This document shows, piece after piece, positions 1 to 64,000 of a DNA stretch of 64,000 nt (position 1 is the first letter of the stretch; every line of letters starts with the position of its first letter). The notes under the pieces are model-generated. The model ran no database searches, had not been told where the DNA came from, and was given only the letters and a program-made list of their open reading frames with translations. Origin of the DNA: a virus (taxonomy: Duplodnaviria > Caudoviricetes); IMG/VR virus record IMGVR_UViG_3300044518_000037, positions 11,808 through 75,807 of that record; one strand, given 5' to 3'. The position numbers and the translations under genes were made by a program.

Positions 1-43
1 CCCGCCTGGCAAACTCGGACCATCCCGCTACGGAAGGACCAGC

Positions 44-391
44 ATGACTCTCAACAACACACGCGCCACCATCGACATCACCCCTGAGGCCAACACTGAG
101 TACCCACTTACCGATGCGTGGTACGCCGGCCACGTCCGGATGTCCACGATCACGGACGAGAACTGGCGCGAGCTCCTGCGCCGCGTTCGGCAGATTGAGG
201 AGGTCATGGGCCGCATGCTCAAGGGCTCCAACGGCGAGGCGATCTCTCTCGCCACCGAGGAAGTCGCCCGGCGCCACATCGGCCAGCGGATGGGCTGGGG
301 CGACTACTCGGCCGCCGAGTTCGACGCCCACATGGGCAACGTGCTCGCGCGCCGCTCCCACGACGGCACGTGGCCCGTGAAGGAGGGTTGA
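44..391 (+). CDS. Hypothetical protein, 115 aa
   Basis: ORF with GGAAGGA RBS and GC3-biased codons. Confidence 0.75.
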   Translation: MTLNNTRATIDITPEANTEYPLTDAWYAGHVRMSTITDENWRELLRRVRQIEEVMGRMLKGSNGEAISLATEEVARRHIGQRMGWGDYSAAEFDAHMGNVLARRSHDGTWPVKEG

Positions 392-540
392 TGGTACAGA
401 CCATGACCCCGAAGTTCGCCGAGGTCACCTACGAATGCCCCAAGGGCCGCAAGCACACCGAGGGCTACGACGGCAGCTCGATCGAGCCCGACCGCGTCTC
501 CATCGACGAGTATGTGGAGTGCCCCGATTGCAAGGGCTAA
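391..540 (+). CDS. Small putative zinc-ribbon protein, 49 aa (MVQTMTPKFAEVTYECPKGRKH...ECPDCKG)
   Basis: Read manually; ATG overlaps the upstream TGA, GGAGGG RBS, C-x5-H...CxxC. Confidence 0.65.
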   Translation: MVQTMTPKFAEVTYECPKGRKHTEGYDGSSIEPDRVSIDEYVECPDCKG

Positions 541-619
541 GCCGAGCCTGACGAGTCCGGCGGCGCACCGAGTACCAGGCGGCGCGCCGCTGCCGGCGCG
601 GGCCGAGCAGAATGTGGCC

Positions 620-931
620 ATGAGCCGATGGACAGAAACACCGAAGGTCTTCTACCGGGACAAGGATGGTGAAGAGCGCCAGCTGCGCGACACGCAGGCG
701 GCGAAACTCAACGCCATCGCCGACTCTCGCACCCCTGTCGGCCGGTTCCAGCAGCGTTCCTGGAAGGTCAACGATGTCCGCGCGTTGGAAGACCGGGGGC
801 TGATCATCGTGACCTGGCTGGAGGACGGTGACAACAACCGCGAGGGTGCATGGCGCATTGAGGGCCTAACCGAGCTCGGTGACGAGACCGTAGCCAAGTT
901 CAACATCAAGTACGGGACCAGTGGACAGTGA
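620..931 (+). CDS. Hypothetical protein, possible winged-helix fold
   Basis: ATG at 620 within ORF 512-931; VRALEDRGLI...LTELG resembles a wHTH recognition helix and wing. Confidence 0.65.
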   Translation: MSRWTETPKVFYRDKDGEERQLRDTQAAKLNAIADSRTPVGRFQQRSWKVNDVRALEDRGLIIVTWLEDGDNNREGAWRIEGLTELGDETVAKFNIKYGTSGQ

Positions 932-998
932 GCACGAAGGCCCCTCTTCTGGCGCGCGCTCCGCAACGCCACGACCCGCTTCATAGGAGAACACGTAA

Positions 999-1694
999 GT
1001 GACTGCCGCCCCGAGTGTGGCCGACCACGTTGAGGAACTGCTGTTCCACTACCTGGCCTCCCAGGAAATCGATCTCAACCTGGCCGCGAGCTACAGCATG
1101 GTCGCCGACCTTGGCGTCCTGCGCTACGACCCGGACGAGGAAGAGGATGAGGACAAGGCGATCGTCTTTGACTTCTTCGAGATCTTCGACTGCGTGGTCA
1201 CCGACTCGCTCGCTCAGCCCGGAACGCCGCGAGCGGCCGTCGCGGCGCTTACCGAGATCTTGGCCCACGCCTGGACTCCCAAGGGGATCCGCAGCATCGT
1301 CCACAAGCTTGTGGTGCGCATCGCCCAGGACGACGACCTGTTCGCTCGTCTCCAGGTCGGCAACGCCGAGCAGAAGGAGCACCGGCGCCGAGGTCCCAAG
1401 GAGAACCGTCGGAAGCCCGAGATGATCGACCACGACCCGATCTTCCTGGAGCTGCTATCCAACTTGCAGCGCTGGGGAGCGATCTCCGGGTGGCGGTTCG
1501 AACACATCACCGGGCAGGGGGACGTTCTGATCTACACGATCGTCTACAGCGACACCGAGTTCACCATCCAGCCGGAGGACGTTGAGTCTACGATCTGCGC
1601 TATCTACGAGGGCTGGCTAGCCGGTCGGGAGCGCTTCGGGGTGGAGCTGACGGACGAGGAGCGCGACGCCATCAAGCGGCGCCAGGCCGACTAG
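999..1694 (+). CDS. Hypothetical protein, 231 aa
   Basis: Long ORF, AGGAG RBS, followed by a terminator. Confidence 0.8.
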   Translation: MTAAPSVADHVEELLFHYLASQEIDLNLAASYSMVADLGVLRYDPDEEEDEDKAIVFDFFEIFDCVVTDSLAQPGTPRAAVAALTEILAHAWTPKGIRSIVHKLVVRIAQDDDLFARLQVGNAEQKEHRRRGPKENRRKPEMIDHDPIFLELLSNLQRWGAISGWRFEHITGQGDVLIYTIVYSDTEFTIQPEDVESTICAIYEGWLAGRERFGVELTDEERDAIKRRQAD

Positions 1695-1709
1695 TAGCAC
1701 CCGACCCCG

Positions 1710-1745
1710 AAGCCCCTGCGTTCGAGCCGAGCGCAGGGGCTTTTC
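1710..1745 (+). terminator. Intrinsic terminator
   Basis: AGCCCCTGCG...CGCAGGGGCT stem followed by TTTT. Confidence 0.8.
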
Positions 1746-1781
1746 CCATAATCAGACACTCATTAAACGGGAGAAAATTCA

Positions 1782-2498
1782 ATGGCTCAGCGTGTGCAGG
1801 TCATTCTTGAGGACGACCTCGACGGCGGAACGGCAGACGAGACCGTAACATTCGCCCTCGACGGCGTGGCCTACGAGATCGACCTGAAATCAGGGAACGC
1901 GGAAAAGCTGCGCGCCCTGTTCACCCCCTACGTTGAGAAGGGGCGCAGGACCACAAAGCGGGGCGCATCGTCGCAGCGAACTCCTCGATCGTCGGCGCCG
2001 GCGCGGAACGGTCACGCCAAGGTCGTGCGCGCCTGGGCGAAGGCCGAGGGTCTCTCCGTTGAAGGCCGTGGCCGCGTTCCTGCTCCGATTGTGGAGGCGT
2101 TCGAGGCTGACCAGCTCGGCGATAGGTCACTCCTGGAGAATCTCAAGAAGATGCCCCTCTACTCGGACGCGGCGCTGGAGGCCGGCCAGGACGAGGAGGA
2201 CCCTGGGGCGCCCACGGCCCAGCCCGAGGACGGCGCTGCGCGGCCTGCGACCGTGGAGATCACGGAGGACGACCGGATCAAGGCTGCACAGGTTTTCAGC
2301 AGCAACCCGGCTTCCGAGGCTGGGATCGGGCACCTGCGGGCCGCCCGCGACAACGGGGGTGTGTTCGTGCGGAAGGGCTCGGCGGCTCCCGGGATTATCA
2401 AGGGGCTCTCGGCCCGGGAGCTCGGTAGCGAGGACCGGCAGCGCATCACGGGGGTCGGCTACGCCTACCTGGAACTGGTTGAGCAGGCTGCTGGCTGA
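1782..2498 (+). CDS. lsr2: Lsr2-family nucleoid-associated protein with about 120-aa C-terminal extension
   Basis: MAQRVQVILEDDLDGGTADETVTFALDGVAYEIDL dimerisation motif; VRAWAKAEGLSVEGRGRVPA DNA-binding motif. Confidence 0.93.
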   Translation: MAQRVQVILEDDLDGGTADETVTFALDGVAYEIDLKSGNAEKLRALFTPYVEKGRRTTKRGASSQRTPRSSAPARNGHAKVVRAWAKAEGLSVEGRGRVPAPIVEAFEADQLGDRSLLENLKKMPLYSDAALEAGQDEEDPGAPTAQPEDGAARPATVEITEDDRIKAAQVFSSNPASEAGIGHLRAARDNGGVFVRKGSAAPGIIKGLSARELGSEDRQRITGVGYAYLELVEQAAG

Positions 2499-2519
2499 GT
2501 GGCCTGAGGGCCCCGCTGG

Positions 2520-3119
2520 TCAGATAGCTGGCGGGGCCGAAGGCTTGTACTTGTCGCGGAGCTCCAGGGCGGCCAAGCCAACTCCGGTGATCTCGCGCCC
2601 CTCGGCGAGGCCCTTGCGCCGCAGACTCCTGAGGCTCGCCTCTGTGCCGGGCGACGGGTCAGGGGGGAACTGTCCGCCGTTCTTCGTTGCCAGGACCAAG
2701 TTCTCGAAGGCAGTGTCCGAAAGGGTCTTGTAGTACAGCCGCGCGGTGTCGCGGTCCTGCTGAGTGATCTGTTGCTGATCACTCTGGTCGTCGGGTAGTT
2801 CACCGCTCAGGAACTCATCCTCGAACTGTCGGGATACCTCCGACGGAACTCTGCCGTACTTGGGTACCTGAATCCCTTTGTCCCGGGCCCACCTGCGAAT
2901 AGTTTTCGCGTCCACCTGCGTGGTCTGGTGCGTAATTCCGGCGGCAGGTGTGATATCCCTGGCGGCTTGCAGGAAAGGCTCTAGCGCCTCCAGGAGCCGT
3001 TCCAGCCCTACCTTGTTCTCAGGATCCAGATCGATTTCGTAGAGCCTGCCGGCGAGTGGGAACTCAACTCGTTCGGCGCCGAGCTTGCCGTTCAGGTCGT
3101 CAATCAAGGCAATCGCCAT
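2520..3119 (-). CDS. Second, divergent Lsr2-like protein with a homologous C-terminal extension (alternative start 3155)
   Basis: LIDDLNG...VEFPLAGRLYEIDL and IRRWARDKGIQVPKYGRVPS match the Lsr2 motifs. Confidence 0.85.
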   Translation of the reverse strand: MAIALIDDLNGKLGAERVEFPLAGRLYEIDLDPENKVGLERLLEALEPFLQAARDITPAAGITHQTTQVDAKTIRRWARDKGIQVPKYGRVPSEVSRQFEDEFLSGELPDDQSDQQQITQQDRDTARLYYKTLSDTAFENLVLATKNGGQFPPDPSPGTEASLRSLRRKGLAEGREITGVGLAALELRDKYKPSAPPAI

Positions 3120-3475
3120 GAGCTTCTCCGATCCGGGTCCGTCGGTTCCAGGCATGGTAGCCGAGCGCGTGGCGCGCCTTCGGGCATCCCTACTGCTCGG
3201 TACGTCGAACGGCCCTGCTCTGAAGCAGGGAGGCGAGCATGGCATGGACGCGCCTTATTGGCATGGACACACTGTGGCTTCAAGTAGTGAGCAGTCGTTA
3301 CCGCAGGTGAAAGGGGGTGTGCAGCGTCCGAGGCTCGCAGTAGGCTCGTCATCTCTGAGCCAATCGGGTGAATCGAGACAGACCCTAAGTTGGTTATCGT
3401 TTTTTGACCTTTCAGACCAGTTTGGGATGTATGGTCCTCGCAGCAACGATCTTCCAGCTAGGGGGAACGAGACCT

Positions 3476-3865
3476 GTGTCATCCCTGTCTGCATCCGAGA
3501 GGGCCGCTCGCGCCTTCGCACGCAACAACCCCGCCTTCGCCTCCTGCCGCCGAGAGAGGCGACACTGGTTCCCCGACGACAGCGCCACCGCCGTGAACCT
3601 GCCCAAAGAGGAAGGGCGCGGCTGGCTGGTCACCCAAGAGTGCGTGCGCTGCGGGACCTTCCGCGACCAGAAGTGGGACCTGTTCGGGCGGCGCATCAGC
3701 AACCTCATCTACCGCCACCCCGAGGGATACCGCGAGGAGTTCCACGTGCTGGCCGGCGACGAGGACGCCACGGCCGCACTGAACAAGATCTGGATCAAGA
3801 GCCTGACCAAGGGCCGCTCGGTGGCAACGGTCCACCAGCTCCCCGTGACTAAGGTCGCCTCTTGA
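3476..3865 (+). CDS. Putative zinc-binding phage protein
   Basis: GTG after AGGGGG RBS within ORF 3404-3865; C-x5-H...CVRC. Confidence 0.7.
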   Translation: MSSLSASERAARAFARNNPAFASCRRERRHWFPDDSATAVNLPKEEGRGWLVTQECVRCGTFRDQKWDLFGRRISNLIYRHPEGYREEFHVLAGDEDATAALNKIWIKSLTKGRSVATVHQLPVTKVAS

Positions 3866-4797
3866 GTCGGTACATGATCCCCACGTGCAAGTTCTGCCGC
3901 ACCCAGGGCAACCCGAGGTACCCTGCCACGTCCCACCACACGTTCTCGCACAACGGCGGACCGCATAAGTCCGTTGATCTTTGTGAGCCGCACGAGGGGT
4001 TCGTCATCGGGTTGATCATGGGCCTCCTCGAAGACGAAGAGGATGAGCCTGAGATCCTCAATCCTGCTGGCCCGGTGCCTCTGGTCATTCGGGAGGCGAT
4101 GAAGTCGCCTACTGCCGCCGTGGCCGCTAGGCCGCCCGAGCCGCAGCCGACCCTCCCGCTCGAAGAGCTCGCGGCCCCGACTGAAGATGCGCCGGCGGAC
4201 TCGGGCCGCCTCCACATCCTCTGCCGGGACTGTGATCCGGAAGCGAAGGTCGAATACGCGCGCCGAAACGATCACGCGCGCAGGCACAACAAGCCTGCCG
4301 CGCAGATCCTCTGGACGCTTCCGGACGGCAGACCGCTGCCGTTCCCGTGCACGGAGCACGCGGAGTGCGAGGAAGTCGGCTTCGGCTACTCGACGGAGCG
4401 CGGACTGGACAACCACCTCAAGGGCTTCGCGCCACCAGCCGGCGGAAAGCCGAAGCTGGGCAAGAAGAGCCCTGTGGTGGGCCACAAGAAGAAGGACGTC
4501 CCCCAGGTCGTCTGCCCCGAGGAACATCGGAAGGGCGCGCCGGAGCCGTATTGGGTCGATGTGGCCAACAGGCAGGGGCACGCTCAGGGCACCCACGGAG
4601 TCGACGCACCGTACATCGCCTGGGGAAACCCGGACGCTGTCGACCTTCGGTTTCCCTGTACGGAGCACAAGTCCTGCGTGGACGCTGGCGGCTACGCGTT
4701 TATCTCCGCGCAGTCTCTCCTGGTGCACGGCAATAAAAGTCGCCACTGGGAAAAGGTGGAACCGATCCAAGAGCCGGCAGCCGCAGAAGCTGCCTGA
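3862..4797 (+). CDS. Cys/His-rich multi-zinc-finger protein with an internal duplication, 311 aa
   Basis: CKFC, CRDC...H...H and two FPCTEHxxC...H units; TTG start overlaps the upstream stop. Confidence 0.8.
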   Translation: MSRYMIPTCKFCRTQGNPRYPATSHHTFSHNGGPHKSVDLCEPHEGFVIGLIMGLLEDEEDEPEILNPAGPVPLVIREAMKSPTAAVAARPPEPQPTLPLEELAAPTEDAPADSGRLHILCRDCDPEAKVEYARRNDHARRHNKPAAQILWTLPDGRPLPFPCTEHAECEEVGFGYSTERGLDNHLKGFAPPAGGKPKLGKKSPVVGHKKKDVPQVVCPEEHRKGAPEPYWVDVANRQGHAQGTHGVDAPYIAWGNPDAVDLRFPCTEHKSCVDAGGYAFISAQSLLVHGNKSRHWEKVEPIQEPAAAEAA

Positions 4798-4803
4798 AGC
4801 ACG

Positions 4804-4843
4804 AGAGCCCCAGCTGGTAGCCGCTCACCAGCCGGGGCTCTTG
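4804..4843 (+). terminator. Probable terminator hairpin
   Basis: GAGCCCCAGCTGGT...ACCAGCCGGGGCTC followed by TT. Confidence 0.6.
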
Positions 4844-4908
4844 CGCACACCTGCACTAGCTCGCTGATTGCGAGCTGTTGCAGCAAGGGACCCCAAAGTC
4901 ACCGTCTG

Positions 4909-4924
4909 GGTGGGCGTGTTTAAG
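4909..4924 (+). repeat. Left direct repeat (attL-like core) GGTGGGCGTGTTTAAG
   Basis: 15/16 identical to 8087-8102. Confidence 0.7.
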
Positions 4925-4993
4925 GTGTAGGAATTCCGCCGATGGACCGTTCGGGCGGTATGAATTATCTGATCTGTCATTGCTTGTGGCGGT

Positions 4994-5230
4994 ATGTCTA
5001 GTTTGGGCGCTATGGGAAACATAGCTGACCAGGCAGCAGCCGGTTCCTTCACGCAAGCATCGCGCCCACCTGACACACCCCGTGCCGATGGAGAGTCACC
5101 TCGGCCTGACCGACGTGACGTCGAGATGATCTGGACCGTCGTAGATGAACCGTCGACCCCCAGGCACCGGCGACTGCTAGAGATCCTCTTCGCGACCGGT
5201 GGAGAGGCGTACGATGAAGCGATCACCTGA
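4994..5230 (+). CDS. Small protein upstream of the recombinase (start 4994 or 5012)
   Basis: ORF with C-terminal amphipathic RHRRLLEILF helix; co-oriented with the recombinase. Confidence 0.55.
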   Translation: MSSLGAMGNIADQAAAGSFTQASRPPDTPRADGESPRPDRRDVEMIWTVVDEPSTPRHRRLLEILFATGGEAYDEAIT

Positions 5231-5290
5231 GTAACACTCAAGTGCCCTTGCTGGGCGCGTGGTTGTGACCAGGCCGCAGAACGTACAGAT

Positions 5291-5332
5291 GACCCCCGGG
5301 GCGACGCTTGGCCGGCTCCCGTCCCGGGGGTC
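5291..5332 (+). promoter_or_regulatory. Strong hairpin in the recombinase leader (possible attenuator)
   Basis: GACCCCCGGG...CCCGGGGGTC 10-bp perfect stem, 23 bp before the ATG. Confidence 0.45.
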
Positions 5333-5355
5333 TCGCCAGTCGTTAGGGGACTGAC

Positions 5356-7347
5356 ATGCGCAATGGAACCTTGCCAAGGTCTCGGAAGGCAAGCGGACCG
5401 GTCCGTGTGGCCATATACGTCCGGGTTTCCACCCGTGAGCAGGTCAAGGGGTACGGCCTGAAGGTCCAAGAGGACGGCTGCATAGCCTGGCTCAACGCCA
5501 TGCTCCGTGGGAACTTCGTGATCGTCGATGTCTACAAGGACGCCGGTGTCTCCGGAAAGAAGAGCTCCCGACCCCACTTCGACCGTCTCAACCGGGACGT
5601 GAAGGACCGGAAGATCGACATGGTCATCGCCCACAAGCTGGACCGCGTCGGGCGAACCATGCGAGACATCCAGCGCTGGGTCTGGAACCTCCTCGACGAG
5701 AAGATCCGTTTCGTCGCGGTGAGCCAGGGCCTCGACTCCGACACCGAGACCGGTCAGCTTCAGATCAGCCTCTTCGCCTGGCTGGCCGAGATCGAGCACG
5801 GGCTCATCCTCAGCCGGACTATGGACGGCCGGGAGAACAAACTGGCGGCCGGCGGCTGGCCAAGCGGGCTCGTCCCCTACGGGTACGCGATCGAGGGTAA
5901 GGGCAAAGAAGCTGTCGTCGTCCTGTGCGAGGACGAAGTCAGCGTAATCGAGTACGCCGTCCACGTTGCCGTCGACGAGAAGCACAACTGGGAAGACGTG
6001 GCCCGTCTACTCAACGAAAAGAAGATGCGCAGGCGCTTCGGCAAACCCTGGACCGGCAACATGGTCCGCCAGATTCTCGGCCACACGGCCATCCTGGAAG
6101 GCAAGGCGTACTTCCGAAAGACCGGCCCTGGAACCAGGACAAAGCTCGACGAGGACGGCCTCCCACTCTACGGGGACACCGTAGCCATCGAGCTCCCCCG
6201 AATCCTCAGCGAGGAGCGGGCAGCAGCGCTGGCGAAGATCATCAAAGACAGGGCCAGGTTCCACAGCCCCGACGCCAAATACCCGCTCAGCCGCCGGATC
6301 AACGGATCCTGCGGCGAGGTCTACGTCGGAAGCGGTGTCGAGGACCACCGAATGTACCGATGCAACGGAAACCACCGGGAAACACCGTGCGGCGACGCCT
6401 ACCTGGACGCTGACGCCCTCGAAGCCGCAGTCTGGGACGAACTTGCCGACTTCCTAACCGACCCCTCCCGCCTCCAAGCTCTCGCGGAGCAATACATCGA
6501 GTCCCTCCCTGGCGCTCAAAGCGACCACGAGGAGCGACTGGCTTCGCTGAAGGACCAGGTGGACGAGAAAGAGTCCGCACTCGCCACCGCGATCATTACG
6601 TGCGCCACCCTGAAGCTGGATGAGGAAGCAGCCAAGAAGGCGACAAGCCAGCTTGACACGGACCTGGCCGTACTCCGCGCGACTCTCGCCGAGGCAGAGG
6701 AGTGGCAGGAAGAGCACGCAGCCGCCCAAGCCCAGGCACGCGACTTGATCACGCTGATCGAGAAGGCCCGTGGCAAGCTGGCCTCACTTAGCCTGGGCAC
6801 TCAGGGGGAGATCTTCGAGATGCTCGACATCCAAGTCCACCCCGAATCACACGGCTTCCAGAAGCGCTCCGGAATCAGGTGCTCAGTACGGGCCTGGCAC
6901 GTGGAGAAGGAGGTCCTCGTGCCAGCTGCGCCCAATGATGAGGACTGGGCGGCGGTCATGGAGATTCTGAGCCGCCGTTTCCCGGAAATCGCGCGCTCCA
7001 GGTCGGACCCTCGCAAGCTCTTCTGCGGCATGCTGCACCGCCTGCGCACGGGTGAGACATGGGAGGCGATGGACAAGCACTGGGGGTCCACGGCAAATCT
7101 CAAGAGGTATCAGAGCCTCTGGTTCAAGTCTGGGGCCTGGAAGGAGATGCTCCTCGTGCTGCCCAAGGACGGGGCGAAGCCTGTCTTCCAGCCCCGAGTG
7201 ATCCCCAAGCTGCGGGTTACCGGTGTGGTCAGGAGGTCGGTCTATGACCCCAGCGCTGCCGTAGCCGAACCTTCGGATGGTCCTACCGATTCCTCGGCAA
7301 CCGTGAGGTCAGGAGAAGGTTTGGCTTTCGTTCTCGCAGCTGCCTGA
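5356..7347 (+). CDS. Large serine recombinase (resolvase, recombinase, Zn-ribbon, coiled coil) with an IS5/DUF4096-like HTH near the C-terminus
   Basis: YVRVST with catalytic Ser, AGVSG, KLDRVGR, GGWPSGLVPYGY, YRC...C; WAAVMEIL...RKLFCGMLHRLRTGETWEAM...WG...W..SGAW. Confidence 0.93.
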   Translation: MRNGTLPRSRKASGPVRVAIYVRVSTREQVKGYGLKVQEDGCIAWLNAMLRGNFVIVDVYKDAGVSGKKSSRPHFDRLNRDVKDRKIDMVIAHKLDRVGRTMRDIQRWVWNLLDEKIRFVAVSQGLDSDTETGQLQISLFAWLAEIEHGLILSRTMDGRENKLAAGGWPSGLVPYGYAIEGKGKEAVVVLCEDEVSVIEYAVHVAVDEKHNWEDVARLLNEKKMRRRFGKPWTGNMVRQILGHTAILEGKAYFRKTGPGTRTKLDEDGLPLYGDTVAIELPRILSEERAAALAKIIKDRARFHSPDAKYPLSRRINGSCGEVYVGSGVEDHRMYRCNGNHRETPCGDAYLDADALEAAVWDELADFLTDPSRLQALAEQYIESLPGAQSDHEERLASLKDQVDEKESALATAIITCATLKLDEEAAKKATSQLDTDLAVLRATLAEAEEWQEEHAAAQAQARDLITLIEKARGKLASLSLGTQGEIFEMLDIQVHPESHGFQKRSGIRCSVRAWHVEKEVLVPAAPNDEDWAAVMEILSRRFPEIARSRSDPRKLFCGMLHRLRTGETWEAMDKHWGSTANLKRYQSLWFKSGAWKEMLLVLPKDGAKPVFQPRVIPKLRVTGVVRRSVYDPSAAVAEPSDGPTDSSATVRSGEGLAFVLAAA

Positions 7348-7365
7348 CCAGCGCAGATGCCACCC

Positions 7366-7403
7366 CCGAACCCCCTGAGCCGAGACTGGGCCAGGGGGTT
7401 CGG
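7366..7403 (+). terminator. Hairpin between the recombinase and the resolvase-like gene
   Basis: CCGAACCCCCTG / CAGGGGGTTCGG perfect 12-bp stem. Confidence 0.65.
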
Positions 7404-7471
7404 CGTTCCCCACCCACCTGTCAGCCCGTAGCCATAAGCTGCTGGCGAAGACCCAGAGAGGACAACCGATA

Positions 7472-8020
7472 GTGGAACTGAAGCGAGCAGCGGTGTACGT
7501 ACGGCAGCGCGGCGAGCAAGGCGAGCACGGGCTTGACGCCCAGCGAGCGGCCTGTGAGCGGTGGGCCGCCGAACGACGGATGCAGATCGTCGCGGAGTAC
7601 GAGGGCGAAACAGCTAACAGGGTGAGCGCTGAGCTCCTCGCAGACCTCGGGGCCGGTAAGTTCGACGTCCTCATCGCGGATCTCGGGCCGGAGACGTTCA
7701 CGCGCGATGCCAGTAGGTATCAGGCGTTGCTCGCGGCGGCAGCCGAGGCGGGCGTCGAGGTGTGCACTCTCCCCGCTCCGAACCTGCTGATCAAGATTGC
7801 CCAGCGCATCATTGAAGGGCGTGACCGCAACGCCGGACAGGAGCAATCCGGGGACGCGGACCGTGAAGATGTGTACCTCTCGGCGCTCTGGGATGTACTT
7901 GCCGTAGCCTTCGGGTCCAAGACGCCGCTGGGTCACCTCGAAGAGGAAGCGCTGGAAAAGCCTCTTGAAGCCCTGGTCGAGCAGTTCATCGAGTCCGCGC
8001 GGAACACCCAGAACATGTGA
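7472..8020 (+). CDS. Resolvase-like (serine recombinase N-terminal domain) protein lacking the catalytic serine
   Basis: AAVYVRQRGEQGEHGLDAQRAACERWA...IVAEY...GKFDVLI; YVRQ replaces YxRVS. Confidence 0.8.
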   Translation: MELKRAAVYVRQRGEQGEHGLDAQRAACERWAAERRMQIVAEYEGETANRVSAELLADLGAGKFDVLIADLGPETFTRDASRYQALLAAAAEAGVEVCTLPAPNLLIKIAQRIIEGRDRNAGQEQSGDADREDVYLSALWDVLAVAFGSKTPLGHLEEEALEKPLEALVEQFIESARNTQNM

Positions 8021-8086
8021 TGGCCCTGCGGCGACTGCCCGAGCTGACATCGACTCCGGTGAGTGACATCGGTTCGGTCTCCCGCC

Positions 8087-8102
8087 GGTGAGCGTGTTTA
8101 AG
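8087..8102 (+). repeat. Right direct repeat (attR-like core) GGTGAGCGTGTTTAAG
   Basis: 15/16 identical to 4909-4924. Confidence 0.7.
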
Positions 8103-8112
8103 ATGCCCCACT

Positions 8113-8135
8113 TTGTCACTCACGCTCAGTGACAA
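8113..8135. promoter_or_regulatory. Perfect inverted repeat TTGTCACT-N7-AGTGACAA (operator-like)
   Basis: 8-bp dyad upstream of the gene at 8215. Confidence 0.5.
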
Positions 8136-8214
8136 TCTCAACCGTCAGGCCTCCGACGCCCTGCGCCGCTACGGTGTGGGGCGTTGGCCGCTCCAACCAG
8201 TGAGGAAATGCTGT

Positions 8215-8493
8215 ATGACCAACGTCATCGCGAAGTTGAAGCAGGACCCGGACTCCGGGGCGCTGACCATCACCGAGGACATCAAGGTCTCCGCGAGCAT
8301 CACCGACGGAGTGAACCGCATCGGGGTGTGGAAGGGCGACCTCTTCGCCGTCTGGGAGGTCGAGGGCCGACTGAACCCGGCGCAGGCCGAGACCGAGGCG
8401 CACAGCCGGCAGCCCGACGCCATCTACGTGTTCGCGGAGGGCAACGTTCTCTACGAGCTGGATGACGAGTACCTGGCGACCGTGAAGAGCTGA
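8215..8493 (+). CDS. Hypothetical protein, 92 aa
   Basis: ATG after GAGGA RBS within ORF 8113-8493. Confidence 0.75.
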   Translation: MTNVIAKLKQDPDSGALTITEDIKVSASITDGVNRIGVWKGDLFAVWEVEGRLNPAQAETEAHSRQPDAIYVFAEGNVLYELDDEYLATVKS

Positions 8494-8519
8494 ACAGAGA
8501 AAGTGGTGCGAAGAAGTCC

Positions 8520-8705
8520 ATGAACAAACAGGAGCTCACACCGCCCGCATCCGGTTGGAGCAGCAACACCCATCGTTACTACGCCAGCATCGCGGCCAAG
8601 CGCATCGCCTGGTGGAACCGCAACCAGGCGCAGCCTGAATCGGTTCCCGCTACCGGCGGCATCTCCCAGGGCGGACCAGCGGGCCAAGTAACGCCTCCTT
8701 GCTGA
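8520..8705 (+). CDS. Hypothetical protein, 61 aa
   Basis: Short co-oriented ORF followed by a hairpin. Confidence 0.5.
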   Translation: MNKQELTPPASGWSSNTHRYYASIAAKRIAWWNRNQAQPESVPATGGISQGGPAGQVTPPC

Positions 8706-8823
8706 GATCCGCAATGCCGCTAGTCCCCGCTTCCTCCCGAGGCGGGGGCTTTCGCCTATCTCCACCACGACGGCCGGTCCCGGTCGCTAGGCTTGGGGCC
8801 GGTCATACCAGCTAGGAGCTCTT

Positions 8824-9288
8824 GTGCCTACTCCCACCGAAACCCTTTGCTGTGCCCTCTGCCAGCAGTCGGCGACCCACACCGTTACCTGGACCGATCG
8901 CGGCTCCCTTACCCCCGCGCAGCGCTCCCTCCCTTACTGTGCTGGCCACGGCCAGCACGCCGCGAGAACACGCGGCGGCAGTCTCACCGCTGGCGTAGAC
9001 CACTCTCGTACCCCCGTCTACGTCATGGTCCATCGCTACGAGCCGACCCCTAGTCCTCTCGGTCACCAGCACACACTGATCACTGAACGGCGCATCGACG
9101 TCAAGACCGACACGATCCCCGTCGCCGCTTACCGACCGGGCCGCGCCGTCGACCCGGACGTTACCGCCTGGATCACCAAGTGCGCCGACGCCGCGCTCGC
9201 GCAGCGGGGCCGCACCCGGGACCTGCGTGACCGCTACACCGCTATCGTCAGCGTCAACAACCGCCCTCTCGCATGGGCTGACGTGTGA
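8824..9288 (+). CDS. Hypothetical protein with an N-terminal CxxC...CxxH motif
   Basis: AGGAG RBS, GTG start. Confidence 0.75.
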   Translation: MPTPTETLCCALCQQSATHTVTWTDRGSLTPAQRSLPYCAGHGQHAARTRGGSLTAGVDHSRTPVYVMVHRYEPTPSPLGHQHTLITERRIDVKTDTIPVAAYRPGRAVDPDVTAWITKCADAALAQRGRTRDLRDRYTAIVSVNNRPLAWADV

Positions 9289-9523
9289 CGTAGTCGGACC
9301 CTGCTCCGGGCCCCCGCCTCACGAGGAAGCGGGGGCCCGGCGTTTCTCGGCGGGTATCCTGCCTAGCGGGCGGCGCCGTGGTGCGCTCGTTGGGACCCGG
9401 TCGCCGCCGGGACTTGTTCCCCGGTCTGCCGGGGTTGGCCCCGAATTCTCGGGGATGAGGTCCGCGATGCGGGCCACTGATCCGCGCACAGCGCGGCTAC
9501 CTCATACCCTGAGTAAGGAGCAC

Positions 9524-9889
9524 ATGATGGAGATCAGCACCCCCCGGAAAGTCTCGGACCTGCTCGGCTTTCCGCAGCACCAGTACTACCCGGTACTGGA
9601 GATGGACCACCAGGACCGGATTGCGTCCATGGAGTGCGCGCTGCGAGGGGTCACCGTTGACGATGGCCCCATCGTCCGCTGGCCCGTGACAGGAGTGCGC
9701 AACCTAGAGCAGGCTGAGCAGCTTGCGGAGCTGCTGGAGCAGTCGGGCCAGCTTGATGTCTACGCGGCCGGCATGTACCGCGACTACGCCGGTGACGGCA
9801 ACCTGCACTGGATGCCGGACGCGGACGCGATTGCTGCGGAGATGGAGATCCAGCGCATCATCGTGGAGTTCACGGACCGGCTCATCTGA
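9524..9889 (+). CDS. Hypothetical protein, 121 aa
   Basis: ATG after AAGGAG RBS within ORF 9227-9889. Confidence 0.75.
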   Translation: MMEISTPRKVSDLLGFPQHQYYPVLEMDHQDRIASMECALRGVTVDDGPIVRWPVTGVRNLEQAEQLAELLEQSGQLDVYAAGMYRDYAGDGNLHWMPDADAIAAEMEIQRIIVEFTDRLI

Positions 9890-9996
9890 GCTGCCTCCAG
9901 GTCCCCGTTTCACCCGAAGCGGGGACCTTTGTCGTACCCCTCTGCTAGACCAGCCAAGGCAATGTCAATCATCATGAAACGAAAGGAAGTTCGAGC

Positions 9997-11172
9997 ATGG
10001 GTAGGACCTACAGGCCGTCGCACCGCATGACCGTCGCGCTCCTCAGGCTGGAGGAGCAGGAGGTCTCCCGGGAGGTGGCGGAGGATGGTTCGGTCCATAT
10101 CCGCACGTCCCGCCTCGCGGGGGTCAACCTCGGCGAGGCGGTGGACCAGAGCGAGGACGGCAGGATCAACATTCACGCTGCCACCCTGGCCGATGGGCGG
10201 GCCGTGTTCGTGGCCCTCCTGGCCCACACGGAGTCCCCGTGGATGCAGAGCGGCTCCCGGGTTGGGGGAGGGCGGCCGAGTGAGTACAAGTACGTGGCCA
10301 CCCGGGAGTTCTTCCACGGCGGCGGCAGCGGCGAAGCGTACGCTAGCGTGCAGGATCTGAAGTCCGCCCTGGGTGATCAAGCCGTTCTGAACGACTGCTA
10401 TGAGCGCGCGCGACAGCTGACGGCCGCTGCGCTTAGTGCGGCGAAGGCAGTTCAGGACGCGGCGGGCGAGCCCGCTAGCCGCGATGGCCTGTCGCGGGCT
10501 GGTTACGAGGCCGCCTGCCAGGCCATCAGCCTCGACCCGTGCCCGGAGGAGGAGGTCGACTTTTTCGGCGGGAAGGGGAGCGGGGGTGTGTACAACCACG
10601 GCTCCTACTCGGTCGAGCACATCGTGTGGATGGGACTGGTCTACAAGCGCAAGAGCGGCCAGGACTGGGAGCGTACGCAGCGTGAGACGGCAGCGATGGC
10701 GGCCGTGAAGGAGGCGGTCGGGGAGTCCGGGCCGTTGAGCCGCGCGGACTACGAAGCCGCTTGCACAGCGGCCGGCATGGCGCCTCTGTCCGATGAGCAA
10801 GTCTGCTTCGTGGTGGACGCCTCGTTCGCGCAATATCAGCCGGTGGTCGACATTCTCGCCGTCGTCCAGGGGGAGGGGCTGCTTGGGGACGCGCTCCCTA
10901 AGGTGGCGCAGCACCTTTCGGACCGACGGTACGACGGGCTGGGTGTCGAGCTCGCTGAGAAGCGAAAGGCCGATCGGGCTGAGCGGGCGGCGGCAGGTAC
11001 CGAGTTCGCTACCGAAAGGCAGGTCGACTACATCATGGAGCTCCTCGCGCAGCGAGAGCGCACCGGCGAGGGAGGAGGCTTCTTTCAGGGCCCCACCGAC
11101 CGCGCGGGGGTCGCTAATCTCTCTAAGGCCGATGCGTCGCTGTACATCACCTCGTTGAAGGATGAGTACTGA
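9997..11172 (+). CDS. Hypothetical protein, 391 aa, with an internal LSRAxYEAAC repeat and a C-terminal ATERQ...LSKxxASxxI helical module
   Basis: Long ORF, AAGGA RBS. Confidence 0.85.
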   Translation: MGRTYRPSHRMTVALLRLEEQEVSREVAEDGSVHIRTSRLAGVNLGEAVDQSEDGRINIHAATLADGRAVFVALLAHTESPWMQSGSRVGGGRPSEYKYVATREFFHGGGSGEAYASVQDLKSALGDQAVLNDCYERARQLTAAALSAAKAVQDAAGEPASRDGLSRAGYEAACQAISLDPCPEEEVDFFGGKGSGGVYNHGSYSVEHIVWMGLVYKRKSGQDWERTQRETAAMAAVKEAVGESGPLSRADYEAACTAAGMAPLSDEQVCFVVDASFAQYQPVVDILAVVQGEGLLGDALPKVAQHLSDRRYDGLGVELAEKRKADRAERAAAGTEFATERQVDYIMELLAQRERTGEGGGFFQGPTDRAGVANLSKADASLYITSLKDEY

Positions 11173-11470
11173 CGGCCCGCGCTCGTTAGGCCCTCCCTCG
11201 GAGTGAAGCGGGGGTCCGCCATGCGGGGGACTGCGGATCCGCGATCTATCCCACCTCTGCTCTTCGCCCCAGCCGGGGTGCTGACCGGGAAGCGGTACCA
11301 TGGCGGCCAGGTGCGGGCCATGGGCCTAGCTGCCGCACCGACACGAGGTTCCGTGAGAACGGTTCTCCGTCTGGACCTCCGTCATCAGCCCTGGAGGGGT
11401 CGCCAGCAACCTGCTGGCTCGTGTTCCGGCCGCGCTGCGCGGCGAGCTGCAAACCCCTCTGGAGGATTCC

Positions 11471-11686
11471 TTGTCCACTCGTCAGGTATACGACCGCCTG
11501 TTCCGCCCCGATGGCACGGAGTACACCCACAGGCTCGGGTCCGTCACGTACAGTCCGGAGACGCACAGCTGGTTCTGGACCGACACCACCGGAAACGGGA
11601 CGACACGCATGTTCGACTCGGAGGGCGACGCGGAGGACGACCTGCGGTACGCCATGTCCCTCCCCGAAGGCGAGCGGAAGTACTGA
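11471..11686 (+). CDS. Hypothetical protein, 71 aa
   Basis: GGAGG RBS, TTG start, followed by a hairpin. Confidence 0.7.
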   Translation: MSTRQVYDRLFRPDGTEYTHRLGSVTYSPETHSWFWTDTTGNGTTRMFDSEGDAEDDLRYAMSLPEGERKY

Positions 11687-11744
11687 GTCGATCCGGCCCC
11701 CGCTTCATCTCGGAGCGGGGGCTTCGTCATGTCTGGAGAGAATC

Positions 11745-12182
11745 ATGTGGAACCGCCGCGATTTGGACTACCGCCTCCGGCACGGCACGAGCCCGCCGGC
11801 GCCACCTCCACCGCCGAAGCACAAGCTCCGGGAGCACGGGGACTTCCTGCGATGCACAGCGTGCTGGGCGACGTGGCGGGACAAGGACGCCGCCAAAACT
11901 CGCAAGCAGCCGTGCTTCGAGCTTCCGGTGCCGCACGGGCACCCCTACGAGCGTCGGCACTACACGAAGTTGCGCTGGTTCCGGGGCGCGAACTTCGGCG
12001 ACGCCCTGTGCGACGAGCCCTTGTGCCGCGAGTGCGTCGGGCACGAGTGCGCCTGCGACGTGTGCACGGGAGACATTGACGTCAAGGAGATCCCCGGGAT
12101 CAACGCCGTGATCGAGGACCCGGTTTCGCACGCTCGCTACGCCCTCAACGCCGAGCAGATCGAGCGCGGCCTGGCCCGGTAG
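11745..12182 (+). CDS. Cys-rich putative zinc-binding protein
   Basis: ATG after GGAG; CTAC, PC, CDEPLCRECVGHECACDVC. Confidence 0.75.
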   Translation: MWNRRDLDYRLRHGTSPPAPPPPPKHKLREHGDFLRCTACWATWRDKDAAKTRKQPCFELPVPHGHPYERRHYTKLRWFRGANFGDALCDEPLCRECVGHECACDVCTGDIDVKEIPGINAVIEDPVSHARYALNAEQIERGLAR

Positions 12183-12251
12183 TCCGACATGCTCTGGACT
12201 GTCGGACTCAAGCCCTAGGCTCAGCCCCAACTATCCCTGAGAGGATTCACC

Positions 12252-13067
12252 ATGCCCGACGAGCCGTACACCGGCTTCGAACCCCTCCCCTACGAGACCA
12301 CGCATTCGTTGAGTCCCGCCGAGGGTGAGGCGCTGGTACGCATCGCCCAACGCTTCATGGAGGAGCACGCGCCGCTCATGGCTGCGGCGGCCGGCCTGAC
12401 CCCTAACCCTCACCGCCGGGTGGACCTGGAGACGGTCGAGGAAGGCATGGGTAACATGCCGCACCGCATCGGCATCAGCAAGCGGCCCTTCGTGTCCTCG
12501 TTCGTCGTATGTCCGACCGCTCTCGGTGCCGAGCAAGTGGACCTGTTCTTGCAGGCGGTCGGCCCGCGTGAGGGGGCCCAGTTGGTGATCGCCGCCCGGT
12601 CCTTCGCCCCCGACTTCCGCGCGGCGATCGAGGAAAAGTGGGCGCAGCCCGTCTACCTCCTGACCATGGCTGGCACGGAGCGAAAGCCGCAGTACAACGT
12701 GCTGGAAGAGGGGCCGTCCGAAGAGTTTTCGAAGGCTGAACTGGGGCCCGCGATGAAGAAGTTCATGGTCGAGATGGACGCGCACGACTTCATGCTCCTG
12801 CGAACCAATGAGGCCGAGTGGGCTGGCCAGTCGTGGCCCGACGACCGCTTCACGGTTGACGACGGTGCCCGGAAGACGAAGATCGCGCCGCACTGGAAGA
12901 AGGTCTACTTCTTCGAGCACCGCGCGGACGTCATCCTTGCCCGTGCGTTCCTCCGTGCTATCGGCGAGGGGTTCGAGGCCGGCTACGACTGGTACGAGGA
13001 TGACGGGCACGGCGGCATCGTCCCGGACCTGTACTGCATCTTCACCAACTACGAGTACGACAAGTAG
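12252..13067 (+). CDS. Hypothetical protein, 271 aa; possible degenerate restriction-endonuclease-like (Mrr-type) domain
   Basis: GAGGA RBS; LGAEQVDLFLQAV...LVIAARSFAPDFRAAIE...VYLL resembles the C-terminal half of Mrr_cat. Confidence 0.7.
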   Translation: MPDEPYTGFEPLPYETTHSLSPAEGEALVRIAQRFMEEHAPLMAAAAGLTPNPHRRVDLETVEEGMGNMPHRIGISKRPFVSSFVVCPTALGAEQVDLFLQAVGPREGAQLVIAARSFAPDFRAAIEEKWAQPVYLLTMAGTERKPQYNVLEEGPSEEFSKAELGPAMKKFMVEMDAHDFMLLRTNEAEWAGQSWPDDRFTVDDGARKTKIAPHWKKVYFFEHRADVILARAFLRAIGEGFEAGYDWYEDDGHGGIVPDLYCIFTNYEYDK

Positions 13068-13075
13068 GAGCAGCC

Positions 13076-13579
13076 ATGCCTACCACGCCGCTGCCATTCC
13101 ACGAGCTCCCGATCACCGGCATCGAGCCGCAGCCGTGGGTGTCCCAGCGAACTGTCGAGGAGCTCTCCGCGAAGCTCACGCCCCTGCTTCGGCATGAGGA
13201 GGTCGCGGAGTTCGGCTGGACGCAGGTGGCGCTTCCGCTTGAGAGCGGCCACGGGATCTGGGATGTCCGCGACGTCTGGCTGCGGACCGTCCACGACACC
13301 GGCCGTGAGCGCCACGAGCTGGCACTCTTCGCGACGGATCACCCGACGCTCGGCCGCCTCTTCCTCGATCCGGCGACGCCGCTCCGCACCCTGGCAGTTC
13401 AGCTTGATCGGACTGTTCGGGACAGCGCCTACATGTCGGCGCTCCTGGAGCTGTTCGGGACCGGTGCCTCGGTGGTCGTCAGCCGCGCCGGCATCGTGCT
13501 GGAGGAGGCTGATGACTTCCAGAAAGCCGCCGCTGTTGAACAACTCAACGCGCTGTTCAAGGGGCGCAAGCCCCAGTAG
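13076..13579 (+). CDS. Hypothetical protein, 167 aa
   Basis: AGGAG RBS directly after the upstream stop. Confidence 0.8.
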   Translation: MPTTPLPFHELPITGIEPQPWVSQRTVEELSAKLTPLLRHEEVAEFGWTQVALPLESGHGIWDVRDVWLRTVHDTGRERHELALFATDHPTLGRLFLDPATPLRTLAVQLDRTVRDSAYMSALLELFGTGASVVVSRAGIVLEEADDFQKAAAVEQLNALFKGRKPQ

Positions 13580-13677
13580 ACCCACAACCCGAGCCCCCGC
13601 TTCGGCGGGGGCTTTCGTCATTTCAGGGCTCGGCCTACGCCGGGCCCTTCGTCATGCTCGCATTCAAGGAGGTCGCC

Positions 13678-13776
13678 ATGTCGCTCAAAGTCGAGGTCGC
13701 CGTCACCATCGCCTTGTTAGCCGCCAACGCGGTCGGCCTCGCCCTGCTCGGGGCGGTTGTCCACCTGGCGAGGTAG
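13678..13776 (+). CDS. Small single-TM peptide, 32 aa (MSLKVEVAVTIALLAANAVGLALLGAVVHLAR)
   Basis: Read manually; strong AAGGAGG RBS and a hydrophobic helix. Confidence 0.7.
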   Translation: MSLKVEVAVTIALLAANAVGLALLGAVVHLAR

Positions 13777-14071
13777 CCGTTGACCAGGGCCTCTGCTTTA
13801 GGCAGGGGCTCTCGTCGTTTCATGGCGCGGCTTCGGCCCGCCGTAACCACAGGGCTGTCAACTTTTCAAGGCGATTGGCGATCTGTCACCCGCACAGGGG
13901 GCAGGCGCTGCTTGGGGGTTGGCGGCGATTTACCGTCCGAAAGGACATCGCGAGTGTCTACGAGAGGACGACATGAACAACGCAGCGCCGGCCAGCAGCT
14001 CCTGAACTGAACTTCAAGGCCCCGCTTCTTTCTGGGGCGGGGGCTTCGTTTGACACGAGGAAGGAAACGCA

Positions 14072-14674
14072 ATGCGTCAGAAAGCCAGCACTTCCCTCCA
14101 AGGAGCGTCTCTCGATGGCGCGCCGCTGGAGGAGCGCGAGGAGGGTGAAGCCGTTAGCAGGCTCACGGACCTGCTGCGCGACGCCACGTGGGAGATCGAG
14201 GACGCGCCTGAGCCTGAGGATGCCCCCAACCCCATCTGGACGGGCCTCCAGAACCGGATCACGGGGTACGAGCGGGAGCGCCGAAGGTACGAGCAGATTC
14301 TCCTGGACCTCGGAACACTGAAAGCAGCGGCTGAGGAGGCTGAAGACAAGGACCGGTTCCGCAAGCTCGCCCTTCTCGGGATGGACTGGAGGATTGACGG
14401 CCTGGAGAACCAGCTGGCCGTTCTCCAGCAGACGGAGTCCCAAAACCGTGCGCTGCTGGAACAGATCATTCGGATGATCAACTCCAACTCGACCAACGAG
14501 TCGATGGTCGGGAAGGCTCTCCGGATTGTCCGAGCGGAGAACGCGCGTGTCCTTGCCTCAGCCGGAGAGGGGGTCGAACGGGGTGGCGGCCGTCAGGGGC
14601 GCTCGGCGAAGGGTGGTCGTTCGCATGGAGGTCAGAGGCCGGGGCGGCAGGCCGAAGCGGGAGATGAGCGCTGA
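14072..14674 (+). CDS. Coiled-coil hypothetical protein, 200 aa
   Basis: AGGAAGG RBS; heptad-rich E/L/R composition. Confidence 0.75.
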   Translation: MRQKASTSLQGASLDGAPLEEREEGEAVSRLTDLLRDATWEIEDAPEPEDAPNPIWTGLQNRITGYERERRRYEQILLDLGTLKAAAEEAEDKDRFRKLALLGMDWRIDGLENQLAVLQQTESQNRALLEQIIRMINSNSTNESMVGKALRIVRAENARVLASAGEGVERGGGRQGRSAKGGRSHGGQRPGRQAEAGDER

Positions 14675-14892
14675 TGAATCTCGCGGGCTACCGCGTCAGG
14701 CCCCGCCGCTTCTACGAGGGCAACCGTGTGGTCTGCGAAGTGGGGGACGGCCCGGACCTGTTCGGTGAGGTGGTCGACTTCGATGGCCCGAACCCGCTGG
14801 TTCTCGTCGACGGAGCCGCCGAACCGGAGCCGTACGCGGCCGAGGATCTGCTCCTGACAGCTGGCAACTACCCGGCTAGCTGGAGCGAATAG
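14674..14892 (+). CDS. Small hypothetical protein, possibly an SH3-like beta fold
   Basis: TGATG-coupled to the upstream gene. Confidence 0.65.
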   Translation: MNLAGYRVRPRRFYEGNRVVCEVGDGPDLFGEVVDFDGPNPLVLVDGAAEPEPYAAEDLLLTAGNYPASWSE

Positions 14893-14898
14893 CACGCA

Positions 14899-14939
14899 AA
14901 GGCCGGGGCGGTAGGAAGTCTCTTTCCGCCTCGGCCTTT
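14899..14939. terminator. Bidirectional terminator between the converging arms
   Basis: AAAGGCCGGGGCGG...CCGCCTCGGCCTTT with A/T tracts on both sides. Confidence 0.75.
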
Positions 14940-14990
14940 GCGCTGATCACAGGAGGTCCGGAGCTTGAGGCCGTCGAGCGAGTAGCTCCC

Positions 14991-16472
14991 TCACTCCACC
15001 ACCTCCGCGTCCACCACTCCGAGCTGGCCGAGGGCTTCCTCTGCTGACACTGTCCCCGCCGGGCTCAAGGCGGGGACCCCCCCGGCCTTCTCTCCGAAGA
15101 GTCGACTGAGGAGCCCGACCTGGGCCTCGCCCTTCTGTTGGACCCGCATCGTCAGGCTGAAACCGGCTTCTTCGATCTCAGATTTCAGCTTTACGTATTT
15201 CGCCAGCCGGTCCATTTCCTGGCTCAAGTTCGGGTCGGCGTAGCCGCCCTCAACCTCCTCTGACATGCGCATACTGAAGACTCTTGCTGCCTGCATGGTG
15301 ATGAGCGAGTCCAGGAGCGCGACATATTGTTCCTTGGTCCTGACCTTGATCGGGATCTCGTAGGCGCAGGATTCCCCGGGCCGGTACTCGGGGCATTTGC
15401 GTGCGAGGAAGCAGGCGTCACACGTCCGGATGTTGAGGTCGACCGCCGTGGCGCGGTACTCCGTCCGGCTCTTCCGTTCACCGTCATCGGGGTCTGTGTA
15501 CCGATGCGTGAACGCTTCCATTTCGAGTCCGGGAAGCACTCGCTTGGCCCGGCCAACGGGGGGTGAAGTTACCCCCTCGTTCCCCGTTTCTGAGGTTGTC
15601 ACCTCAACTCCCCTCCCAGTACTTTCCGCACTTCCCGATTTGCTCTCATCCGGGCTCGCAGCTACTCCCTCGCCATGGCGCTGCGAAATGAACGCGATCT
15701 GCTGCTGCCACGACCACAGGCTGAGTCGAAGATTCTCGGTCGGGTCGTCCTGCTCGATCAGCGCCGGATCCAGGCCAATTCTCTCGAAAAGGGTCCTGTG
15801 CCGTTTTCGCGCCTGGCCCTTGTAGCGGTTCGGATAGCGCTTCAACTCTCGGCCGGCCCACACGAAGGTCTCGCCGTGCTGGGCCGCCGACAACCACGTG
15901 GTGCTCGTGAGGGAATGCCAGTCGGCCGCGAGCATCAGTGGCGGGCTGCTGAATCCCATGCCGTGAAGTCGCCGGTTTCGGGAGAGTGATCGCAGGATCG
16001 GCACGATGTCCCGGTCCCCGCACGTTCCCTGCCCTACCGCGATGTAGGGGTACTTGTCCGCCATTCTGCGGAGTTCATCGACCCCCCATTCCTCGTGCCA
16101 TACGACGATGGATTTCTCGGGGTCCAGCGCGGATCGACGCTCCTCGATCCATTCCCTTCCCATAGCAAGAGCGTCGAACTCGGTATACACCTCAATGGCG
16201 TCAAGGTTCTGAGCGATGAAGGAGTCGTAGCGTTCCGCGATCTCGCTGATCTCGCTCTGCGCAACTTCGACGCCCTCCCGGTTCAACGTGTGGCACCCAG
16301 AGTCGATCAGCACCGCCTGCCCGGCTGAGAAATTCTCGGAAACCAGCCATACATCCGTGCGCTTGGTGCGCCGGCGGAGTCCCATGTACGAGAGGGCGAC
16401 GTGCGGTATTTCGAGCCGTCCAAGGAGTTGGCGGTGACTGGGGATTTCAGCGCCGCCGTAGAACATCTTCAT
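14991..16472 (-). CDS. TGT/DpdA-like (queuine tRNA-ribosyltransferase-like) TIM-barrel protein with a C-terminal Cys-rich domain
   Basis: LIDSGCHT, EFD, IVVWH, YIAVG, LHGMG, STTW motifs in TGT-like order; CDAC...C...C zinc motif. Confidence 0.7.
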   Translation of the reverse strand: MKMFYGGAEIPSHRQLLGRLEIPHVALSYMGLRRRTKRTDVWLVSENFSAGQAVLIDSGCHTLNREGVEVAQSEISEIAERYDSFIAQNLDAIEVYTEFDALAMGREWIEERRSALDPEKSIVVWHEEWGVDELRRMADKYPYIAVGQGTCGDRDIVPILRSLSRNRRLHGMGFSSPPLMLAADWHSLTSTTWLSAAQHGETFVWAGRELKRYPNRYKGQARKRHRTLFERIGLDPALIEQDDPTENLRLSLWSWQQQIAFISQRHGEGVAASPDESKSGSAESTGRGVEVTTSETGNEGVTSPPVGRAKRVLPGLEMEAFTHRYTDPDDGERKSRTEYRATAVDLNIRTCDACFLARKCPEYRPGESCAYEIPIKVRTKEQYVALLDSLITMQAARVFSMRMSEEVEGGYADPNLSQEMDRLAKYVKLKSEIEEAGFSLTMRVQQKGEAQVGLLSRLFGEKAGGVPALSPAGTVSAEEALGQLGVVDAEVVE

Positions 16473-16954
16473 GCCTGCTGCTCCTGGTCGTCGTCGGTGA
16501 GGCGGTGGTCAGAGATGCGCATGAGCTGTTGGCGCTCGATCTCCTCGGTGAGTTCGCTCCAGGGGCGCGGGGCGCCGGCGTGGTCGGGACGCCACTCGGG
16601 CCGCGTGTAGAGGGCGTGGGTGTGCAGGAGGGTGTTCCAGCCGTCCGCGATTTCGGCTGCCGCGCAGGTGGGGTCGGGCTCGATCAGGAGGCTGACGCGC
16701 CAGCTGCGGATGCGTCGGAGGGCGTCGAGGCGGCCTTCTGGGCCGGGGATGGGTGCGTGGAGGTAGGCGAGGTGGCCGGTGAGGTTGCGCAGGCGCATCC
16801 AGGGGGCCATCTGCTCCTCGGTCCATTCGTGACTGAGGAGGTAGAGCCGGGAGTTGGGCGCGAGGGCCTGGTAGAGGGCGAATCCGGTCTCGTAGTGGGC
16901 CTCGCTGCCCGCCATGCGCAGGACGCCTTCGAGGACCATCACGACTGTCAGCAC
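16469..16954 (-). CDS. Degenerate HAD-superfamily protein
   Basis: VVMVLEGVL (DxDGxL-like, nucleophile Asp absent), LYLLS, LLIEPDP; stop overlaps the TGT-like start. Confidence 0.65.
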   Translation of the reverse strand: MLTVVMVLEGVLRMAGSEAHYETGFALYQALAPNSRLYLLSHEWTEEQMAPWMRLRNLTGHLAYLHAPIPGPEGRLDALRRIRSWRVSLLIEPDPTCAAAEIADGWNTLLHTHALYTRPEWRPDHAGAPRPWSELTEEIERQQLMRISDHRLTDDDQEQQA

Positions 16955-17033
16955 GACGCCTCCAGCGGGTTTGGGGCGGTACGCGAAGGCCCCTCCCGGG
17001 CCGTTGAGTTGGCGGGAGGGGCCTGCGGGATGG

Positions 17034-17330
17034 TCACTTCGGCAGGTGGAGCTGGCTGCGGATGGCCTGGTCGGTGGCCTGGTTGCGGGCGGCCATGGCC
17101 ATCTGCATCTGCTGCTGGACCACGAGCTGGGCGGCCATGGCGGCGACCTTGCTGGCCTCGATGTCGGATGCGACCTCAGCGGCCCCGTGCTTCATCTCGC
17201 CGATGGTGGCGCGGTGTTCGACTTCGAGAGGAAGTTCGTGGAAGGGCGTGGCCTCCCATTCGAAATTCTCGTTCTGAAGGACCAGGAAGGCCGTGCGGAC
17301 CTTGCGGGGTTCGGACGTCACGTCACTCAC
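17034..17330 (-). CDS. Hypothetical protein, 98 aa, Q/M/A-rich C-terminus
   Basis: GTG start after AGGAGG, overlapping the upstream stop. Confidence 0.7.
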   Translation of the reverse strand: MSDVTSEPRKVRTAFLVLQNENFEWEATPFHELPLEVEHRATIGEMKHGAAEVASDIEASKVAAMAAQLVVQQQMQMAMAARNQATDQAIRSQLHLPK

Positions 17331-17571
17331 TGGGCGCCTCCTGCTGGTGGTGGTCCGCGATCCGGGCGATGATGCTGCGCGCGGAGGAAGTCTCGGCGAT
17401 GGCGTTCCGCAGGTTCCCGAGCATGTATCGGGGAAGGCCGCGACGCTCGGTGAGCTGTTCGAGAAGATCTTCCAGAGTGCTGTGGACGCGGCCGAGATAG
17501 GTAAGCGCGGCCTTCCGGACGTAAATGTCCTCAGGTAGCCGCAGGTCGGGTTCAGCCCCCTGTGTTGCCAT
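17323..17571 (-). CDS. Hypothetical helical protein, 82 aa
   Basis: ATG at 17571 within ORF 17323-17961; GGAGG RBS. Confidence 0.65.
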   Translation of the reverse strand: MATQGAEPDLRLPEDIYVRKAALTYLGRVHSTLEDLLEQLTERRGLPRYMLGNLRNAIAETSSARSIIARIADHHQQEAPSE

Positions 17572-18016
17572 GAATGGCCTCCGATTCTTGTTCCCGCCGA
17601 GCTCGCCGGCGCTCCCGATCGCGTTGGCGAATGCAGGCGATGCACTCGCGAGAGTTATGGTGCCAGCGGGTATTTTCCGGCGTGTATTCATGACCGTGGG
17701 GACAGTGCGTCTTCGCTGCGTTCTTTGCCGTGAACCCCTCGCCGCGCATGGTGTTCTCGCTGTGCTCGACAGCTTCCAAATGGTCCGGATTGCAGCAGCG
17801 CCGGATACGGCATAGATGGTCGACGTGCCAACCTGGGGGCACAGAGCGTTGGTTGGCGGTCTCCCAGGAGACGATGTGGGCACCCTTGACTTGACCGTTC
17901 GGCATGCGGAATTTCCCGTAGCCATCGGAATCAGTGGCGCCCCGCCACAGGTGGCAGTCATCGAACTCCGAACCGATGTCTACCTTCGCCTTGAACCGGA
18001 GATGCCACTCTCTCAC
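17552..18016 (-). CDS. HNH endonuclease (HNH_3 type) with a C-terminal CxxGH...CxxC zinc domain
   Basis: CHLWRG...GYG...AH...VDHLC...CCNPDHLEAV..SEN; THCPHGH...ECIAC. Confidence 0.9.
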   Translation of the reverse strand: MREWHLRFKAKVDIGSEFDDCHLWRGATDSDGYGKFRMPNGQVKGAHIVSWETANQRSVPPGWHVDHLCRIRRCCNPDHLEAVEHSENTMRGEGFTAKNAAKTHCPHGHEYTPENTRWHHNSRECIACIRQRDRERRRARREQESEAIHGNTGG

Positions 18017-18519
18017 TCGTAAAGGCCCAGCTTCGACCGGACCTGCTGCTCCGCCACGCTGCGAATGGGGCAGTAGTCACACAGATACCTTTGCGCGCCG
18101 GGGTTGGCCTTGTCCCATTTGGCGAGGCCCTCGGACTTTCGATCGCGGGCGGTGGGCGGGACGAGGAGCTTCTTGTCGCTGTGGAAATCGCTGCACGTTG
18201 CGGGGCGCTGGCGGGAGCGCCAGCACTGCATGGCGTCCTCCTTGAGCATGTCCACGGCGTGGTAGACCCAGGGCTCCATTCCTGTGTGCCCCTCGCGCTG
18301 CCAGATCTGCTTGAGGATTTCCTTCTGGGCATCCGGGTTGTTCCAGGCGCCGGCGTCGACAGGACCGTAAAGGCGACCCAGGTGCCGCTCACCGTTGGGA
18401 TACTGGTGACGCGAGACGGCGTATTCCAGAACGGTGTCGTTGCGGGGGTCGCCCTCGTACGGCGGCAGGGTTTCGGTCGACTCGCAGTCGCGGCATATCA
18501 GGATGCGGACGGTGGCCAA
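18013..18519 (-). CDS. Cys-rich phage protein, 168 aa
   Basis: CRDC, C...C, CDYC; translationally coupled to the HNH gene. Confidence 0.8.
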   Translation of the reverse strand: MATVRILICRDCESTETLPPYEGDPRNDTVLEYAVSRHQYPNGERHLGRLYGPVDAGAWNNPDAQKEILKQIWQREGHTGMEPWVYHAVDMLKEDAMQCWRSRQRPATCSDFHSDKKLLVPPTARDRKSEGLAKWDKANPGAQRYLCDYCPIRSVAEQQVRSKLGLYE

Positions 18520-18535
18520 AGCTACCCCTTGTTTC

Positions 18536-18943
18536 TCAGTACCAGTGGTGCGCCTGCCAGAAGCTCCAAGCAGCGCATGGTGTGCCGTACCGAGAATGGG
18601 TGTAGGAAATTCCCCGCCGAATTTGCGTTACTGCATTCGAGTGCCAGTCTGCGCCGGCAGAGGACATCTTCGAGCCGGGCAGCGCCTGGGGGATTCCATA
18701 GGCGCCGGAGGATGGGTTGGCGGCCGTCGGGTCCCAGCCGGATTCGTGCTCCCACAGGGCGTCGAGATAGGAGAACTGGGTGTCGCCGACCTGGCTGCGG
18801 GCGTAGGCGCGGAGGTCGCCTTGAGGTGCCGGGTGCACGGTCGGCGCCGGGGTCTGAACCGGCGGGGGTGCCTGGTTGCGGACGTCGGTAACTCTGAGGC
18901 GAGCGTGGCTGGTTGGTCGATTGGCGGGAATCGGGCCCAACAC
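18536..18943 (-). CDS. Lytic transglycosylase (SLT/aggregation-promoting-factor type), possibly N-truncated
   Basis: LWEHESGWDPTAANPSSGAYGIPQALPGSKM...TQI..G..Y...RYGTPC.AW. Confidence 0.85.
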   Translation of the reverse strand: MLGPIPANRPTSHARLRVTDVRNQAPPPVQTPAPTVHPAPQGDLRAYARSQVGDTQFSYLDALWEHESGWDPTAANPSSGAYGIPQALPGSKMSSAGADWHSNAVTQIRRGISYTHSRYGTPCAAWSFWQAHHWY

Positions 18944-18970
18944 CTGACTGAACTACTACGCTCAGGTGTC

Positions 18971-19542
18971 ATGCCTAACACGCACCGTTACAACGAGGGC
19001 ACCTTGCCGGCCGGCGTGCTCGTCCATAACTCCGCAGAGCTGCCGGACGGTCTGCCATTCACTGCGCACGCCATGGCGGTTGAGATGCCGGGCTTGAGTT
19101 CGTTGCCCGCGCTGCTGCTCATCCCCCAGTTCACGGCGACAATGACGGACAGCGTCGGCGACACGTACAGCCCGCTGCCGTACATGCTGGACGCCGAGGG
19201 CTTCGACCACATCGAGAACGGCGCCCCCATCCCGATGAAGACTCGGGGGGAGTCAGCAGACAAGCAAGGTTGGGCACTGCGCCGGCGCGGGGACCGTGTG
19301 GAGGTTTCGCGCCGCCACAAGAGCCTCTTCCGGGGGCCGCTCGCCACAAGAGCCTCTTCCGGGGGCCGCTCGCCACCGTCCCGGCGGAAGATGTGGACGG
19401 GGAGCTGTGGCGCCGCGCCGTCGCACAAGCGGATTGGACAGTAGTGCTCGTTCCGGAGACCGACCCGGGGCAGATGCTGCCGGAGCTGGTGGCGACGTCC
19501 GTCACCGGCTCATGGGCCCTGTTGCGGGCCAGGAACTTCTGA
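18971..19542 (+). pseudogene. 180-aa hypothetical gene frameshifted by a 29-bp tandem duplication
   Basis: Removing one copy of the 19313-19341/19342-19370 repeat gives one open frame of 543 nt from ATG 18971 to TGA 19542. Confidence 0.8.
19313..19376 (+). repeat. Perfect 29-bp tandem repeat CGCCACAAGAGCCTCTTCCGGGGGCCGCT x2 plus a partial third copy (CGCCAC)
   Basis: Directly visible. Confidence 0.95.
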
Positions 19543-19622
19543 TCAGCGCCCCGAACAGCGCGGAATGAGCGCGCGGGCAACTGCCCGCACGCTTCTCCGA
19601 TCGTCTCGCTGGCGCGATGGGC

Positions 19623-20849
19623 TTAGGTCGCGGGCGTGGTGCCGGCCAGGGCCGCGCTCGCGGGGCTGGCGCCCTGGGAGTTGCCGCAGATCACGGTGAA
19701 CGAGTAGGGCTGGTTCACCGTGTACTGGAGGGTGACCTGCGGCGCGGCCCCGAGCACCCCGGTGAGGTAGGCGACACGCCTGGTGCCGTCGTAGACCGCA
19801 TACCACTCCGGTGCCCCGTTGCTGGCGGAGACTGTCGGCGCCGTGATGTTCAAGTGCACGAGGCCGGCGGCGACCGTGCCGTTGAGTGCGGGTGCGGGCG
19901 GCGCTGCTGGCGCGTTGAGGGCGGCCGGGATGGTTGCGTAGACGGGCGGCGAGAAGGCCGAGTACGCGGTGCCGTTGGCGTCCGTCTTGACGGCCCGCAC
20001 GCGCAGCCGCACCGGCACGCGCGGAACCGTGTAGTTCGGGGTGGTAGCCGTCACGGGGGTGCCGGCGGGGGGCTGGGCGACGGAGGCGATGACGCGGGTG
20101 TCGCCCAGGTAGAAGCCGGGGTTGTTCGGGTCGGGCTTGAGGGTGGTGCCGACAGTGTTGTTGTCCCAAACCTCGTAGCTGGTGGCGTCGGGGACGCGGT
20201 TCCAGCCGAGCTGGATCGCCCCGCCGGCGTTCGAGGTGATCACAGGCAGCGGGGCGGCCAGGGCGACGTTGCCGGGCGTCTTCGGGTTGGTGGTGACCTG
20301 CTGGCTGGTGGTGCTTGTGGCCGGGGTGGTGACCGAGAGAGCGGTCGACCTGTTGCCGCTGGCGACCTGGTTGGTGTCGCACGGCTCGACCACGATGGTG
20401 TAGGCGGTGTTCGGGACGATAGGGGTCCATACGGCCGGCGTGGCGCTTGACCAGTAGCCAGTGAGGACGTGGTTCAGCTTCGGGCCCCGAATGGTGAGGG
20501 AGGGGCTGGTGGCGCCGTTGATGTACAGGTTGTGCGCTCCGACGCCCATGCTGTCCAGCCCCTTGGAGCCCTTGTTGCCGGTGGTCGCCGGGATCTGGCC
20601 GATGTTCGAGTGCCAGAACAGCTGGATGCTGGTGGGAGTCAGCGAACCGCCCGGGATGAGTGTTCCGGTGGCGTTGGTGTACCACTGCGGCGTCGGCGGC
20701 ACGAACTTCTGGCCATAGCCGGCGGGGCGGTTGGCGATGCGCTGCGCGGGAGTGAGCGGCGGCGAGGTGGTCAGACCCGACGCCGAGCCGGGCTCACCCG
20801 TCAGATCGGTGTTGGTCTCAAGGTTCCACTCGTTAACGGGAGTTGACAT
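19623..20849 (-). CDS. Fibronectin type III repeat protein, probably virion-associated
   Basis: About three FN3-like units (IQLFW...YNLY...PNTAYTIVV...GNRS.ALSVTT; IQLGWNRVPDATSYEVW...LRVRAV...SAFS). Confidence 0.8.
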   Translation of the reverse strand: MSTPVNEWNLETNTDLTGEPGSASGLTTSPPLTPAQRIANRPAGYGQKFVPPTPQWYTNATGTLIPGGSLTPTSIQLFWHSNIGQIPATTGNKGSKGLDSMGVGAHNLYINGATSPSLTIRGPKLNHVLTGYWSSATPAVWTPIVPNTAYTIVVEPCDTNQVASGNRSTALSVTTPATSTTSQQVTTNPKTPGNVALAAPLPVITSNAGGAIQLGWNRVPDATSYEVWDNNTVGTTLKPDPNNPGFYLGDTRVIASVAQPPAGTPVTATTPNYTVPRVPVRLRVRAVKTDANGTAYSAFSPPVYATIPAALNAPAAPPAPALNGTVAAGLVHLNITAPTVSASNGAPEWYAVYDGTRRVAYLTGVLGAAPQVTLQYTVNQPYSFTVICGNSQGASPASAALAGTTPAT

Positions 20850-21032
20850 CTACTTCTCCTCGGTTGTCGGCGAGCTGTCAGTTGGACCAGGAGGTCGCTG
20901 AAGAAGCCAGCAGCGCCCCGGCAGACACGCGGGCTCGACCTTCCCCGGCAGGTAGGTGTCGAGCAGCCGGGTGATCACCACGCTGATCGCCGTAACGCCT
21001 AGGGAGATCAGAGCCGGGCCCAGGCCATTCAC
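20850..21032 (-). CDS. Small membrane protein, 60 aa
   Basis: N-terminal hydrophobic helix; GTG overlaps the upstream stop. Confidence 0.6.
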   Translation of the reverse strand: MNGLGPALISLGVTAISVVITRLLDTYLPGKVEPACLPGRCWLLQRPPGPTDSSPTTEEK

Positions 21033-21409
21033 AGGCCCGCTCGCTCTCTGGAGACGAACCACGCACCGTAGCCGACGATCGCGAACCCGAAATAGAGGAC
21101 GAAGGTGCCGAAGTTGAGGAGCGAACTCCCGCCATGGAGAAGCGAGAGGGCAGCGTAGGTGATGAAATACGCACCGACGATTCGGTAACCCATGCAGCTG
21201 TGGCGGGTCAGCACCGAGACGAGCGCGAGAACGGCAGCGCCGTAGCCCAGCAGGACCCAGGCCGAGAGGACGGCGTCGACACCACTGCCGGAGAACCCGA
21301 AACCCTGACGGGACTGCTGGTACAGCGAGTTGCCGAACGCGGTCACAGCCAGGCCCAGCCCGATGACGTTGGTCCGCGCCTCGTCCGAGGTAAAGGGGTG
21401 GTAGGTCAT
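21029..21409 (-). CDS. Multi-pass membrane protein (about 4 TM), holin-like candidate
   Basis: Four hydrophobic segments in 126 aa. Confidence 0.7.
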   Translation of the reverse strand: MTYHPFTSDEARTNVIGLGLAVTAFGNSLYQQSRQGFGFSGSGVDAVLSAWVLLGYGAAVLALVSVLTRHSCMGYRIVGAYFITYAALSLLHGGSSLLNFGTFVLYFGFAIVGYGAWFVSRERAGL

Positions 21410-21410
21410 G

Positions 21411-21821
21411 TCACTCCCCGTCCTCGACACCCAGCTTGGCGGCGATCTTCAGCAGCAGCTGGTGATCCGCCTGATCGACCGCCAGATCCTGGATACCAAC
21501 CTCATGGTCGTACTGCGCCAGCTCACTGTTGATCTGGTCAGCCCGCTTCGCCGCGATCAGCAGGATGAAACACTGGAGCCCCGCAATTCCGCTGAGGACC
21601 AGGTTCAGGCCGATGTACGGCGCGGGGTCGGTACCGAAACCGTCCGTGGCCATCCACACGATCATCAGGACGAAAAAGCCGAGCAGACACGACCACGTGG
21701 CCAGAGCCCGCTTCATCAGGTCCGCCGCGCGCTCCCCAAGGCTCAGGGCCGACCCGCTTCGAACCGCCGGGTGCGCATCCCACGGCTGCGCCGAGCCGCT
21801 GCGCACGTCAGTCTCCTTCAC
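21411..21821 (-). CDS. DUF1003-like membrane protein
   Basis: GERAAD...TW...DPAPYIGLNLVLS..A.LQ..ILLIAAKRAD. Confidence 0.8.
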   Translation of the reverse strand: MKETDVRSGSAQPWDAHPAVRSGSALSLGERAADLMKRALATWSCLLGFFVLMIVWMATDGFGTDPAPYIGLNLVLSGIAGLQCFILLIAAKRADQINSELAQYDHEVGIQDLAVDQADHQLLLKIAAKLGVEDGE

Positions 21822-21822
21822 G

Positions 21823-22068
21823 TCAGCTCCCGGGGTAGGCGACAGGGCCGCCGGTGTGTGTGTCGGGAGTGACGACCGGTCGGCCGAACGGGTCGACCTT
21901 GACGGCGGCTTCGTGCACCCCGAAATTGGTGTCGGACAGGTCGTCGCGCATGCGCGGGGTCGTGGACTCCACGATGCCGCCCCGGTCACGCACCGCCCGC
22001 TTGTAGGTCTGTTCGGTCAAACCGGCGTCCAACTCGGCGCGCAGGTCGCGCTGCTGGGGGTAGCTCAC
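21823..22068 (-). CDS. Small hydrophilic protein, 81 aa
   Basis: Overlapping-operon arrangement. Confidence 0.7.
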   Translation of the reverse strand: MSYPQQRDLRAELDAGLTEQTYKRAVRDRGGIVESTTPRMRDDLSDTNFGVHEAAVKVDPFGRPVVTPDTHTGGPVAYPGS

Positions 22069-22322
22069 GACGCCCCCAGCTTGCGCGGGGCCGCCATGGT
22101 CCGAGACTTCGCCTGTCCGAGAGAGGCACCGGCCCCCTGGGGGCGGCCAGCTGCGACGCCGGTCGCGAACTCTGAGCTGGTGCTCGGCCCGCTGGCCGGC
22201 GGCCCGTACGCGCCCGCCTTCCGCTGGTCCTGGAGGTTCGCCTTTGCATCAATGGCAGTGCCGACGTTGTCGCCGACGCCGTGGCCCCGACGATCGGTGG
22301 CCCGCGTCCTCTTGGGCATCAC
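22065..22322 (-). CDS. Small Gly/Ala/Arg-rich disordered protein, 85 aa
   Basis: GTGA overlaps on both sides. Confidence 0.65.
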   Translation of the reverse strand: MMPKRTRATDRRGHGVGDNVGTAIDAKANLQDQRKAGAYGPPASGPSTSSEFATGVAAGRPQGAGASLGQAKSRTMAAPRKLGAS

Positions 22323-22621
22323 ATACCCCCCAGGGTTGGAGTGCTCGTGGCGGAATAGCCGCCCTGGCGCTGGCTGTAGTCCACGCGCGAGCCCGGATAG
22401 AGGTCTTCAAGCCGGGCGATGTCGCGAATCCCTAGGACGTGCTGCCGGTAGCCGAAGCGCGGCGCGCTGCGGCCGATGTTCGGGATGGGCGGGGCGATGC
22501 GCCGGATCGAGTCCGTCGGCATGTCCAGCCAGTCCTTCAGGTAATTCGAGACCTGCTGCTCCTGGCTAGTGGACCAAGGACGCGGCGCATACACCGAGTT
22601 GGGCTGATCCAAGACGATCAC
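22319..22621 (-). CDS. Hypothetical protein, 100 aa
   Basis: GGAGG RBS, coupled starts and stops. Confidence 0.75.
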   Translation of the reverse strand: MIVLDQPNSVYAPRPWSTSQEQQVSNYLKDWLDMPTDSIRRIAPPIPNIGRSAPRFGYRQHVLGIRDIARLEDLYPGSRVDYSQRQGGYSATSTPTLGGM

Positions 22622-23172
22622 CTCCAGGCCGGCCTGAACCGGGCCAGCTGAGCCCGGCGCTGCTCGTCAACGGACGTGAACGGCGGCGTGGTCTCCTGGG
22701 TATAGACCCTCTGGGCAGTCGCGAACCGGGCCTGGGTCGCCACCATCGTCGGGCTCTTACCGTCGTTCACCAGAGGGCTGCCAACCATCGAGCCGCGCTG
22801 CGTCCACTTGCGCCCCTCGGCCTGGGCCTCCAGCGCGGCGGCAGGGTGCACCTCTTCCGTCCAGTAATAATCGGCCGGGTCGATTCGCTCACCCTTGTGC
22901 ACACCCCTCTGATACGCCTTCTGCGTAGCACGGTTGGCGATGGCGCCGAGAAGCCGGTCCTCGCGACGACTGCCGGCACCGATCGTGCCGAGATAGCCGT
23001 CCGGGTACTCGGCACTCGGGACGCGACCGGAGTCCATCATCCGCCGGGCATCCAGAATGTCCCGGGCCCCGGACAGCAGGAGGCCCCCGCCGCCGCCCGA
23101 GCGCGTGACCGCGCCCCCGACAGGGATTTGATACGGCGCGTTGTAGACGAGGTTCGCGTTGTTTCCGGCCAT
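22618..23172 (-). CDS. Hypothetical phage protein, 184 aa
   Basis: ATG at 23172 coupled to the upstream stop. Confidence 0.75.
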   Translation of the reverse strand: MAGNNANLVYNAPYQIPVGGAVTRSGGGGGLLLSGARDILDARRMMDSGRVPSAEYPDGYLGTIGAGSRREDRLLGAIANRATQKAYQRGVHKGERIDPADYYWTEEVHPAAALEAQAEGRKWTQRGSMVGSPLVNDGKSPTMVATQARFATAQRVYTQETTPPFTSVDEQRRAQLARFRPAWR

Positions 23173-23528
23173 CAGCTGCGCCCGTCGTCCTGGCCGCCCC
23201 GGAACATCTCCTGGGAGCCGAAGGCGCTCGGCATGCGCCGCAGATTCTTTCCGCCGCTCGTCGGGTCGGTGTAGGCGCGGTTCACCTGGACGCGGCCAGC
23301 CGGACCGTAACGGTCGTGGCCGAGCGGGATCTGGTGGCGGTGCGCCTGATCCTTGACGGTCGGGTCGGCGCCGCCCGAGCGCTTCCGTTCGGCGGTGTGA
23401 CCCAGCTCGGGGCGCACAACCTTGGGATGGCAGGTGCACTGACCGCCCCCGTGGGCGCCCACGGAAGGGGTCGTGCGCAGCGGGTCGGACTTGCCTCGGT
23501 TGGGCGGCGTCCAGTGGGTCACGGGCAC
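23172..23528 (-). CDS. Basic disordered protein, 118 aa
   Basis: AGGAG RBS, GTG start. Confidence 0.7.
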   Translation of the reverse strand: MPVTHWTPPNRGKSDPLRTTPSVGAHGGGQCTCHPKVVRPELGHTAERKRSGGADPTVKDQAHRHQIPLGHDRYGPAGRVQVNRAYTDPTSGGKNLRRMPSAFGSQEMFRGGQDDGRS

Positions 23529-23631
23529 TCCTAGGCCGGTCGCGGGGACTCGGGGTTGAGGAGTTGGGCCCGATTTGGTGTCCGAGGCAGAGCGCTGAGT
23601 CCATCGGGAGTGTAGGGGGAGGTTTTCCTCT

Positions 23632-23925
23632 TCAGATATTCACCTGCACGCGGATCGTGATTCCGACGAGTTCAGTGTTCTTGTCGCCGTCGCGTGGCTG
23701 TCCGTGGAAGAAGCTGATCCGCTGAATGAGGTCGATGCCGTACGAGGCGGTGAAGGATTGCGCGACGGGTATCGACTTGACCGCTTGGTTGACCGCGCCG
23801 GCGCCCACGGCCCTCAGGACGACCTGCTTGCCGTCGTAGATGGCGTGGGCGATGGCGCTTCCGAGGTCCAGCGGGGCCGTTGTCGACTTTACCCTGAATA
23901 CCTTTTCTGTTGCCTGGTCTGACAC
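23632..23925 (-). CDS. spoVS: SpoVS-like (Alba-like fold) protein
   Basis: VFRVKSTTAP.DLGSAIA.......V.LRAVGAGAVNQAVKSI..A is the SpoVS signature. Confidence 0.85.
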   Translation of the reverse strand: MSDQATEKVFRVKSTTAPLDLGSAIAHAIYDGKQVVLRAVGAGAVNQAVKSIPVAQSFTASYGIDLIQRISFFHGQPRDGDKNTELVGITIRVQVNI

Positions 23926-23975
23926 GAGTACGCTCCCTGAGTGGTTTGCGGAAAGCGTACGACCAGGAATTATCG

Positions 23976-24539
23976 CTACATATTCTGAGAATTTCTCAAG
24001 GCGTCGATGACCTCTTGTTCGTACCTCAGTGAGACGCCGTTCTCCAGTCCGTGGCCGATCCGCATGAGCCCGTAAGCGTCCGCGAGATCGTTGCTGGAAA
24101 ACTCCGCACCCCACTTCTTGTAGACACTCAGCAGCATCAGATCCTTCGGGGCCGTGCCGCTCCCGGTGACGAACTTCTTCAGCGCGGTCGGGGCGGCGAT
24201 GCGAACGCGCCCGGTGAACCCGAAAACCTCGTCCAGCGCGAGCTTGGTGACCGCGCCGAGCTCACCGAGTGCCTCCCTGTTCCACTTGCTTCCCGGCGCA
24301 TAGCCCTCCATGACGACCTGGCGGACGTCGTAGGCGTCCTCCATCTGCCGGAAGGCATCGAGCAGGGTCCGGTGGATGTGGCGCAGCCGGGCCGCGCCCT
24401 GGCTGGCGCGGGAGGGGGAGAAGTCGAAAAGCATCTCGCGGTGCGCAGGAGCGCCGGGCTTCTCGATGAACAGGATGATCGCGTAGGCGCTGTACGACTG
24501 GTCGATACCGACATAGGCCCGGTGGCTCTTGGCTCCCAT
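23976..24539 (-). CDS. ruvC: RuvC-like Holliday junction resolvase
   Basis: YVGIDQS, VVMEGY, LKKFVTGSG.A.K, NDLADA. Confidence 0.9.
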   Translation of the reverse strand: MGAKSHRAYVGIDQSYSAYAIILFIEKPGAPAHREMLFDFSPSRASQGAARLRHIHRTLLDAFRQMEDAYDVRQVVMEGYAPGSKWNREALGELGAVTKLALDEVFGFTGRVRIAAPTALKKFVTGSGTAPKDLMLLSVYKKWGAEFSSNDLADAYGLMRIGHGLENGVSLRYEQEVIDALRNSQNM

Positions 24540-24997
24540 CACACCCCCCACTTCGCGACGCGGGTCTCATGGCCATGCTGGGCGATGCGGCGGGACAGCT
24601 CCCGGGACGCCAGCTGGATCTTGATCTTGGTGTTCTCCCAGACGATGTCTATCGCCTCGGCCAGGTCGACGGCGTCGGCGACCTCGGTCTCCGCCTGCTG
24701 CACTTCGGGGTCGGCCTGCGCCACGGCTTTGCGGCCAGCAACCGTTCGCTCGGCGGAGGCTCGGACCGAGGCCAGGGCGGTGACGTATCGAAGGTGCTGC
24801 TCAGCGCTGCGCAGGTTGCGCGCCGAGCCAGCCTTGCGATGCGCGGCGTAGGTCGTCCAGGCCGTGTATGCGCCCATGAGCTGCATAAGCTGCTGGTCAG
24901 TCAGCTCGGTAATGTCCTCCGGGATGTCGGGAACCGCGTCCTCGGGCCGCTCCTCGGGGATGAAGCCCCAGCCGCTCAGGGTCTTCCAGGTGCTCAC
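24539..24997 (-). CDS. Coiled-coil protein, possibly a recombination mediator (UvsY-like)
   Basis: Long helical heptad pattern; lies between Cas4-like and RuvC genes. Confidence 0.6.
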   Translation of the reverse strand: MSTWKTLSGWGFIPEERPEDAVPDIPEDITELTDQQLMQLMGAYTAWTTYAAHRKAGSARNLRSAEQHLRYVTALASVRASAERTVAGRKAVAQADPEVQQAETEVADAVDLAEAIDIVWENTKIKIQLASRELSRRIAQHGHETRVAKWGV

Positions 24998-25890
24998 GCA
25001 GCGACCTCCCAAGCGCGGCAGTTCTTGCAGCCGGAGGCACCGTTGACGTTGCAGGCCGGCGGCCGCCCGGCGGCAAGGGCGTCTGTGACGATCTGAGCGC
25101 CCTCGATGACCGGCTCCGATATCTCCTCGGAGTACAGGACGGTGAAAGCCTTCGCCTCCTGGGTCGGCTTGAACTCGTAGATGTAGGTGATCCGGTCCAC
25201 CATCAGGTCTTCGAAATGTCTTGCAAGATAGAGGTAGAGCTGGCCCTGGCGCAGGGCCTGCGGAAGCGGGCGGCGAAAGTCGCGCCACAGCCGGGTCAGG
25301 TCGTAGACAGTGCCCCGACCGTCCATCTCCAGCTCAAAGCGGGAGAGGAACTTGGGGTCCTCGAACCTCAGCGACCCGATGCCGAGAGTCTTGATCTCGA
25401 CCAGGGAGTTGTCCTCGGGGCAGTAGCCATCCGTGCTGCCGCCGATCGTCAGCGCCGGCGCGTTGAGTTCAACCTCGGCGTAGTCGATAGCGCGGGCCGG
25501 GGCGGAGCACAGCTGACACTCCTCGGGCGTCTCATCATCCCAGAACTCCTGGCCGCAGGACCGGCAGTGCCAGTTGCCCGCCAGCCGGCCCATCTCCTGC
25601 AACCACTTTTGCCACTTCGCATGGGTCTGGTGACCCTCGCGGAACACGTTCTCGCGCACGAACGTCGTGGGGCCCTTGGGTCGCGGGTCGGTGAGCTTGT
25701 AGTACGCGGCCCGATGGCACCAGTCAGCCTTGACCATCTCGGACGGGTGGAGCACGTCCTGGCGCCGGCCGTCAGGCTGGGCGGCCTTCAGCAGGACGTG
25801 CTTCTGCACGTCACCGAACAGCACCTCGGTCGACTTGCTGGCCTCCAGATACGCGGCGAGCCCCGGGCCCGGCCTCACGCTGCGTGCCAC
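24994..25890 (-). CDS. Cas4/RecB-like PD-(D/E)XK exonuclease with a zinc-ribbon insert
   Basis: HPSE...C, GH..H, GSTDG, VEIKT, QGQLY, terminal C...CxxC; inserted CRSC...CQLC. Confidence 0.88.
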   Translation of the reverse strand: MARSVRPGPGLAAYLEASKSTEVLFGDVQKHVLLKAAQPDGRRQDVLHPSEMVKADWCHRAAYYKLTDPRPKGPTTFVRENVFREGHQTHAKWQKWLQEMGRLAGNWHCRSCGQEFWDDETPEECQLCSAPARAIDYAEVELNAPALTIGGSTDGYCPEDNSLVEIKTLGIGSLRFEDPKFLSRFELEMDGRGTVYDLTRLWRDFRRPLPQALRQGQLYLYLARHFEDLMVDRITYIYEFKPTQEAKAFTVLYSEEISEPVIEGAQIVTDALAAGRPPACNVNGASGCKNCRAWEVAA

Positions 25891-26225
25891 ATTTCCTCCG
25901 TTTTGATTCCGTCATCAGCCGGCTGCCAGGTCCACCGCTCAGGACTATTCGGGTACTTCAGACGCATACGAAGCCGGTCGGCCGGACGCATGCCACCCCA
26001 GACGCCGTACGCCTCCTTGTTGTGCATCGAGTTGCGCAGGCACTCCAGTCGGCGCGGGCAGACAATCCCGTCGTAGACGCCGTTGCAGATCTCCAGGGCC
26101 ACACGCTCATTGCTGAAGAAGAGCTCCGGGCCGCCAAGGAGTTCAGGAATCCCCCGGCACTTTGCTGCGCCCCTGGGGTCCTTCTCTGACCAGTCAGGGG
26201 AGGGTACGCGCGGTCGAATCGCCAT
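25875..26225 (-). CDS. whiB: WhiB-family transcription factor
   Basis: AKC...PELFF...C...CP...C...GVWGG. Confidence 0.92.
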   Translation of the reverse strand: MAIRPRVPSPDWSEKDPRGAAKCRGIPELLGGPELFFSNERVALEICNGVYDGIVCPRRLECLRNSMHNKEAYGVWGGMRPADRLRMRLKYPNSPERWTWQPADDGIKTEEMWHAA

Positions 26226-26532
26226 TGCTGCCCCCCGAGGTCAGCTCAGTGAAGGTCTCGTAGGGAAGGACGACCCAGGTGCGGCCGCACATCTCGATGG
26301 CGAACGCCATCTTCCGGAAGTCCAGGAGTGCGTGCCTCTCAGCGGCTGTCAGTGCATCGTTGGTGAGCGAGTAGGACTTCTTCGTCGTGGTCTTGCACTC
26401 GATCGACCAGTCAGCGGTTCTGACGTCGTTCTTGACGGCCCATCCGCTTCCTGATCCGGCCACGGTTCGGCCGCCGAGGGAGCGGGCGATGCTCTTCTCC
26501 TGTCGGCGTGAGGCACGCTGTCGTGCGTCCAT
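26194..26532 (-). CDS. Hjc-like PD-(D/E)XK nuclease/Holliday junction resolvase
   Basis: E..IA..LGG...GSG....NDV...WSIECK. Confidence 0.8.
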   Translation of the reverse strand: MDARQRASRRQEKSIARSLGGRTVAGSGSGWAVKNDVRTADWSIECKTTTKKSYSLTNDALTAAERHALLDFRKMAFAIEMCGRTWVVLPYETFTELTSGGSNGDSTARTLP

Positions 26533-27575
26533 CAGTGCGCTCCGGGGATGGCCTGGTGCACGGCCACGTCGATCTGCTCGCGCAGCTCCTCGTCGCCGTT
26601 GAGGGCCTTGCACATGGCCGGCTCACCGTGCCACTGCTGGTCGCCGAAGCTGTACCAGCCGTTGCTCGTCTTGGAGATGACGCCGTAGAGGACTCCCATG
26701 GCCACCGTCTCCGCCGTGAGGTCGTAGTCGCCCTTGCGGAAGCCGGAGGGGGAGTCGGCGAAGAAGAACCGAATGCTGGCAACCTGTTGGGGCGCGGCGG
26801 CCTTGTTCTTGATCGTCTTGAGCTTGATGACTTGGCCACATCGAGCCAGTCCCTTGCCTGGCCGCTTCTCATCGAGCCACTCGGTGCGCGAGACCTCCAG
26901 GCGCACATAGTACGCGTAATTCTTCGCGTTGCCGCCGGGGCTCGTCTTCGGCGTCATTCCGTTCGGAGAAAAGCCACCGATCTTGTCTCGGAACTGGTTG
27001 ATGATCAGGCCGAGAAGAGGGCGCTCCTCCTGGACCAGGGAGCGCTTGGTGTGGCCACCGGCCTTCCTGAAGAACTTTCCGGTAACTCGGGCGCCCGCAG
27101 AAATCGTGAACTCATCCATTTCCTTCGCGTCCTCGTCGTTGGCGATCAGCGCAGGATAGGAGTCCAGGACGATCGCATCTACCGCCCGGGATTCGGCGGC
27201 GTCTAGCATCGCTGTGTACGCCTCCTCCATGCTGTTCGTCGAGTGGACGAGGACTCGGCTGGTGTCGACCCCGAGATCCTCGGCCCAGTCCTGGTCGTAG
27301 CCCTCGGCTGCGATCCAGAGTGTCGTGAAATCGGGGTCCCGATGCTGGTTGGCGGCGATGGTCTTGTGGGCGATCGTCGTCTTGCCCGAGGATTCGCTCC
27401 CGATGATCTCCGACCACTGGTTGCCGGGCCATCCGCCGCCGAGCATCACGTCCAGGCTCAGCGATCCGGAGGTGAATCGGGGAAGCGGGGGTATCTGGGA
27501 GGCGACGACGAGAGTCCCGTCGCCGCACTTCTTATTGATTCTCGCCATCAGTGCGCGGGCGTCGTCGCTCAGCAC
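26532..27575 (-). CDS. recA: RecA/UvsX recombinase
   Basis: TSGSLSLDVMLGGG, GSESSGKTT, IAAE, LDS, INQFRDKIG, PGG.A..Y. Confidence 0.96.
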   Translation of the reverse strand: MLSDDARALMARINKKCGDGTLVVASQIPPLPRFTSGSLSLDVMLGGGWPGNQWSEIIGSESSGKTTIAHKTIAANQHRDPDFTTLWIAAEGYDQDWAEDLGVDTSRVLVHSTNSMEEAYTAMLDAAESRAVDAIVLDSYPALIANDEDAKEMDEFTISAGARVTGKFFRKAGGHTKRSLVQEERPLLGLIINQFRDKIGGFSPNGMTPKTSPGGNAKNYAYYVRLEVSRTEWLDEKRPGKGLARCGQVIKLKTIKNKAAAPQQVASIRFFFADSPSGFRKGDYDLTAETVAMGVLYGVISKTSNGWYSFGDQQWHGEPAMCKALNGDEELREQIDVAVHQAIPGAH

Positions 27576-27618
27576 AATCGGCTCCTCTCATATCCGAGGA
27601 GCACAACTCTATGAATTC

Positions 27619-27651
27619 AAAAAACTCACCAGAATAGACTATTCGGGTGAG
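27619..27651 (-). terminator. Intrinsic terminator upstream of recA
   Basis: Minus strand CTCACCCGAATAGTCTATTCTGGTGAG followed by TTTTTT. Confidence 0.75.
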
Positions 27652-27656
27652 TGAAT

Positions 27657-28034
27657 TTAAACGTGCCCGATGATTGTCATGACGTTTCCGGAGCCCTGGG
27701 CCTGGCGCAGAGACACCCTCGCCGGAATGCTGTCGCGATTCGGGACGATCGCGCCGGAGGTCGAGTGCATCACCGGATACCCGCAATCCATACAGCGCGG
27801 CGCCGTGTTAGGCGTCGCCTTGTGGTAGGTCCCGCTGAAGCAGTTGGGGCACTGGCCACTCTCGCGCAGGCGCGGTGCCGGGGCCGCAGCGGGTGAGGTG
27901 GTCGGCGGTGCTGCCAGCGCGGGGGCGGCTGGCGCGTACGTCGGCTGCGCCCACCAGGGCGTCTGTGTGGCAGCCGCAGCCGGCGCGGCGGCCGTCGTTC
28001 CGGCTTGCCGGAGCTTCTCTTCCCAGAAGTTCAT
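27657..28034 (-). CDS. Zinc-ribbon protein with an Ala/Pro-rich linker
   Basis: CPNC...CMDC; ATG at 28034 after GGAGGAG. Confidence 0.75.
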   Translation of the reverse strand: MNFWEEKLRQAGTTAAAPAAAATQTPWWAQPTYAPAAPALAAPPTTSPAAAPAPRLRESGQCPNCFSGTYHKATPNTAPRCMDCGYPVMHSTSGAIVPNRDSIPARVSLRQAQGSGNVMTIIGHV

Positions 28035-28393
28035 CGCTCCTCCACCACCCGCAGCTTGCCCATGTCGACCAGCCGGATGATGGCGCCGGCCACGCAGGCG
28101 TGAGCGATGGCGGTGTACATCGCCAGGTCCCCCTCGTCCTCGGTTGAGCCCGTGCACAGGGCGTGGATCACGTCGGCGGCGATCGCGGAGGACTCGGCGA
28201 TCGCATCGATGACCGGCTTGATGGCCCCGTACCGGGCGTGGGCGTCGAGATGCTCCCTCGCGTCGACCTCGGGGCCGGAGGGGACGAGGCCGAGCCTTTC
28301 GCAGATCACGTAGTAGTCCTCGCACGATGCGACATTGCGCACCATGGCCCGGAACTCGGTGCCGTACGCCGACGGCGAGATTTCAGACCTCAT
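28031..28393 (-). CDS. Hypothetical protein, 120 aa
   Basis: Coupled to the downstream gene. Confidence 0.7.
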   Translation of the reverse strand: MRSEISPSAYGTEFRAMVRNVASCEDYYVICERLGLVPSGPEVDAREHLDAHARYGAIKPVIDAIAESSAIAADVIHALCTGSTEDEGDLAMYTAIAHACVAGAIIRLVDMGKLRVVEER

Positions 28394-28423
28394 GGGGCCA
28401 ATATACGGATCGACACAAGCGAA

Positions 28424-30316
28424 CTATTTTGCTTCGGACCACCGGTCACACACCTTTACGTCGGTAATCACGGGGACGCCGAGGAGCTGCATGTCGGCGC
28501 CGGCCATTGCCTCGTGGAGGATGCGTGAGCCCTCCTCCACGATGCTCTCGGGGCACAGGACCGCGAGTTCGTCGTGGACGGTGAGCATCAGCTGCATGCC
28601 CTCCAGGCGCGTCTTGTTGAAGCGCACCATGGCGAGCTTGGTCAGATCCGCGTTGGTTCCCTGGATGTGCGAATTGACGACCTGTCGCTCGGCGCGCGAG
28701 CGCTGGGCAGGAATCGGGGACAGCAGGTCGGGCAGGCGCCGACGGCGGCCGAGGAGCGTGTGGAGGTAGGGCTGCGGGCGCCGGGCGCGGACGGTGTTCA
28801 GGATCTTGTCCTTGTAGCGGTAGACCTCGGGGAATTGCTTCTCGTGGGTCTTCATGAAAGCGCGTGCCTTGGTGACGGACACACCTGCCATGTCGGCGAG
28901 CTTGCCGGGGCCAGCGCCGTAGATAATCGCGAATGCGATGCCCTTGGCGACCTGCCGCATCTGCTTGGTGACTTCATCCGGCGAGACGCCGAATACGGCT
29001 GCGGCGGTGGCGACATGCGCGTCCAGGCCGTCCCAGAAGCCAGCGTGGAGCTTTCCGGCGCCGGCGAAATGCGCGAGGATGCGCAGCTCAATTTGCGCGT
29101 AGTCCGCGACCAACAACTTGTGGCCGGGCGGTGGTTGGAACAAATCGCGGATGCGCTTGCCCCATGCGGAGTCCGGCCTCGGCCAGTTCTGGACGTTGGG
29201 CTGCCTGCACGAGAATCGGCCGGTGACGGTGCCATATTGAGCGAAGGACGGGTAGATGCGTCCGTCGAAGATCTGAGTGGGTCGTTCGTCGTCGCCGAGG
29301 TAGCCCTCCACGTAGGTGTGGAGGATCGTGGCGAGCTCCTGATAGCTGAGGATCTCGTCCACCAGCGGGTTGCCCTTGTGAAAGGCGAGCGCGTCAGCGT
29401 CAGTGCTCGGGGCGCCGGTCTTGGTGAGCTTGCGGGGTGTGAGGCCCTGACCGTCCGGGCGCGGCCCGTACAGCAGCCGCTGCTTCTGCGGGACTGACCC
29501 GAGGTTGAAATGAGTGCCGGCAGCCCGGTAGACGGCGGCTTCTCGGCCGACGAGCTCTGAGCGCAGGTCGTCCCTCAGCTGCTCCAGGGCGACGATGTCG
29601 ACGGGGGCGCCGGGGGCCTGCATGTGGAGCAGGCACTCAAGGACGTCCATCTCCAGGTCCCAGATCCTGGTGAGGCCCTGGGCGTCGATCTCGGGTCGTA
29701 GCCGAAGCCAGTGCAGCCAGGTCGCCTTGGCATCGAGCCACGCGTAGTCCGCGACCTTGCCGAATTCGTGCGCCTCGACGCATTTGCCGACGTTCTCGTG
29801 GTCGTAGTCGAGTCGGTAGGCGTCTTTGGTGAGCGGCTTGAGGCCGAGCAACCGGTTCTCGTTGCACAACCACGCCGCGACGATGGTGTCCCCGTAGGGT
29901 GGGGGCGGGTAGCCGCCGTAGTACTTGGCGATCGACAAGAAATCGAACGTCGCGTTGTGTGCGATCTTCGTACGGTTGCTGAAGAACAGGGGGTGCAACG
30001 CCTCGAAGACCTGACTTGGACGCAACTGCTTTGGGGGGTCGCTGAATTGGGCCGGTATGTTCTCGCGCAGGTTGGTTGCCTTGTTCTTCCGCCAGCTGGC
30101 CTTGCGCAGAAGCTCGTAGCCGTTCGGGTGGCCGAGTGGAATGACGGTCGCGGCGCCCTGGGTGGCCAGCGAGATCCAGGTGACCTTGTTGACGGCAGCC
30201 ACGCCCCGATTAGCGCCAGAGGTCTCAACGTCGAACGCAAACGCGTCACGGTCGCTGAAGTAGTTGACGACCTGGTGGAGGTCGTCCGTGGTGGTGACGA
30301 GCTGCGGGGGTTTCAT
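28424..30316 (-). CDS. polA: Family A DNA polymerase (3'-5' exonuclease plus polymerase, no 5'-3' exonuclease)
   Basis: AFDVET, HNATFD, YAWLDA, TVTGRFS..QPN.QN, ADYAQIELRILAH, R..AK..AF..IYG, TVHDEL. Confidence 0.96.
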   Translation of the reverse strand: MKPPQLVTTTDDLHQVVNYFSDRDAFAFDVETSGANRGVAAVNKVTWISLATQGAATVIPLGHPNGYELLRKASWRKNKATNLRENIPAQFSDPPKQLRPSQVFEALHPLFFSNRTKIAHNATFDFLSIAKYYGGYPPPPYGDTIVAAWLCNENRLLGLKPLTKDAYRLDYDHENVGKCVEAHEFGKVADYAWLDAKATWLHWLRLRPEIDAQGLTRIWDLEMDVLECLLHMQAPGAPVDIVALEQLRDDLRSELVGREAAVYRAAGTHFNLGSVPQKQRLLYGPRPDGQGLTPRKLTKTGAPSTDADALAFHKGNPLVDEILSYQELATILHTYVEGYLGDDERPTQIFDGRIYPSFAQYGTVTGRFSCRQPNVQNWPRPDSAWGKRIRDLFQPPPGHKLLVADYAQIELRILAHFAGAGKLHAGFWDGLDAHVATAAAVFGVSPDEVTKQMRQVAKGIAFAIIYGAGPGKLADMAGVSVTKARAFMKTHEKQFPEVYRYKDKILNTVRARRPQPYLHTLLGRRRRLPDLLSPIPAQRSRAERQVVNSHIQGTNADLTKLAMVRFNKTRLEGMQLMLTVHDELAVLCPESIVEEGSRILHEAMAGADMQLLGVPVITDVKVCDRWSEAK

Positions 30317-30392
30317 CCGCCCTCCTCGTTGGCGCGGTTGGGCCACCGCCGGCCCGGTGCGGTCACGGGCCGGCGGTGGTGCGAGGGGGCGG

Positions 30393-31076
30393 TCAGTCGT
30401 CCAGCAGAGTCTTGACCAGGGCAGCCATCTCAGCGCTGTCCAGGAGGTCCTTGACCGGCTCGGTGCGGCGGTCGGCCAGAAACTGCTCGGCTTCGGCGGC
30501 ACCGAGCGGCTCGACGCCGGTCTCCTCCTCCAGGTCCCGCGCCTTGATGCGCTCCAGGTGGTACTCCACCGCCTTCGCCTTCTGGGACTTGGCGATCGTG
30601 AAGTACAGGTCGTCCCGGTTGAGGGGGCCCCTGCGCTCGTCCAGCGCGATGTCCTTGAGCTGCCGGGCAAGCTTGACGCCGGCCTCCCAGACCCGAAGCT
30701 CGGGGTTGCTGGGGTCCTCGAAAGAAATCACGTTAAAGCACGCGGAGAACTTCTTTGGCTTGTCTCCGATTGAGCAGAGCTGGCATTCCGAGCCACCCCA
30801 GCAGCGGACGGACTTGCTGCCTTCCTTGATTTCCTCTATCCAGTGCGCCACGTAATTGTCGAACGGGTCGGCGTCGAGGATCTTGATGACGATGGGGTCT
30901 TCGGTGACCTTCAGGTAGAGGTCGCCGCTGGCCTGGTTGGCGAGCTTGTCCATCCTGCCCCAGCCGCCGGTTCCGGAGGAATTCTCTTCGGCGGGTTCGG
31001 GGGCCTCGCGCTTCGTTGTCGGGGCGGGGGTGCTGGGGAGATTGCGGCGACGGCCGAAGGTGCGCTGCTCAGGCAT
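30393..31076 (-). CDS. Phage single-stranded DNA-binding protein (gp32-like)
   Basis: IKIL...HW...C...C.LC...FNVI pattern; acidic tail; adjacent to the polymerase. Confidence 0.75.
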   Translation of the reverse strand: MPEQRTFGRRRNLPSTPAPTTKREAPEPAEENSSGTGGWGRMDKLANQASGDLYLKVTEDPIVIKILDADPFDNYVAHWIEEIKEGSKSVRCWGGSECQLCSIGDKPKKFSACFNVISFEDPSNPELRVWEAGVKLARQLKDIALDERRGPLNRDDLYFTIAKSQKAKAVEYHLERIKARDLEEETGVEPLGAAEAEQFLADRRTEPVKDLLDSAEMAALVKTLLDD

Positions 31077-31530
31077 TGGGATTCCAATCCGGGACGGGGT
31101 CAGGGAGGGTGGTTCGGGTCGCCTTGAACAATTCGGCGCAGCGGCTCGGGAACAGGGTGTTGCCGATGTAGCGCTGGTTTCCGTTCAGGACGCCCTCGTC
31201 TTGGGCGATGCGGATGACGCCCTCGATTTGGAGGCGTGTGTAGAGGCGCCGCTGCCCGTGCTTGCTTCCGCCGTTGTAGATGAAGGTGGCGGCGGGAAAG
31301 AGGCTGGCGCGTTCCCACTTGTAGATGGTTTTCGGCGAGCGCTGGAGGGCGGTCGACAGGTGGCCGATTCCAAAGAATTCCCTGAGGAATCCGCCCTGGC
31401 GCTTGTAGATGGGGTCCTCGTCCCAGTAGGTGATGGGGTTCATCACGACGTGGGCGAGGGGGGCCTGGAGGGGGCGGGCGGTGCCGGGGTAGGTGTCGTA
31501 TGGCTGCCGCTGGGGGCCGATCCCGGTCAT
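31069..31530 (-). CDS. MerR/excisionase-like HTH DNA-binding protein
   Basis: FGIGHLSTALQRSPKTIYKWER...RRLYT. Confidence 0.8.
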   Translation of the reverse strand: MTGIGPQRQPYDTYPGTARPLQAPLAHVVMNPITYWDEDPIYKRQGGFLREFFGIGHLSTALQRSPKTIYKWERASLFPAATFIYNGGSKHGQRRLYTRLQIEGVIRIAQDEGVLNGNQRYIGNTLFPSRCAELFKATRTTLPDPVPDWNPNA

Positions 31531-31940
31531 GCCTGGTCCTCGTCGCCCCAGTCGGGCGTGATGCGGCGTACGACCGTGGGGAAGGTGGCGGCGATGACGC
31601 GGTAGATTTCCTCGCCCAGCTCGGGGTCTTCGCGCTCGCAGTACGTGAAGAGCGAGAAGCCAGCGCTGGTGCCGCTGAGCGGCGGCTCGGGCAGGAAGGT
31701 GTAGAGGGCGCTAGCGCTCAGGCCGAGGCTGGCGGCGAGGCGTACGACGACGGTGTGCGGCAGGGAGCCGCCGCGCCTGGCGTTGCGGGCGAGCTGGGGC
31801 CCGGAAATGAACGGCGCGAGCGTCTGGGGGTCGACGCCGAGGCCGGCTGCCATCTGGGCCCAGGTGAGTTCGCTGGCTCTCTTGATGGCGTGGAGGCGTT
31901 CCCAGTAGAAGCGGGACTTCTCCAGGCTGGGCTTGGTCAT
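31527..31940 (-). CDS. XRE-like HTH protein
   Basis: LTWAQMAAGLGVDPQTL...VVRLAASLGLS. Confidence 0.75.
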   Translation of the reverse strand: MTKPSLEKSRFYWERLHAIKRASELTWAQMAAGLGVDPQTLAPFISGPQLARNARRGGSLPHTVVVRLAASLGLSASALYTFLPEPPLSGTSAGFSLFTYCEREDPELGEEIYRVIAATFPTVVRRITPDWGDEDQA

Positions 31941-32380
31941 GAGAGTCCCCGGAACGCGTAGGATTCCTTCTGGGTGAATATGGCGTCCATTTCGGATTCG
32001 GTGAGGACGCCCTCTTGAAGGAGGACGTACAGCTCTTCGGTGTCCAGCGTGGGAACCGGAGGGAATGCGCGTTGGTATACGTTCTCGCCCTTGCTGCGGG
32101 TGATTTCTTCGGCCGCTGAGAGGTCGGGTATAACGGATACGCGGCGCTCCCGCTTGATGCGGTTGAAGCCCTCGATCTCCATCGGAAGGTCGAGATACTG
32201 GCTTCCCTTGTGGTCGCGGTAGCCGCGCTGCATTACAGCCTTCGTGATGCTGTCGCGCAGCTTGTCGCGCTCGGCGCCGATCTTCTCCGCTTCGCGCTTC
32301 AGGAGAGCCCACCGGCGAACTGTTGGAAGAATCGGATCGAAAGGAAGTCTGCCGGCGCTTTCATCCTCTGTTTCAGGCAT
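31937..32380 (-). CDS. Hypothetical phage protein with an N-terminal coiled coil
   Basis: ORF coupled to the downstream gene. Confidence 0.75.
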   Translation of the reverse strand: MPETEDESAGRLPFDPILPTVRRWALLKREAEKIGAERDKLRDSITKAVMQRGYRDHKGSQYLDLPMEIEGFNRIKRERRVSVIPDLSAAEEITRSKGENVYQRAFPPVPTLDTEELYVLLQEGVLTESEMDAIFTQKESYAFRGLS

Positions 32381-32488
32381 GGGGGTACCCCGTTCGGAGT
32401 AGGGAGTTGCTGCCGGAGATACTCGGCTTTCCAGGTGCTTTAAGCCTATGAAGTGGAAAAATAGCCTGGTAGGGCCGTCCGAGTGATC

Positions 32489-34084
32489 TCAGGAAATGCG
32501 GCCGAGGTGTTCGGCGAGGGTTTCCACATCGGCGGTGATGGTGGTCTCGCCGCGCCCGTCAACGATGGCTTCGGACAGTCGGCCGCGCAGGGCAAGGGTG
32601 GCCTGCTGGCGCTCTTCGACGCTGTCCTCCACTACGAGGTTGACCACGTAGACGCAGGCGTGCTGGGAACTGGCCCTCACATGGCGCGTGTTGCGCTGGT
32701 CGAGGACGCCCTTGCTGTCGGGGAGGTCTACGTTGATCAGGTACTGGGCCTCCGGCAGGTCCAACCCGTACCCGCCGGCGTTGGTGCTGAGGAAGAGGCG
32801 GCAGTCGGGGTCGGTGGCGAACTTGGCCTTGGCGGCGGCCTTGGCGCTGGCGTCCATCTCGCCGTGGAACTGGACGTGTGCGCCGAATCGATCGAGCCTT
32901 TCGGCGAGGTAGGGCAGCAGGCGCCGGTAGGAGGTGAACACCGCGACCTTCGTGCCGTCCTCGGCGAGCATCTGCGTGATCAGGCGCTCCAGCTCGTCCA
33001 ACTTGGGCGTCGTCGTGATGTTGGGGTACTCCCAGCTCGCGGCCACGAGGTCGGCGATGTACTCCGAGCCCTCGCCCCGGCCCTCGTGGTACGCCTCGGC
33101 CGAGTCCATGAGTAGCCCGGGGTGACACAGGAGCAACCTGGCCGCCAGCAACCGGGCCATGACCTTGCCCTGGGCGCGCCTGTCCTCCTCGCCCATTTCG
33201 CCGGCGTAGTAGGCCGCGAGGTCCACCGGCGAGCCGGCCTCGGCCGCCTCCTCCAGGGCCTCGCCAAGGTCAGCGAGAATGATCTTGTAGAACTTGCGCG
33301 TCGCAGCGTCCAGGACGACGGTGCGGGTGGTCTCGGCCACGGCCGGCAGGTACCGCGCCACCTCCGGGTCGAGGCGGGACTTGCGGATCATCGCGGGCTT
33401 GAGCCGGGAGTTGAGCAGCCGCAGGTTCTTGTACCCCGTGACGGAGCCCCATGGATTTCTGGTGATGTAGCTCTTGTCGAACAAGTCCCAGCGGCCGAGG
33501 ATCTCGCGGTCAACCCACTGCATGATGCTGAAGAGTTCCTCGGGCTTGTTCTCAACTGGCGTGCCAGTGAGGGCTATTCGGATCTCCGGCTGGAGGCGCT
33601 TAGCCTTCTTCGAGACCTGCGCTGAGAAGGACTTGATAGCGGTGGCTTCGTCCAGGATGACCGCGTCGAACCGGTGCGTCAGCAACTGCTCCCAGTCGTT
33701 GCGCAGGCCCCCGTACGACATGATCACGTAGTCCGGGTTGGTCAGGCCGACGTACTCCCACTGGCGGGCGCGAGCGTTCGCGGTGCCGTCGAGGACCATA
33801 CACGTCTCCTCGATCGGCACGATGAGTTCGGCCCCGCGCAGCGCCAGGGTGCGGCGGTCAACGTCGGTGAACTTGGAAATGGCCTGGGCCCACTGCCATT
33901 TGAGGGAGGCTGGCACGATCAGCAAGGCGTTGTTGATGGTGCCGTTGCCGAGCAGCTCTTCCAGGGCGGCGATGGTGAGGACGGTTTTTCCGGTGCCCAT
34001 GCTGTAGGCGACAAGGATGCGCTGGCGCCGGAGGATGTCTCTTACTGCGCGCTCTTGGTAGGGGTAGAGGCTTCCGGTGAACAC
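32489..34084 (-). CDS. SNF2/DEAD-like superfamily 2 helicase
   Basis: MGTGKT, VILDEA, ALTGTP, FLSTNAGGYGLDL, QRNTR..R. Confidence 0.93.
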   Translation of the reverse strand: MFTGSLYPYQERAVRDILRRQRILVAYSMGTGKTVLTIAALEELLGNGTINNALLIVPASLKWQWAQAISKFTDVDRRTLALRGAELIVPIEETCMVLDGTANARARQWEYVGLTNPDYVIMSYGGLRNDWEQLLTHRFDAVILDEATAIKSFSAQVSKKAKRLQPEIRIALTGTPVENKPEELFSIMQWVDREILGRWDLFDKSYITRNPWGSVTGYKNLRLLNSRLKPAMIRKSRLDPEVARYLPAVAETTRTVVLDAATRKFYKIILADLGEALEEAAEAGSPVDLAAYYAGEMGEEDRRAQGKVMARLLAARLLLCHPGLLMDSAEAYHEGRGEGSEYIADLVAASWEYPNITTTPKLDELERLITQMLAEDGTKVAVFTSYRRLLPYLAERLDRFGAHVQFHGEMDASAKAAAKAKFATDPDCRLFLSTNAGGYGLDLPEAQYLINVDLPDSKGVLDQRNTRHVRASSQHACVYVVNLVVEDSVEERQQATLALRGRLSEAIVDGRGETTITADVETLAEHLGRIS

Positions 34085-34323
34085 TCGTCCTCCTCTCCGG
34101 CGGTGGGGAGGATGAATGGTCTGATCTGCTCGTCCATCCCGAGCCAGACGAGGATGGACACCAGGGCGTCGCTACTACAGTTGAAGCCTCGGCCGAGGCG
34201 GGTCATGAGACTAGGAGTGACGCCGATCTCGTCGGCGATCTCGTACCAGTTCAGGCTTCGCCGGAACCGTGCGCGCAGTAGAGCTGCGTGCACTGCTCGA
34301 ACGTTGAGCTGGTGGGTGGTCAT
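34042..34323 (-). CDS. XRE-like HTH protein
   Basis: AAAGGAG RBS; LNWYEIADEIGVTPSLMTRL. Confidence 0.75.
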   Translation of the reverse strand: MTTHQLNVRAVHAALLRARFRRSLNWYEIADEIGVTPSLMTRLGRGFNCSSDALVSILVWLGMDEQIRPFILPTAGEEDECSPEASTPTKSAQ

Positions 34324-35302
34324 GGGGCTCCTTTCTATGCCGGAAGGGGGGGTAGGCGCTGGTGACCGCGCGGTGGATCTCCTCGTCGGAGGCCATGTCG
34401 CCGGGGTCCTTGGCGGTCGAGTCGGCGTAGTTGAGGAACCGCATCCGGATGCCGCGTGGTCGCCAGGTCCGGTAGAGCTGGTCCCGGGCGGCGCGGCCGG
34501 CGATGTCGTTGTCGAGGGCGAGGACGAGGACGCCGGGGCGCTGGCGCACCAGGCGCATCTGCGCGTTCGAGACGTGGGCGCCGTAGGAGGCGACGCCGCC
34601 GGTGATGCCGGCCGAGGCGAGGCGTACTGCGTCCAGAGGGGATTCGAGGAGGACGGTGACGTCGTCGTACGGGGTGTGGTAGCCGAAGAGAGTGAGGCTC
34701 TTCTTGACCCCGTCGGGGTGGTTACGGAAGTGGCGCTTGTTCTTCTCCTGCCAGCCAAGGAGTTGGCCGGTGGTCGGGTCGCGGATCGGGATGATCCAGC
34801 GGCTGTTGCGTGGGTCCCACAGGACGCCGTAGAGGGCACACGCCTCGGCGGTGAGGTGGCGCTCGGCCAGGGCCTCGGGCGGGGGCGCGACAAACAGGGC
34901 CAGGGACGCCTCGTTCACTGTGACCGGCTCGATCGGCGGCTTCTGCTCGTCGTCGGCCGGCTGGAGCCGATAGATGCCCTGGCGGGCGATCCAGCGCAGC
35001 GCGTCGTCGCGGCCGATGCCGAGGACGTCAGCAGCGAGTTGGACGAACGGGCCGGCGTACTGGCAGCTGAAGCAGATGAAGGCGCCGCTCGTGGTGCTCA
35101 CCCAGAAGCTCGGGTGGCGGTCCTCGCTGCCGGTCCTGGCCTTGTGCATCGGGCAGCGGGCCTGGACCTCGGAGCCGCCGGAGGGGCGGTCAACGGTGCG
35201 CAATGCCGTCATGCCGAGGCGCTGGAGCGCTGCTGGCACGTCGGACGGAACAGGGTTGGAGTAGGCCGTGAGGAGGTCCCAGCCGCTAGTACGGGAGTGC
35301 AT
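34211..35302 (-). CDS. dnaG: DNA primase (CHC2 zinc finger plus Toprim); the C-terminal tail may be a homopolymer read-through
   Basis: CPMH...PSF...CFSC, ESPLDA, LDND.AG, KDPGD. Confidence 0.9.
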   Translation of the reverse strand: MHSRTSGWDLLTAYSNPVPSDVPAALQRLGMTALRTVDRPSGGSEVQARCPMHKARTGSEDRHPSFWVSTTSGAFICFSCQYAGPFVQLAADVLGIGRDDALRWIARQGIYRLQPADDEQKPPIEPVTVNEASLALFVAPPPEALAERHLTAEACALYGVLWDPRNSRWIIPIRDPTTGQLLGWQEKNKRHFRNHPDGVKKSLTLFGYHTPYDDVTVLLESPLDAVRLASAGITGGVASYGAHVSNAQMRLVRQRPGVLVLALDNDIAGRAARDQLYRTWRPRGIRMRFLNYADSTAKDPGDMASDEEIHRAVTSAYPPFRHRKEPHDHPPAQRSSSARSSTARTVPAKPELVRDRRRDRRHS

Positions 35303-36530
35303 CCAGCACCCCCTCAGGAGCCTCCTCGAACGACGGTGGATCGTAGGAGATCGAGAGCAGCGTTTCCTGCGGGAAGGCGGCGTGTCGGGCGATAAGGAGC
35401 TTCATGCGCGAGGTGGACTCGTCTTCCTCGGTCGGCTCCAGGCCGATGAGGAAGTCCGCATCCATGGCCCATGCAGAGGTGTAGCCGAGGGAGTACGGGC
35501 CGAGGCCGTCCTTGCCCAGCTTGTGGGGGAGACTCTGTGTTGTGTACACGACTGGGATGTCGTTGTTGAGCGCCAGCATCTTCAGGCCGTGGCTGATGTT
35601 CGTGAGCGCCATCGGCGTGTTCGACTCTTTGGTGATTTCGTCGAACAGGAAGTAGGCGCCGTCGATGTAGACGATGTCGGGCGATATCTTGTCGATCTTC
35701 GACTGGATGCCGGAGATGGTCATGGTTCCGGCCCGGTCCTCGGTGAGGATGAGCGACTTGTCGTCGTGCTCCGCGAGCAGCTCCTTCTCCAGTCGACGCC
35801 AGTCGCGTTGGGGGACCTGGCCGGTTAGCAGGTCGTTCGGATTGATCTGCACGTGAAACCCATCGAGGCGGCGGGCGATCTCCAGGTACGGCATTTCGAA
35901 GGAGAGAGCCAAGGGCTTGGCGCCGGATTCGAAGGCGGCGCGGAGCATGATCAGCATCAGGCTTGTCTTCTTGGACTTGGCCAGCCCTGTCAACCCGATC
36001 ACGTGCTGGCGCTGTTGCCCACGTGTGATCCTGTCCAGGAAGCGGACCCCAGTTGGGATGCCGAGCATCTGCGAGGGGTTTTCGCGGGCCTGCCGGTAGA
36101 CCTCAAGGCGCTGCGAACCTGTCCTCGCGAAGTCGATCTCCTGGGAGGTACTGGTGGCGAGGGTCGCCTGGGTGTGCATGGCGCGCAGGATGCTGAGTGC
36201 CGCCTCGGGCCCGCTGTTCTCCAGGGCGTCGCCAGCGGCGCCAAGGCCGAGCTCGACAAGCATGCGCAGCCGCTCGGCGTGTAGCTCCCGGATGAGGTAG
36301 TCCAGGGGGCCGGAGCTGTCGGTGACGAACTGGTGGGTGGGGTGGTCACGCAGGATGACGTCAGCAGTCGGTGCCTCGCCGAAGTCGGCCCGGAAGTCGA
36401 GGATCTCCCTGAAGATCGTCTTGTTGTCCGGGTCGAGGAAATGATCGGCGGTGATCCCGGCGTCGGTGACGGTGGCGAGGTCGCCTGTCGCGGCGATATA
36501 GGAGATTACCTCCTCCTCGATGGTGCTCAC
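35286..36530 (-). CDS. dnaB: DnaB-like replicative helicase
   Basis: IPTG...LD..T.G, SFEM, VYIDG.Y, LK.LA...IPV...Q, DAD; atypical Walker A GLAKSKKT. Confidence 0.85.
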   Translation of the reverse strand: MSTIEEEVISYIAATGDLATVTDAGITADHFLDPDNKTIFREILDFRADFGEAPTADVILRDHPTHQFVTDSSGPLDYLIRELHAERLRMLVELGLGAAGDALENSGPEAALSILRAMHTQATLATSTSQEIDFARTGSQRLEVYRQARENPSQMLGIPTGVRFLDRITRGQQRQHVIGLTGLAKSKKTSLMLIMLRAAFESGAKPLALSFEMPYLEIARRLDGFHVQINPNDLLTGQVPQRDWRRLEKELLAEHDDKSLILTEDRAGTMTISGIQSKIDKISPDIVYIDGAYFLFDEITKESNTPMALTNISHGLKMLALNNDIPVVYTTQSLPHKLGKDGLGPYSLGYTSAWAMDADFLIGLEPTEEDESTSRMKLLIARHAAFPQETLLSISYDPPSFEEAPEGVLDALPY

Positions 36531-36775
36531 TGGATCTCCACTAGGCCGATCGCGTCGCCCTCTTCGATCAAGTCGCCAAGGGCTATGGGGCCGTGGCACT
36601 CGTCCTCCACCACAGGTTCCACGGTGATCTGGGGTACCGGGGTGTCGCCGATCGTCAGCACGACGGCCCAGCCGACGACGGGTACTGCGACGTGCTCGTC
36701 TCCGTAGTCAATGACGGCCCGGTGGTCGACGGTGTCGGGGTGGAGCTGGATGGTCGTGCGGGTGTGCTCGGGCAT
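36527..36775 (-). CDS. Hypothetical protein, 82 aa
   Basis: GGAG RBS; coupled to dnaB. Confidence 0.7.
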   Translation of the reverse strand: MPEHTRTTIQLHPDTVDHRAVIDYGDEHVAVPVVGWAVVLTIGDTPVPQITVEPVVEDECHGPIALGDLIEEGDAIGLVEIQ

Positions 36776-36794
36776 GCGTTTCTCCGTTCAGCGT

Positions 36795-36968
36795 TCAGTG
36801 GCGGTTCTTTCGAGCCGCTCTTTTCTGTGCTCGCCGGGTGGCGCGGTTGGGCCGTGCGGTGCCGCTGTCGGCATCGAACTCGTCGTCTGGGGTGAGGAGT
36901 TCGGCGGTGACGACGTGGGCCTGCCAGGTGACGCCGGCCTTCGGGCCGTGCTCAGGCTTGACGCTCAC
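36795..36968 (-). CDS. Small basic-tailed protein, 57 aa
   Basis: GTG overlaps the upstream stop; PNRATRRA motif. Confidence 0.5.
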   Translation of the reverse strand: MSVKPEHGPKAGVTWQAHVVTAELLTPDDEFDADSGTARPNRATRRAQKRAARKNRH

Positions 36969-37417
36969 AGGAGCCTGCCGATCAGGGCCGCGTCGTGCGG
37001 GGCGACGGTGCGGCCCTTGGAGCCGTAAGTGAATCGGCGCTGCGGATCCGGGTCCGCGATGTACCGGATCCCCGGATCGAGGGCTATGTGGGAGGCGAGC
37101 TGGCTGACCGTGGTGGTGATCAGGCCCCCGCACGGCACGGCGTCCGCCTCCAGCCGCTCGGCGAGTGCGGGAGCGATGCGCTCGCCGAGGTAGGTCACCA
37201 CCACGACGCGCTGGTCCTGGTGCCAAAGCTCCCAGAGCCGGAGCACCGCGAGGTCATGCGTCTCGTACAGGTCCAGGGCGTGGCCGGGGCCTCTGAAACG
37301 CAGGCGGCGGCGGAATCGGGTCGCGGAGTACTGGGCGGTGGGGAGCGCGAGGAGTCCCTCCCAGATGACGTAGATCACTTCGCCATCGGGGGAGTTGGCA
37401 ATGTCACCGTGCTGCAT
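36965..37417 (-). CDS. Second degenerate HAD-like protein
   Basis: IYVIWEGLL, VVVVTY, YIADPDP. Confidence 0.6.
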   Translation of the reverse strand: MQHGDIANSPDGEVIYVIWEGLLALPTAQYSATRFRRRLRFRGPGHALDLYETHDLAVLRLWELWHQDQRVVVVTYLGERIAPALAERLEADAVPCGGLITTTVSQLASHIALDPGIRYIADPDPQRRFTYGSKGRTVAPHDAALIGRLL

Positions 37418-38075
37418 GGCTGCCGCCTCTGAGGTCGGGGCCGAGGAAGGCGAGCAGGCGCGTGGCTTCGGAGACGAAGCTCCGCAGCGCGGGGCTGTAC
37501 CGGTTACGCCAGTGGTCGCCGGTCAAGTTGGTAGTGATGATGGTCGGCTGGCCGTTGGTGAAACGATTCCGCAAGATCGCGGCTAGGGTGTCCTCGGCGA
37601 ACCGGCTTGCGGTGAGGTGCTCGTGGCCGACGTCGTCCAGGACCACCAGGTGCGCGGCGGCGACCCGCGAGACGCTGGCGTGGCAGCGGGCGAGGTGCGC
37701 CGCATCGTCATCGCGGCCGGAGGCGATGTACCGCTCGCGGTCGACGTACTCGGGGTAGCGCACGAAATACACGCTCTTGCGCCACCGGCGGACATCGCAG
37801 GCGAGCGAGGCGGCCATCGTGGTCTTTCCGGTGCCGGGGGCGCCGGCCATGAGCAGGCCCTGACCGTACTCAAGGGGGCGCACCGGGTGGCCGGCGGGAG
37901 TGGTCTTCTGCTGCTCGGGCAAGTGCTGGAGCCACTCGGCTGCTGCACGGAATTCGTCGGACGGGTTGTCCGCGAGGACCGGGTGGCCGAGCCCGAGGTG
38001 GCGGTACCGGCGCGGGATGCCCGTGTCGATCCACAACGCGCGCTCGGGGTCCATGTCGGTGGTGACGCGGAGCAT
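37404..38075 (-). CDS. DnaC/IstB-like AAA+ helicase loader
   Basis: GIPRRY, GAPGTGKT, LVVLDDVG.E, R.R......TIITTNL. Confidence 0.92.
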   Translation of the reverse strand: MLRVTTDMDPERALWIDTGIPRRYRHLGLGHPVLADNPSDEFRAAAEWLQHLPEQQKTTPAGHPVRPLEYGQGLLMAGAPGTGKTTMAASLACDVRRWRKSVYFVRYPEYVDRERYIASGRDDDAAHLARCHASVSRVAAAHLVVLDDVGHEHLTASRFAEDTLAAILRNRFTNGQPTIITTNLTGDHWRNRYSPALRSFVSEATRLLAFLGPDLRGGSHAAR

Positions 38076-38686
38076 CAGGACCCCGCCCCGGGCAGGCCCC
38101 AGGAGGCGGCGAACGCGGCACGCTCGTCCTCGGAGGTCTGGGGCTGGTCCTGCCAGTCCTGGTAGTCCTGCGCCTGGACGGCGGCGCCGCTCTCGCGCAG
38201 CTGCTGAAGCAGGCCCTGGCGCTGCCACTTGAAATCCCAGACGTACGCCTTGTTCGGGGCCCGGCCTCCGAGGCGTTGGAAGTACAGCTCGATCATGGAC
38301 CGGCAGGTGTCGGGCGACACGTCGCTGCGCAGCAACTCGCTGAAGACCCCCACCAGGGCCTTGAAGTTGGACAGTTCGAGGCCGCCGGTCCAGCTGAAGC
38401 TTGGGCACTGGTCGAGGAACGCCTTGGCGAGGCCAGTGGCGGAATCCGCCCGAGGAGTGCGGCCGTTGGTGAGGCGCTTGCGGACCTGGTAGCGGGTGAG
38501 CCGACGCGGGGACTGCTCTTCGTCTGCCGGGCCGTCAGAGCCGTCGCTGCGCCCGTTCTCGGGGTGCCCCATGAGGGCGTGAGCCTGGGTGGTTTGGTCG
38601 AGTTCTGCGTCCGGGTCGTGGTACTTGCGCTTCACGGTTGCGTCCTCGCGGTATTCGGGCCATGTTTTTTGATCTGCAACCGTCAA
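38075..38686 (-). CDS. Putative replication initiator/replisome organiser C-terminal-like protein
   Basis: Directly upstream of and coupled to the helicase loader; function inferred from position only. Confidence 0.55.
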   Translation of the reverse strand: MTVADQKTWPEYREDATVKRKYHDPDAELDQTTQAHALMGHPENGRSDGSDGPADEEQSPRRLTRYQVRKRLTNGRTPRADSATGLAKAFLDQCPSFSWTGGLELSNFKALVGVFSELLRSDVSPDTCRSMIELYFQRLGGRAPNKAYVWDFKWQRQGLLQQLRESGAAVQAQDYQDWQDQPQTSEDERAAFAASWGLPGAGS

Positions 38687-38808
38687 GGTTGCAGAATAGA
38701 GAGACGTAGTCTCTCTATTCCTCTAGCTATTGCTTGAGCTAGAGCTTTAAGCATGAGCATGTGCGCTCGGCATGACAGTTGAGGTGCCAGTTGCGGTGTC
38801 AGTTGCTC
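38672..38808. other. Candidate replication origin: AT-rich palindromes plus three 12-bp iteron-like repeats
   Basis: TCTGCAACC-N5-GGTTGCAGA; GAATAGAGAGAC-GTA-GTCTCTCTATTC; TGACAGTTGAGG/TGCCAGTTGCGG/TGTCAGTTGCTC. Confidence 0.6.
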
Positions 38809-39223
38809 ATTCGCTCTGACTCGCCTGGGACAACTCCTCGTCAAAGGCCGCCCAATGGCGCAGAAGCAGGTGGATTGCGTGGTCCACGATTTCTCCGGGC
38901 GGCATCGCGGCGATGAGTATCTGGATGGGCCCGAAGGCCGAGGTGACCTGGATGTCCGTCACGCGGACGGCCACCTCGGTCGTAGCACCAGCCCAGGCCA
39001 TAACCTTTGCGAGACCAACCTCTTGGAGGTCCGAGACGGCGCGCGCGGTGGTGCGCAGCGAGCAGCCCATCTCATCAGCCAGCTGCATCTGCGTGATGTA
39101 CGCATAGGAGCAGCCGGTCATCTCGTCCAGTCGCGAGTCCGGGTGCGTGATCAGTGCCGTGTAGGCGAGGCGGGCGCGTTCGGGCAGGCGGTTGAGGATC
39201 TGGTCAACGGCGACGGTGCGCAT
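38807..39223 (-). CDS. Winged HTH protein (HTH_36/initiator-like)
   Basis: ITQMQLADEMGCSLRTTARAVSDLQEVGL. Confidence 0.8.
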   Translation of the reverse strand: MRTVAVDQILNRLPERARLAYTALITHPDSRLDEMTGCSYAYITQMQLADEMGCSLRTTARAVSDLQEVGLAKVMAWAGATTEVAVRVTDIQVTSAFGPIQILIAAMPPGEIVDHAIHLLLRHWAAFDEELSQASQSE

Positions 39224-39239
39224 GGCGATCCTCCGGCGC

Positions 39240-40109
39240 TCAGTGGGGAACCCACTGGGTCCGCACGTCCTTCTTTGGGCGCCCTCGGCCTGCCGGGCGC
39301 CAGGTGTTCGTCTCCGGGTCGAAGACCTCCAGGTGGCCCTTGCCACTCTTGTTCGGCGTCGCCTCGGGCCGGGGCGCCAAGGCCGCGCGCGCTGCCAGGA
39401 TCTGCGCGCCGACCTGGCGCACATACCGGTCGAGGTCGGTCGTGATGAGGGCGAGCAGCGACTCCGCCCCGGTCAGAGCTTCCCGTAGGAGCTGCGCACC
39501 CTGGGGGGACAGCGTCACGTCGGGGGTCTCGTCGTCCACGACCAGGGCCATCTGCCCGTCTGGCTGTTCGGTCACCTCGGCGTCGCCGGCCGGCTCCTCC
39601 TGGTCGGGCAGGTCGCGCCAGGTGATCTCCAGCATGGCGCGGGAGAGGTCGTAGACCGGTATGTCCGCACGAAGTGCGGCGGCGGCGACCTCCTGGGCCT
39701 CCTCGTCCACGGCGCCTTCGTCGGAGAGCACCAGCAGCAGCGGGTTCGGCCCGCTGCGCAGCTCCATGATCAGGGCCTCGGCGACTGTCCGGACGGGCTG
39801 CACGTCGTCGAAGCCCTCGACACTGTCGAGGATGTCCTGGGTCTGCGCGCCGTGCGTGCCGTCGTGCAGTGCGGTGAACCCGAGGTCGGCTCGCATGGCC
39901 CAGTCCCAGACGTCTATGAAGGCCGGGGTGTTGTAGCGCTCCCCGACCGGGATGACCGGGCGCGGGTGGAACGTCTCGGAGGGGGTGAAGCAACCGTTCT
40001 CGTCGGCCGGACCGTACTCGAATTGATCGTTGAGCGTGTCCATGATCAGTTCGGTGCTGGCGGCCCCGGTTCCGATGACCCCGACGGTGACAGGTCGAAG
40101 TCCAGTCAT
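39240..40109 (-). CDS. Hypothetical protein with a C-terminal AT-hook-like motif
   Basis: GGAGG RBS; acidic body and terminal GRGRPKK. Confidence 0.75.
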   Translation of the reverse strand: MTGLRPVTVGVIGTGAASTELIMDTLNDQFEYGPADENGCFTPSETFHPRPVIPVGERYNTPAFIDVWDWAMRADLGFTALHDGTHGAQTQDILDSVEGFDDVQPVRTVAEALIMELRSGPNPLLLVLSDEGAVDEEAQEVAAAALRADIPVYDLSRAMLEITWRDLPDQEEPAGDAEVTEQPDGQMALVVDDETPDVTLSPQGAQLLREALTGAESLLALITTDLDRYVRQVGAQILAARAALAPRPEATPNKSGKGHLEVFDPETNTWRPAGRGRPKKDVRTQWVPH

Positions 40110-40250
40110 CTGATCCTCCAATGTGATCGGCGGGTAACGAAACTGATCGTGACCCAGGAGGAACCGGGACGAATCCTCAGACACGGCAATCGAAAATCAG
40201 TTCACTCGAATGGCCCAATGCTGCCCCGAACGGGTGAGAGCCCTTGTGCC

Positions 40251-40580
40251 CTACGGCCAGGGGAAGCGCGAGGGGCCCCCGCCGTGCCGCCGACGCAGCT
40301 GTACCGCCTGGATTTGGCGTTCACTCGAATGGCGGAACGTGGTCACCAGCTGCTCGATGAGTCCCACCAGCGCACCGAGGGCAGCCGGCCAGATCACATA
40401 GTTCGGGGCGTAGCGGTAGCCGGCGTAGGCGAGGGCCAGCACGGCCGCGTACTGCACGGGGGTCCTGACGGCTCCTGGCAGAAGAGCGGTGGCCATGGCG
40501 ACGAGTACGCGTCCGAGGGCGTCCCAGGCGAAGTAAACGGCCAGCGCGAGGACAAGGAACTGAGGCACGGTCATTTCCAC
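40251..40580 (-). CDS. Membrane protein (about 3 TM), holin candidate
   Basis: Hydrophobic segments with a basic C-tail; follows the tail genes. Confidence 0.65.
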   Translation of the reverse strand: MEMTVPQFLVLALAVYFAWDALGRVLVAMATALLPGAVRTPVQYAAVLALAYAGYRYAPNYVIWPAALGALVGLIEQLVTTFRHSSERQIQAVQLRRRHGGGPSRFPWP

Positions 40581-42635
40581 CTATGGAGCTGGGCTGTACA
40601 CGATTTTGTACTGCGCGCCGACGGGTAGGGAGCGCTGGATAGCCTGGTCGAGACGGTATTGGTTGACTGTCCTGCCCCGGTAATAGTGGCTTCGGGAGTC
40701 GCCCGGCAACACGCCTGGAATCGGTTCCCACATGTAGTCGAGGCTCGGATTGTTACCGTCGAAGTACGTGCCCAGTTCCTTGCTTGTCTCGGCCAGGATG
40801 CCGGTGAAGTAGAACTCCAGCGGTCCGATGTTCGGCCAGTTCCCGTTTTGTACGGCGGCCCGGTAGTTCTTGCCGTCGGTGAAGGTGATGATGTCTCCGG
40901 CGCTGTAGGCGCCGGTCGCGCTCCAGGCGCCTCGTGTGGCCGGCAGCGAGGTGACGGACCATATGTTGGGGTTGGGGGTCGGGGGCACGCCTCCGGCGGG
41001 TGGGAAGAGTCTGGCCATGTCGTTTGCGGCATAGCCGATATTCAGGATGGTGGTGCCACCGTACGTGGCGCTGGTGAGCATCGTGACGGTCAGTCGGGTG
41101 TAGGGCTGGGATGAGACGAGCATGGGCGTGGAGGTGCCGCGTATCATGCTGTCTCCATTGTGCGCCCAGATGGTGATCGGGACGGGGCCTTGGACGGGAC
41201 GCACGTAGGCGCTGATGGTTACCCATGTATTCGGGTTGATGCCGGTGATGACGACGCTTTGGTGGGCGTCGGTGCCGATGCCGCACCAGGCGGGGGCGCC
41301 CTGGCCGGTGAGTGCTGCGGTGGGCAGCGACGGGATGAGGAGGTCGCCACAGGCGCCGCCGCTGAGACCGGCTGCGGGGTTGCGGGTGAATGTCGCGTTG
41401 ACGCCCGGGGGCATTCGGGTGTTGTAGCCCCAGGTCGAATTGTAGAAAGCGGGGTTCTGGCAGAAGTTGATGCGCGTGGCCCGGAGCTTGATGAGGAGCT
41501 GTCGCGGCGGCTGCCAGGGGCGGGCCGGACTGGTGCCGGACGCGGACTGGGTGAGCGTTGTGGGTACGAAAATTCTGTGCTCGTCAACGTAGAAAGTGAT
41601 GGAGTTGACCGGGGTGCTGGTGGTGACGACCGGTGCGACCGCTGCCCACACGGTTGTGGGACTGAGTACGGCTTGGTATTGGAGCCTGGTCCACGCGGTG
41701 CCGCCGGACAGCGGCGTGGCGAGTCCGGTGGAGGTGTTCACCAGGTTGTAGCTGGAGTCGTATTCGTAGAGGCGTACGGCGCCTTGGGCGTTCGCCGGTC
41801 CGGCGACTGAGACGCTGGTGACGACGGTCGTTGCGGGGCTGACGCGGGCGTACGCCTGGGGGACGGGGACGACCGCGAAGGTGGAGATGCCGGTGCCGGT
41901 TCCCGCTGGCGCGCCGGGCGGCGCGTTGTAGGCAAGGTCGGAATAGGTGGAGCGCTGGGCGCCGGCGCTCTGGTAGGTCTGCCAGTACTGCACGGTGCTG
42001 TACGTGTTGGATGCGGGGGTGGCGTACGTGTATTTGCCGCTGTACTGGCCGCAGGACGCCGCTGCACTGGTCCGTGCGTAGGTGGCGCCGTTGGGTATGG
42101 CGGTCAGATCGGGCAGATAGAAGCACCGGCCCTCATAGGAGGACTGTTCGATATCGAGCAAGTTGATGCCCGGTCGGTCCACGGTGATGTCGTAACTGCC
42201 GCCGGAGGGGGTCATCTCGAACTGCGCGTAGGCTACCTGCTGAGCCGTGCCGGCGGGCATGGCGTCCGAGTAGATGGTGACCCCGGCGTACGCGGCGCGG
42301 TTGTACAACTGCGGGCCTTGGGCTGGGTAGGGGGTCGGCGCGCTCGCGGTGACTGAGAGGCGCACCCACTGGTTCACGGGGTCGCTGCCGCCGACGCGGG
42401 CCACCGTGCCGACGACATGGCTGAGGGCGGGGTCGGTGTAGTCGCCGCCGCTGGTCATCCACGGGGTGACGCCGAAGTCGTCGAAGGCCCCGGCCAGGAG
42501 GCTGCTGGTGAGTGTGAGCGCGCCGGTGGATGTGGAGTTTCCGCCGGTTGCCGCGAGGGCGATCTGGAGGAGGGTCGGCGTCGCGGTTCCGGTGGAGGTT
42601 GAATTCCCGGAGAACGCAAGAGGGGTGTAGCTCAT
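40581..42635 (-). CDS. Minor tail/tail fibre protein with carbohydrate-binding-like domains
   Basis: T/S/G-rich beta sandwiches; GAWSATGAYSAGDIITF CBM5/12-like motif. Confidence 0.8.
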   Translation of the reverse strand: MSYTPLAFSGNSTSTGTATPTLLQIALAATGGNSTSTGALTLTSSLLAGAFDDFGVTPWMTSGGDYTDPALSHVVGTVARVGGSDPVNQWVRLSVTASAPTPYPAQGPQLYNRAAYAGVTIYSDAMPAGTAQQVAYAQFEMTPSGGSYDITVDRPGINLLDIEQSSYEGRCFYLPDLTAIPNGATYARTSAAASCGQYSGKYTYATPASNTYSTVQYWQTYQSAGAQRSTYSDLAYNAPPGAPAGTGTGISTFAVVPVPQAYARVSPATTVVTSVSVAGPANAQGAVRLYEYDSSYNLVNTSTGLATPLSGGTAWTRLQYQAVLSPTTVWAAVAPVVTTSTPVNSITFYVDEHRIFVPTTLTQSASGTSPARPWQPPRQLLIKLRATRINFCQNPAFYNSTWGYNTRMPPGVNATFTRNPAAGLSGGACGDLLIPSLPTAALTGQGAPAWCGIGTDAHQSVVITGINPNTWVTISAYVRPVQGPVPITIWAHNGDSMIRGTSTPMLVSSQPYTRLTVTMLTSATYGGTTILNIGYAANDMARLFPPAGGVPPTPNPNIWSVTSLPATRGAWSATGAYSAGDIITFTDGKNYRAAVQNGNWPNIGPLEFYFTGILAETSKELGTYFDGNNPSLDYMWEPIPGVLPGDSRSHYYRGRTVNQYRLDQAIQRSLPVGAQYKIVYSPAP

Positions 42636-44404
42636 GGTCGAATCCTCTCCAGGAAGCCCATTCCATTGGCGGAGTTGTTCGTCGTGTTGCCGCTGATTGT
42701 GGCGAGCTGTACCCACCCCGGGATGAGGGGCGTCAGGGTTTCCACGGTGATCTGGGAGGAGTTGACTCTGACGCGCATTCGGGTGCCGTCAGTGATTGGT
42801 TGCCACGTTGCGAGCACAATGAGGTTGGCCCCGCTCAGCGCTCCGGTCGGTTGGCCGTTGGCGTCGTAGGTGAGTTGGGCGTAGGTGAGGCGGTCTCGGG
42901 ATGCGAGGAAGTACTGCCCGTTGCCGTATCGGAACGCTATTCCGTGTTCCATGGTGAATGGGCCGCCGGATACGCCGCTGGTATCGACAGGTCGGCTCCT
43001 GAAAGTGGTGTAGATGATGTCGGCATTCACGCCGGAGTACACCCAGTCTCGCTTGAAGAAAAGCGCTCGGCCGGCTTGCATAATTGACTGGTTGGTAGCG
43101 GTGGAGGTGCCGGATGCCTTTGTCCACGACAGCGGGGCGCCCATGCCGTTGTTCGAGTTCCACAGCCCCCAGTCGCATTCCCATGGAATGCCGGTGCCCT
43201 GCTGCCAGGGCTGCGGTGTGGTCCAGCCGGTTGGTGCGGCGCCGGAGCTCGCGGGGTAGGCGAGATTATCGACCTCGAACCGGTCAAGCAGCAGCTGGCG
43301 GCTGTCGCGCACCACGGCGTTGCTGATGTAGGCGCCGTTCTGGTCGAACCAGTCGATCTCGGCTCGCACGTTCTGCCCGGCGCCGGTGGCGGTGCGGTAG
43401 TGGTAGACGGAGAAGGTGTAGAGCTCGATGTCCGGGCCGAGCCACCTCCACCATGGATTGTCGGTGTCGTAGCCGGTGGGGGCGTTGACTCGTGTCGCCT
43501 GGGCCGCCTGGTAGAGATGTCCGTTCCAGGACACGACGTCGCGGAAGTTGTAGCTCGTGTACGGGTACCAGACCGGGATTGTGCCGAGTGGAATGGTCTG
43601 GTTCTGGACGACCGACGGCTCGTACGTCAAGTTGTTGGCTAGGGACGTGATCTTCCACTTGGTCGGTGACGTCGCCGGGTAGTCGCCCTGGGTGTAGTTC
43701 AGGGCGGTGTAGATCGCCTTCTGCTCGCCGGTGTAGTAGCCGAGAGCGGCCGGTTGGCCTGCCCGGTACGTCTGGGCGATCGCGGCGCCGGGGCCCTGGT
43801 TCCAGTAGCCCGCCTGGACGCCGCCGCCGGTGTACAGCGCGACGGAGTTGGATCCGGTTGCGCTGGAGGGGAGGGCGTAGGTGGAGGAGTTCCCGGCGCC
43901 GGGGCTGGACGAGCCGCCGACGGTGGCGCCGAAGGGGATGGTGCCCCACTGCATTGCGGTTGCCGAGGCTCGGCTGTTGTCGGGTCGGGCGTTGATGACG
44001 CCAGCGGGGTCCTTCAGGTTCCAGTACGCCTGGCCGTCGGTCAGCCAGTTTCGGATCGTGTCCACGTCGCTGATCGTGCCGGGGGAGAGCGCCGTCCAGA
44101 ATTTCGTGGACGTGCCCGGGGTGACGCCGAGGTTGAGGCCGTCGTTCGGAACTACCGAGACGTGCGCCCACTTGACGTCGTATCCGGTCGATACGGCGTT
44201 CTTGCCGACTACGGTCAGGGTGAGCTGGTTGCTGCCGGCGACCACCCCGGGCGGCAACGCGATGACCGGACTGAGTTGCTGGATGGGTGAGTAGAGGTCG
44301 ATCGTGAAGTTCGGTACGGCCGAGCCATTGAGGCCCATCGACACGATGCCGCAGTTCGGGCCGGTGTAGAACTGGCAATACAGCTGTGCGGACCATGCAC
44401 TCAT
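42632..44404 (-). CDS. Minor tail protein with CBM5/12-like and concanavalin-like modules
   Basis: ATG at 44404 after GGAG; WYPYTSYNFRDVVSWNGHLYQA. Confidence 0.75.
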   Translation of the reverse strand: MSAWSAQLYCQFYTGPNCGIVSMGLNGSAVPNFTIDLYSPIQQLSPVIALPPGVVAGSNQLTLTVVGKNAVSTGYDVKWAHVSVVPNDGLNLGVTPGTSTKFWTALSPGTISDVDTIRNWLTDGQAYWNLKDPAGVINARPDNSRASATAMQWGTIPFGATVGGSSSPGAGNSSTYALPSSATGSNSVALYTGGGVQAGYWNQGPGAAIAQTYRAGQPAALGYYTGEQKAIYTALNYTQGDYPATSPTKWKITSLANNLTYEPSVVQNQTIPLGTIPVWYPYTSYNFRDVVSWNGHLYQAAQATRVNAPTGYDTDNPWWRWLGPDIELYTFSVYHYRTATGAGQNVRAEIDWFDQNGAYISNAVVRDSRQLLLDRFEVDNLAYPASSGAAPTGWTTPQPWQQGTGIPWECDWGLWNSNNGMGAPLSWTKASGTSTATNQSIMQAGRALFFKRDWVYSGVNADIIYTTFRSRPVDTSGVSGGPFTMEHGIAFRYGNGQYFLASRDRLTYAQLTYDANGQPTGALSGANLIVLATWQPITDGTRMRVRVNSSQITVETLTPLIPGWVQLATISGNTTNNSANGMGFLERIRP

Positions 44405-44418
44405 CTGATGTCTCCGCG

Positions 44419-45678
44419 TCAGCTCGTGGGCGGCTGAGTGATACTGAACGTGACGGTCATCGCGTCTCCGGGTGTCGGGTTTGACCACCAGGCGTACCCG
44501 GTGTCCATACGTCCGACGGCGGGGTCCACAACGAAGTACATGGCGCCGCTTCCGGTGTTCGAGACAGCTCCCTGCATGTTGTAGAGGGAGTACTGGACCG
44601 TGCCGTTGGTTGCCTGGTAGAGGGCCCCGTTGTAGGTGACGAGGTCGGAGTTCGACGGCGGGTTGGCCGCCGATACGTACATCGTGTTGGGATCCCAGGG
44701 CAGGGCGCGCGTGCTTGAAAAAGCCGCCGTGTCCATGTTCTGGAACTCGTTGTACCCGATACTCACGGTCGCCTCCCAGCCCGTGATGTCGGTGACGAGC
44801 TGCGCGAGAGTGGCCGCGCTGCCGGCTCCGCGCTGGATCGACATCGCATCCCGCACGAACGCACGCCTGAGCTCGGGCAGCGCTGGAAGTCTCTCGACGA
44901 TGCCGAGCTGCTGTGCGATCAGCGACAGTTGGCGGTCCGTGCAGTCGGCGATGTTGTTCAGGTTGAGCAGGGCGTCGTTCTCCGTCTTCATCGCATCGAA
45001 GTGGAAACCGAAGATAGAGAGGAAGGCGAACAGGTCGCTGTTGAGCGGGACTTCGGTCGCCGTCGTCTCCACGGTGGCGACCTTGTAGGGCCTTGGGATG
45101 AGGTCGTACAGGAGGTGCGTGTGGCCGGCGTCGCGCACGACCAGGCCGACGCAGCCGCTACCGCAGCGGTACCACGGGGTGGTGACCGTCGTCGCGGACC
45201 ACTGCGGAGTGGTCGTGCTGGGCGGCACGTTGTACGTGTTGGCCGCCACGCACTGCCAGTTCTGGCCGTTGAACGAGCAAAGGTCCCCGGGCTGGTATGT
45301 CGTGGTCCCGACGTACTGGGGCACGGTAGCCGCGACGAAGATCGCGTAGTAGTAGTGTCTGCCTTCGACAACCGTGCTGTCCACGAATGAATTGACCAGC
45401 TGGGAGGGGTTGCCGGCGGTTCCGTCGCCAGCCGAGAGGTCCAGGCAGACCCACCCGTCATCCTCCGTGTCCGGCACCCCGTAAGAGTTCCGCACCAGGC
45501 GCAGCCGCGACCAGGTGTACGGCGTAGAGAACAGAAACACCTGCTGCGGGGTCGCCCAGGTGACCTGGAGGACACCGTGGTCGCTCTGCGCGGCGACCAT
45601 GGGGTCCGCGCTGAAGAGGAAGTCGACGACCGTGCCGTAGGTCGCCTTGCCGTAGAGATCGAGTCCGTAGATGGCCAT
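44419..45678 (-). CDS. Baseplate wedge/tail protein (P2 gpI-like)
   Basis: LY..IPRPY...L..FL..FG..FD...L..IAQQLG...G; follows baseplate J. Confidence 0.8.
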   Translation of the reverse strand: MAIYGLDLYGKATYGTVVDFLFSADPMVAAQSDHGVLQVTWATPQQVFLFSTPYTWSRLRLVRNSYGVPDTEDDGWVCLDLSAGDGTAGNPSQLVNSFVDSTVVEGRHYYYAIFVAATVPQYVGTTTYQPGDLCSFNGQNWQCVAANTYNVPPSTTTPQWSATTVTTPWYRCGSGCVGLVVRDAGHTHLLYDLIPRPYKVATVETTATEVPLNSDLFAFLSIFGFHFDAMKTENDALLNLNNIADCTDRQLSLIAQQLGIVERLPALPELRRAFVRDAMSIQRGAGSAATLAQLVTDITGWEATVSIGYNEFQNMDTAAFSSTRALPWDPNTMYVSAANPPSNSDLVTYNGALYQATNGTVQYSLYNMQGAVSNTGSGAMYFVVDPAVGRMDTGYAWWSNPTPGDAMTVTFSITQPPTS

Positions 45679-45688
45679 GGGCGTCGCC

Positions 45689-46444
45689 TCAGTTCGCTGG
45701 CCGCTGGTAGGTCAGCGAGATCGCGGCCGTGACAAGGATCTGGGAGTTGTTCGCATCACCGGGGGAGTGGGAGAACTGAATCTGGATGTTCTGCCCTGCC
45801 GACCAGGGCCCAGCCCAGGCGCAGTTCAGCCTGTGGGCATCCACAACGCCCGGCTGGGCGTGGGACGCGCCGGTGGCCGCCTCGATGCCGTTGACCAGGA
45901 CCCGGACGTTCGCGTGGTGAACGCTACCGGGGGCGACCTGGGCGACGGGAGCCCACACCGACAGTGCCATCTGGTACCAACCCGACTGCGGGCACAGCAG
46001 GTTGCTGCCACCCTGGTACATCCCGGACGGGTCGTAGGCGGCACCGCCCCACAGGACGGCCTGCCACGCCCCGAAGCCGGGCGACATCATCTGCCCTGGG
46101 CACTGGATTGAGGAGACGGGCTGCTGCGGGCCGAGGGAGGGGAAGGCCAACTGGTTGGCCATCTGGGTCAGGTTGGCGACCTGGGTCTGGATGGCGTTGA
46201 GCCGGTCGGCGACCGAGGCGTAGGTCGCAGCCAGCATCGGCGTGGTGGTGGCGTACACGGACAGCGGGCGCGCGCCGACCGGCGGCGCCGACACGCCGGC
46301 CCACACGTGGGGGTTGACCCCGAGGGTCTGCTCGACGGCGGTGACTTCTAGCTGGATGTCGTTGACGTTGGCCGCGAAGATCGTGTCGACGGTGTCCGTT
46401 CTGATGGGGAACGGCTTCACCGCTATGGGGTAGACGGCTGGCAT
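45689..46444 (-). CDS. Minor tail protein with a C1q/TNF-like C-terminal domain
   Basis: VN.IQ.EV.AVE.TLG coil; YDPSGMY...CPQSGWYQ. Confidence 0.7.
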   Translation of the reverse strand: MPAVYPIAVKPFPIRTDTVDTIFAANVNDIQLEVTAVEQTLGVNPHVWAGVSAPPVGARPLSVYATTTPMLAATYASVADRLNAIQTQVANLTQMANQLAFPSLGPQQPVSSIQCPGQMMSPGFGAWQAVLWGGAAYDPSGMYQGGSNLLCPQSGWYQMALSVWAPVAQVAPGSVHHANVRVLVNGIEAATGASHAQPGVVDAHRLNCAWAGPWSAGQNIQIQFSHSPGDANNSQILVTAAISLTYQRPAN

Positions 46445-46455
46445 CGCATGTACTC

Positions 46456-47994
46456 CTAGACTCCGCCGATGGCGGAGAGGTTGATGCTGCCGCACACGGG
46501 AATCTCCCAGTCCCGGCAGAGGACATCAGTGGTGCCCGCCTGAGGCAGGTCGTTGCGCGCCATCAAGGTCACGTTCGCCCAGTCAACGCCCGGAGTCGAC
46601 TGGATGGTCTCGTACACGTGCGATAGCGAGACACGCGAGCCGAACCCGACGATCCCGGGCGCGAAGAGCCCCTGAAGCGCCTGGGTCACTGCCAACACGA
46701 CGTTCTGCCGCCGGTAGCGCGGCAGCACACCGATCTGGACCGGCAACGTGCTCCCGCCGAGATTGATCGGGACGAGCGTTCCGTTGAACACCGTCACCGT
46801 GACACCAGCCAGCGAAAGCGGCTGGACGTACGCGGCGATGGAATCCCGCTGATACTGCGACAGCGCCGTATTGTTGGGGCCGATCACGTAAATCGTGACC
46901 GCAGTATTCGAGGTCCCGACCGCCTTGGCGCCCGCGACGCCCTGAACATTCAAAGCGAGATCAGCGTAGTCGGACAAGGCCACCGCCCGGCCCTGCACCC
47001 GAAAAGCCTTCGGGGCGTTTACGCGGATCTGATCGAGACTCTCCGGATCGGCCCCGCCGGTCATCGCAGAGGACCCGCCGTTGGCAGCGATCTGCACACC
47101 CGGAATGGAAACCGCCAGGTCCACGACGGAATTCGCCGGAAGGTTCCCGTAAGTCCCCCCGCCCACCCGGTAGTTGGCCGTCACCTTCATGCCGTTCGGC
47201 GGGATGGCCCCGTTAGTGCCGTCCCCGAAGCTGACCCAGGTGACCCCGGAGTCGTCGGTGGAGACGGTGAAAATCCGGTCCCCCGGGAGCGCCAGCAGGA
47301 AGTCCGTGACCACCGTCCACTCTGTCCCGCCCGTACCATCGTCCAAGATCACCCGAACCGTCGACAACAGCGCCGACGCCTTCGCCAACGGGAACCGCTG
47401 CGCAGGCATCCCGTTCGACGTACCCAGATCCTCCACCTTCACCGTGACAGCCGGTGCCAGCTGAGACGACGGATAGAGGGTCACAGGCCGCGAGCCCTGA
47501 GTGCGCCCCTCGACCACCGAGACGGCCACGGCGGGCACCGGCGTGGTGTACGACGGAACCGTCACATCCGCCTGCGTCTCAAAAAACACGGGGGCGTCCA
47601 ACGCTGGCTGGAAACCACTGATCACCTGCGTACCCGCCGGCACGACCACCGGACTGGTCAGAGCAGGCGTCGGGCTGAGCGCGACCGCCCCGCTGGCCGG
47701 CTGCGCGGTGTACGGCACATAGCCGAGCTGCTGCGCGATCGCCATCACGCTGGAGCGCAGCGTGGCCGTCGCCAGATACGCCTCGTCCTGAATCCGGTCC
47801 TGATAGAAACTGACGATGTCGCCCACGTACGAGAACAGCTCGACCATCACGACACCGAAGTCCGCCGGAGACCGGGACGTCCACGTCGGCATCACCTGGG
47901 TCGCGTAATTGAGCAGCGACGTGCGATACCCGACATAGTCGCGGCTCGTGTAGTCGATCTGCGCGACAATTCCCTGGTCAGCCAACGGGCGCAC
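46456..47994 (-). CDS. Baseplate J/gp6-like wedge protein
   Basis: IDYTSRDY, DFGVVMVE, FGDG.NG.IP, GGADPESLDQIR, RAV...DY. Confidence 0.93.
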   Translation of the reverse strand: MRPLADQGIVAQIDYTSRDYVGYRTSLLNYATQVMPTWTSRSPADFGVVMVELFSYVGDIVSFYQDRIQDEAYLATATLRSSVMAIAQQLGYVPYTAQPASGAVALSPTPALTSPVVVPAGTQVISGFQPALDAPVFFETQADVTVPSYTTPVPAVAVSVVEGRTQGSRPVTLYPSSQLAPAVTVKVEDLGTSNGMPAQRFPLAKASALLSTVRVILDDGTGGTEWTVVTDFLLALPGDRIFTVSTDDSGVTWVSFGDGTNGAIPPNGMKVTANYRVGGGTYGNLPANSVVDLAVSIPGVQIAANGGSSAMTGGADPESLDQIRVNAPKAFRVQGRAVALSDYADLALNVQGVAGAKAVGTSNTAVTIYVIGPNNTALSQYQRDSIAAYVQPLSLAGVTVTVFNGTLVPINLGGSTLPVQIGVLPRYRRQNVVLAVTQALQGLFAPGIVGFGSRVSLSHVYETIQSTPGVDWANVTLMARNDLPQAGTTDVLCRDWEIPVCGSINLSAIGGV

Positions 47995-48084
47995 TCCTCC
48001 GATACCGCCAGCGATACCGGATAAGAAATGAGTGCTGACTAACTGCGGAATATCCTACGGTCGGCGCTCGCGCCCCGGTAATCG

Positions 48085-48486
48085 TCAGACGCCGAGCGAG
48101 CTGACCGTCCCGCCCACGTCGATACTCACTATGCGGCTGTTGGCGCTCTCCGCCCCAGGCGCGTCGACCCGCGCGACCTCGACCCTGAGATTGACCAGGC
48201 CCAGCTCATCGTTCACGCTTGCGGAGATCGAGGTGACGCGGGCGCTCGGCTCCCACTGCGCCACAGCGTCGCGAACCGCGAGCTGTACCTGGGCGCTGGC
48301 GAGCTGGTCCGAAGCGAACAGCAGGCGGGCCGAGTCGACCCCATACGTCGCGCGGTTCACCCGCTCCCCGGGCTGCGTGCCGATCAGACCCTGAATGCGG
48401 TCCAGCAGCTGACGCTGAAGATCGTCGGTCTGCGCCACCGCCCCAGTTGGGTCGATGCTGAACGGGATGGTCATCGTGACACTCAT
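48085..48486 (-). CDS. gp25/GPW-like baseplate wedge protein
   Basis: IPFSID..G, LIGTQPGERV.R..YG, WEP. Confidence 0.9.
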   Translation of the reverse strand: MSVTMTIPFSIDPTGAVAQTDDLQRQLLDRIQGLIGTQPGERVNRATYGVDSARLLFASDQLASAQVQLAVRDAVAQWEPSARVTSISASVNDELGLVNLRVEVARVDAPGAESANSRIVSIDVGGTVSSLGV

Positions 48487-48491
48487 GTCGC

Positions 48492-49076
48492 CTACCCGGG
48501 GAAGAAGCTGATCGAGGCCAACGCGATCCAGTTCGGTGCGGTGGTGGTCATGCGGGACAGGTTGAACCCGACCGGGTTGCCCGGTGTCATGTAGACCGCG
48601 CAGTCGCCGTTGTCGTACGCCATGTGCGGCCACACGTCCCCGAGCGTCACGTTGAACGGCAATGTGAAGAGCAACTGATTGACGACGAACGAGGTCGACG
48701 AACCGATCAGTCCGCGAAGGTGGACAACGCCCTCGACATCGACGTGATACCCGGGGACCTGCCAGCCTGCCAGCGGGGCCACGTTCGGCCCGAAGGCGGT
48801 GATCGGCGTCCAGGTCGCCCGCTGGATCGGCGGCTGGAAAGACGGCAGCGGAATCGGAGTCACCGGCCAGAAAACCGGATAGTTGATATCCCCACCATCG
48901 AAGCTGACGTAGACGTGGTCCCCAACCGTGACCGTGCCAACCGAGGCCGGCTGCGCCCACCCGGTTACGGCGGTCCCATGTACCTGTGGCACAACCAACC
49001 GCACCCAGCCCCGCCCGGTCGGATCGTGCACCTCGACCACCATCCCGGCGTATGTGCCGTTCACCTGGCGCGCCAT
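48492..49076 (-). CDS. Baseplate spike (gpV/Gp5 OB-fold) protein
   Basis: Y.G.V....DP..RG.VR..VPQV...WA.P...GD.V.V.F.GGD..YP. Confidence 0.88.
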   Translation of the reverse strand: MARQVNGTYAGMVVEVHDPTGRGWVRLVVPQVHGTAVTGWAQPASVGTVTVGDHVYVSFDGGDINYPVFWPVTPIPLPSFQPPIQRATWTPITAFGPNVAPLAGWQVPGYHVDVEGVVHLRGLIGSSTSFVVNQLLFTLPFNVTLGDVWPHMAYDNGDCAVYMTPGNPVGFNLSRMTTTAPNWIALASISFFPG

Positions 49077-50272
49077 CACAGTCGCCCCGTGGTCAGGGCC
49101 CGCCACCGCCCGCCGACGAGCACGGTCGCCGCCGGTTTCCCGAACGTGCCCTGGACCGGGAGCTCCAGGGCCTGGGCGTTGTTGCGGCCCACGACCAGCG
49201 TGGTGGTGTAGTCGGTGCGCGTCGGGTCCGCGTGACTGACCACTATCTGGTGCACCGCTGAACGCACCATCCACAGGCCGGTGTTCTGCGCGCCGAGCCC
49301 GTCACCACGCAGATCCACCAGACACCCGGGCCTGAGCCTCGGGTCGCCGTTGACCACCAGCCGGGCCTCCACCCACAGGTACACCGTGTCTGCCGAGAGC
49401 AGCGTTGACGCCTCCGCGTAGGAATGGGTCGGGCGTGCGTCGTACTGCCGGCGTACCAGGGGTTCCACCGGCTCGCCGCGTACGTCGGTTCTCGGCATCG
49501 TGAAGTCGGCGAGCGTGGTGACGGACGTCGACCTATTGAACCCAACGGTCTGGTAGGACGAGCGCACGCCGCCGGCGGGGTCGGTATCACCGACCACAGC
49601 GGTGAAGCTGCGGATCGAGTTGATGACGCCCGGCGTCTTGTACTGGTAGAGCGTCGGGATCGAGCCGTCTGCGGTCGGCATTGCGGTCGACCTGCTCACG
49701 TACCAGAGCGTGGTGCCGTCCAGGAAGAGCCGGTACCCGATGCGTTTGGTGAGCTCCGTCAGGAAAGCCCAGTCGGAGGACTGCTGCATGAGGCTCGGGA
49801 AGCGGATGCTGCTGGTCTCGACGGCTGTCTGGACGTTGTGTTCCTGCCCGATCTCCCGGGCGATCCAGGACGCCGTCACGTCGGACCACAGCCGGTTGGA
49901 GTGCGACTGCATCGGCATGCTCGGACCGACGATGGTGTAGACCACGGGTAGGACGACGGCGTGGCCATAGGCCGGGTCCGTCTCGGAGGCCAGGACGCGG
50001 CTCGACGCGACGTATCCGTACACGTCCCCGTCGTCATCAGCCCACCAGCCGTACCGAAGATGCACGGGAGTGCTCTCCGGCCAGACCACCCCTGCCGGAC
50101 TGAGCAGCGCCTGCGAGGGCAGGTTCGAGCTGAGGACGTGGTGGACGGTGATCTCGGCGACCTGGTGCGCGCCCTCGGCCATCCAGGTCTTCATGTCCGC
50201 GATCCACGCCGAGCTCTCCAGCACCGGCAGGACCACCTGGACGTGCGGGCGGTAGACGTTACGCCAGGCCAC
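49076..50272 (-). CDS. Baseplate hub (gpD/late control D-like)
   Basis: QQSSDWAFL..L..RIGY; GDPRLRPG..V.L.G; position. Confidence 0.85.
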   Translation of the reverse strand: MAWRNVYRPHVQVVLPVLESSAWIADMKTWMAEGAHQVAEITVHHVLSSNLPSQALLSPAGVVWPESTPVHLRYGWWADDDGDVYGYVASSRVLASETDPAYGHAVVLPVVYTIVGPSMPMQSHSNRLWSDVTASWIAREIGQEHNVQTAVETSSIRFPSLMQQSSDWAFLTELTKRIGYRLFLDGTTLWYVSRSTAMPTADGSIPTLYQYKTPGVINSIRSFTAVVGDTDPAGGVRSSYQTVGFNRSTSVTTLADFTMPRTDVRGEPVEPLVRRQYDARPTHSYAEASTLLSADTVYLWVEARLVVNGDPRLRPGCLVDLRGDGLGAQNTGLWMVRSAVHQIVVSHADPTRTDYTTTLVVGRNNAQALELPVQGTFGKPAATVLVGGRWRALTTGRL

Positions 50273-50540
50273 TGGGGATCATCACGGCCGCGCCGGCCAC
50301 CACCCGCGTCCAGTCCAACGTCCCAGGGTTGGCGCGTGCGTAGACCCACCACGCGTCCTCGACCTGGTAGTAGCGCGCGGCGACCAGGTCGACGCGATCG
50401 CTGTCCCTCCACAGATAGTCGCGCACCGTCAGCCGCTGCGCCTGCGGAGCCTGGTGCACGATGGCGATCTGCGGCCGGCCCTGGCGGTCGGTGAAGGTCG
50501 CCAGAGCGTTGGTCTGGTAGCGCGACGTGCGGGAAATCAC
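50259..50540 (-). CDS. LysM/tail-X-like baseplate protein
   Basis: DRVDLVAARYY....WW..ARANP. Confidence 0.82.
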   Translation of the reverse strand: MISRTSRYQTNALATFTDRQGRPQIAIVHQAPQAQRLTVRDYLWRDSDRVDLVAARYYQVEDAWWVYARANPGTLDWTRVVAGAAVMIPSGLA

Positions 50541-50547
50541 GGCGACC

Positions 50548-51387
50548 TCACTGGTACCCGGCCGAGGCCATGAGCTGAATGGACAGTCCGACAGCGCAGC
50601 GGAAGGGGATGAGGCGCTGGCTGAAGTGCGTGAACTCGATGTTGATGCTGCTGATGTAGCCGAAGTAGCGCATCAGGGACACGTCGGGGAGCTGCTGCCA
50701 GCTCGCACCGCCGCCTTGGTACGCGCTTGAGGTGTTCGCGAGCACAGCCCGGACCGGGTAGAGCTGCATGGTCCCGGTGACCGCGTTAGGGGTGACGCTC
50801 AGCGCGCTGCCCAGGTCCGTGCTGTCCGAGCCGCCTGCGGTTGCGCCGGTGCCGTAGGGCGAGCCGGGCACGCCCGACGGCGGGCCGGGCAGCGGAGCCA
50901 GTTGGGTGGCCTGGTTGGTGGACAGCGGCGTCGTGATACCTGTCAGCCCGTAGAGGACGTGAACGTCCAGGAGGACGCCGAGGTCGTGCGCCAGGTCCCC
51001 GACCCGACCGTCCCAGACTTCGTATGTCCTGTCGAATAGGAGGCTGAAGTTTACGGTGCCGCCGGAGGTACGCAGCGGGATCCCGGTGTCGGCCGCCTGC
51101 CGAAGGTAGGGGGGGATCATCTGGTCGCTGGCGTTCAGCGAGTGCGACACCGAGACCGTGGACGGGTTGTAGAGAAAGTTGAGCGAGTACGAGCCCTGCG
51201 GGTTGGTCGGGGACTTCTGCCCCCCGGAAACAAGGGATGCTGACTCGATATATCCGCGAAACAGGCCCGAATACGTCGGGTCGCTCATGACAGCGGTCGG
51301 TGCGTAGCGCCAGATCCGTGGGTCAAAGTTGTTGTTGCTGTGTGCGACAGAATTCGGGGTGGCGGTTGTGATCGTTACGTCAGTCAT
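50548..51387 (-). CDS. Tail tube initiator (CIS-tube-like) protein
   Basis: FLYNP....V, LLFDRTYE, G.I.S....FTHF. Confidence 0.78.
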   Translation of the reverse strand: MTDVTITTATPNSVAHSNNNFDPRIWRYAPTAVMSDPTYSGLFRGYIESASLVSGGQKSPTNPQGSYSLNFLYNPSTVSVSHSLNASDQMIPPYLRQAADTGIPLRTSGGTVNFSLLFDRTYEVWDGRVGDLAHDLGVLLDVHVLYGLTGITTPLSTNQATQLAPLPGPPSGVPGSPYGTGATAGGSDSTDLGSALSVTPNAVTGTMQLYPVRAVLANTSSAYQGGGASWQQLPDVSLMRYFGYISSINIEFTHFSQRLIPFRCAVGLSIQLMASAGYQ

Positions 51388-54293
51388 TACCAGCCCCCCA
51401 TCAGTGTCTTGATACGGTCGTCCGCCGCGATGAAGTCAACGAAGCTCTTCGCTGCCGACTGGGCTCCCTCCGCAGAAGCAGTCGGCATTTGCACAGTAAT
51501 ACTCCCGGTGCTGAAGTTGATATTCACTCCGCCGCCAGTGGTCCGGACGCCGAGCGTCTGGTTCATCAGAGCCTGGCGCACGGCGGTGGCCGCCTGCTGA
51601 GGCAGGACCATCTCGCCAGGGTGCAACTGCGCGCTCTGGGTAGTCGGCACGTTCCACGCCCCGGCGGAGTAGCCCTGGGACGGCAGGTCGGGGTTGGCCT
51701 GTTGCACATTCTGGATGCCGTGGTACCGGCCCTTGATGTAGTTGATCGTGGCAGCGGCGTTCGCCTCAGGATTGAAAATGTCATCCGGAAGTGACTTCAC
51801 CCGGTTGGCCTCGAATGTTGCACCTATTACCTGCCACGGCCCGCGTGACGGGTCCCCGGCCTTAGCATTCGAGTCCCAATCATTTTCCGCGTGTATGTCG
51901 TAGTCGGATTCCCGGTAGGCGATCGTCGTCAGCCCGCGTGCCCAGGCCGCGCCTGAGACGTCCGTGACCGCCATCGCCCCGGAAATCGCATCCCGGATCT
52001 CCTTCGGCGGGGCGGGGATGACGCCCTGCTTGCCCTTGATCTCACCCCAGTTGTAATCACCCACATCCGCCCCGGCCGGGCTAGCGGAGTTCTTAGCCGA
52101 GGAATTCTGCGACGGCGGGGAATCCCCCGCGCTCCCGGCCCATGCCCCGCCGCCTCCGCCAGCCAGGGCGGAGGCCAGGGCCTCGACCTCGGCGTGCGCC
52201 CCGCCGAGTGCCGCACCGGTCCCACCAGCCACGCCCCCACTGCCCTGCTTGGTCCGCGCACCGCCCGGCAGCCCCCCACCGAGGTTCGAGGAGACCGCGT
52301 TTCCGCCGGCCGCCACTCGGCGGGCGAACTTCCATGCCGAATTCTGCGAGATTCGACCGTACTTGACCACATCACCGGTGTGCGGGGCGTTGATGTACTC
52401 ATCCGGGCCCACAACCATGCCCACGTGCTCGGCGGTACCCGGTGAGCCGTAGAAAATAAGGTCACCAGGCGCAGCTTCCGACAGCGGGATCTCGGCGCCG
52501 ACCTTCGACTGCTCCTGAGATGTGCGCGGCAGGTCGATCCCGCCAGACCGCCACGCGGCCTGAGTGAGAGAAGAGCAGTCCCAGGTGTCCGGACCGTTTG
52601 CTCCGTATACATACGGCTTGCCGAGCTGGGCCCGCGCGAACGACAGCGCCGCCGAGGCCGTACCCGCCGGAGCGCCGCCGCTGCCGGCCGACGAGGGCTG
52701 GCTGTCCTGTGAGGGAACCACCGGCCCTGACGAACCGCCGCCGATTGAGTTTATTGTCTTCTTCAGCCAGTTCCCGAAGCCCTCCCCAGCCCGTTCGGGA
52801 CCCTTGGCCAGGCTGTTGAGCCCGTTCCCCAGGCTTCGGCCGGCACTGAAACTGCTCCCCGCACCGCCGGCGCCCTTGGCGTAGCCCAGGACCCCCGCTA
52901 CGCCGCCCTGCTGGTAGGCGCCAGCAACCCCCGCGAAGGGTCCGAGGGCCTTCTGAAGCAAGGCGTAGATGTCCGACAGCGTGTTGGCGGACGCCTTCGC
53001 CGCGTCCAAGTAGTCGGCCGAATCCGCGAGATAGCCGTTTGCCTGGCGCCCCTGCATCATGTTCTTCGCCTGCGAGAGCGTGTCGCCGAACCCATACTGC
53101 GTCAAGGTCTTGAGCGCGGCCTGCCCCTGGGAGCTGTCTGGGCTGGACGAGGCGGTGTCAAGCAAGCGCTGTGCCTGCGTCAGCGTCATCCTCGCCAGGC
53201 CCTTGCCGGCGGGTGACGTGAGCTTGTTCTCTGCCGCCAGAATGTTCTGGAATGCCTGCTGTTGCTGCCCGGACAGGCCAATCTGATCGCTGAAGGCCGC
53301 CAGTGATGATGCGAGCGAGCCACCCTGTGCCATTTCCGCCCGGAAGGCGGTCTGGTTTAGGTTCTGGAAACCCCCGATGTTCGCGTTCACCCTGTTAGCT
53401 AGGGAATTTATTGTGTCCATTGGCGCACGCTGACCGCCGCCGGCATACCTCGGCGTCGTCAGGCCGAACGCCTGCGCCCCGTAGAATGCCCGTGCACTGC
53501 CGAACACACCCTGGATCCGGGCAGCCTCCTGCAACCCCATGCCGGGGTTCAGCATCGCCATGGTGCTGGCGCCCGTCATCAGGCGCCCGTAATTCTGCTG
53601 GTACGCCTGCTGGTTGATCGTCAGCGCGGCACCGAACATGTCGGCCGGGCCGTTGCCCCAGTACTGCCCGCCGTACTGCTGCACCGTGCGCCCGTAGGAC
53701 GCGGCAAGCTGGCCGCCGGACAGGCCGCCTGTGGGGGACCAGAGGGCGTTCTGTCGGGTGTACAGGTCCAGCGCCGTGGCGTAGTCTCCCTGGCTCGACA
53801 TGAACCCAGACGCCACCGACCAGGCCGCCCCGGCCGAGGCACGCACCAGCTGACCACTGACCTGCGCCCACCGCCCGCGCGACACAGGCCCCGAACTTGG
53901 CGCAGGCGCCGTCGGCCGGTTGACCAGGTTCGACCCCAACAGCCCATACAGGAACTGGTGGGTGTTCGAGCTTCCCTGCGTCAACGTCTGCTGGGCCTGC
54001 GTCGACTGCCGCATCCGCGCCGCAGCACCGAGCTGCGCCTGGGCGCTGGGCGTCGAGCCCATGGTCGGTGTGCCGCCGTGGCCGCCGCTGCCGGCCGTGC
54101 TGCCCGAGCCGAAACCCAGGTACGTCGATGTCGAGCTGGCCGCGCGCAGCACCAGGCGGCTCAGGTTGTCGATGACGCCCTTGAACTCGTCCACAGCGGA
54201 CTGGAAGGCCCGGTTCGGGATAGCCGTCCCGTTCGCAACGCTCGGGCCGCCGGAGCCCGGTGTCGGCCCGCTGGGCGGCGGTGGGGTGACCAC
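51387..54293 (-). CDS. Tape measure protein with NlpC/P60 peptidase and SLT transglycosylase domains
   Basis: A/G-rich helical body; QLGKPYVYG..GPD.WDCSSL...HVG; RES...N.WDSNA..G.PSRG..Q. Confidence 0.9.
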   Translation of the reverse strand: MVTPPPPSGPTPGSGGPSVANGTAIPNRAFQSAVDEFKGVIDNLSRLVLRAASSTSTYLGFGSGSTAGSGGHGGTPTMGSTPSAQAQLGAAARMRQSTQAQQTLTQGSSNTHQFLYGLLGSNLVNRPTAPAPSSGPVSRGRWAQVSGQLVRASAGAAWSVASGFMSSQGDYATALDLYTRQNALWSPTGGLSGGQLAASYGRTVQQYGGQYWGNGPADMFGAALTINQQAYQQNYGRLMTGASTMAMLNPGMGLQEAARIQGVFGSARAFYGAQAFGLTTPRYAGGGQRAPMDTINSLANRVNANIGGFQNLNQTAFRAEMAQGGSLASSLAAFSDQIGLSGQQQQAFQNILAAENKLTSPAGKGLARMTLTQAQRLLDTASSSPDSSQGQAALKTLTQYGFGDTLSQAKNMMQGRQANGYLADSADYLDAAKASANTLSDIYALLQKALGPFAGVAGAYQQGGVAGVLGYAKGAGGAGSSFSAGRSLGNGLNSLAKGPERAGEGFGNWLKKTINSIGGGSSGPVVPSQDSQPSSAGSGGAPAGTASAALSFARAQLGKPYVYGANGPDTWDCSSLTQAAWRSGGIDLPRTSQEQSKVGAEIPLSEAAPGDLIFYGSPGTAEHVGMVVGPDEYINAPHTGDVVKYGRISQNSAWKFARRVAAGGNAVSSNLGGGLPGGARTKQGSGGVAGGTGAALGGAHAEVEALASALAGGGGGAWAGSAGDSPPSQNSSAKNSASPAGADVGDYNWGEIKGKQGVIPAPPKEIRDAISGAMAVTDVSGAAWARGLTTIAYRESDYDIHAENDWDSNAKAGDPSRGPWQVIGATFEANRVKSLPDDIFNPEANAAATINYIKGRYHGIQNVQQANPDLPSQGYSAGAWNVPTTQSAQLHPGEMVLPQQAATAVRQALMNQTLGVRTTGGGVNINFSTGSITVQMPTASAEGAQSAAKSFVDFIAADDRIKTLMGGW

Positions 54294-55378
54294 TACACCC
54301 TCCGGGCGTCAGAGCGGATATCCGTCCGCTGAGCACTCGCGGCCACCGCCTGGTGGTGTGCTTTGCCGACGAGTGACAGCATGTGCCGCCCGATCGCCGC
54401 GAACCGCTGGCGCGTGTGCTCCTCGTGCCTGACCGAAGCCTTGTGCGCGGCCTCGATCATCCGAGATGCGCGCTGGAGATCACGCGCTCTCGCCGCCGTG
54501 TCCCGCTCATGCGCCTTGTGCGCGGCCTTGACCATCCGGGCCGCGCGCTGGAGATCACGCACCTTTCCCGCCGTGGCCCGCTCGCGCGCCTTCTGCGCAG
54601 TCGACGCATCCGCTGCCGTCTTCTTGGCCGATGTCGCAGCCGACTTAGCGACTTGCGCGCGCTCAGCAGCGCCCTTCGCCTGCTTCCTGCTGGCGGCCGT
54701 AGTGCGAGCAGCAGTCGCACGGGCCTGCTGGTCCTGCTCGCGGGCCTCGGCCTTGACCGCCTCCACATGGGCCAACCCCTTGGCAGCCGCGCGCTTATGG
54801 GCCCGCTTGGCCGCATCCAGGACGGTGCCCGACGTCTCCGCCGCCGCACCCGACTTGGCCATCTCCGCCGACGTGTCCAGCACCTGTCGGCTGGCCGCCT
54901 TGACCCCCCGCTTCGCCGCCCCCGTCGCCTTGGACCTCGGGTTCTCCGCCTTCTTGTCCTGGTACACGGCCTTCGCAACCCGCTGATGGTGCAAAGCCAT
55001 CTGGTGCTCGGCACGGTTGAGCCGATGCGTCTCCCGGTTCGCAGAGTGCGCCTTCTCAGCCTCAGCCTGGGCAGCCGCCTTCTTCTTCACCCTCGGATCC
55101 GCCGCCGCCGCCGTCCGCGCATGCTCAACCGCCCGCTGGCCGGCAGCACGCTGCGCCGCCACGGCCTGGCGGCCCTGCTCCTGGACCTGCTCGTGGTGCG
55201 CGCGCAGCCGATCACGCTCGGCCGCCATCGCCTCGTGATGGGCCTGCGCGAGACCAGCCGTGTGCGACGCCTGCCCAGGTGCCAGATGACCGGTGGCGCC
55301 CTGCAAGAAGTGCGCCATCCTGCCGCCGGGCGCTTCCGGGGGCGGCGTCCACACCGGCCGCGAGGGTGGCGTGGTCAT
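54293..55378 (-). CDS. Highly basic Ala/Lys/Arg/His-rich coiled-coil protein, 361 aa
   Basis: ATG at 55378; tandem RDLQRA.RM..AAHKA repeat. Confidence 0.75.
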   Translation of the reverse strand: MTTPPSRPVWTPPPEAPGGRMAHFLQGATGHLAPGQASHTAGLAQAHHEAMAAERDRLRAHHEQVQEQGRQAVAAQRAAGQRAVEHARTAAAADPRVKKKAAAQAEAEKAHSANRETHRLNRAEHQMALHHQRVAKAVYQDKKAENPRSKATGAAKRGVKAASRQVLDTSAEMAKSGAAAETSGTVLDAAKRAHKRAAAKGLAHVEAVKAEAREQDQQARATAARTTAASRKQAKGAAERAQVAKSAATSAKKTAADASTAQKARERATAGKVRDLQRAARMVKAAHKAHERDTAARARDLQRASRMIEAAHKASVRHEEHTRQRFAAIGRHMLSLVGKAHHQAVAASAQRTDIRSDARRV

Positions 55379-55602
55379 ACCCGCTGCGCCTCGGACTCCG
55401 GAGACTGCGGAACCTGGCCACCGGTGGCACTCTTGCCTGCGGACTTGCCGCCACCGCCGAACTGCATGCTGCTCATGACGCGGCCGAGGAACCCGGAGCC
55501 GCCGGTCATGCCGGCTGCGGAGGCGCCCTCGGCAGCCGCGCCGGTGGCGGCCTCGGCCGCGCCCGCCTCGGCCAGTGGAGCGAGAAATGCCATGGTTGTC
55601 AC
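55375..55602 (-). CDS. Small Ala/Gly-rich protein, 75 aa
   Basis: GAGGGG RBS; coupled to the next gene. Confidence 0.65.
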   Translation of the reverse strand: MTTMAFLAPLAEAGAAEAATGAAAEGASAAGMTGGSGFLGRVMSSMQFGGGGKSAGKSATGGQVPQSPESEAQRV

Positions 55603-55650
55603 CCCTCGGATTTAGTCCTTCAGAAAAGTGTAGAAAGCGGGCGAAAATAC

Positions 55651-55797
55651 TCAGCGTTGCTGGTGCCAGGCTGATTTCCTCACCCAGTGCCGACGTTCGC
55701 GGACGGGTAGCCGCTTCACCTCGGAGAGCGGCCATGGATAGAGGCGGACGAGCGTCTCGAAGTCCCGGTAGGCCGACTCGTAGTCAGAGTCCGCGAA
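55651..55797 (-). CDS. Frameshift-extended part of the tail assembly chaperone (gpGT-like), no own start codon
   Basis: +1 frame reads FADSDYESAYRDFETLVRLYPWPLSEVKRLPVRERRHWVRK, matching the small TAC motif W.LSE+..L..RER..W. Confidence 0.7.
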   Translation of the reverse strand, partial: FADSDYESAYRDFETLVRLYPWPLSEVKRLPVRERRHWVRKSAWHQQR

Positions 55798-56635
55798 AGA
55801 GGGTCGCCAGGTTGATCGGCAGTTTTACCTCCTGCCCGCACGAGTCATGCACGAAGGTGACGTCGTTGAAACGGGGGCCTGGCTGAGTGGTGGTCAGGAA
55901 TTCGAGGATCACCTGCCGGTCGGCCATCGACATGGACCGCACGAGGGCAAGAGAGCCCTTCACGGAGTTGTCGACGTCCTCAATCCGCAGGAGGCACCGC
56001 TTGAGCATCTCGGTGTTCTGCTGGGCTGTCGTCGCATTCTGGATAGCGACGACAGCGTTCTGATCCTTGCCGGTGGGCAGTCGCACGTGGGCGGTTGCGC
56101 CCTTGCGGAGCGCCACCGTGTACTCGGTGCGCTCGGGGTCATCGAGGTGGACCATCGGTACGTCGTCAAGGGAGAGTGAGAGGTCGACCGCCTCACCGCA
56201 GTGTGGGCACGGCAGTCGCTCGAACTCGACGTAGTCGCCGAAGGTAACCCTGCGCACGGCCAGGACCAGGGCCTCGCGGTCACCCATGAGGAGCTCATCG
56301 CAGATCTGGCGGTCCATCACCTGGTCACCTACGGTTCGCACGCCTCGCATCACGAGCGTGTCCAGGATCTTGTGCCAGTTCCCGCCGAGCCGGGCGAGGG
56401 CTTCCTCGTCCTCGCCCGTGAGTTCGCGGACCTCGGCGCTGCGGTACCACTGACCGTCGCGCTGGATGCCCTGCTCCAGCAGGACGTTGGCGTCGTGGGG
56501 CGGCTCGATGAGCGGCTCGTTGCCGGCCCGGTCGGCGGCGAGAACTGCCTTGGTGGCAGCCATCGCCTCTTGAGGGTTTTGGTGCCCGCTGATCGCGGGG
56601 CGGCCGAAGGTGTCGAAGTCGGGGAGCTGAACCAT
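55784..56635 (-). CDS. Tail assembly chaperone/baseplate hub assembly protein (T4 gp51-like)
   Basis: VRELTG.DEE, LL.GDR..L, CPHC, RLPTG.DQ, DR..IL, P......CGQ; between tube and TMP. Confidence 0.85.
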   Translation of the reverse strand: MVQLPDFDTFGRPAISGHQNPQEAMAATKAVLAADRAGNEPLIEPPHDANVLLEQGIQRDGQWYRSAEVRELTGEDEEALARLGGNWHKILDTLVMRGVRTVGDQVMDRQICDELLMGDREALVLAVRRVTFGDYVEFERLPCPHCGEAVDLSLSLDDVPMVHLDDPERTEYTVALRKGATAHVRLPTGKDQNAVVAIQNATTAQQNTEMLKRCLLRIEDVDNSVKGSLALVRSMSMADRQVILEFLTTTQPGPRFNDVTFVHDSCGQEVKLPINLATLFRGL

Positions 56636-56659
56636 TTTGATTCCTTGTTCCGGGTCGGG

Positions 56660-57235
56660 TTACTGGAAGGGCTGGATCTGTCCGTCAGGGCCGTATGTAC
56701 TGGCGAGCCGGAAATCCCACCCTTCGTGTGCGAGCGTCAGCTGTTGGAGTTCCACTCCGTTTGCACCGGCATCGAGATCGCCGAAGGCAACGCTGGTCGG
56801 CCAGGCGTTGTAGATTCGCCAGCCGGCCTTGTATGTGACGTCCTGTGTGGTGACCGGGTGATCGAGAAGGTATATGTCGATGTTGGCTCGGAACTCGTCA
56901 CGTCCGGAGCTGCCGCCGGAGCCCTGCTGGACCATAAAGATCTGCTGGACCCAGGCGAAGATGTCGGAGTCACCAGGGATGAGGCCACGCGACATCGTGA
57001 TGGGGGCAAAGTCGCTCTGGCCAGGCATTTTCTGGGTAGTCGTGTTCATACCACCCTGCCGGTACACCACAACATCCGTGGTGATCGAAAGGCCGGAGAT
57101 CGACATGAATCCCATCTGGGGCTGCCGGTCGCTCAGATCCGCGTGGTGAATGAATGCCTGGAACTTGAAATTCCGAAGCGGGTCCGTCTGTATGTGTGAG
57201 AACGACGGCTGCTGGCGGGTGGTCGGGTTGACCAT
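56660..57235 (-). CDS. Tail tube protein (T4 gp19 family)
   Basis: DPLRNFKF, GF.SISGL, YRQGG, PG......ITMSRG, W.IYNAWP, L.LAHEG. Confidence 0.95.
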   Translation of the reverse strand: MVNPTTRQQPSFSHIQTDPLRNFKFQAFIHHADLSDRQPQMGFMSISGLSITTDVVVYRQGGMNTTTQKMPGQSDFAPITMSRGLIPGDSDIFAWVQQIFMVQQGSGGSSGRDEFRANIDIYLLDHPVTTQDVTYKAGWRIYNAWPTSVAFGDLDAGANGVELQQLTLAHEGWDFRLASTYGPDGQIQPFQ

Positions 57236-57249
57236 GAATCACCTCACGC

Positions 57250-59256
57250 TTAGCCGTTGGGGAGAATGCTGGTGGCGCTGGAAACGCCGCCCTGGTACTG
57301 GGAGATCTGAATGACGATGTACTCGGCCGGCACCTGAAGGGCGACTCCGACGGTCAAATGCACCTCGCCCGCTGCCACGGTCGACGGTGTGTTGTTCGAG
57401 CTGTCACAGACGACGAAAAATGCCTGATTCGGAGTCGTCCCCGCGAGCTGCCCGGACATCATCAGCGTGGTAAGGCGCTGGGTGACGATGCCGGAGATCT
57501 TCTGCCAGAGGTTCGGACCGTTCGGCCGGAAAGCCGCGAATCGCGTCGCGTCTACCAGGGTGTTCTCGATGTAGGTCAGCATCCGGCGCACCGGGATGTA
57601 CCGGTCGGGCATTCCCGCCCTGATGGTGCGCACACCCATGATGCAGTAGCCCGCATGCGGGACTGGGCGGATCACGTTAAGGCCGGACACGTTGAGCGTG
57701 TCGAGCTGGTCGGTCGAGAAGACGTGCTCGACACCGACCGCGCCGACGATCGCGTAACTGGTTCCCGCCGGCGCCTGGTTGGGGCCGATGTCGGCGTCTG
57801 CCCTAGCGAACTGGCCCATAACGGCGCCACCCGGGGCGAGCATTCGGGTCGCCGTGTTCGAGGTGCCAGCCGGGTCCGAGACCTGGAGCCATGGGCCGTA
57901 CATTGCGGCGTACGACGAGGCGGGCTGATAGCTGCCCGGCGGTGTCGCCGAGGGCAGCAACAGCTGGTAGGCCGTCACCGCTGCGGTCGAGTCGGAAGGT
58001 AGCGGCACCTGCGGCGCGTCCAGGACCAAGAAGGCACTGCCCCGGGTCTGGACCCAGTTGATCGCGGCGCTCACGACGGACTGCGCGGGGATGCCGCCTG
58101 AGGCCAGGGCGTTGGCACACAGATTGATCAGCAGGACGTCATCGACGCTGCTGAACCCGGCGGCCAGGGCTGTCGCGAGGTTGACGGTCTGCACGCCGTC
58201 GGAGCCGCCGGCCAGCTGCACGCCGGTGGCCAGGACCGGTGTCCAGGACGCGTCGGGAGTCTGGCCGGTGCCCGGCGAAGGCGTGCTCGGAGGCAGAAGG
58301 TTCGCGACGCTGACGTAATTCGAGCCGGAAACAGCGGAGTTGATGAGCGAGACAGCGTACCTAGGATCGGTCGGGATGAGGCTGACGTCCTGCCAGCTCT
58401 CAACGATCGAGCCGGGCGCGGTGCTGCCCGACTTGACGAAAAGGTGGAACCGGCCGGGAGTCCAACTCTGGACCAGGTCAACGTAGAGGTTGTTACCGAA
58501 GGCCCCGGCACCCTTGGCGGTGACTTTCAGCGCCGGAACGCCCATGTACGGGGGAAGCGTCGAAAACGTCGGCGGGCTCGCGATGGCGGGACCCGCCGAC
58601 GTGCCCTTGTACGGGACGACCTGGAAGGTGTACGTCGTACCCGCAGTGAGGCCGGCGAACGTCGCGGTGAGAGCCCCGGTGCCCTGCGTGATCCAGACCA
58701 TCTGCCCGACCGCGCCTGGCGTGGTCGCGGTGCACGTCACCTGGTACGCATCGACGGTGTTCGTCGGAGTGATCGCCGGCCACTGGATGCTCAGCGCGGA
58801 TTGCTCAGGGTTAACCAGCGGGGCGGTGACCGTGGCCAGGACGACGCCGGTGACCGCCGAAGCAGGCGCCGTGCCCGTACCGGTCGGTGCCGTCGTGCCG
58901 GCGGTCGCGGTCTGGGTGGTCTTCGGCGGAATCGGGACGTTGAGGATCGTCGTGCTGGCCGCAACGGCATCGGCGGCGACCGCACGCTGAATCCACGCCT
59001 GCGTGCCGCCCTGCGCGAAATACTGGAACACCTGGAAAGGGAGGAAGTCGAGCCCAGACCCGAACCCCCCGTACAGGCTCATGAACTGAGACCAGGAGCT
59101 GACCTTGACCGGCGTCGTCGGCCCGGCAGCGTGCGTGCCGACAAACGCAGCAATGGCCGTGCCCGGGGCAGTTGACGGCTGCGGCAGGGGAAGCAGCGTC
59201 TCCGAGATATAGACACCCGGCCGCTTGAACGGGTACGTGGGGGTGGGCGTGGTCAA
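57250..59256 (-). CDS. Tail sheath protein with an inserted FN3 domain
   Basis: RPGVYISE, W.QF...YGG, YGPW, APGG...G, G.RT, YIPVRR, F.PN...LW, AF.V.CD..NN, PAEYI. Confidence 0.96.
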   Translation of the reverse strand: MTTPTPTYPFKRPGVYISETLLPLPQPSTAPGTAIAAFVGTHAAGPTTPVKVSSWSQFMSLYGGFGSGLDFLPFQVFQYFAQGGTQAWIQRAVAADAVAASTTILNVPIPPKTTQTATAGTTAPTGTGTAPASAVTGVVLATVTAPLVNPEQSALSIQWPAITPTNTVDAYQVTCTATTPGAVGQMVWITQGTGALTATFAGLTAGTTYTFQVVPYKGTSAGPAIASPPTFSTLPPYMGVPALKVTAKGAGAFGNNLYVDLVQSWTPGRFHLFVKSGSTAPGSIVESWQDVSLIPTDPRYAVSLINSAVSGSNYVSVANLLPPSTPSPGTGQTPDASWTPVLATGVQLAGGSDGVQTVNLATALAAGFSSVDDVLLINLCANALASGGIPAQSVVSAAINWVQTRGSAFLVLDAPQVPLPSDSTAAVTAYQLLLPSATPPGSYQPASSYAAMYGPWLQVSDPAGTSNTATRMLAPGGAVMGQFARADADIGPNQAPAGTSYAIVGAVGVEHVFSTDQLDTLNVSGLNVIRPVPHAGYCIMGVRTIRAGMPDRYIPVRRMLTYIENTLVDATRFAAFRPNGPNLWQKISGIVTQRLTTLMMSGQLAGTTPNQAFFVVCDSSNNTPSTVAAGEVHLTVGVALQVPAEYIVIQISQYQGGVSSATSILPNG

Positions 59257-59258
59257 TG

Positions 59259-60200
59259 TCAGCTCCCGGAGACGGCAAGTGTGAGGGTCTGCCTGACGAC
59301 CTGTGGGGGTGAGTCGGAGTCCGTGAGGCCGAGGACGAAGGAGGCGGGGGAGGGGGTCGTCGCGGTGACCGGAATGCCGAAGACGAAGCCGCTGGACGCG
59401 AGGACCAGGCCCTGCGGAGGTGAGCCGGACTCCAATGACCAGCTGTACGGCGGCGTGCCGCCCGTCGCGCTGAGCGCGTACTGGTACGGGACGCCGACAT
59501 GCCCGACCGGCAGTGTGGATGTCGTTGCCACCAGCTGCGTCTTGGAGACCGAGATCGGAGGATCGAGGTGAACCAGGTCCCCGGTTTGGAAGGCCGGCCC
59601 GTCGACCACGTCCAGCACGACACGTTGCGCGGGCGTCAGCTGGTCGATCTTGGACAGGAAAATTTCAGCAGAGACGCGAATGCTCCAGGCCGCCGTGAAC
59701 AGACGCTTATCCAACTGGTCGGTCGACTCGGTGGTCTCAGGGCCCCCGAGGATGTCCAGGCGCCGTACCGTCCCGTCCTGCGGCACACTGAGGTATCCAA
59801 AGCGCGGCGGCAGATAGTCGAACTGTGACAGCGCAGCAAGAAGTTCGACCATGTGCGCCTGCTTCCTGGCGAGTACCTCCAGGTGGTAGTCGACGTTCAG
59901 CGGGATGGGCGCCTCGGCCGTGTACGGGGACTGCGCCGGGTCGGCGATGTCCGCCCACGGCTGGTAGCCCTCCGGCGCATACCCGACGGTGCCGTACCCC
60001 CGAAACTCCCGCGTCGAGTCCTTGCTGATCCCGGCGTGCGAGATCAGGATCAGCGGGAAGACGGCGTCGGCCAGCTCGTACTCCGGGCTCTTGAACCGGA
60101 CGGTGACAGCGCGCCCCTGCGGACCTGCTGTTGAGTCGTGGACGATTAGGCCCCCAAGCTTTTGCTTGAGGGCCGCGTCCTCGTTCGCAAGCAGCGGCAC
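59259..60200 (-). CDS. Tail terminator/Pvc16-like protein with a C-terminal putative Ig domain
   Basis: NEDAALK..L, R..P, P.....Y; TTSTLP.G.VG.PY...LSATGG.PPY.WS..SG..P.GL. Confidence 0.75.
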   Translation of the reverse strand: MPLLANEDAALKQKLGGLIVHDSTAGPQGRAVTVRFKSPEYELADAVFPLILISHAGISKDSTREFRGYGTVGYAPEGYQPWADIADPAQSPYTAEAPIPLNVDYHLEVLARKQAHMVELLAALSQFDYLPPRFGYLSVPQDGTVRRLDILGGPETTESTDQLDKRLFTAAWSIRVSAEIFLSKIDQLTPAQRVVLDVVDGPAFQTGDLVHLDPPISVSKTQLVATTSTLPVGHVGVPYQYALSATGGTPPYSWSLESGSPPQGLVLASSGFVFGIPVTATTPSPASFVLGLTDSDSPPQVVRQTLTLAVSGS

Positions 60201-60278
60201 AGGCACCTCTGGATAGGAAGATCCATGTCGTACCACCAAAAGTGCCCGGCCGGATTTCGGTTCAGGTAATTCTGGCTG

Positions 60279-62132
60279 CTATATGAGCGTCCAGGTCCAG
60301 GACGGTGCCGTTGTGTACGACAAGGAGATGGCCCTTCCAGATGGGACGATAAACGCCCCAGAGGTCAGGCCGGTATTGGACCCGTCAACAGCGATCTGGG
60401 AGACGGCCCCGCCGGAGACGCACACCATGGCGTCCCGCCACGCCGGCGAGCGAAGACTCGTGCCGGAGGTGGGTACCGCCGGCGCGGCGAAGGTCCCAGG
60501 CGGCCGGTCAAGGTACTGGACCTTGACCTTGGTCGGGTTCGACACCGCGACGTTCGAGATGATCCCGGCCAGGCCCACGTAACCGACCGACGTGGCATCC
60601 GGATCCTTCACGTGCAAGCCGCTGATGTTCTCCACATCGAGCATGGCGACGTACAACTTCCCGCTGGTGGTGAGCAGCAGAGCGTTGGTGCACGCCTCCA
60701 CGCAGGCGTACAGGACCATGAGCTGATGCTGCGCCGCGCCTGATTGCTCGAAACTGCCGATTGAGACCAGGCCGTTGTAGCAGTAGACGGCCTGGATCTG
60801 GGTGACCACGCAGTGCTCGGTGAGAAGCGCGCCGTATGTGTACCCCTCGCATGAGAAGGAGTCGACCTTGCAGAAGGCGTTATTGGCGGGGAAGGGCATC
60901 GCGAGACCCCACTCCCAGCCGGTGCCGTCAGGGGAGCTGATCGTGGGCGGGGTTTGGTCCGTGAAGGCGCCGGCGCTGATGACGTGGGCTTCGGCCATTC
61001 CTCGGAAATCGAAGGCGCTGATGAAGCCGCCCACGTGGTTTCCCTTGGCCTGGACCTGGAGTCCGTCCACCACCACCATGACGTTGTTGAAAAGGGTGCC
61101 AGTTCCGAGCCCGTAGCCCTGCTGGGGCGTCGGGCCGCCGAGTACGCTGCATTCCCCGTTCGTATTGTCCATGACCTCCTGATAGGTGGTCTTCAGGACT
61201 GTTCCGTTGATCTCAGGGCTTGTCTGCTGCCAGTGCGGAAGAGCCCCCGCCTCCCCCACGCCCTTGAAGCGGAGCGTTACCTTGCTCGCGGTCGGGGCCA
61301 CGACGGGGATCGGGATCAGCGCGTTGCCCTTCGTGGCGCCGCCCTTCACCGGTGCCGAGGAAAGCAGGTACGTAGCGCTCGGGAGCAGCACCGTGCAGTC
61401 GTACCGGCCGCTTGACGTGGCCCAGTTGACCGCCGCCGTGACGGCCGCACGGATGGCTGCGGTGTCGTCCGTGACACCGTCGCCGACCGCGCCGTACGAC
61501 TTGACGTTGAAAACCCAGGGATCGACGGTGCTCGTCGGGGTCTGCCAAGTCGCCGCGCTGGAGCTGGTGGCCGTGAGTACCTGGCCAACCGATGGCGTGC
61601 CCGAAGCGGTGACGGCTCCGAGCCCGGCCCCCTGCGGACCGGCCGGGCCTTGCGGACCAGTCGACCCTTGAGGACCCGCTGGCCCCTGAGGTCCCTGAGG
61701 GCCGGTAGCCCCAGCTGCCCCCTGCGGACCAGGAGGTCCAACGACCGGCAGGTACTGCCCGCTGTACGGTGATTGCGGGGCTATTCGGCTGATGTCCACC
61801 GTGGCAGGGCTGGACGGAAGGAAGACGCTGTAGGTGCGGGTCTGGCTGTTACTGGACGGTGAGTACGCGGGCCACAGCGTCTCCTGCACCTGGTAGGTCC
61901 ATCCGGTTGGGGAACCGGGATTGTCCGTGGCGATCAGCCAAACCGAAAACTGACCGTACTGGTCGAGCTTCACTGTGGCCGGCAGGGCGGAGATCGTCGT
62001 CGCGCCAGGGAGCGTCAGCGTGACCGGCGGAGTGAACGTCAGTGTCCCCTGGAGAGGATTCCCCTCGGGATCAACGTAATGGCCGGTCAGGTTGACACTC
62101 GCTATCCCAGTCGGCGGATGCGGCGTTGCCAT
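60279..62132 (-). CDS. Collagen-repeat tailspike with a pectate-lyase-like beta-helix
   Basis: (GXY)n GPPGPQGAAGATGPQG; FNVKSYGAVGDGVTDDTAAI. Confidence 0.88.
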   Translation of the reverse strand: MATPHPPTGIASVNLTGHYVDPEGNPLQGTLTFTPPVTLTLPGATTISALPATVKLDQYGQFSVWLIATDNPGSPTGWTYQVQETLWPAYSPSSNSQTRTYSVFLPSSPATVDISRIAPQSPYSGQYLPVVGPPGPQGAAGATGPQGPQGPAGPQGSTGPQGPAGPQGAGLGAVTASGTPSVGQVLTATSSSAATWQTPTSTVDPWVFNVKSYGAVGDGVTDDTAAIRAAVTAAVNWATSSGRYDCTVLLPSATYLLSSAPVKGGATKGNALIPIPVVAPTASKVTLRFKGVGEAGALPHWQQTSPEINGTVLKTTYQEVMDNTNGECSVLGGPTPQQGYGLGTGTLFNNVMVVVDGLQVQAKGNHVGGFISAFDFRGMAEAHVISAGAFTDQTPPTISSPDGTGWEWGLAMPFPANNAFCKVDSFSCEGYTYGALLTEHCVVTQIQAVYCYNGLVSIGSFEQSGAAQHQLMVLYACVEACTNALLLTTSGKLYVAMLDVENISGLHVKDPDATSVGYVGLAGIISNVAVSNPTKVKVQYLDRPPGTFAAPAVPTSGTSLRSPAWRDAMVCVSGGAVSQIAVDGSNTGLTSGAFIVPSGRAISLSYTTAPSWTWTLI

Positions 62133-62165
62133 CTACGCAAGCTCCAATCTACGGTCGGGCGCCGT

Positions 62166-62576
62166 TCAGACCGCAGTCGGCAGTCGCAGGACCACCGCCC
62201 ATACCGGCTCCGACGGAGCGGTGGCGCCCGGCTCCTCTACCGCCAGCCACACCGCTGGCCCCTCCTGGTCGGAATGGCTGACGATGTCGCCCATCGCGTA
62301 GGCCGAGTGCTCATCCCAAGCGCCCCTCCAAGAGGCGAGGAACGCCCCGGCCGGCCCCGCCGGACCAACAGGCCCCGCAGGGCCGGGCTCCCCAGCCGGG
62401 CCCTGCACGCCGACACCCCCAGCAGCCCCCTGGTGAAGATGAGCGATGGCGCCCTTCAGCCAGTGGACGTTCTCGCGAACCGCAGAGAAGAAGGTCGCCG
62501 AACCGACCTCCGGAGTATCCGGCGGATTCAGAACGGGCGACGAACCTGCGCTAGCCGTCGTGGTAAACGTCTCCAT
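62166..62576 (-). CDS. Short collagen-repeat protein with a CBM-like C-terminus
   Basis: GPAGEPGPAGPVGPAG; WRGAW....AY..GD.VS. Confidence 0.75.
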   Translation of the reverse strand: METFTTTASAGSSPVLNPPDTPEVGSATFFSAVRENVHWLKGAIAHLHQGAAGGVGVQGPAGEPGPAGPVGPAGPAGAFLASWRGAWDEHSAYAMGDIVSHSDQEGPAVWLAVEEPGATAPSEPVWAVVLRLPTAV

Positions 62577-63165
62577 GGGAAGGTCCCTCCGGGGCAGATC
62601 TCAACGCATCCGCGAACGTGCCCTGGGTGTATGGATTGTCGAAGCTCGAATCCACCAGGTAGTCACGGAAAGTCGGGTCATTGACGAGCTCGTCGTTCAT
62701 GATCTGAGCCGCAGAAATCGTGACGATAATGTCCCGGCGCCGAATCTGGCCCTCCACGTCGACCCGCTTCACCGAGAACACCACGTCGTCGTACGTAATC
62801 CGGTCCCGCTGATAGCTGCCGTGCTTCAGGTCGACCTTCGACAGGCCGGCCTTCGCGAGCTGCTGGAACTCGCAGGTCACGATCAGCGAGTCCATCACGT
62901 ACAGGCCGGCGTCCCGAGGCTCGACGTTGCCCGCCTCCACATGGTTCACATGCAGCGCCGGGATCTCCCAAGCCGCGTACCACGCCTTGCCCGCGCCGGC
63001 GCCCTCGTCGTACACCGGGTGCACTTCGCTGGAGGAGTAGTCGAACCGCCAGTACGTGAACGAGTCGCCCGCCAGCCGCTGCCATGCCCGCAGGCCCCGG
63101 TGGATACCAGTGGTTTCGGCATTGGCCCCGAAACGCCCGTGCTTCCAATCCAGTCGAGAACGCAC
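62551..63165 (-). CDS. Head-tail connector/neck protein (probable)
   Basis: Position; beta-rich; DRITY...VF.V..V...G. Confidence 0.65.
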   Translation of the reverse strand: MRSRLDWKHGRFGANAETTGIHRGLRAWQRLAGDSFTYWRFDYSSSEVHPVYDEGAGAGKAWYAAWEIPALHVNHVEAGNVEPRDAGLYVMDSLIVTCEFQQLAKAGLSKVDLKHGSYQRDRITYDDVVFSVKRVDVEGQIRRRDIIVTISAAQIMNDELVNDPTFRDYLVDSSFDNPYTQGTFADALRSAPEGPSHGDVYHDG

Positions 63166-63169
63166 CCCG

Positions 63170-64000
63170 TCACCCCCACACGCCAGGGAACGCGGACGAC
63201 GGAATCCCCGAATCGTCCTCGTACTCGACGCCGTCGACCGGCGGCAGCAGCCGCTGAGGCAGGGCCGTGTCGTCGTACTCCCGATCCCGAAACAGCGGCA
63301 CCAGGCGGTTCGTCGTCCGAGACACGCGCCGCAACGTGAACATCTCGATCCGCGACAGGCCCACATTGAGCTGCTCGCACAGCTGGTTGTACCGCCCCGT
63401 CAATCCGCTCGTCGCAGTCCCGATGTGCTCCATCAGCTGCTGGTACCGCTCGGAGCGCCGGACGACGGTCCCCTCCGAGGTCACGATGTCGATGTCCGTG
63501 GCCGCGTCTGTCGCCAGCGACCACAGGACGTTGATTGACGCGAGGTAGGCGACCAGCGGCTCCTCGATGGTCGGCAGAGTGGCCAGCGTGATCGGCTGCT
63601 CGTCGTAGCGGATGAAACCGTGCTGGTCGCGGTAGCGCGCCCGAACCGTGCGCCCGTACGTGTGCTGGTTCAACGCGTCGGAGATGTACAGGGCGAGGTC
63701 GTCGTCGCCGAACATGCCCTGCGTTTTGCCCTCGACCCGCAGGTTCTGCCCGTGGTGCAGTGGTGAGTAAGCGGGGTTTACCAGGATGATCCGCCCCTCC
63801 TCCTGGTCCAGGACGTAGTCCGTTGCCGGCACCAGAAGCACGCCCGTCGGCGGAGTCCCCGAGGTGATCGTGACGGTGGCCGACCCCACGTTCGTCTCGG
63901 ACAGGTCATAGCTGCTCAGTTCATCCCCGCCGAGGAAGGTGTCGAGGAACGGGGCGCCGTAGTCCCCAACCTCGTTGCGGATGCGCTTGATGAGCGCGTC
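63170..64000 (-). CDS. Head-tail adaptor/neck protein, 5' end outside the window
   Basis: Frame open to the window edge; LA.DA..DI......RSERY.QL. Confidence 0.7.
   Translation of the reverse strand, partial: DALIKRIRNEVGDYGAPFLDTFLGGDELSSYDLSETNVGSATVTITSGTPPTGVLLVPATDYVLDQEEGRIILVNPAYSPLHHGQNLRVEGKTQGMFGDDDLALYISDALNQHTYGRTVRARYRDQHGFIRYDEQPITLATLPTIEEPLVAYLASINVLWSLATDAATDIDIVTSEGTVVRRSERYQQLMEHIGTATSGLTGRYNQLCEQLNVGLSRIEMFTLRRVSRTTNRLVPLFRDREYDDTALPQRLLPPVDGVEYEDDSGIPSSAFPGVWG

Follow-up and report, generated by a model that had tools for sequence, protein, structure and literature searches.

A DUF4096 domain predicted to lie within the zinc ribbon of a subfamily of large serine recombinases from Streptomyces phages and one-gene elements

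Large serine integrases are key tools of genome engineering, and the way in which they recognise their sites and recombine in one direction is attributed to three domains and a coiled coil. The window analysed here, a stretch of 64,000 nucleotides of viral DNA, encodes a recombinase of this type in which an earlier note had recognised, after the coiled coil, a domain resembling the N-terminal DNA-binding region of IS5-family transposases. That note interpreted it as a captured domain which may recognise additional sites and change target choice or directionality. The locus raises the question of whether such a domain is really present, how it is accommodated in the recombinase and what it could do there.

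The gene (P0001, 5356..7347; this and all features given below are on the + strand) encodes a large serine recombinase (LSR) of 663 aa, and its frame, described as intact in the earlier note, indeed contains 0 stops. In the metagenome contig (102.9 kb) the gene caller sets the start at 5407, giving a protein of 646 aa, and the identical ORF was present on two contigs. The catalytic resolvase domain (5407..5859, residues 18-168; PF00239 Resolvase, E 7e-33) has the YVRVST serine (S25) and the conserved Arg and Asp residues that are retained throughout the LSR subfamily described below; among relatives, conservation reaches 90% or more at R23, S25, D62, S66, R72 and R100, and D96 and R97 are invariant in four aligned integrases. 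It is followed by the Recombinase domain (DBD1; 5929..6252, residues 192-299; PF07508, 31.0 bits against a cut-off of 21.1) and by the first part of the zinc-ribbon domain (DBD2; 6304..6444, residues 317-363; Zn_ribbon_recom PF13408, 27.3 bits against a cut-off of 25.3), with the conserved cysteines Cys319, Cys336 and Cys345. A coiled-coil insertion in DBD2 was predicted at 6517..6822, with helices over residues 388-489; in the AF2 model they span residues 388-418 and 423-477, with pLDDT values of 68-91 per 10-residue block. The protein consequently has the catalytic domain, DBD1, DBD2 and predicted coiled coil by which large serine recombinases are recognised, and appears to be a functional-looking LSR of a distinct subfamily.

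The translation of 6931-7160 (+) reads PNDEDWAAVMEIL...SGAWKEMLLV, exactly the peptide quoted in the earlier note, and is in frame with the LSR ORF. A Pfam scan confirmed its assignment to DUF4096, as PF13340 scored 40.3 bits with the whole protein (E 3.7e-10) and 43.2 bits with the fragment alone (E 4.8e-11), the gathering cut-off being 34.3 bits. The match delimits a DUF4096-like helical domain at 6937..7149 (residues 528-598, profile positions 3-75 of 76), homologous over the 76-position profile to the N-terminal domain or OrfA of IS5-family transposases, whose conserved Trp, Gly and Arg positions it shares. Unlike in the IS5 transposases, the LSR copy is not N-terminal and is not followed by the DDE domain that characterises that family. 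In agreement with the earlier note, the Pfam scan of the LSR protein detected no DDE family, and the ORF stops 65 residues past DUF4096. Likewise, the NCBIfam model of IS5 family transposases (NF033580) was matched only at its N-terminal positions 6-83 of 258, with 42.9 bits (cut-off 110). The repeats found around the LSR gene are direct only.

A subfamily-specific linker (6868..6936, residues 505-527, with a short helix at 510-518) precedes the domain, and its residues G506, C509, W514, V522 and P523 are conserved in the subfamily. Of the 30 members scanned, at least 27 retain W531, R553, K/R562, R564, W569, W589, G593 and W595 within the domain. Compared with IS5 copies, the LSR copies score together and have family-specific flanks, C..W..E..VP before and LPP..V.G after. 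The mean net charge of the domain is +2.6, the basic positions kept being R553, K/R562 and R564; for the core, LSR copies (+1.7) are less basic than IS5 copies (+4.0).

The identity of the domain claimed by the earlier note was thus sustained, but its capture is not peculiar to the window gene. In a survey of this architecture, DUF4096 was found in all 30 of the long relatives scanned (E <= 0.01, best 9.6e-22) and Resolvase in 29 of them, subfamily members being 28-48% identical to the window LSR. The combination is the hallmark of an old subfamily under selection. The integrases of the Streptomyces phages Diane, Tefunt and phiHau3 (~670 aa) align over their full length with 32-36% identity and have DUF4096 matches, below threshold, at the equivalent position. 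The top matches in a search of 1.84 billion representatives were proteins of 640-770 aa aligned over approximately residues 505-660, whereas IS5-type proteins were matched in the domain core alone. The full LSR-type module, with scores of 81-174 bits, was present in at least 25 of 151 sampled Streptomyces species genomes, in which core-only matches in short open frames reached at most 86 bits; certain genomic copies are split and labelled 'transposase'. Some members occupy the usual integrase position of a siphophage, between the lysis and early genes. Judging by these genomes and by the element described below, the subfamily is found in Streptomyces phage integrases and in solitary one-gene integrative elements. 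The group as a whole is apparently undescribed so far: our literature search found no paper pairing DUF4096 with a serine recombinase, the papers mentioning DUF4096 being unrelated, and none on the phiHau3 integrase. A tree built from the LSR-type and the IS5-type copies of the domain (86 columns) placed LSR copies in up to three groups and was poorly resolved; because of this, no claim is made of a single or a multiple capture.

One relative, 31% identical to the window LSR, forms a precise insertion of 2,139 bp at the 3' end of rseP. Comparison with empty sites in other species defined an 11-bp shared core and, for one member, a relative of Streptomyces canus type, attB, attL and attR. This rseP-type relative is a mobile element, strictly site-specific, and since the insertion consists of the LSR gene only, there is no space in it for a partner gene. 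Its recombinase ORF continues across its attachment site. The reconstructed sites showed modest conservation out to ~+37 nt in one arm only; neither a further conserved motif nor a symmetric outer repeat was clearly seen, and a generic direct-repeat scan around 20 other Streptomyces copies yielded noise-level matches only.

The crossing of the attachment site, together with the split copies labelled 'transposase', could be taken to mean that the LSR ORF, through a junction or an assembly artefact, simply runs on into a piece of a target or neighbouring IS5 transposase gene, or that DUF4096 is a functionless, decaying relic. We rejected this explanation as extremely improbable: it is contradicted by the presence of the domain in the free virion genomes of isolated phages and by the conservation of the same residues in 30 of 30 members at the low identities given above. 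In addition, DUF4096 is followed by conserved strands of the recombinase instead of a DDE domain, and the ORF recurs on both contigs.

The known phage integrases (phiC31, Bxb1, Listeria A118/LI and SPbeta SprA) have the same catalytic, recombinase and zinc-ribbon domains and the coiled coil, but none of the solved ones has a sequence like the inserted domain; with respect to them, the subfamily adds ~110 residues (linker and DUF4096) after the coiled coil, plus an extra terminal strand. The AF2 model of the C-terminal module was confident (pLDDT ~97 across the DUF4096 domain), and structure alignments of the model with solved integrases extended over the whole length (Z 15-16). The solved phiC31, Bxb1, LI and SPbeta-type integrases align as far as model residues 624-632, beyond DUF4096. 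A beta strand at 7204..7233 (residues 617-626, P617 being invariant) aligns with the zinc-ribbon closing strand of solved LSRs, and an extra terminal strand (7318..7341, residues 655-662, GLAFVLAA) is predicted to pair with the preceding one; hydrophobic C-terminal ends resembling GLAFVLAA were also seen in relatives. The model suggests that DUF4096 is nested in the zinc-ribbon domain, after the return of the coiled coil and before the closing strand and one extra strand, a position judged from the first and last aligned residues against the predicted model. The placement after the coiled coil given in the earlier note is maintained, but the domain would not be simply appended to the recombinase.

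The same note had stated that canonical integrases lack this region, and for the structurally characterised ones this proved correct. A PDB sequence search with the C-terminal 164 aa matched 0 chains even at E 10, although full-length phiC31, Bxb1, LI and SPbeta-type integrases are present in that database. A Foldseek search of the PDB with the C-terminal model returned no match at E <= 0.001, and a wide VIA fold search gave weak, unspecific helical DNA-binding folds only (best Z 4.5). By these searches, the predicted fold of the C-terminal module is not similar to any solved structure.

What could a domain in this position do? A DNA-binding role is assumed here by extrapolation from the place of DUF4096 in transposases, and we infer that it may bind DNA and influence site choice or directionality. 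Our preferred reading, which we hold tentatively and at a little under an even chance, is that DUF4096 would be a third nucleic-acid-contacting module beside DBD2, perhaps also affecting the coiled coil. The helical domain of ~75 aa, a homologue of the domain at the N-terminus of IS5-family transposases, would be nested in the DBD2 zinc ribbon and, on the DNA, would adjoin it either towards the outside of each att half-site or at a further site within the element. The trajectory of the coiled coil may also be set or restrained by the domain, because it would be inserted at the junction of zinc ribbon and coiled coil, which in other integrases is the site of the directionality factors (RDFs). 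The identity, conservation and distribution of the domain, its retained basic positions, its modelled position at the junction and the mobility of the rseP-type relative are in favour of this reading. The lower basicity of the LSR copies relative to the IS5 copies, the weakness of the fold matches and the lack of a clear second motif in the reconstructed sites of the rseP-type element speak against a third contact.

RDFs bind the DBD2-coiled-coil junction, often adding a strand, and it has been suggested that C-terminal extensions of LSRs may obstruct this site (PMC12286644). A different reading would give the main role to this junction: DUF4096 and the extra strand would act in cis like an RDF or instead of it, allowing partner-free or bidirectional recombination such as the one-gene elements need, and DNA binding would be secondary. 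The predicted insertion point right after the coiled-coil return, the added terminal strand, the low basicity of the domain and the rseP-type element with its recombinase gene alone are all in favour of it. However, phage-borne members, which are expected to need regulated excision, have the same module. Moreover, the partner could be the product of a small upstream ORF (~35 aa), conserved before many phage-borne members, including Diane gp52, and found in the window at 5126..5230 (34 aa, MIW...RRLLEILF...). Finally, the rseP-type copies, found in 8 species, look vertically inherited, and their present-day mobility is putative. We regard built-in directionality of this kind as unlikely.

Other recombinases offer partial parallels. 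In the SCCmec Ccr and TnpX/TndX recombinases DBD2 ends in additional strands, for which a role in blocking the RDF site has been proposed (PMC12286644). No partner is known for the movement of their elements, and the 2.1-kb one-gene elements would likewise have to move without one. In the window protein, NCBIfam Ccr models match the N-terminal part only and far below their cut-offs, CcrB scoring 107.5 bits against a cut-off of 900. No transposase-type helical domain is reported in Ccr or TnpX/TndX proteins. In the IS607-family serine transposases, too, the catalytic domain of a serine recombinase is joined to a helix-turn-helix DNA-binding domain within a minimal mobile element (PMC4058570). 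However, they are small serine recombinases with an N-terminal DNA-binding domain and without recombinase and zinc-ribbon domains, and have little target specificity, in contrast to the strict specificity of the rseP-type element. The small Streptomyces SCO2603 elements at the phiJoe attB are likewise non-phage elements moved by a serine integrase, but they differ in having a separate RDF gene, variable content and an integrase of phiJoe type (PMC5311408).

The leader of the LSR gene, directly 5' of the start codon, contains two hairpins with near-invariant flanking bases even in distant members, and no Rfam family matched it. The stem of hairpin 1 (5291..5332) is formed by GACCCCCGGGGCG and CGTCCCGGGGGTC; relatives have a hairpin in this position too, but with another stem sequence. 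Hairpin 2 (5335..5355; G.CAGTC - GTTAGGG - GACTG.C) encloses the ribosome-binding site, its 3' end being 2 nt before the ATG, and shows covariation across the subfamily. Approximately 95 nt of leader are near-identical in 9 Streptomyces species with flanks that diverge by 10-25%. Insertion-sequence transposases use their DNA-binding domains to bind the ends of the element, which overlap the transposase promoter, and by analogy DUF4096 could bind this leader, as DNA or RNA, and throttle expression of the recombinase. The invariance of the flanking bases, the conservation of the leader amid diverged flanks and the covariation of hairpin 2 would suit such autoregulation, but the compensatory stem changes indicate an RNA structure masking the ribosome-binding site, for which no protein is required, and we consider this use of the domain decidedly improbable.

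In the window, a 19-bp direct repeat (left copy 4909..4927, right copy 8087..8105, 17 of 19 positions identical) flanks the small ORF, the LSR gene and a dead resolvase-like gene, and has just these two matches in 64 kb, with 0.03 expected. The last gene (7472..8020) encodes a resolvase-domain protein of 182 aa that lacks the nucleophilic serine; it is peculiar to the cassette of the window phage and was not seen beside relatives. Viral contigs searched with the LSR and both flanking proteins yielded no close relative of this phage. A bolder and improbable reading joins these observations: DUF4096 and the extra strand would form a self-contained module for directionality and site recognition, and one 2.1-kb gene would be a complete site-specific element, integrating, restoring the 3' end of its target and reading its own C-terminus across the att site, with no RDF. 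The RNA hairpin that encloses the ribosome-binding site would gate its expression, and the cassette at 4909-8105 would be one of these elements, carried by a phage genome.

This sizeable natural subfamily would place a fourth folded domain precisely at the junction used by directionality factors and, therefore, provide a ready-made test of how far that junction tolerates insertions and of whether further DNA contacts can be added. It is easy to access, both in isolated Streptomyces phages and in about one sixth of the sampled Streptomyces species genomes, and since attB, attL and attR are defined for one member, work on binding, footprints and recombination could begin directly from sequence. 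Two further leads are the one-gene elements, which bear on the minimal size of a site-specific element, and the leader hairpin, which bears on the restraint of recombinases.

Two unrelated giant viral contigs that lack the recombinase also contain the 19-bp repeat, in one copy per contig, which was taken as chance. A 10-bp inverted repeat (8059-8068 / 8114-8123) was considered as the edge of attP and dropped because no dyad symmetry was seen by eye between its arms and it was only mildly unexpected by a rough estimate. Immediately 3' of the LSR ORF, a terminator-like hairpin with a perfect 12-bp stem was located at 7366..7403.

The open reading frame at 5356-7347 of the window (+ strand) encodes, without internal stops, a large serine recombinase (LSR) of 663 amino acids, in which Resolvase (residues 18-168, E 7e-33), Recombinase (residues 192-299) and Zn_ribbon_recom (residues 317-363) domains were recognised by Pfam. 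The translation of nt 6931-7160 is identical to the peptide quoted in the earlier note, and its proposed identity as DUF4096 (PF13340), otherwise found at the N-terminus of IS5-family transposases, was confirmed by the Pfam scan: residues 528-598 scored 40.3 bits (cut-off 34.3) and covered profile positions 3-75 of 76. As had also been claimed, the frame is intact, the domain lying within the stop-free ORF, and no DDE domain is present, the ORF stopping 65 residues past DUF4096; the match to the NCBIfam IS5-family transposase model was limited to the first 83 of its 258 positions. The supposed absence of this domain from canonical integrases held for the structurally characterised ones, none of which has DUF4096 in PDB sequence search and structure alignments. 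Judged by its sequence, the window protein is a complete LSR plus DUF4096. A hairpin with a perfect 12-bp stem (7366-7403) lies 3' of the ORF. The viral record holding the window has 75.8 kb, with a completeness of 77% as estimated by CheckV, and its sequence was found again on a 102.9-kb metagenome contig.

The homology proposed for DUF4096 stands, and its presence in the LSR is no accident of one gene. An exhaustive phmmer search of 1.84 billion representatives with the last 164 residues of the LSR yielded 130 matches, the best being proteins of 640-770 aa matched at residues ~505-660. All 30 long matches scanned contained DUF4096 (best E 9.6e-22) and 29 contained Resolvase, which makes the domain a trait of this LSR family; lower-ranked matches were short proteins covering only the domain core, the pattern expected of IS5 OrfA-type proteins. 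These relatives came from S. hydrogenans, S. canus, S. anthocyanicus and S. mesophilus, labelled "recombinase family protein", and the IMG label is "Pin-like recombinase/transposase"; the architecture is visible in automatic annotations, and no paper with both DUF4096 and "serine recombinase" was found in the searchable literature. Among 50,697 phage records searched in translation, 24 covered at least 80% of the window LSR and all were Streptomyces phages, including Diane, Hank144, Tefunt, phiHau3 and phiScoe1. Their annotated serine integrases (669-673 aa) align end to end with the window LSR at 32-36% identity and show sub-threshold DUF4096 matches (17.8-25 bits) at the same position. When a profile of the C-terminal module was run against 151 sampled Streptomyces species genomes, the full module was detected in at least 25 of them. 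These matches ran from model positions 1-7 to 142-167 and scored 81-174 bits; the open frames around them mostly measure 548-1089 aa, and stop codons break a few of the matches. Most of the lower-ranked matches covered only model positions ~48-124, with at most 86 bits, in short open frames, mostly below 400 aa. Family members have in common a G..C....W(H/F).E...VP linker before DUF4096 and an LPP..V.G strand after it, and within the domain W531, R553, K/R562, R564, W569, W589, G593 and W595 are conserved in at least 27 of 30 members.

The relatives are carried by different elements. The gene of one of them, P0175, is flanked in a siphophage by the lysis cassette and by the early genes, the classic integrase position, and others are solitary and surrounded by core genes. 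In S. canus (KQ948311, locus L010, 9790-11950) and seven further species (L011-L018 being such loci), the LSR gene is placed between rseP and ispG. Comparison with genomes lacking the element gave an insertion of exactly 2,139 bp with TGTAGTTAACCCGGTCAAGATC and TGTGGTTAACCCGGTGAGAATC as its bounds; the two agree at 18 of 22 positions and have an 11-bp identical core, and the empty site in other Streptomyces species has a single copy of the bounding sequence at the rseP 3' end. The recombinase gene is the only gene of the inserted element; the left arm restores the last rseP codons, and the recombinase frame crosses the right junction with its last codons and stop. The copies (65-91% protein identity) diverge in step with their flanks, so they may be long-resident. 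In one species the copy carries an internal deletion. In S. anthocyanicus and S. hydrogenans, a second solitary type has a P450 gene on one side and an rpf gene on the other; its loci (L009 8547-12066 and L057 7168-12333) were compared with the empty loci L061 and L062. Homology to the empty genomes restarts 27 bp short of the recombinase stop codon. Relative to genomes without the recombinase, the segment with the P450 gene (and globin) has the opposite orientation, and 109 nt of the P450 3' end recur in inverted form after the recombinase gene. This arrangement may represent an inversion made by the recombinase or a more complex integration.

The AlphaFold2 model of the C-terminal 164 residues, with the family alignment as input, had a mean pLDDT of 86.9 (~97 over DUF4096) and consists of one short helix, the six DUF4096 helices and two paired strands. 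In the full-length model (pLDDT 84), a short strand (493-496) comes after the coiled coil (388-489), the helical module lies between it and the strand at 619-625, and the final strand spans 656-662. The solved integrase chains aligned to it, namely phiC31 (residues 1-591), Bxb1 (1-486, and also 182-486, where 162 of 177 residues align), LI (134-452) and the SPbeta type, all reach model residues 624-632. As structural alignments preserve residue order, the canonical end of the zinc ribbon appears to be the strand after DUF4096. Judged by where the alignments to the predicted model begin and end, DUF4096 is therefore likely nested in the zinc-ribbon domain, right after the coiled-coil return, with one more strand added at the end. 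The domain itself gave no PDB sequence match even at E 10, its model gave no Foldseek match, and a wide VIA search reached at best Z 4.5, with mixed helical DNA-binding folds; the domain is thus without a solved relative.

The most likely role of DUF4096, put forward tentatively, would be that of a third DNA-contacting module of the LSR, which beside the zinc-ribbon domain would sit at the outer edge of the att half-site. DDE transposases have a homologous domain at their N-terminus, generally taken as the one that binds the element ends, and the LSR copies retain three basic residues and are positively charged overall, although less basic than IS5 copies. The reconstructed rseP-type sites displayed no obvious extra motif; conservation was only modest and reached about +37 nt on the non-coding arm. 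The main rival, a built-in directionality role, is compatible with DNA contact and seems rather improbable; it is favoured by the insertion of DUF4096 at the zinc-ribbon/coiled-coil junction and by the lack of room for a partner gene in the one-gene elements. All verified directionality factors modelled with AlphaFold2-multimer were predicted to bind this junction, with an SPbeta structure and biochemical data cited in support, and most add a strand to the sheet; C-terminal extensions have been proposed as possible blockers of the directionality-factor site (PMC12286644).

A partner could also be encoded upstream. Many phage-borne members are preceded by a small ORF of ~35 aa with the pattern ..IW..(8-12)..RRLL.LLF.., ending W...RRLL.LLF, as in the window (5126-5230, 34 aa), Diane (gp52, L001 2798-2908, 36 aa), L042 (3336-3443), L045 (5033-5140, - strand) and L059 (9821-9928). 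It has no PHROG match and is missing from the solitary chromosomal elements; its product is a candidate for a partner protein or a directionality factor, unless the ORF acts as a regulatory uORF instead. Directly 5' of the start codon, distant members have a common leader with two hairpins (window 5283-5358; L010 9935-10003; L044, L045, L047 and L049; L056 163-201; L059 9965-10003), which matches no Rfam family. Its order is a GC-rich hairpin, whose stem varies by member, GCCAGTC, 4-7 nt with the ribosome-binding site, GACTGAC and ATG, so that the second hairpin encloses the ribosome-binding site and ends 2 nt before ATG. In nine Streptomyces species ~95 nt of leader are almost invariant, whereas the flanks differ by 10-25%. 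The second hairpin covaries through compensatory changes, with stem variants CAGTC/GACTG, CAGCC/GGCTG, CGACT/AGTCG and CACTC/GAGTG: paired cells make up 88%, compared with 77% in shuffles, and 13 double changes occur against 3.3 expected (neither reached in any of 500 shuffles), and four of six pairs covary, slid controls being far lower.

In the window, the LSR, together with the small ORF and a resolvase-like gene lacking the catalytic serine, is flanked by 19-bp direct repeats, GGTGGGCGTGTTTAAGGTG (4909-4927) and GGTGAGCGTGTTTAAGATG (8087-8105), identical at 17 of 19 positions with an AT-rich GTTTAAG centre; within the 64 kb only these two sites matched, the expected number being 0.03. The repeats may delimit a 3.2-kb recombinase element or cassette nested in the phage, of which no close relative was found in searches. 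The resolvase-like gene (7472-8020, 182 aa) matches the resolvase domain weakly (PHROG integrase family, E 9e-6), reads YVRQRGEQ at the place of the catalytic YVRVST motif and was not seen beside any of the relatives examined. A few kb upstream of the LSR, gene calls on the metagenome contig placed two convergent genes whose products contain Lsr2 and Lsr2 DNA-binding domains (1782-3245; L006 6376-7749).

What the first reader, a model, noticed from the sequence alone, without database searches (positions are those of the whole stretch)
7472..8020. Catalytically dead resolvase-domain protein directly behind the recombinase
Seen: AAVYVRQRGEQGEHGLDAQRAAC aligns with the neighbouring LSR's VAIYVRVSTREQVKGYGLKVQEDGC, but the nucleophilic Ser is absent. 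The DR..R motif is eroded (ADLGPETFTRD), and there is no recombinase or Zn-ribbon domain. The ORF is intact with an RBS. Known: serine recombinases synapse through this domain. Inference: a pseudo-enzyme partner that enters the tetramer as an inhibitor or directionality switch, which would differ from the small RDFs that bind the coiled coil.
Basis: partly seen in the sequence, partly recalled or inferred. Interest (0 to 1): 0.72.

Follow-up and report, generated by a model that had tools for sequence, protein, structure and literature searches.

The report
Serine-less mini-resolvase beside phage integrase
Right behind its integrase gene, a soil actinomycete phage encodes a small protein with the fold of the integrase's DNA-cutting domain but without the cutting serine; it belongs to a rare family kept under selection at the integration end of related prophages, so it is probably a non-cutting regulator, though binding to the integrase is untested.

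Summary
ORF 7472-8020 (+) is a real 182-aa gene that passes Pfam's Resolvase threshold. Its model matches serine-recombinase catalytic domains best (TP901-1 integrase, Z 12.6). The nucleophile Ser is replaced by Arg, DR..R reads ET..R, and there is no recombinase, zinc-ribbon or other DNA-binding domain. The protein is acidic (pI 4.7).

It is not a decaying copy. Its one close homologue, in a Saccharothrix prophage (62% identity), gives dN/dS 0.42 (bootstrap 0.26-0.62). About eight more distant Streptomyces relatives also lack the Ser and form one clan, apart from all sampled integrase domains, including the neighbours.

Linkage to the integration module recurs. In Saccharothrix the gene again follows the integrase, although that integrase is unrelated (21% identity). 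In a ~105-kb Streptomyces prophage it is second to last before attR, with the integrase at attL, so both flank attP in the circular phage. Other relatives sit at or near prophage ends.

Against a specific partnership: phages with the same integrase type lack the gene, it did not co-vary with the integrase, and it may belong to the Lsr2 early operon instead. Binding could not be tested because the complex predictor did not complete.

Earlier notes of this scan report similar serine-less partners on other, unrelated DNA.

The parts
7472..8020 (+). Serine-less mini-resolvase gene (182 aa): catalytic-domain fold (res 4-101), helix E (103-121), acidic helical tail (122-182)
7456..7462 (+). Shine-Dalgarno GAGAGGA, 9 nt before the GTG start; conserved in the Saccharothrix orthologue
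7413..7471 (+). Upstream stretch where DNA homology to the Saccharothrix prophage begins (about 59 bp before the start); likely the gene's own promoter and leader (inferred)
7366..7403 (+). Perfect 12-bp-stem hairpin just after the LSR stop codon; terminator-like, so it probably separates the LSR transcript from the small gene (inferred)
   Evidence: I21
5356..7347 (+). Neighbouring large serine recombinase: Resolvase + Recombinase + Zn ribbon + coiled coil + C-terminal DUF4096 HTH. The public gene call is 646 aa, so the true start may be later.
8051..8185 (+). Non-coding element right after the stop codon, about 90% identical to Saccharothrix (the coding DNA is about 73%). It holds three hairpins and the right copy of a 19-nt repeat. 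It travels with the gene; function unknown.

Best explanation
The gene encodes a pseudo-enzyme: a stand-alone serine-recombinase catalytic domain plus helix E. It has lost the nucleophile and two of the three DR..R residues, and it has no DNA-binding domain. It is an old, selected family resident in the integration region of large (~100 kb) actinomycete prophages. The most likely mode of action is protein-protein contact with the phage's own large serine recombinase, modulating integration or excision. It could do this by pairing through the helix-E/catalytic-domain surfaces to form inactive or altered oligomers (inhibitor), or by acting as a directionality cofactor. Shown here: the fold, the loss of catalytic residues, purifying selection, family-wide loss of Ser, and repeated linkage to LSR and attP. 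Inferred: that it binds the LSR, where it binds, and in which direction it pushes the reaction.
For: (1) The fold is a serine-recombinase catalytic domain: Pfam above threshold, Foldseek top 9 hits, and 3bvp/6dgc at Z 12.6. (2) There is no DNA-binding domain and the pI is 4.7, so contact with a protein is the most plausible activity left. (3) Purifying selection: dN 0.24, dS 0.57, omega 0.42 with a 95% bootstrap range of 0.26-0.62. This is similar to other early genes of the same phage pair (0.39-0.58). Helix E is the best-kept part (omega 0.24). (4) Relatives at 27-40% identity lack the Ser (it is R, R, P, A, N, A, A, A at that column; only one tandem copy keeps it) and form one clan (UFboot 91, SH-aLRT 81, 88% of bootstrap trees) apart from all LSR domains. 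So the loss is old and the gene was kept afterwards. (5) Linkage: in the window it directly follows the LSR. In Saccharothrix it directly follows a different LSR at attL. In Streptomyces genome G001 it lies about 0.7 kb from attR, and the LSR abuts attL of the same ~105-kb prophage, which splits an AMP-binding gene. In the circular phage the two converge on attP. That LSR is the only other resolvase-domain gene found in the G001 genome. (6) G001 and the window phage share the LSR type (31% identity), a DpdA-like gene (39%), a HAD-like gene, a 168-aa gene and Lsr2, so the region is syntenic. (7) Known RDFs of serine integrases have no common fold and are scavenged proteins (bioRxiv 10.1101/2024.08.21.608926). 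Non-cutting resolvase subunits are known to regulate cutting ones through catalytic-domain contacts in Tn3 and Sin (PMC9943657).
Against: There is no evidence of binding. The small protein is 62% identical between the two close phages, while their adjacent LSRs are 21% identical, so it did not co-evolve with one LSR. It has its own upstream region and a hairpin separates it from the LSR. Phages with the same LSR-DUF4096 type lack it: metagenome phage L110 (50% identical LSR) and Streptomyces phage Animus. In four Streptomyces loci it lies about 2 kb downstream of Lsr2 in a long co-directional operon with AcrVA2-like genes, so a prophage-end position may reflect that operon rather than the integrase. 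In one genome it lies about 4 kb from the element's end. Omega of 0.42 is only moderate constraint. Only one close homologue exists, so the selection estimate rests on a single pair.
Confidence: 0.4

Rival explanations
1. It is a domesticated resolvase-fold protein whose function has nothing to do with the integrase. It would be an accessory gene at the tip of the Lsr2 early operon, near the prophage end, for example acting on a host protein or a defence system. Its nearness to the LSR follows only from both lying next to attP.
For: In L067, L072, L073 and L074 it lies about 2 kb downstream of an Lsr2 gene, with AcrVA2-like genes in three of them and in L068. It kept its place and 62% identity while the LSR beside it was exchanged. 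It has its own upstream region, and it travels with a strongly conserved downstream non-coding element. Phages with the same LSR type do without it. An earlier scan note describes a dead resolvase-fold family tied to a redox operon rather than an integrase (e1-1443903, unchecked).
Against: No other function is suggested by any domain, motif or neighbour. The part that is best conserved is helix E, the oligomerisation element of serine recombinases. In all three genomes where the integrase could be located it is an LSR within 0.1-0.8 kb in the phage form.
Confidence: 0.3
2. It is a decoy aimed at other elements. Expressed from the prophage, it would poison the serine integrases of incoming phages or resident competitors by forming dead hetero-oligomers through the conserved catalytic domain. 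This would be a form of superinfection exclusion.
For: It sits at or near the prophage end in most integrated copies, where lysogen-expressed accessory genes commonly lie (the general rule is from my own knowledge). It is indifferent to which LSR sits beside it. Its profile scores higher on the ~490-aa Streptomyces LSR clade (44-66 bits) than on its own neighbour (26.6 bits).
Against: There is no expression data (no RNA run was listed, which is not evidence either way). Without a DNA-binding domain it would have to compete in solution. The family is very rare.
Confidence: 0.12
3. It is a decaying remnant of a duplicated integrase gene with no function.
For: Catalytic residues are lost, the DNA-binding domains are gone, branches in the tree are long, and the family is rare.
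Against: The frame is intact with a conserved RBS in two phages that differ at dS 0.57, and omega 0.42 never reached 1 in 500 bootstraps. Intact Ser-less relatives at 27-40% identity form one clan that is not sister to the adjacent LSRs. No LSR remnants lie beside the relatives.
Confidence: 0.08
4. It is still an active recombinase that uses another nucleophile.
For: Arg11 (equivalent to Arg8 of gamma-delta resolvase) and Arg78 (equivalent to Arg71) are kept.
Against: No Ser, Thr, Tyr or Cys is conserved in the nucleophile loop across the family. It has no DNA-binding domain and is acidic.
Confidence: 0.02

Closest known systems
N-terminal catalytic domain of large serine recombinases (TP901-1 integrase 3bvp, Bxb1 9iu2, phiC31 4bqq/9rah, TnpX 2mhc) and of IS607-type TnpA (6dgc)
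   Same: Same fold and topology (b1-aA-b2-aB-b3-aC-aD-b4-aE), with Z 11-12.6 and rmsd 2.0-2.4 A over 93-96 residues. Pfam Resolvase scores above threshold.
   Different: The nucleophile Ser is Arg, and the Asp-Arg of DR..R is Glu-Thr. There is no recombinase, zinc-ribbon, coiled-coil or HTH domain. It is a separate gene of 182 aa with an acidic helical tail.
Recombination directionality factors of serine integrases (phiC31/TG1 gp3, Bxb1 gp47, SPbeta SprB)
   Same: They are small phage-encoded proteins without a common fold that change what the integrase does by binding it. phiC31-family RDFs also stay conserved while integrases diverge (PMC11530663 title and abstract; bioRxiv 10.1101/2024.08.21.608926).
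   Different: Known RDFs bind the DBD2/coiled-coil junction, far from the catalytic domain, and none is reported to be a resolvase-fold protein (literature searches). RDF activity of this protein is untested.
Regulatory (non-cutting) resolvase subunits at the accessory sites of Tn3, gamma-delta and Sin res
   Same: Resolvase catalytic domains that do not cut control those that do, through a catalytic-domain surface called the R interface (PMC9943657).
   Different: There the regulatory subunits are the same active protein bound to DNA through its HTH. Here it is a separate, dead, DNA-binding-less gene product.
Engineered nucleophile mutants (resolvase S10A, phiC31 Int S12A) and truncated-transposase inhibitors such as Tn5 Inh (from my own knowledge; S12A complexes are seen in PDB titles)
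   Same: Catalytically dead subunits that can still join the oligomer; Tn5 Inh is a natural truncated inhibitor of its own enzyme.
   Different: Those keep their DNA-binding parts (the S-to-A mutants) or come from the same gene (Inh). This is an independent, old gene family.

Membership tests
Serine recombinase superfamily, catalytic-domain fold (Pfam PF00239 Resolvase) | Sequence match above Pfam's gathering score | tested here: met
   28.3 bits against a cut-off of 23.3, residues 6-100 on profile positions 1-99 of 145
Serine recombinase superfamily, catalytic-domain fold (Pfam PF00239 Resolvase) | Mixed alpha/beta catalytic-domain fold followed by long helix E | tested here: met
   AF2 model with residues 1-100 at high pLDDT; 3bvp Z 12.6, rmsd 2.0 A over 95 residues; the top hits are serine recombinases
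Active serine recombinase (enzyme) | Nucleophilic Ser in the Y-x-R-x-S motif | tested here: not met
   The motif reads Y-V-R-Q-R; the Ser column holds Arg13. The column is also non-Ser in 10 of 11 small relatives.
Active serine recombinase (enzyme) | D-R-x-x-R active-site motif | tested here: not met
   It reads E74-T75-F-T-R78; only the last Arg is kept
Active serine recombinase (enzyme) | A DNA-binding domain (HTH, or recombinase domain plus zinc ribbon) | tested here: not met
   There is no Pfam hit beyond Resolvase on the whole protein or on the C-terminal 73 residues at E up to 10. The tail is acidic, pI 4.1.
Large serine recombinase / serine integrase | Recombinase domain PF07508, zinc ribbon PF13408 and coiled coil after the catalytic domain | tested here: not met
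   Absent here; present in the neighbour at 5356-7347
Recombination directionality factor of a serine integrase | Binds the integrase (known cases: the DBD2/coiled-coil junction) | not tested
Recombination directionality factor of a serine integrase | Switches the integrase to attL x attR recombination | not testable with these tools
   Needs in vitro or in vivo recombination assays
Unnamed family of Ser-less mini-resolvases of actinomycete prophages (defined here) | 110-190 aa, catalytic domain plus helix E only, non-Ser at the nucleophile, conserved Q24/C28/W31/R78/G94, one clan in the tree | tested here: met

The most novel reading that the evidence does not exclude
The protein is a natural capping or poison subunit. 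It pairs with the integrase's catalytic domain through helix E and so controls synapsis or strand exchange at the active centre. This would be a way of regulating large serine integrases that differs in kind from all known directionality factors, which act at the DBD2/coiled-coil hotspot. It may have arisen repeatedly, given the scan's unchecked notes of similar pairs in unrelated lineages.
Probability: 0.2. Interest if true: 0.8.

Novelty: new variant of a known kind. Interest (0 to 1): 0.55.

Why it matters
Serine integrases are workhorses of genome engineering, and their direction is controlled by cofactors that are hard to find because they share no fold. A selected, catalytically dead copy of the integrase's own catalytic domain, kept in the integration region of phages, would be a new type of control element and a ready-made genetic off-switch or modulator. 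It would be a natural counterpart of the S-to-A mutants used in the laboratory. Even if it does not touch the integrase, it documents an unnamed pseudo-enzyme family derived from a mobile-element enzyme.

Tried and rejected
1. Complex prediction of LSR (A8) with the small protein (A4): requested 14 times (include all tries). The machine did not complete, so there is no result of any kind.

2. Idea that the C-terminal tail copies the LSR's zinc-ribbon/coiled-coil junction (BLASTP E 0.038): not reproduced with the Saccharothrix homologue against either LSR nor by Pfam on the tail alone. Rejected as chance.

3. Idea that the small genes in Streptomyces are N-terminal stumps of broken LSRs: tblastn found no LSR remains beside them, and no tRNA genes either.

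4. The repeat is real: 2 copies against 0.03 expected. But Saccharothrix keeps only the right copy together with the small gene while its LSR is unrelated. A shared promoter-like element fits better; this remains unproven.

5. Rfam on 4700-9000: no match.

6. Sequenced phages (INPHARED): no homologue of the window protein or of P0009 other than ordinary integrases. IMG/VR: only the Saccharothrix prophage.

7. No RNA holder listed among public runs; the DNA is held by two soil metagenome runs that may be its source.

8. ESM Atlas on the window protein was busy. For P0002 it only returned resolvase-domain clusters at lead-level scores.

9. PDB sequence search gave nothing significant.

10. PHROGs on ten neighbouring early genes: nine (eight downstream of the small gene, one upstream of the LSR) gave no match, so no candidate RDF could be named; the tenth (1782-2495) matched Lsr2-like families.

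11. No att core could be read from the G001 junctions.

Full report
**The object**

The window is bases 11808-75807 of a 75.8-kb IMG/VR virus record, CheckV 77% complete. The DNA is held by two soil metagenome runs. Overall GC is 66%.

ORF 7472-8020 (+) has a GTG start and encodes 182 aa. It is preceded by GAGAGGA nine bases upstream. It follows the 663-aa large serine recombinase (LSR) at 5356-7347 after a 125-bp gap. That gap contains a perfect 12-bp-stem hairpin at 7366-7403.

Pfam finds Resolvase (PF00239) at 28.3 bits (cut-off 23.3), covering residues 6-100 against profile positions 1-99 of 145, and nothing else. The LSR has Resolvase, Recombinase, Zn_ribbon_recom and a C-terminal DUF4096 HTH. 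PHROGs gives the integrase family phrog_95 for both.

**Catalytic residues**

In MAFFT alignments with the window's LSR and the Saccharothrix LSR:
- Y-V-R-Q-R-G aligns with Y-V-R-V-S-T, so the nucleophile Ser is Arg13.
- G-P-E-T-F-T-R aligns with L-D-R-V-G-R, so Asp becomes Glu74, the first Arg becomes Thr75 and the second Arg is kept as Arg78.

The one refinement is that the last Arg of DR..R and the Arg before the Ser position are retained.

**Fold**

An AlphaFold2 model from a 14-row alignment has mean pLDDT 73, with residues 1-100 mostly above 90. Its order of elements is b1, aA, b2, aB, b3, aC, aD, b4 and a long helix at 103-121, followed by two low-confidence helices at 129-146 and 158-181.

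The first nine Foldseek PDB hits are all serine-recombinase catalytic domains. VIA-align gives:

| Structure | Z | rmsd / residues |
|---|---|---|
| TP901-1 integrase catalytic domain (3bvp) | 12.6 | 2.0 A / 95 |
| IS607-type TnpA (6dgc) | 12.6 | – |
| 3guv | 11.4 | – |
| Bxb1 (9iu2) | 11.0 | – |

Unrelated alpha/beta folds follow at 9.8 and below.

The protein is acidic (pI 4.7; tail pI 4.1) and has no recognisable DNA-binding part.

**Is it a relic?**

In 5.8 billion clustered proteins only one close homologue exists: P0002, 179 aa, 62% identical, from Saccharothrix sp. ST-888. An exhaustive HMMER scan of 1.84 billion representatives adds eight more at E below 0.001, all 110-220 aa. Those with names are Streptomyces 'recombinase family protein' entries.

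Between the window gene and its Saccharothrix orthologue, dN is 0.24, dS is 0.57 and omega is 0.42. The 95% bootstrap range is 0.26-0.62, and omega never reached 1 in 500 resamples. By region:

| Region | omega | identity |
|---|---|---|
| Catalytic domain | 0.41 | – |
| Helix E | 0.24 | 81% |
| Tail | 0.48 | – |

Other genes of the same phage pair give 0.15-0.32 for the large conserved genes on the minus strand (e.g. the DpdA-like and HNH genes; functions mostly unknown) and 0.39-0.58 for small early genes. Off-frame ORFs over the same DNA give 0.57-0.79.

At the nucleophile column the relatives carry R, R, P, A, N, A, A, A, and A and N in two outliers. Only the second gene of a tandem pair in L067 keeps a Ser.

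An IQ-TREE of 49 catalytic domains puts the nine small proteins on one side of a branch (UFboot 91, SH-aLRT 81, 88% of bootstrap trees). They are apart from all LSR domains, including the neighbours. Branches are long, so long-branch attraction cannot be excluded. The family profile also scores higher on a ~490-aa Streptomyces LSR clade (44-66 bits) than on the adjacent LSR (26.6 bits).

So the gene is not a recent, decaying duplicate of its neighbour. It is a member of an old, maintained, catalytically dead family.

**Context**

Saccharothrix:
- The order is an ADP-ribosylglycohydrolase gene fragment, a 537-aa LSR, the small gene, small rightward genes, and then a leftward block starting with a 493-aa gene, as in the window.
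- That LSR is only 21% identical to the window's.
- DNA homology between the two phages starts 59 bp upstream of the small gene's start codon. It runs through the gene into a ~135-bp non-coding stretch that is about 90% identical, more than the coding DNA.
- The integrase was therefore exchanged while the small gene and its flanks stayed.

Streptomyces genome G001 (home of relative P0006):
- Only two resolvase-domain genes are found in the whole genome: P0006 and an LSR.
- That LSR has Resolvase, zinc ribbon and DUF4096, and is 31% identical to the window's LSR over 673 residues. Its open frame runs into an AMP-binding_C segment.
- The 5' part of that split AMP-binding gene lies about 0.7 kb after P0006, roughly 105 kb away.
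- This defines a ~105-kb prophage with the LSR at attL and the small gene second to last before attR. In the circular phage the two genes converge on attP.
- The prophage shares the DpdA-like gene (39%), a HAD-like gene, a 168-aa gene and Lsr2 with the window phage.

Other relatives:
- They are the last or next-to-last gene of runs of co-directional orphan genes with Lsr2 and AcrVA2-like genes. Ordinary host genes follow.
- In one complete genome the gene lies about 4 kb from the end of the element.
- No LSR remains lie beside them.

**Evidence that cuts the other way**

- The nearest LSR relative found (50% identity, metagenome phage L110) and Streptomyces phage Animus (31%) have no such gene nearby.
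- In 60 IMG/VR loci with serine recombinases, the only dead mini-resolvase is the Saccharothrix one. Eight other loci with two resolvase-domain genes have two Ser-bearing ones.
- The family is very rare. About 800 Streptomycetaceae species genomes were searched in two samples of about 400, and only the genome from which the search was centred carries it.
- In four Streptomyces loci the gene lies about 2 kb downstream of Lsr2 in one long operon, so its position may be set by that operon.
- No neighbouring early gene has any PHROG assignment.

**Mechanism**

What remains of a serine recombinase in this protein is the part that makes dimers and tetramers, and helix E is its most conserved segment. 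Without a DNA-binding domain and with an acidic surface, action through a protein partner is the most economical reading. The phage's own LSR is the obvious partner, and in G001 it is the only serine recombinase available.

I therefore favour a non-catalytic modulator of the LSR, at confidence 0.4. Whether it inhibits or sets direction is open.

Published RDFs are structurally unrelated scavenged proteins that bind the DBD2/coiled-coil junction (bioRxiv 10.1101/2024.08.21.608926). A resolvase-fold factor acting at the catalytic domain would be new. Tn3 and Sin resolvases show that non-cutting subunits can regulate cutting ones through catalytic-domain contacts (PMC9943657). Two literature searches found no description of a natural Ser-less resolvase-domain partner of an LSR.

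The main rival, at 0.3, is an unrelated accessory function at the prophage end. A decoy against foreign integrases (0.12), a relic (0.08) and residual activity (0.02) follow.

**Limits**

The decisive computation open to me was a controlled complex prediction. It could not be run because the service did not complete. The selection estimate rests on one pair of sequences. The integrated or free state of the window's own phage, and its attP, were not determined.

Earlier notes of this scan describe dead resolvase-domain genes next to LSRs in unrelated lineages. They share no sequence words with this family, and I did not check them. They suggest the arrangement may be recurrent, but they do not count as evidence here.

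Noticed in passing
window 8051-8185: A non-coding stretch just after the small gene is about 90% identical to the Saccharothrix prophage, more than the flanking coding DNA (about 73%). It can form three hairpins. It has no Rfam match. It implies that the listed TTG start of ORF 8113 is wrong; an ATG near 8212 is more likely.
   Followed up: partly
window 4909-4927 and 8087-8105: A 19-nt direct repeat (GGTGRGCGTGTTTAAGRTG) occurs as the only two copies in 64 kb (0.03 expected) and brackets orf78, the LSR and the small gene. Saccharothrix has only the right copy. It contains a TAAGAT/TAAGGT box resembling a Streptomyces -10 element, so it may be a repeated promoter rather than a cassette end.
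   Followed up: partly
window 5356-7347 (DUF4096 at residues 528-598): The LSR carries a C-terminal IS4/IS5-type HTH (DUF4096). All 13 close relatives are from Streptomyces and carry it too, as do integrases of Streptomyces phages Animus, Janus, Diane and Sentinel (31-32% identity over the full length).
   Followed up: partly
G001:C2 about 642,900-748,400 (loci L077, L072): A ~105-kb prophage is inserted in an AMP-binding (acyl-CoA synthetase-like) gene. The LSR's open frame runs on into the displaced AMP-binding_C segment, giving a 778-aa frame.
   Followed up: partly
L067:6001-7100: Two small resolvase-domain genes lie in tandem at a contig end in Streptomyces sp. UNOC14_S4. The first (P0005) lacks the Ser. 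The second (187 aa) keeps a K-A-S motif but has PETY-DR in place of DR..R.
   Followed up: no
many Streptomyces genomes, e.g. L108 (G262:C115): A separate, widespread set of 137-200-aa frames matches only positions 22-111 of the family profile (36-45 bits). It lacks strand b1 and the Ser loop altogether and may be another resolvase-derived family.
   Followed up: no
L009, L010, L015, L017, L058 and other IMG/VR loci: Pairs of full-length, Ser-bearing LSR genes lie in tandem (about 555-605 aa each) on viral contigs, recalling two-recombinase systems.
   Followed up: no
window 1782-2498 (+) and 2520-3245 (-): Two convergent Lsr2-like genes, both longer than usual (238 and 241 aa), lie upstream of the integration region. 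Lsr2 genes accompany the small gene in four Streptomyces loci.
   Followed up: no
It directly flanks the LSR in G001.
   Followed up: no
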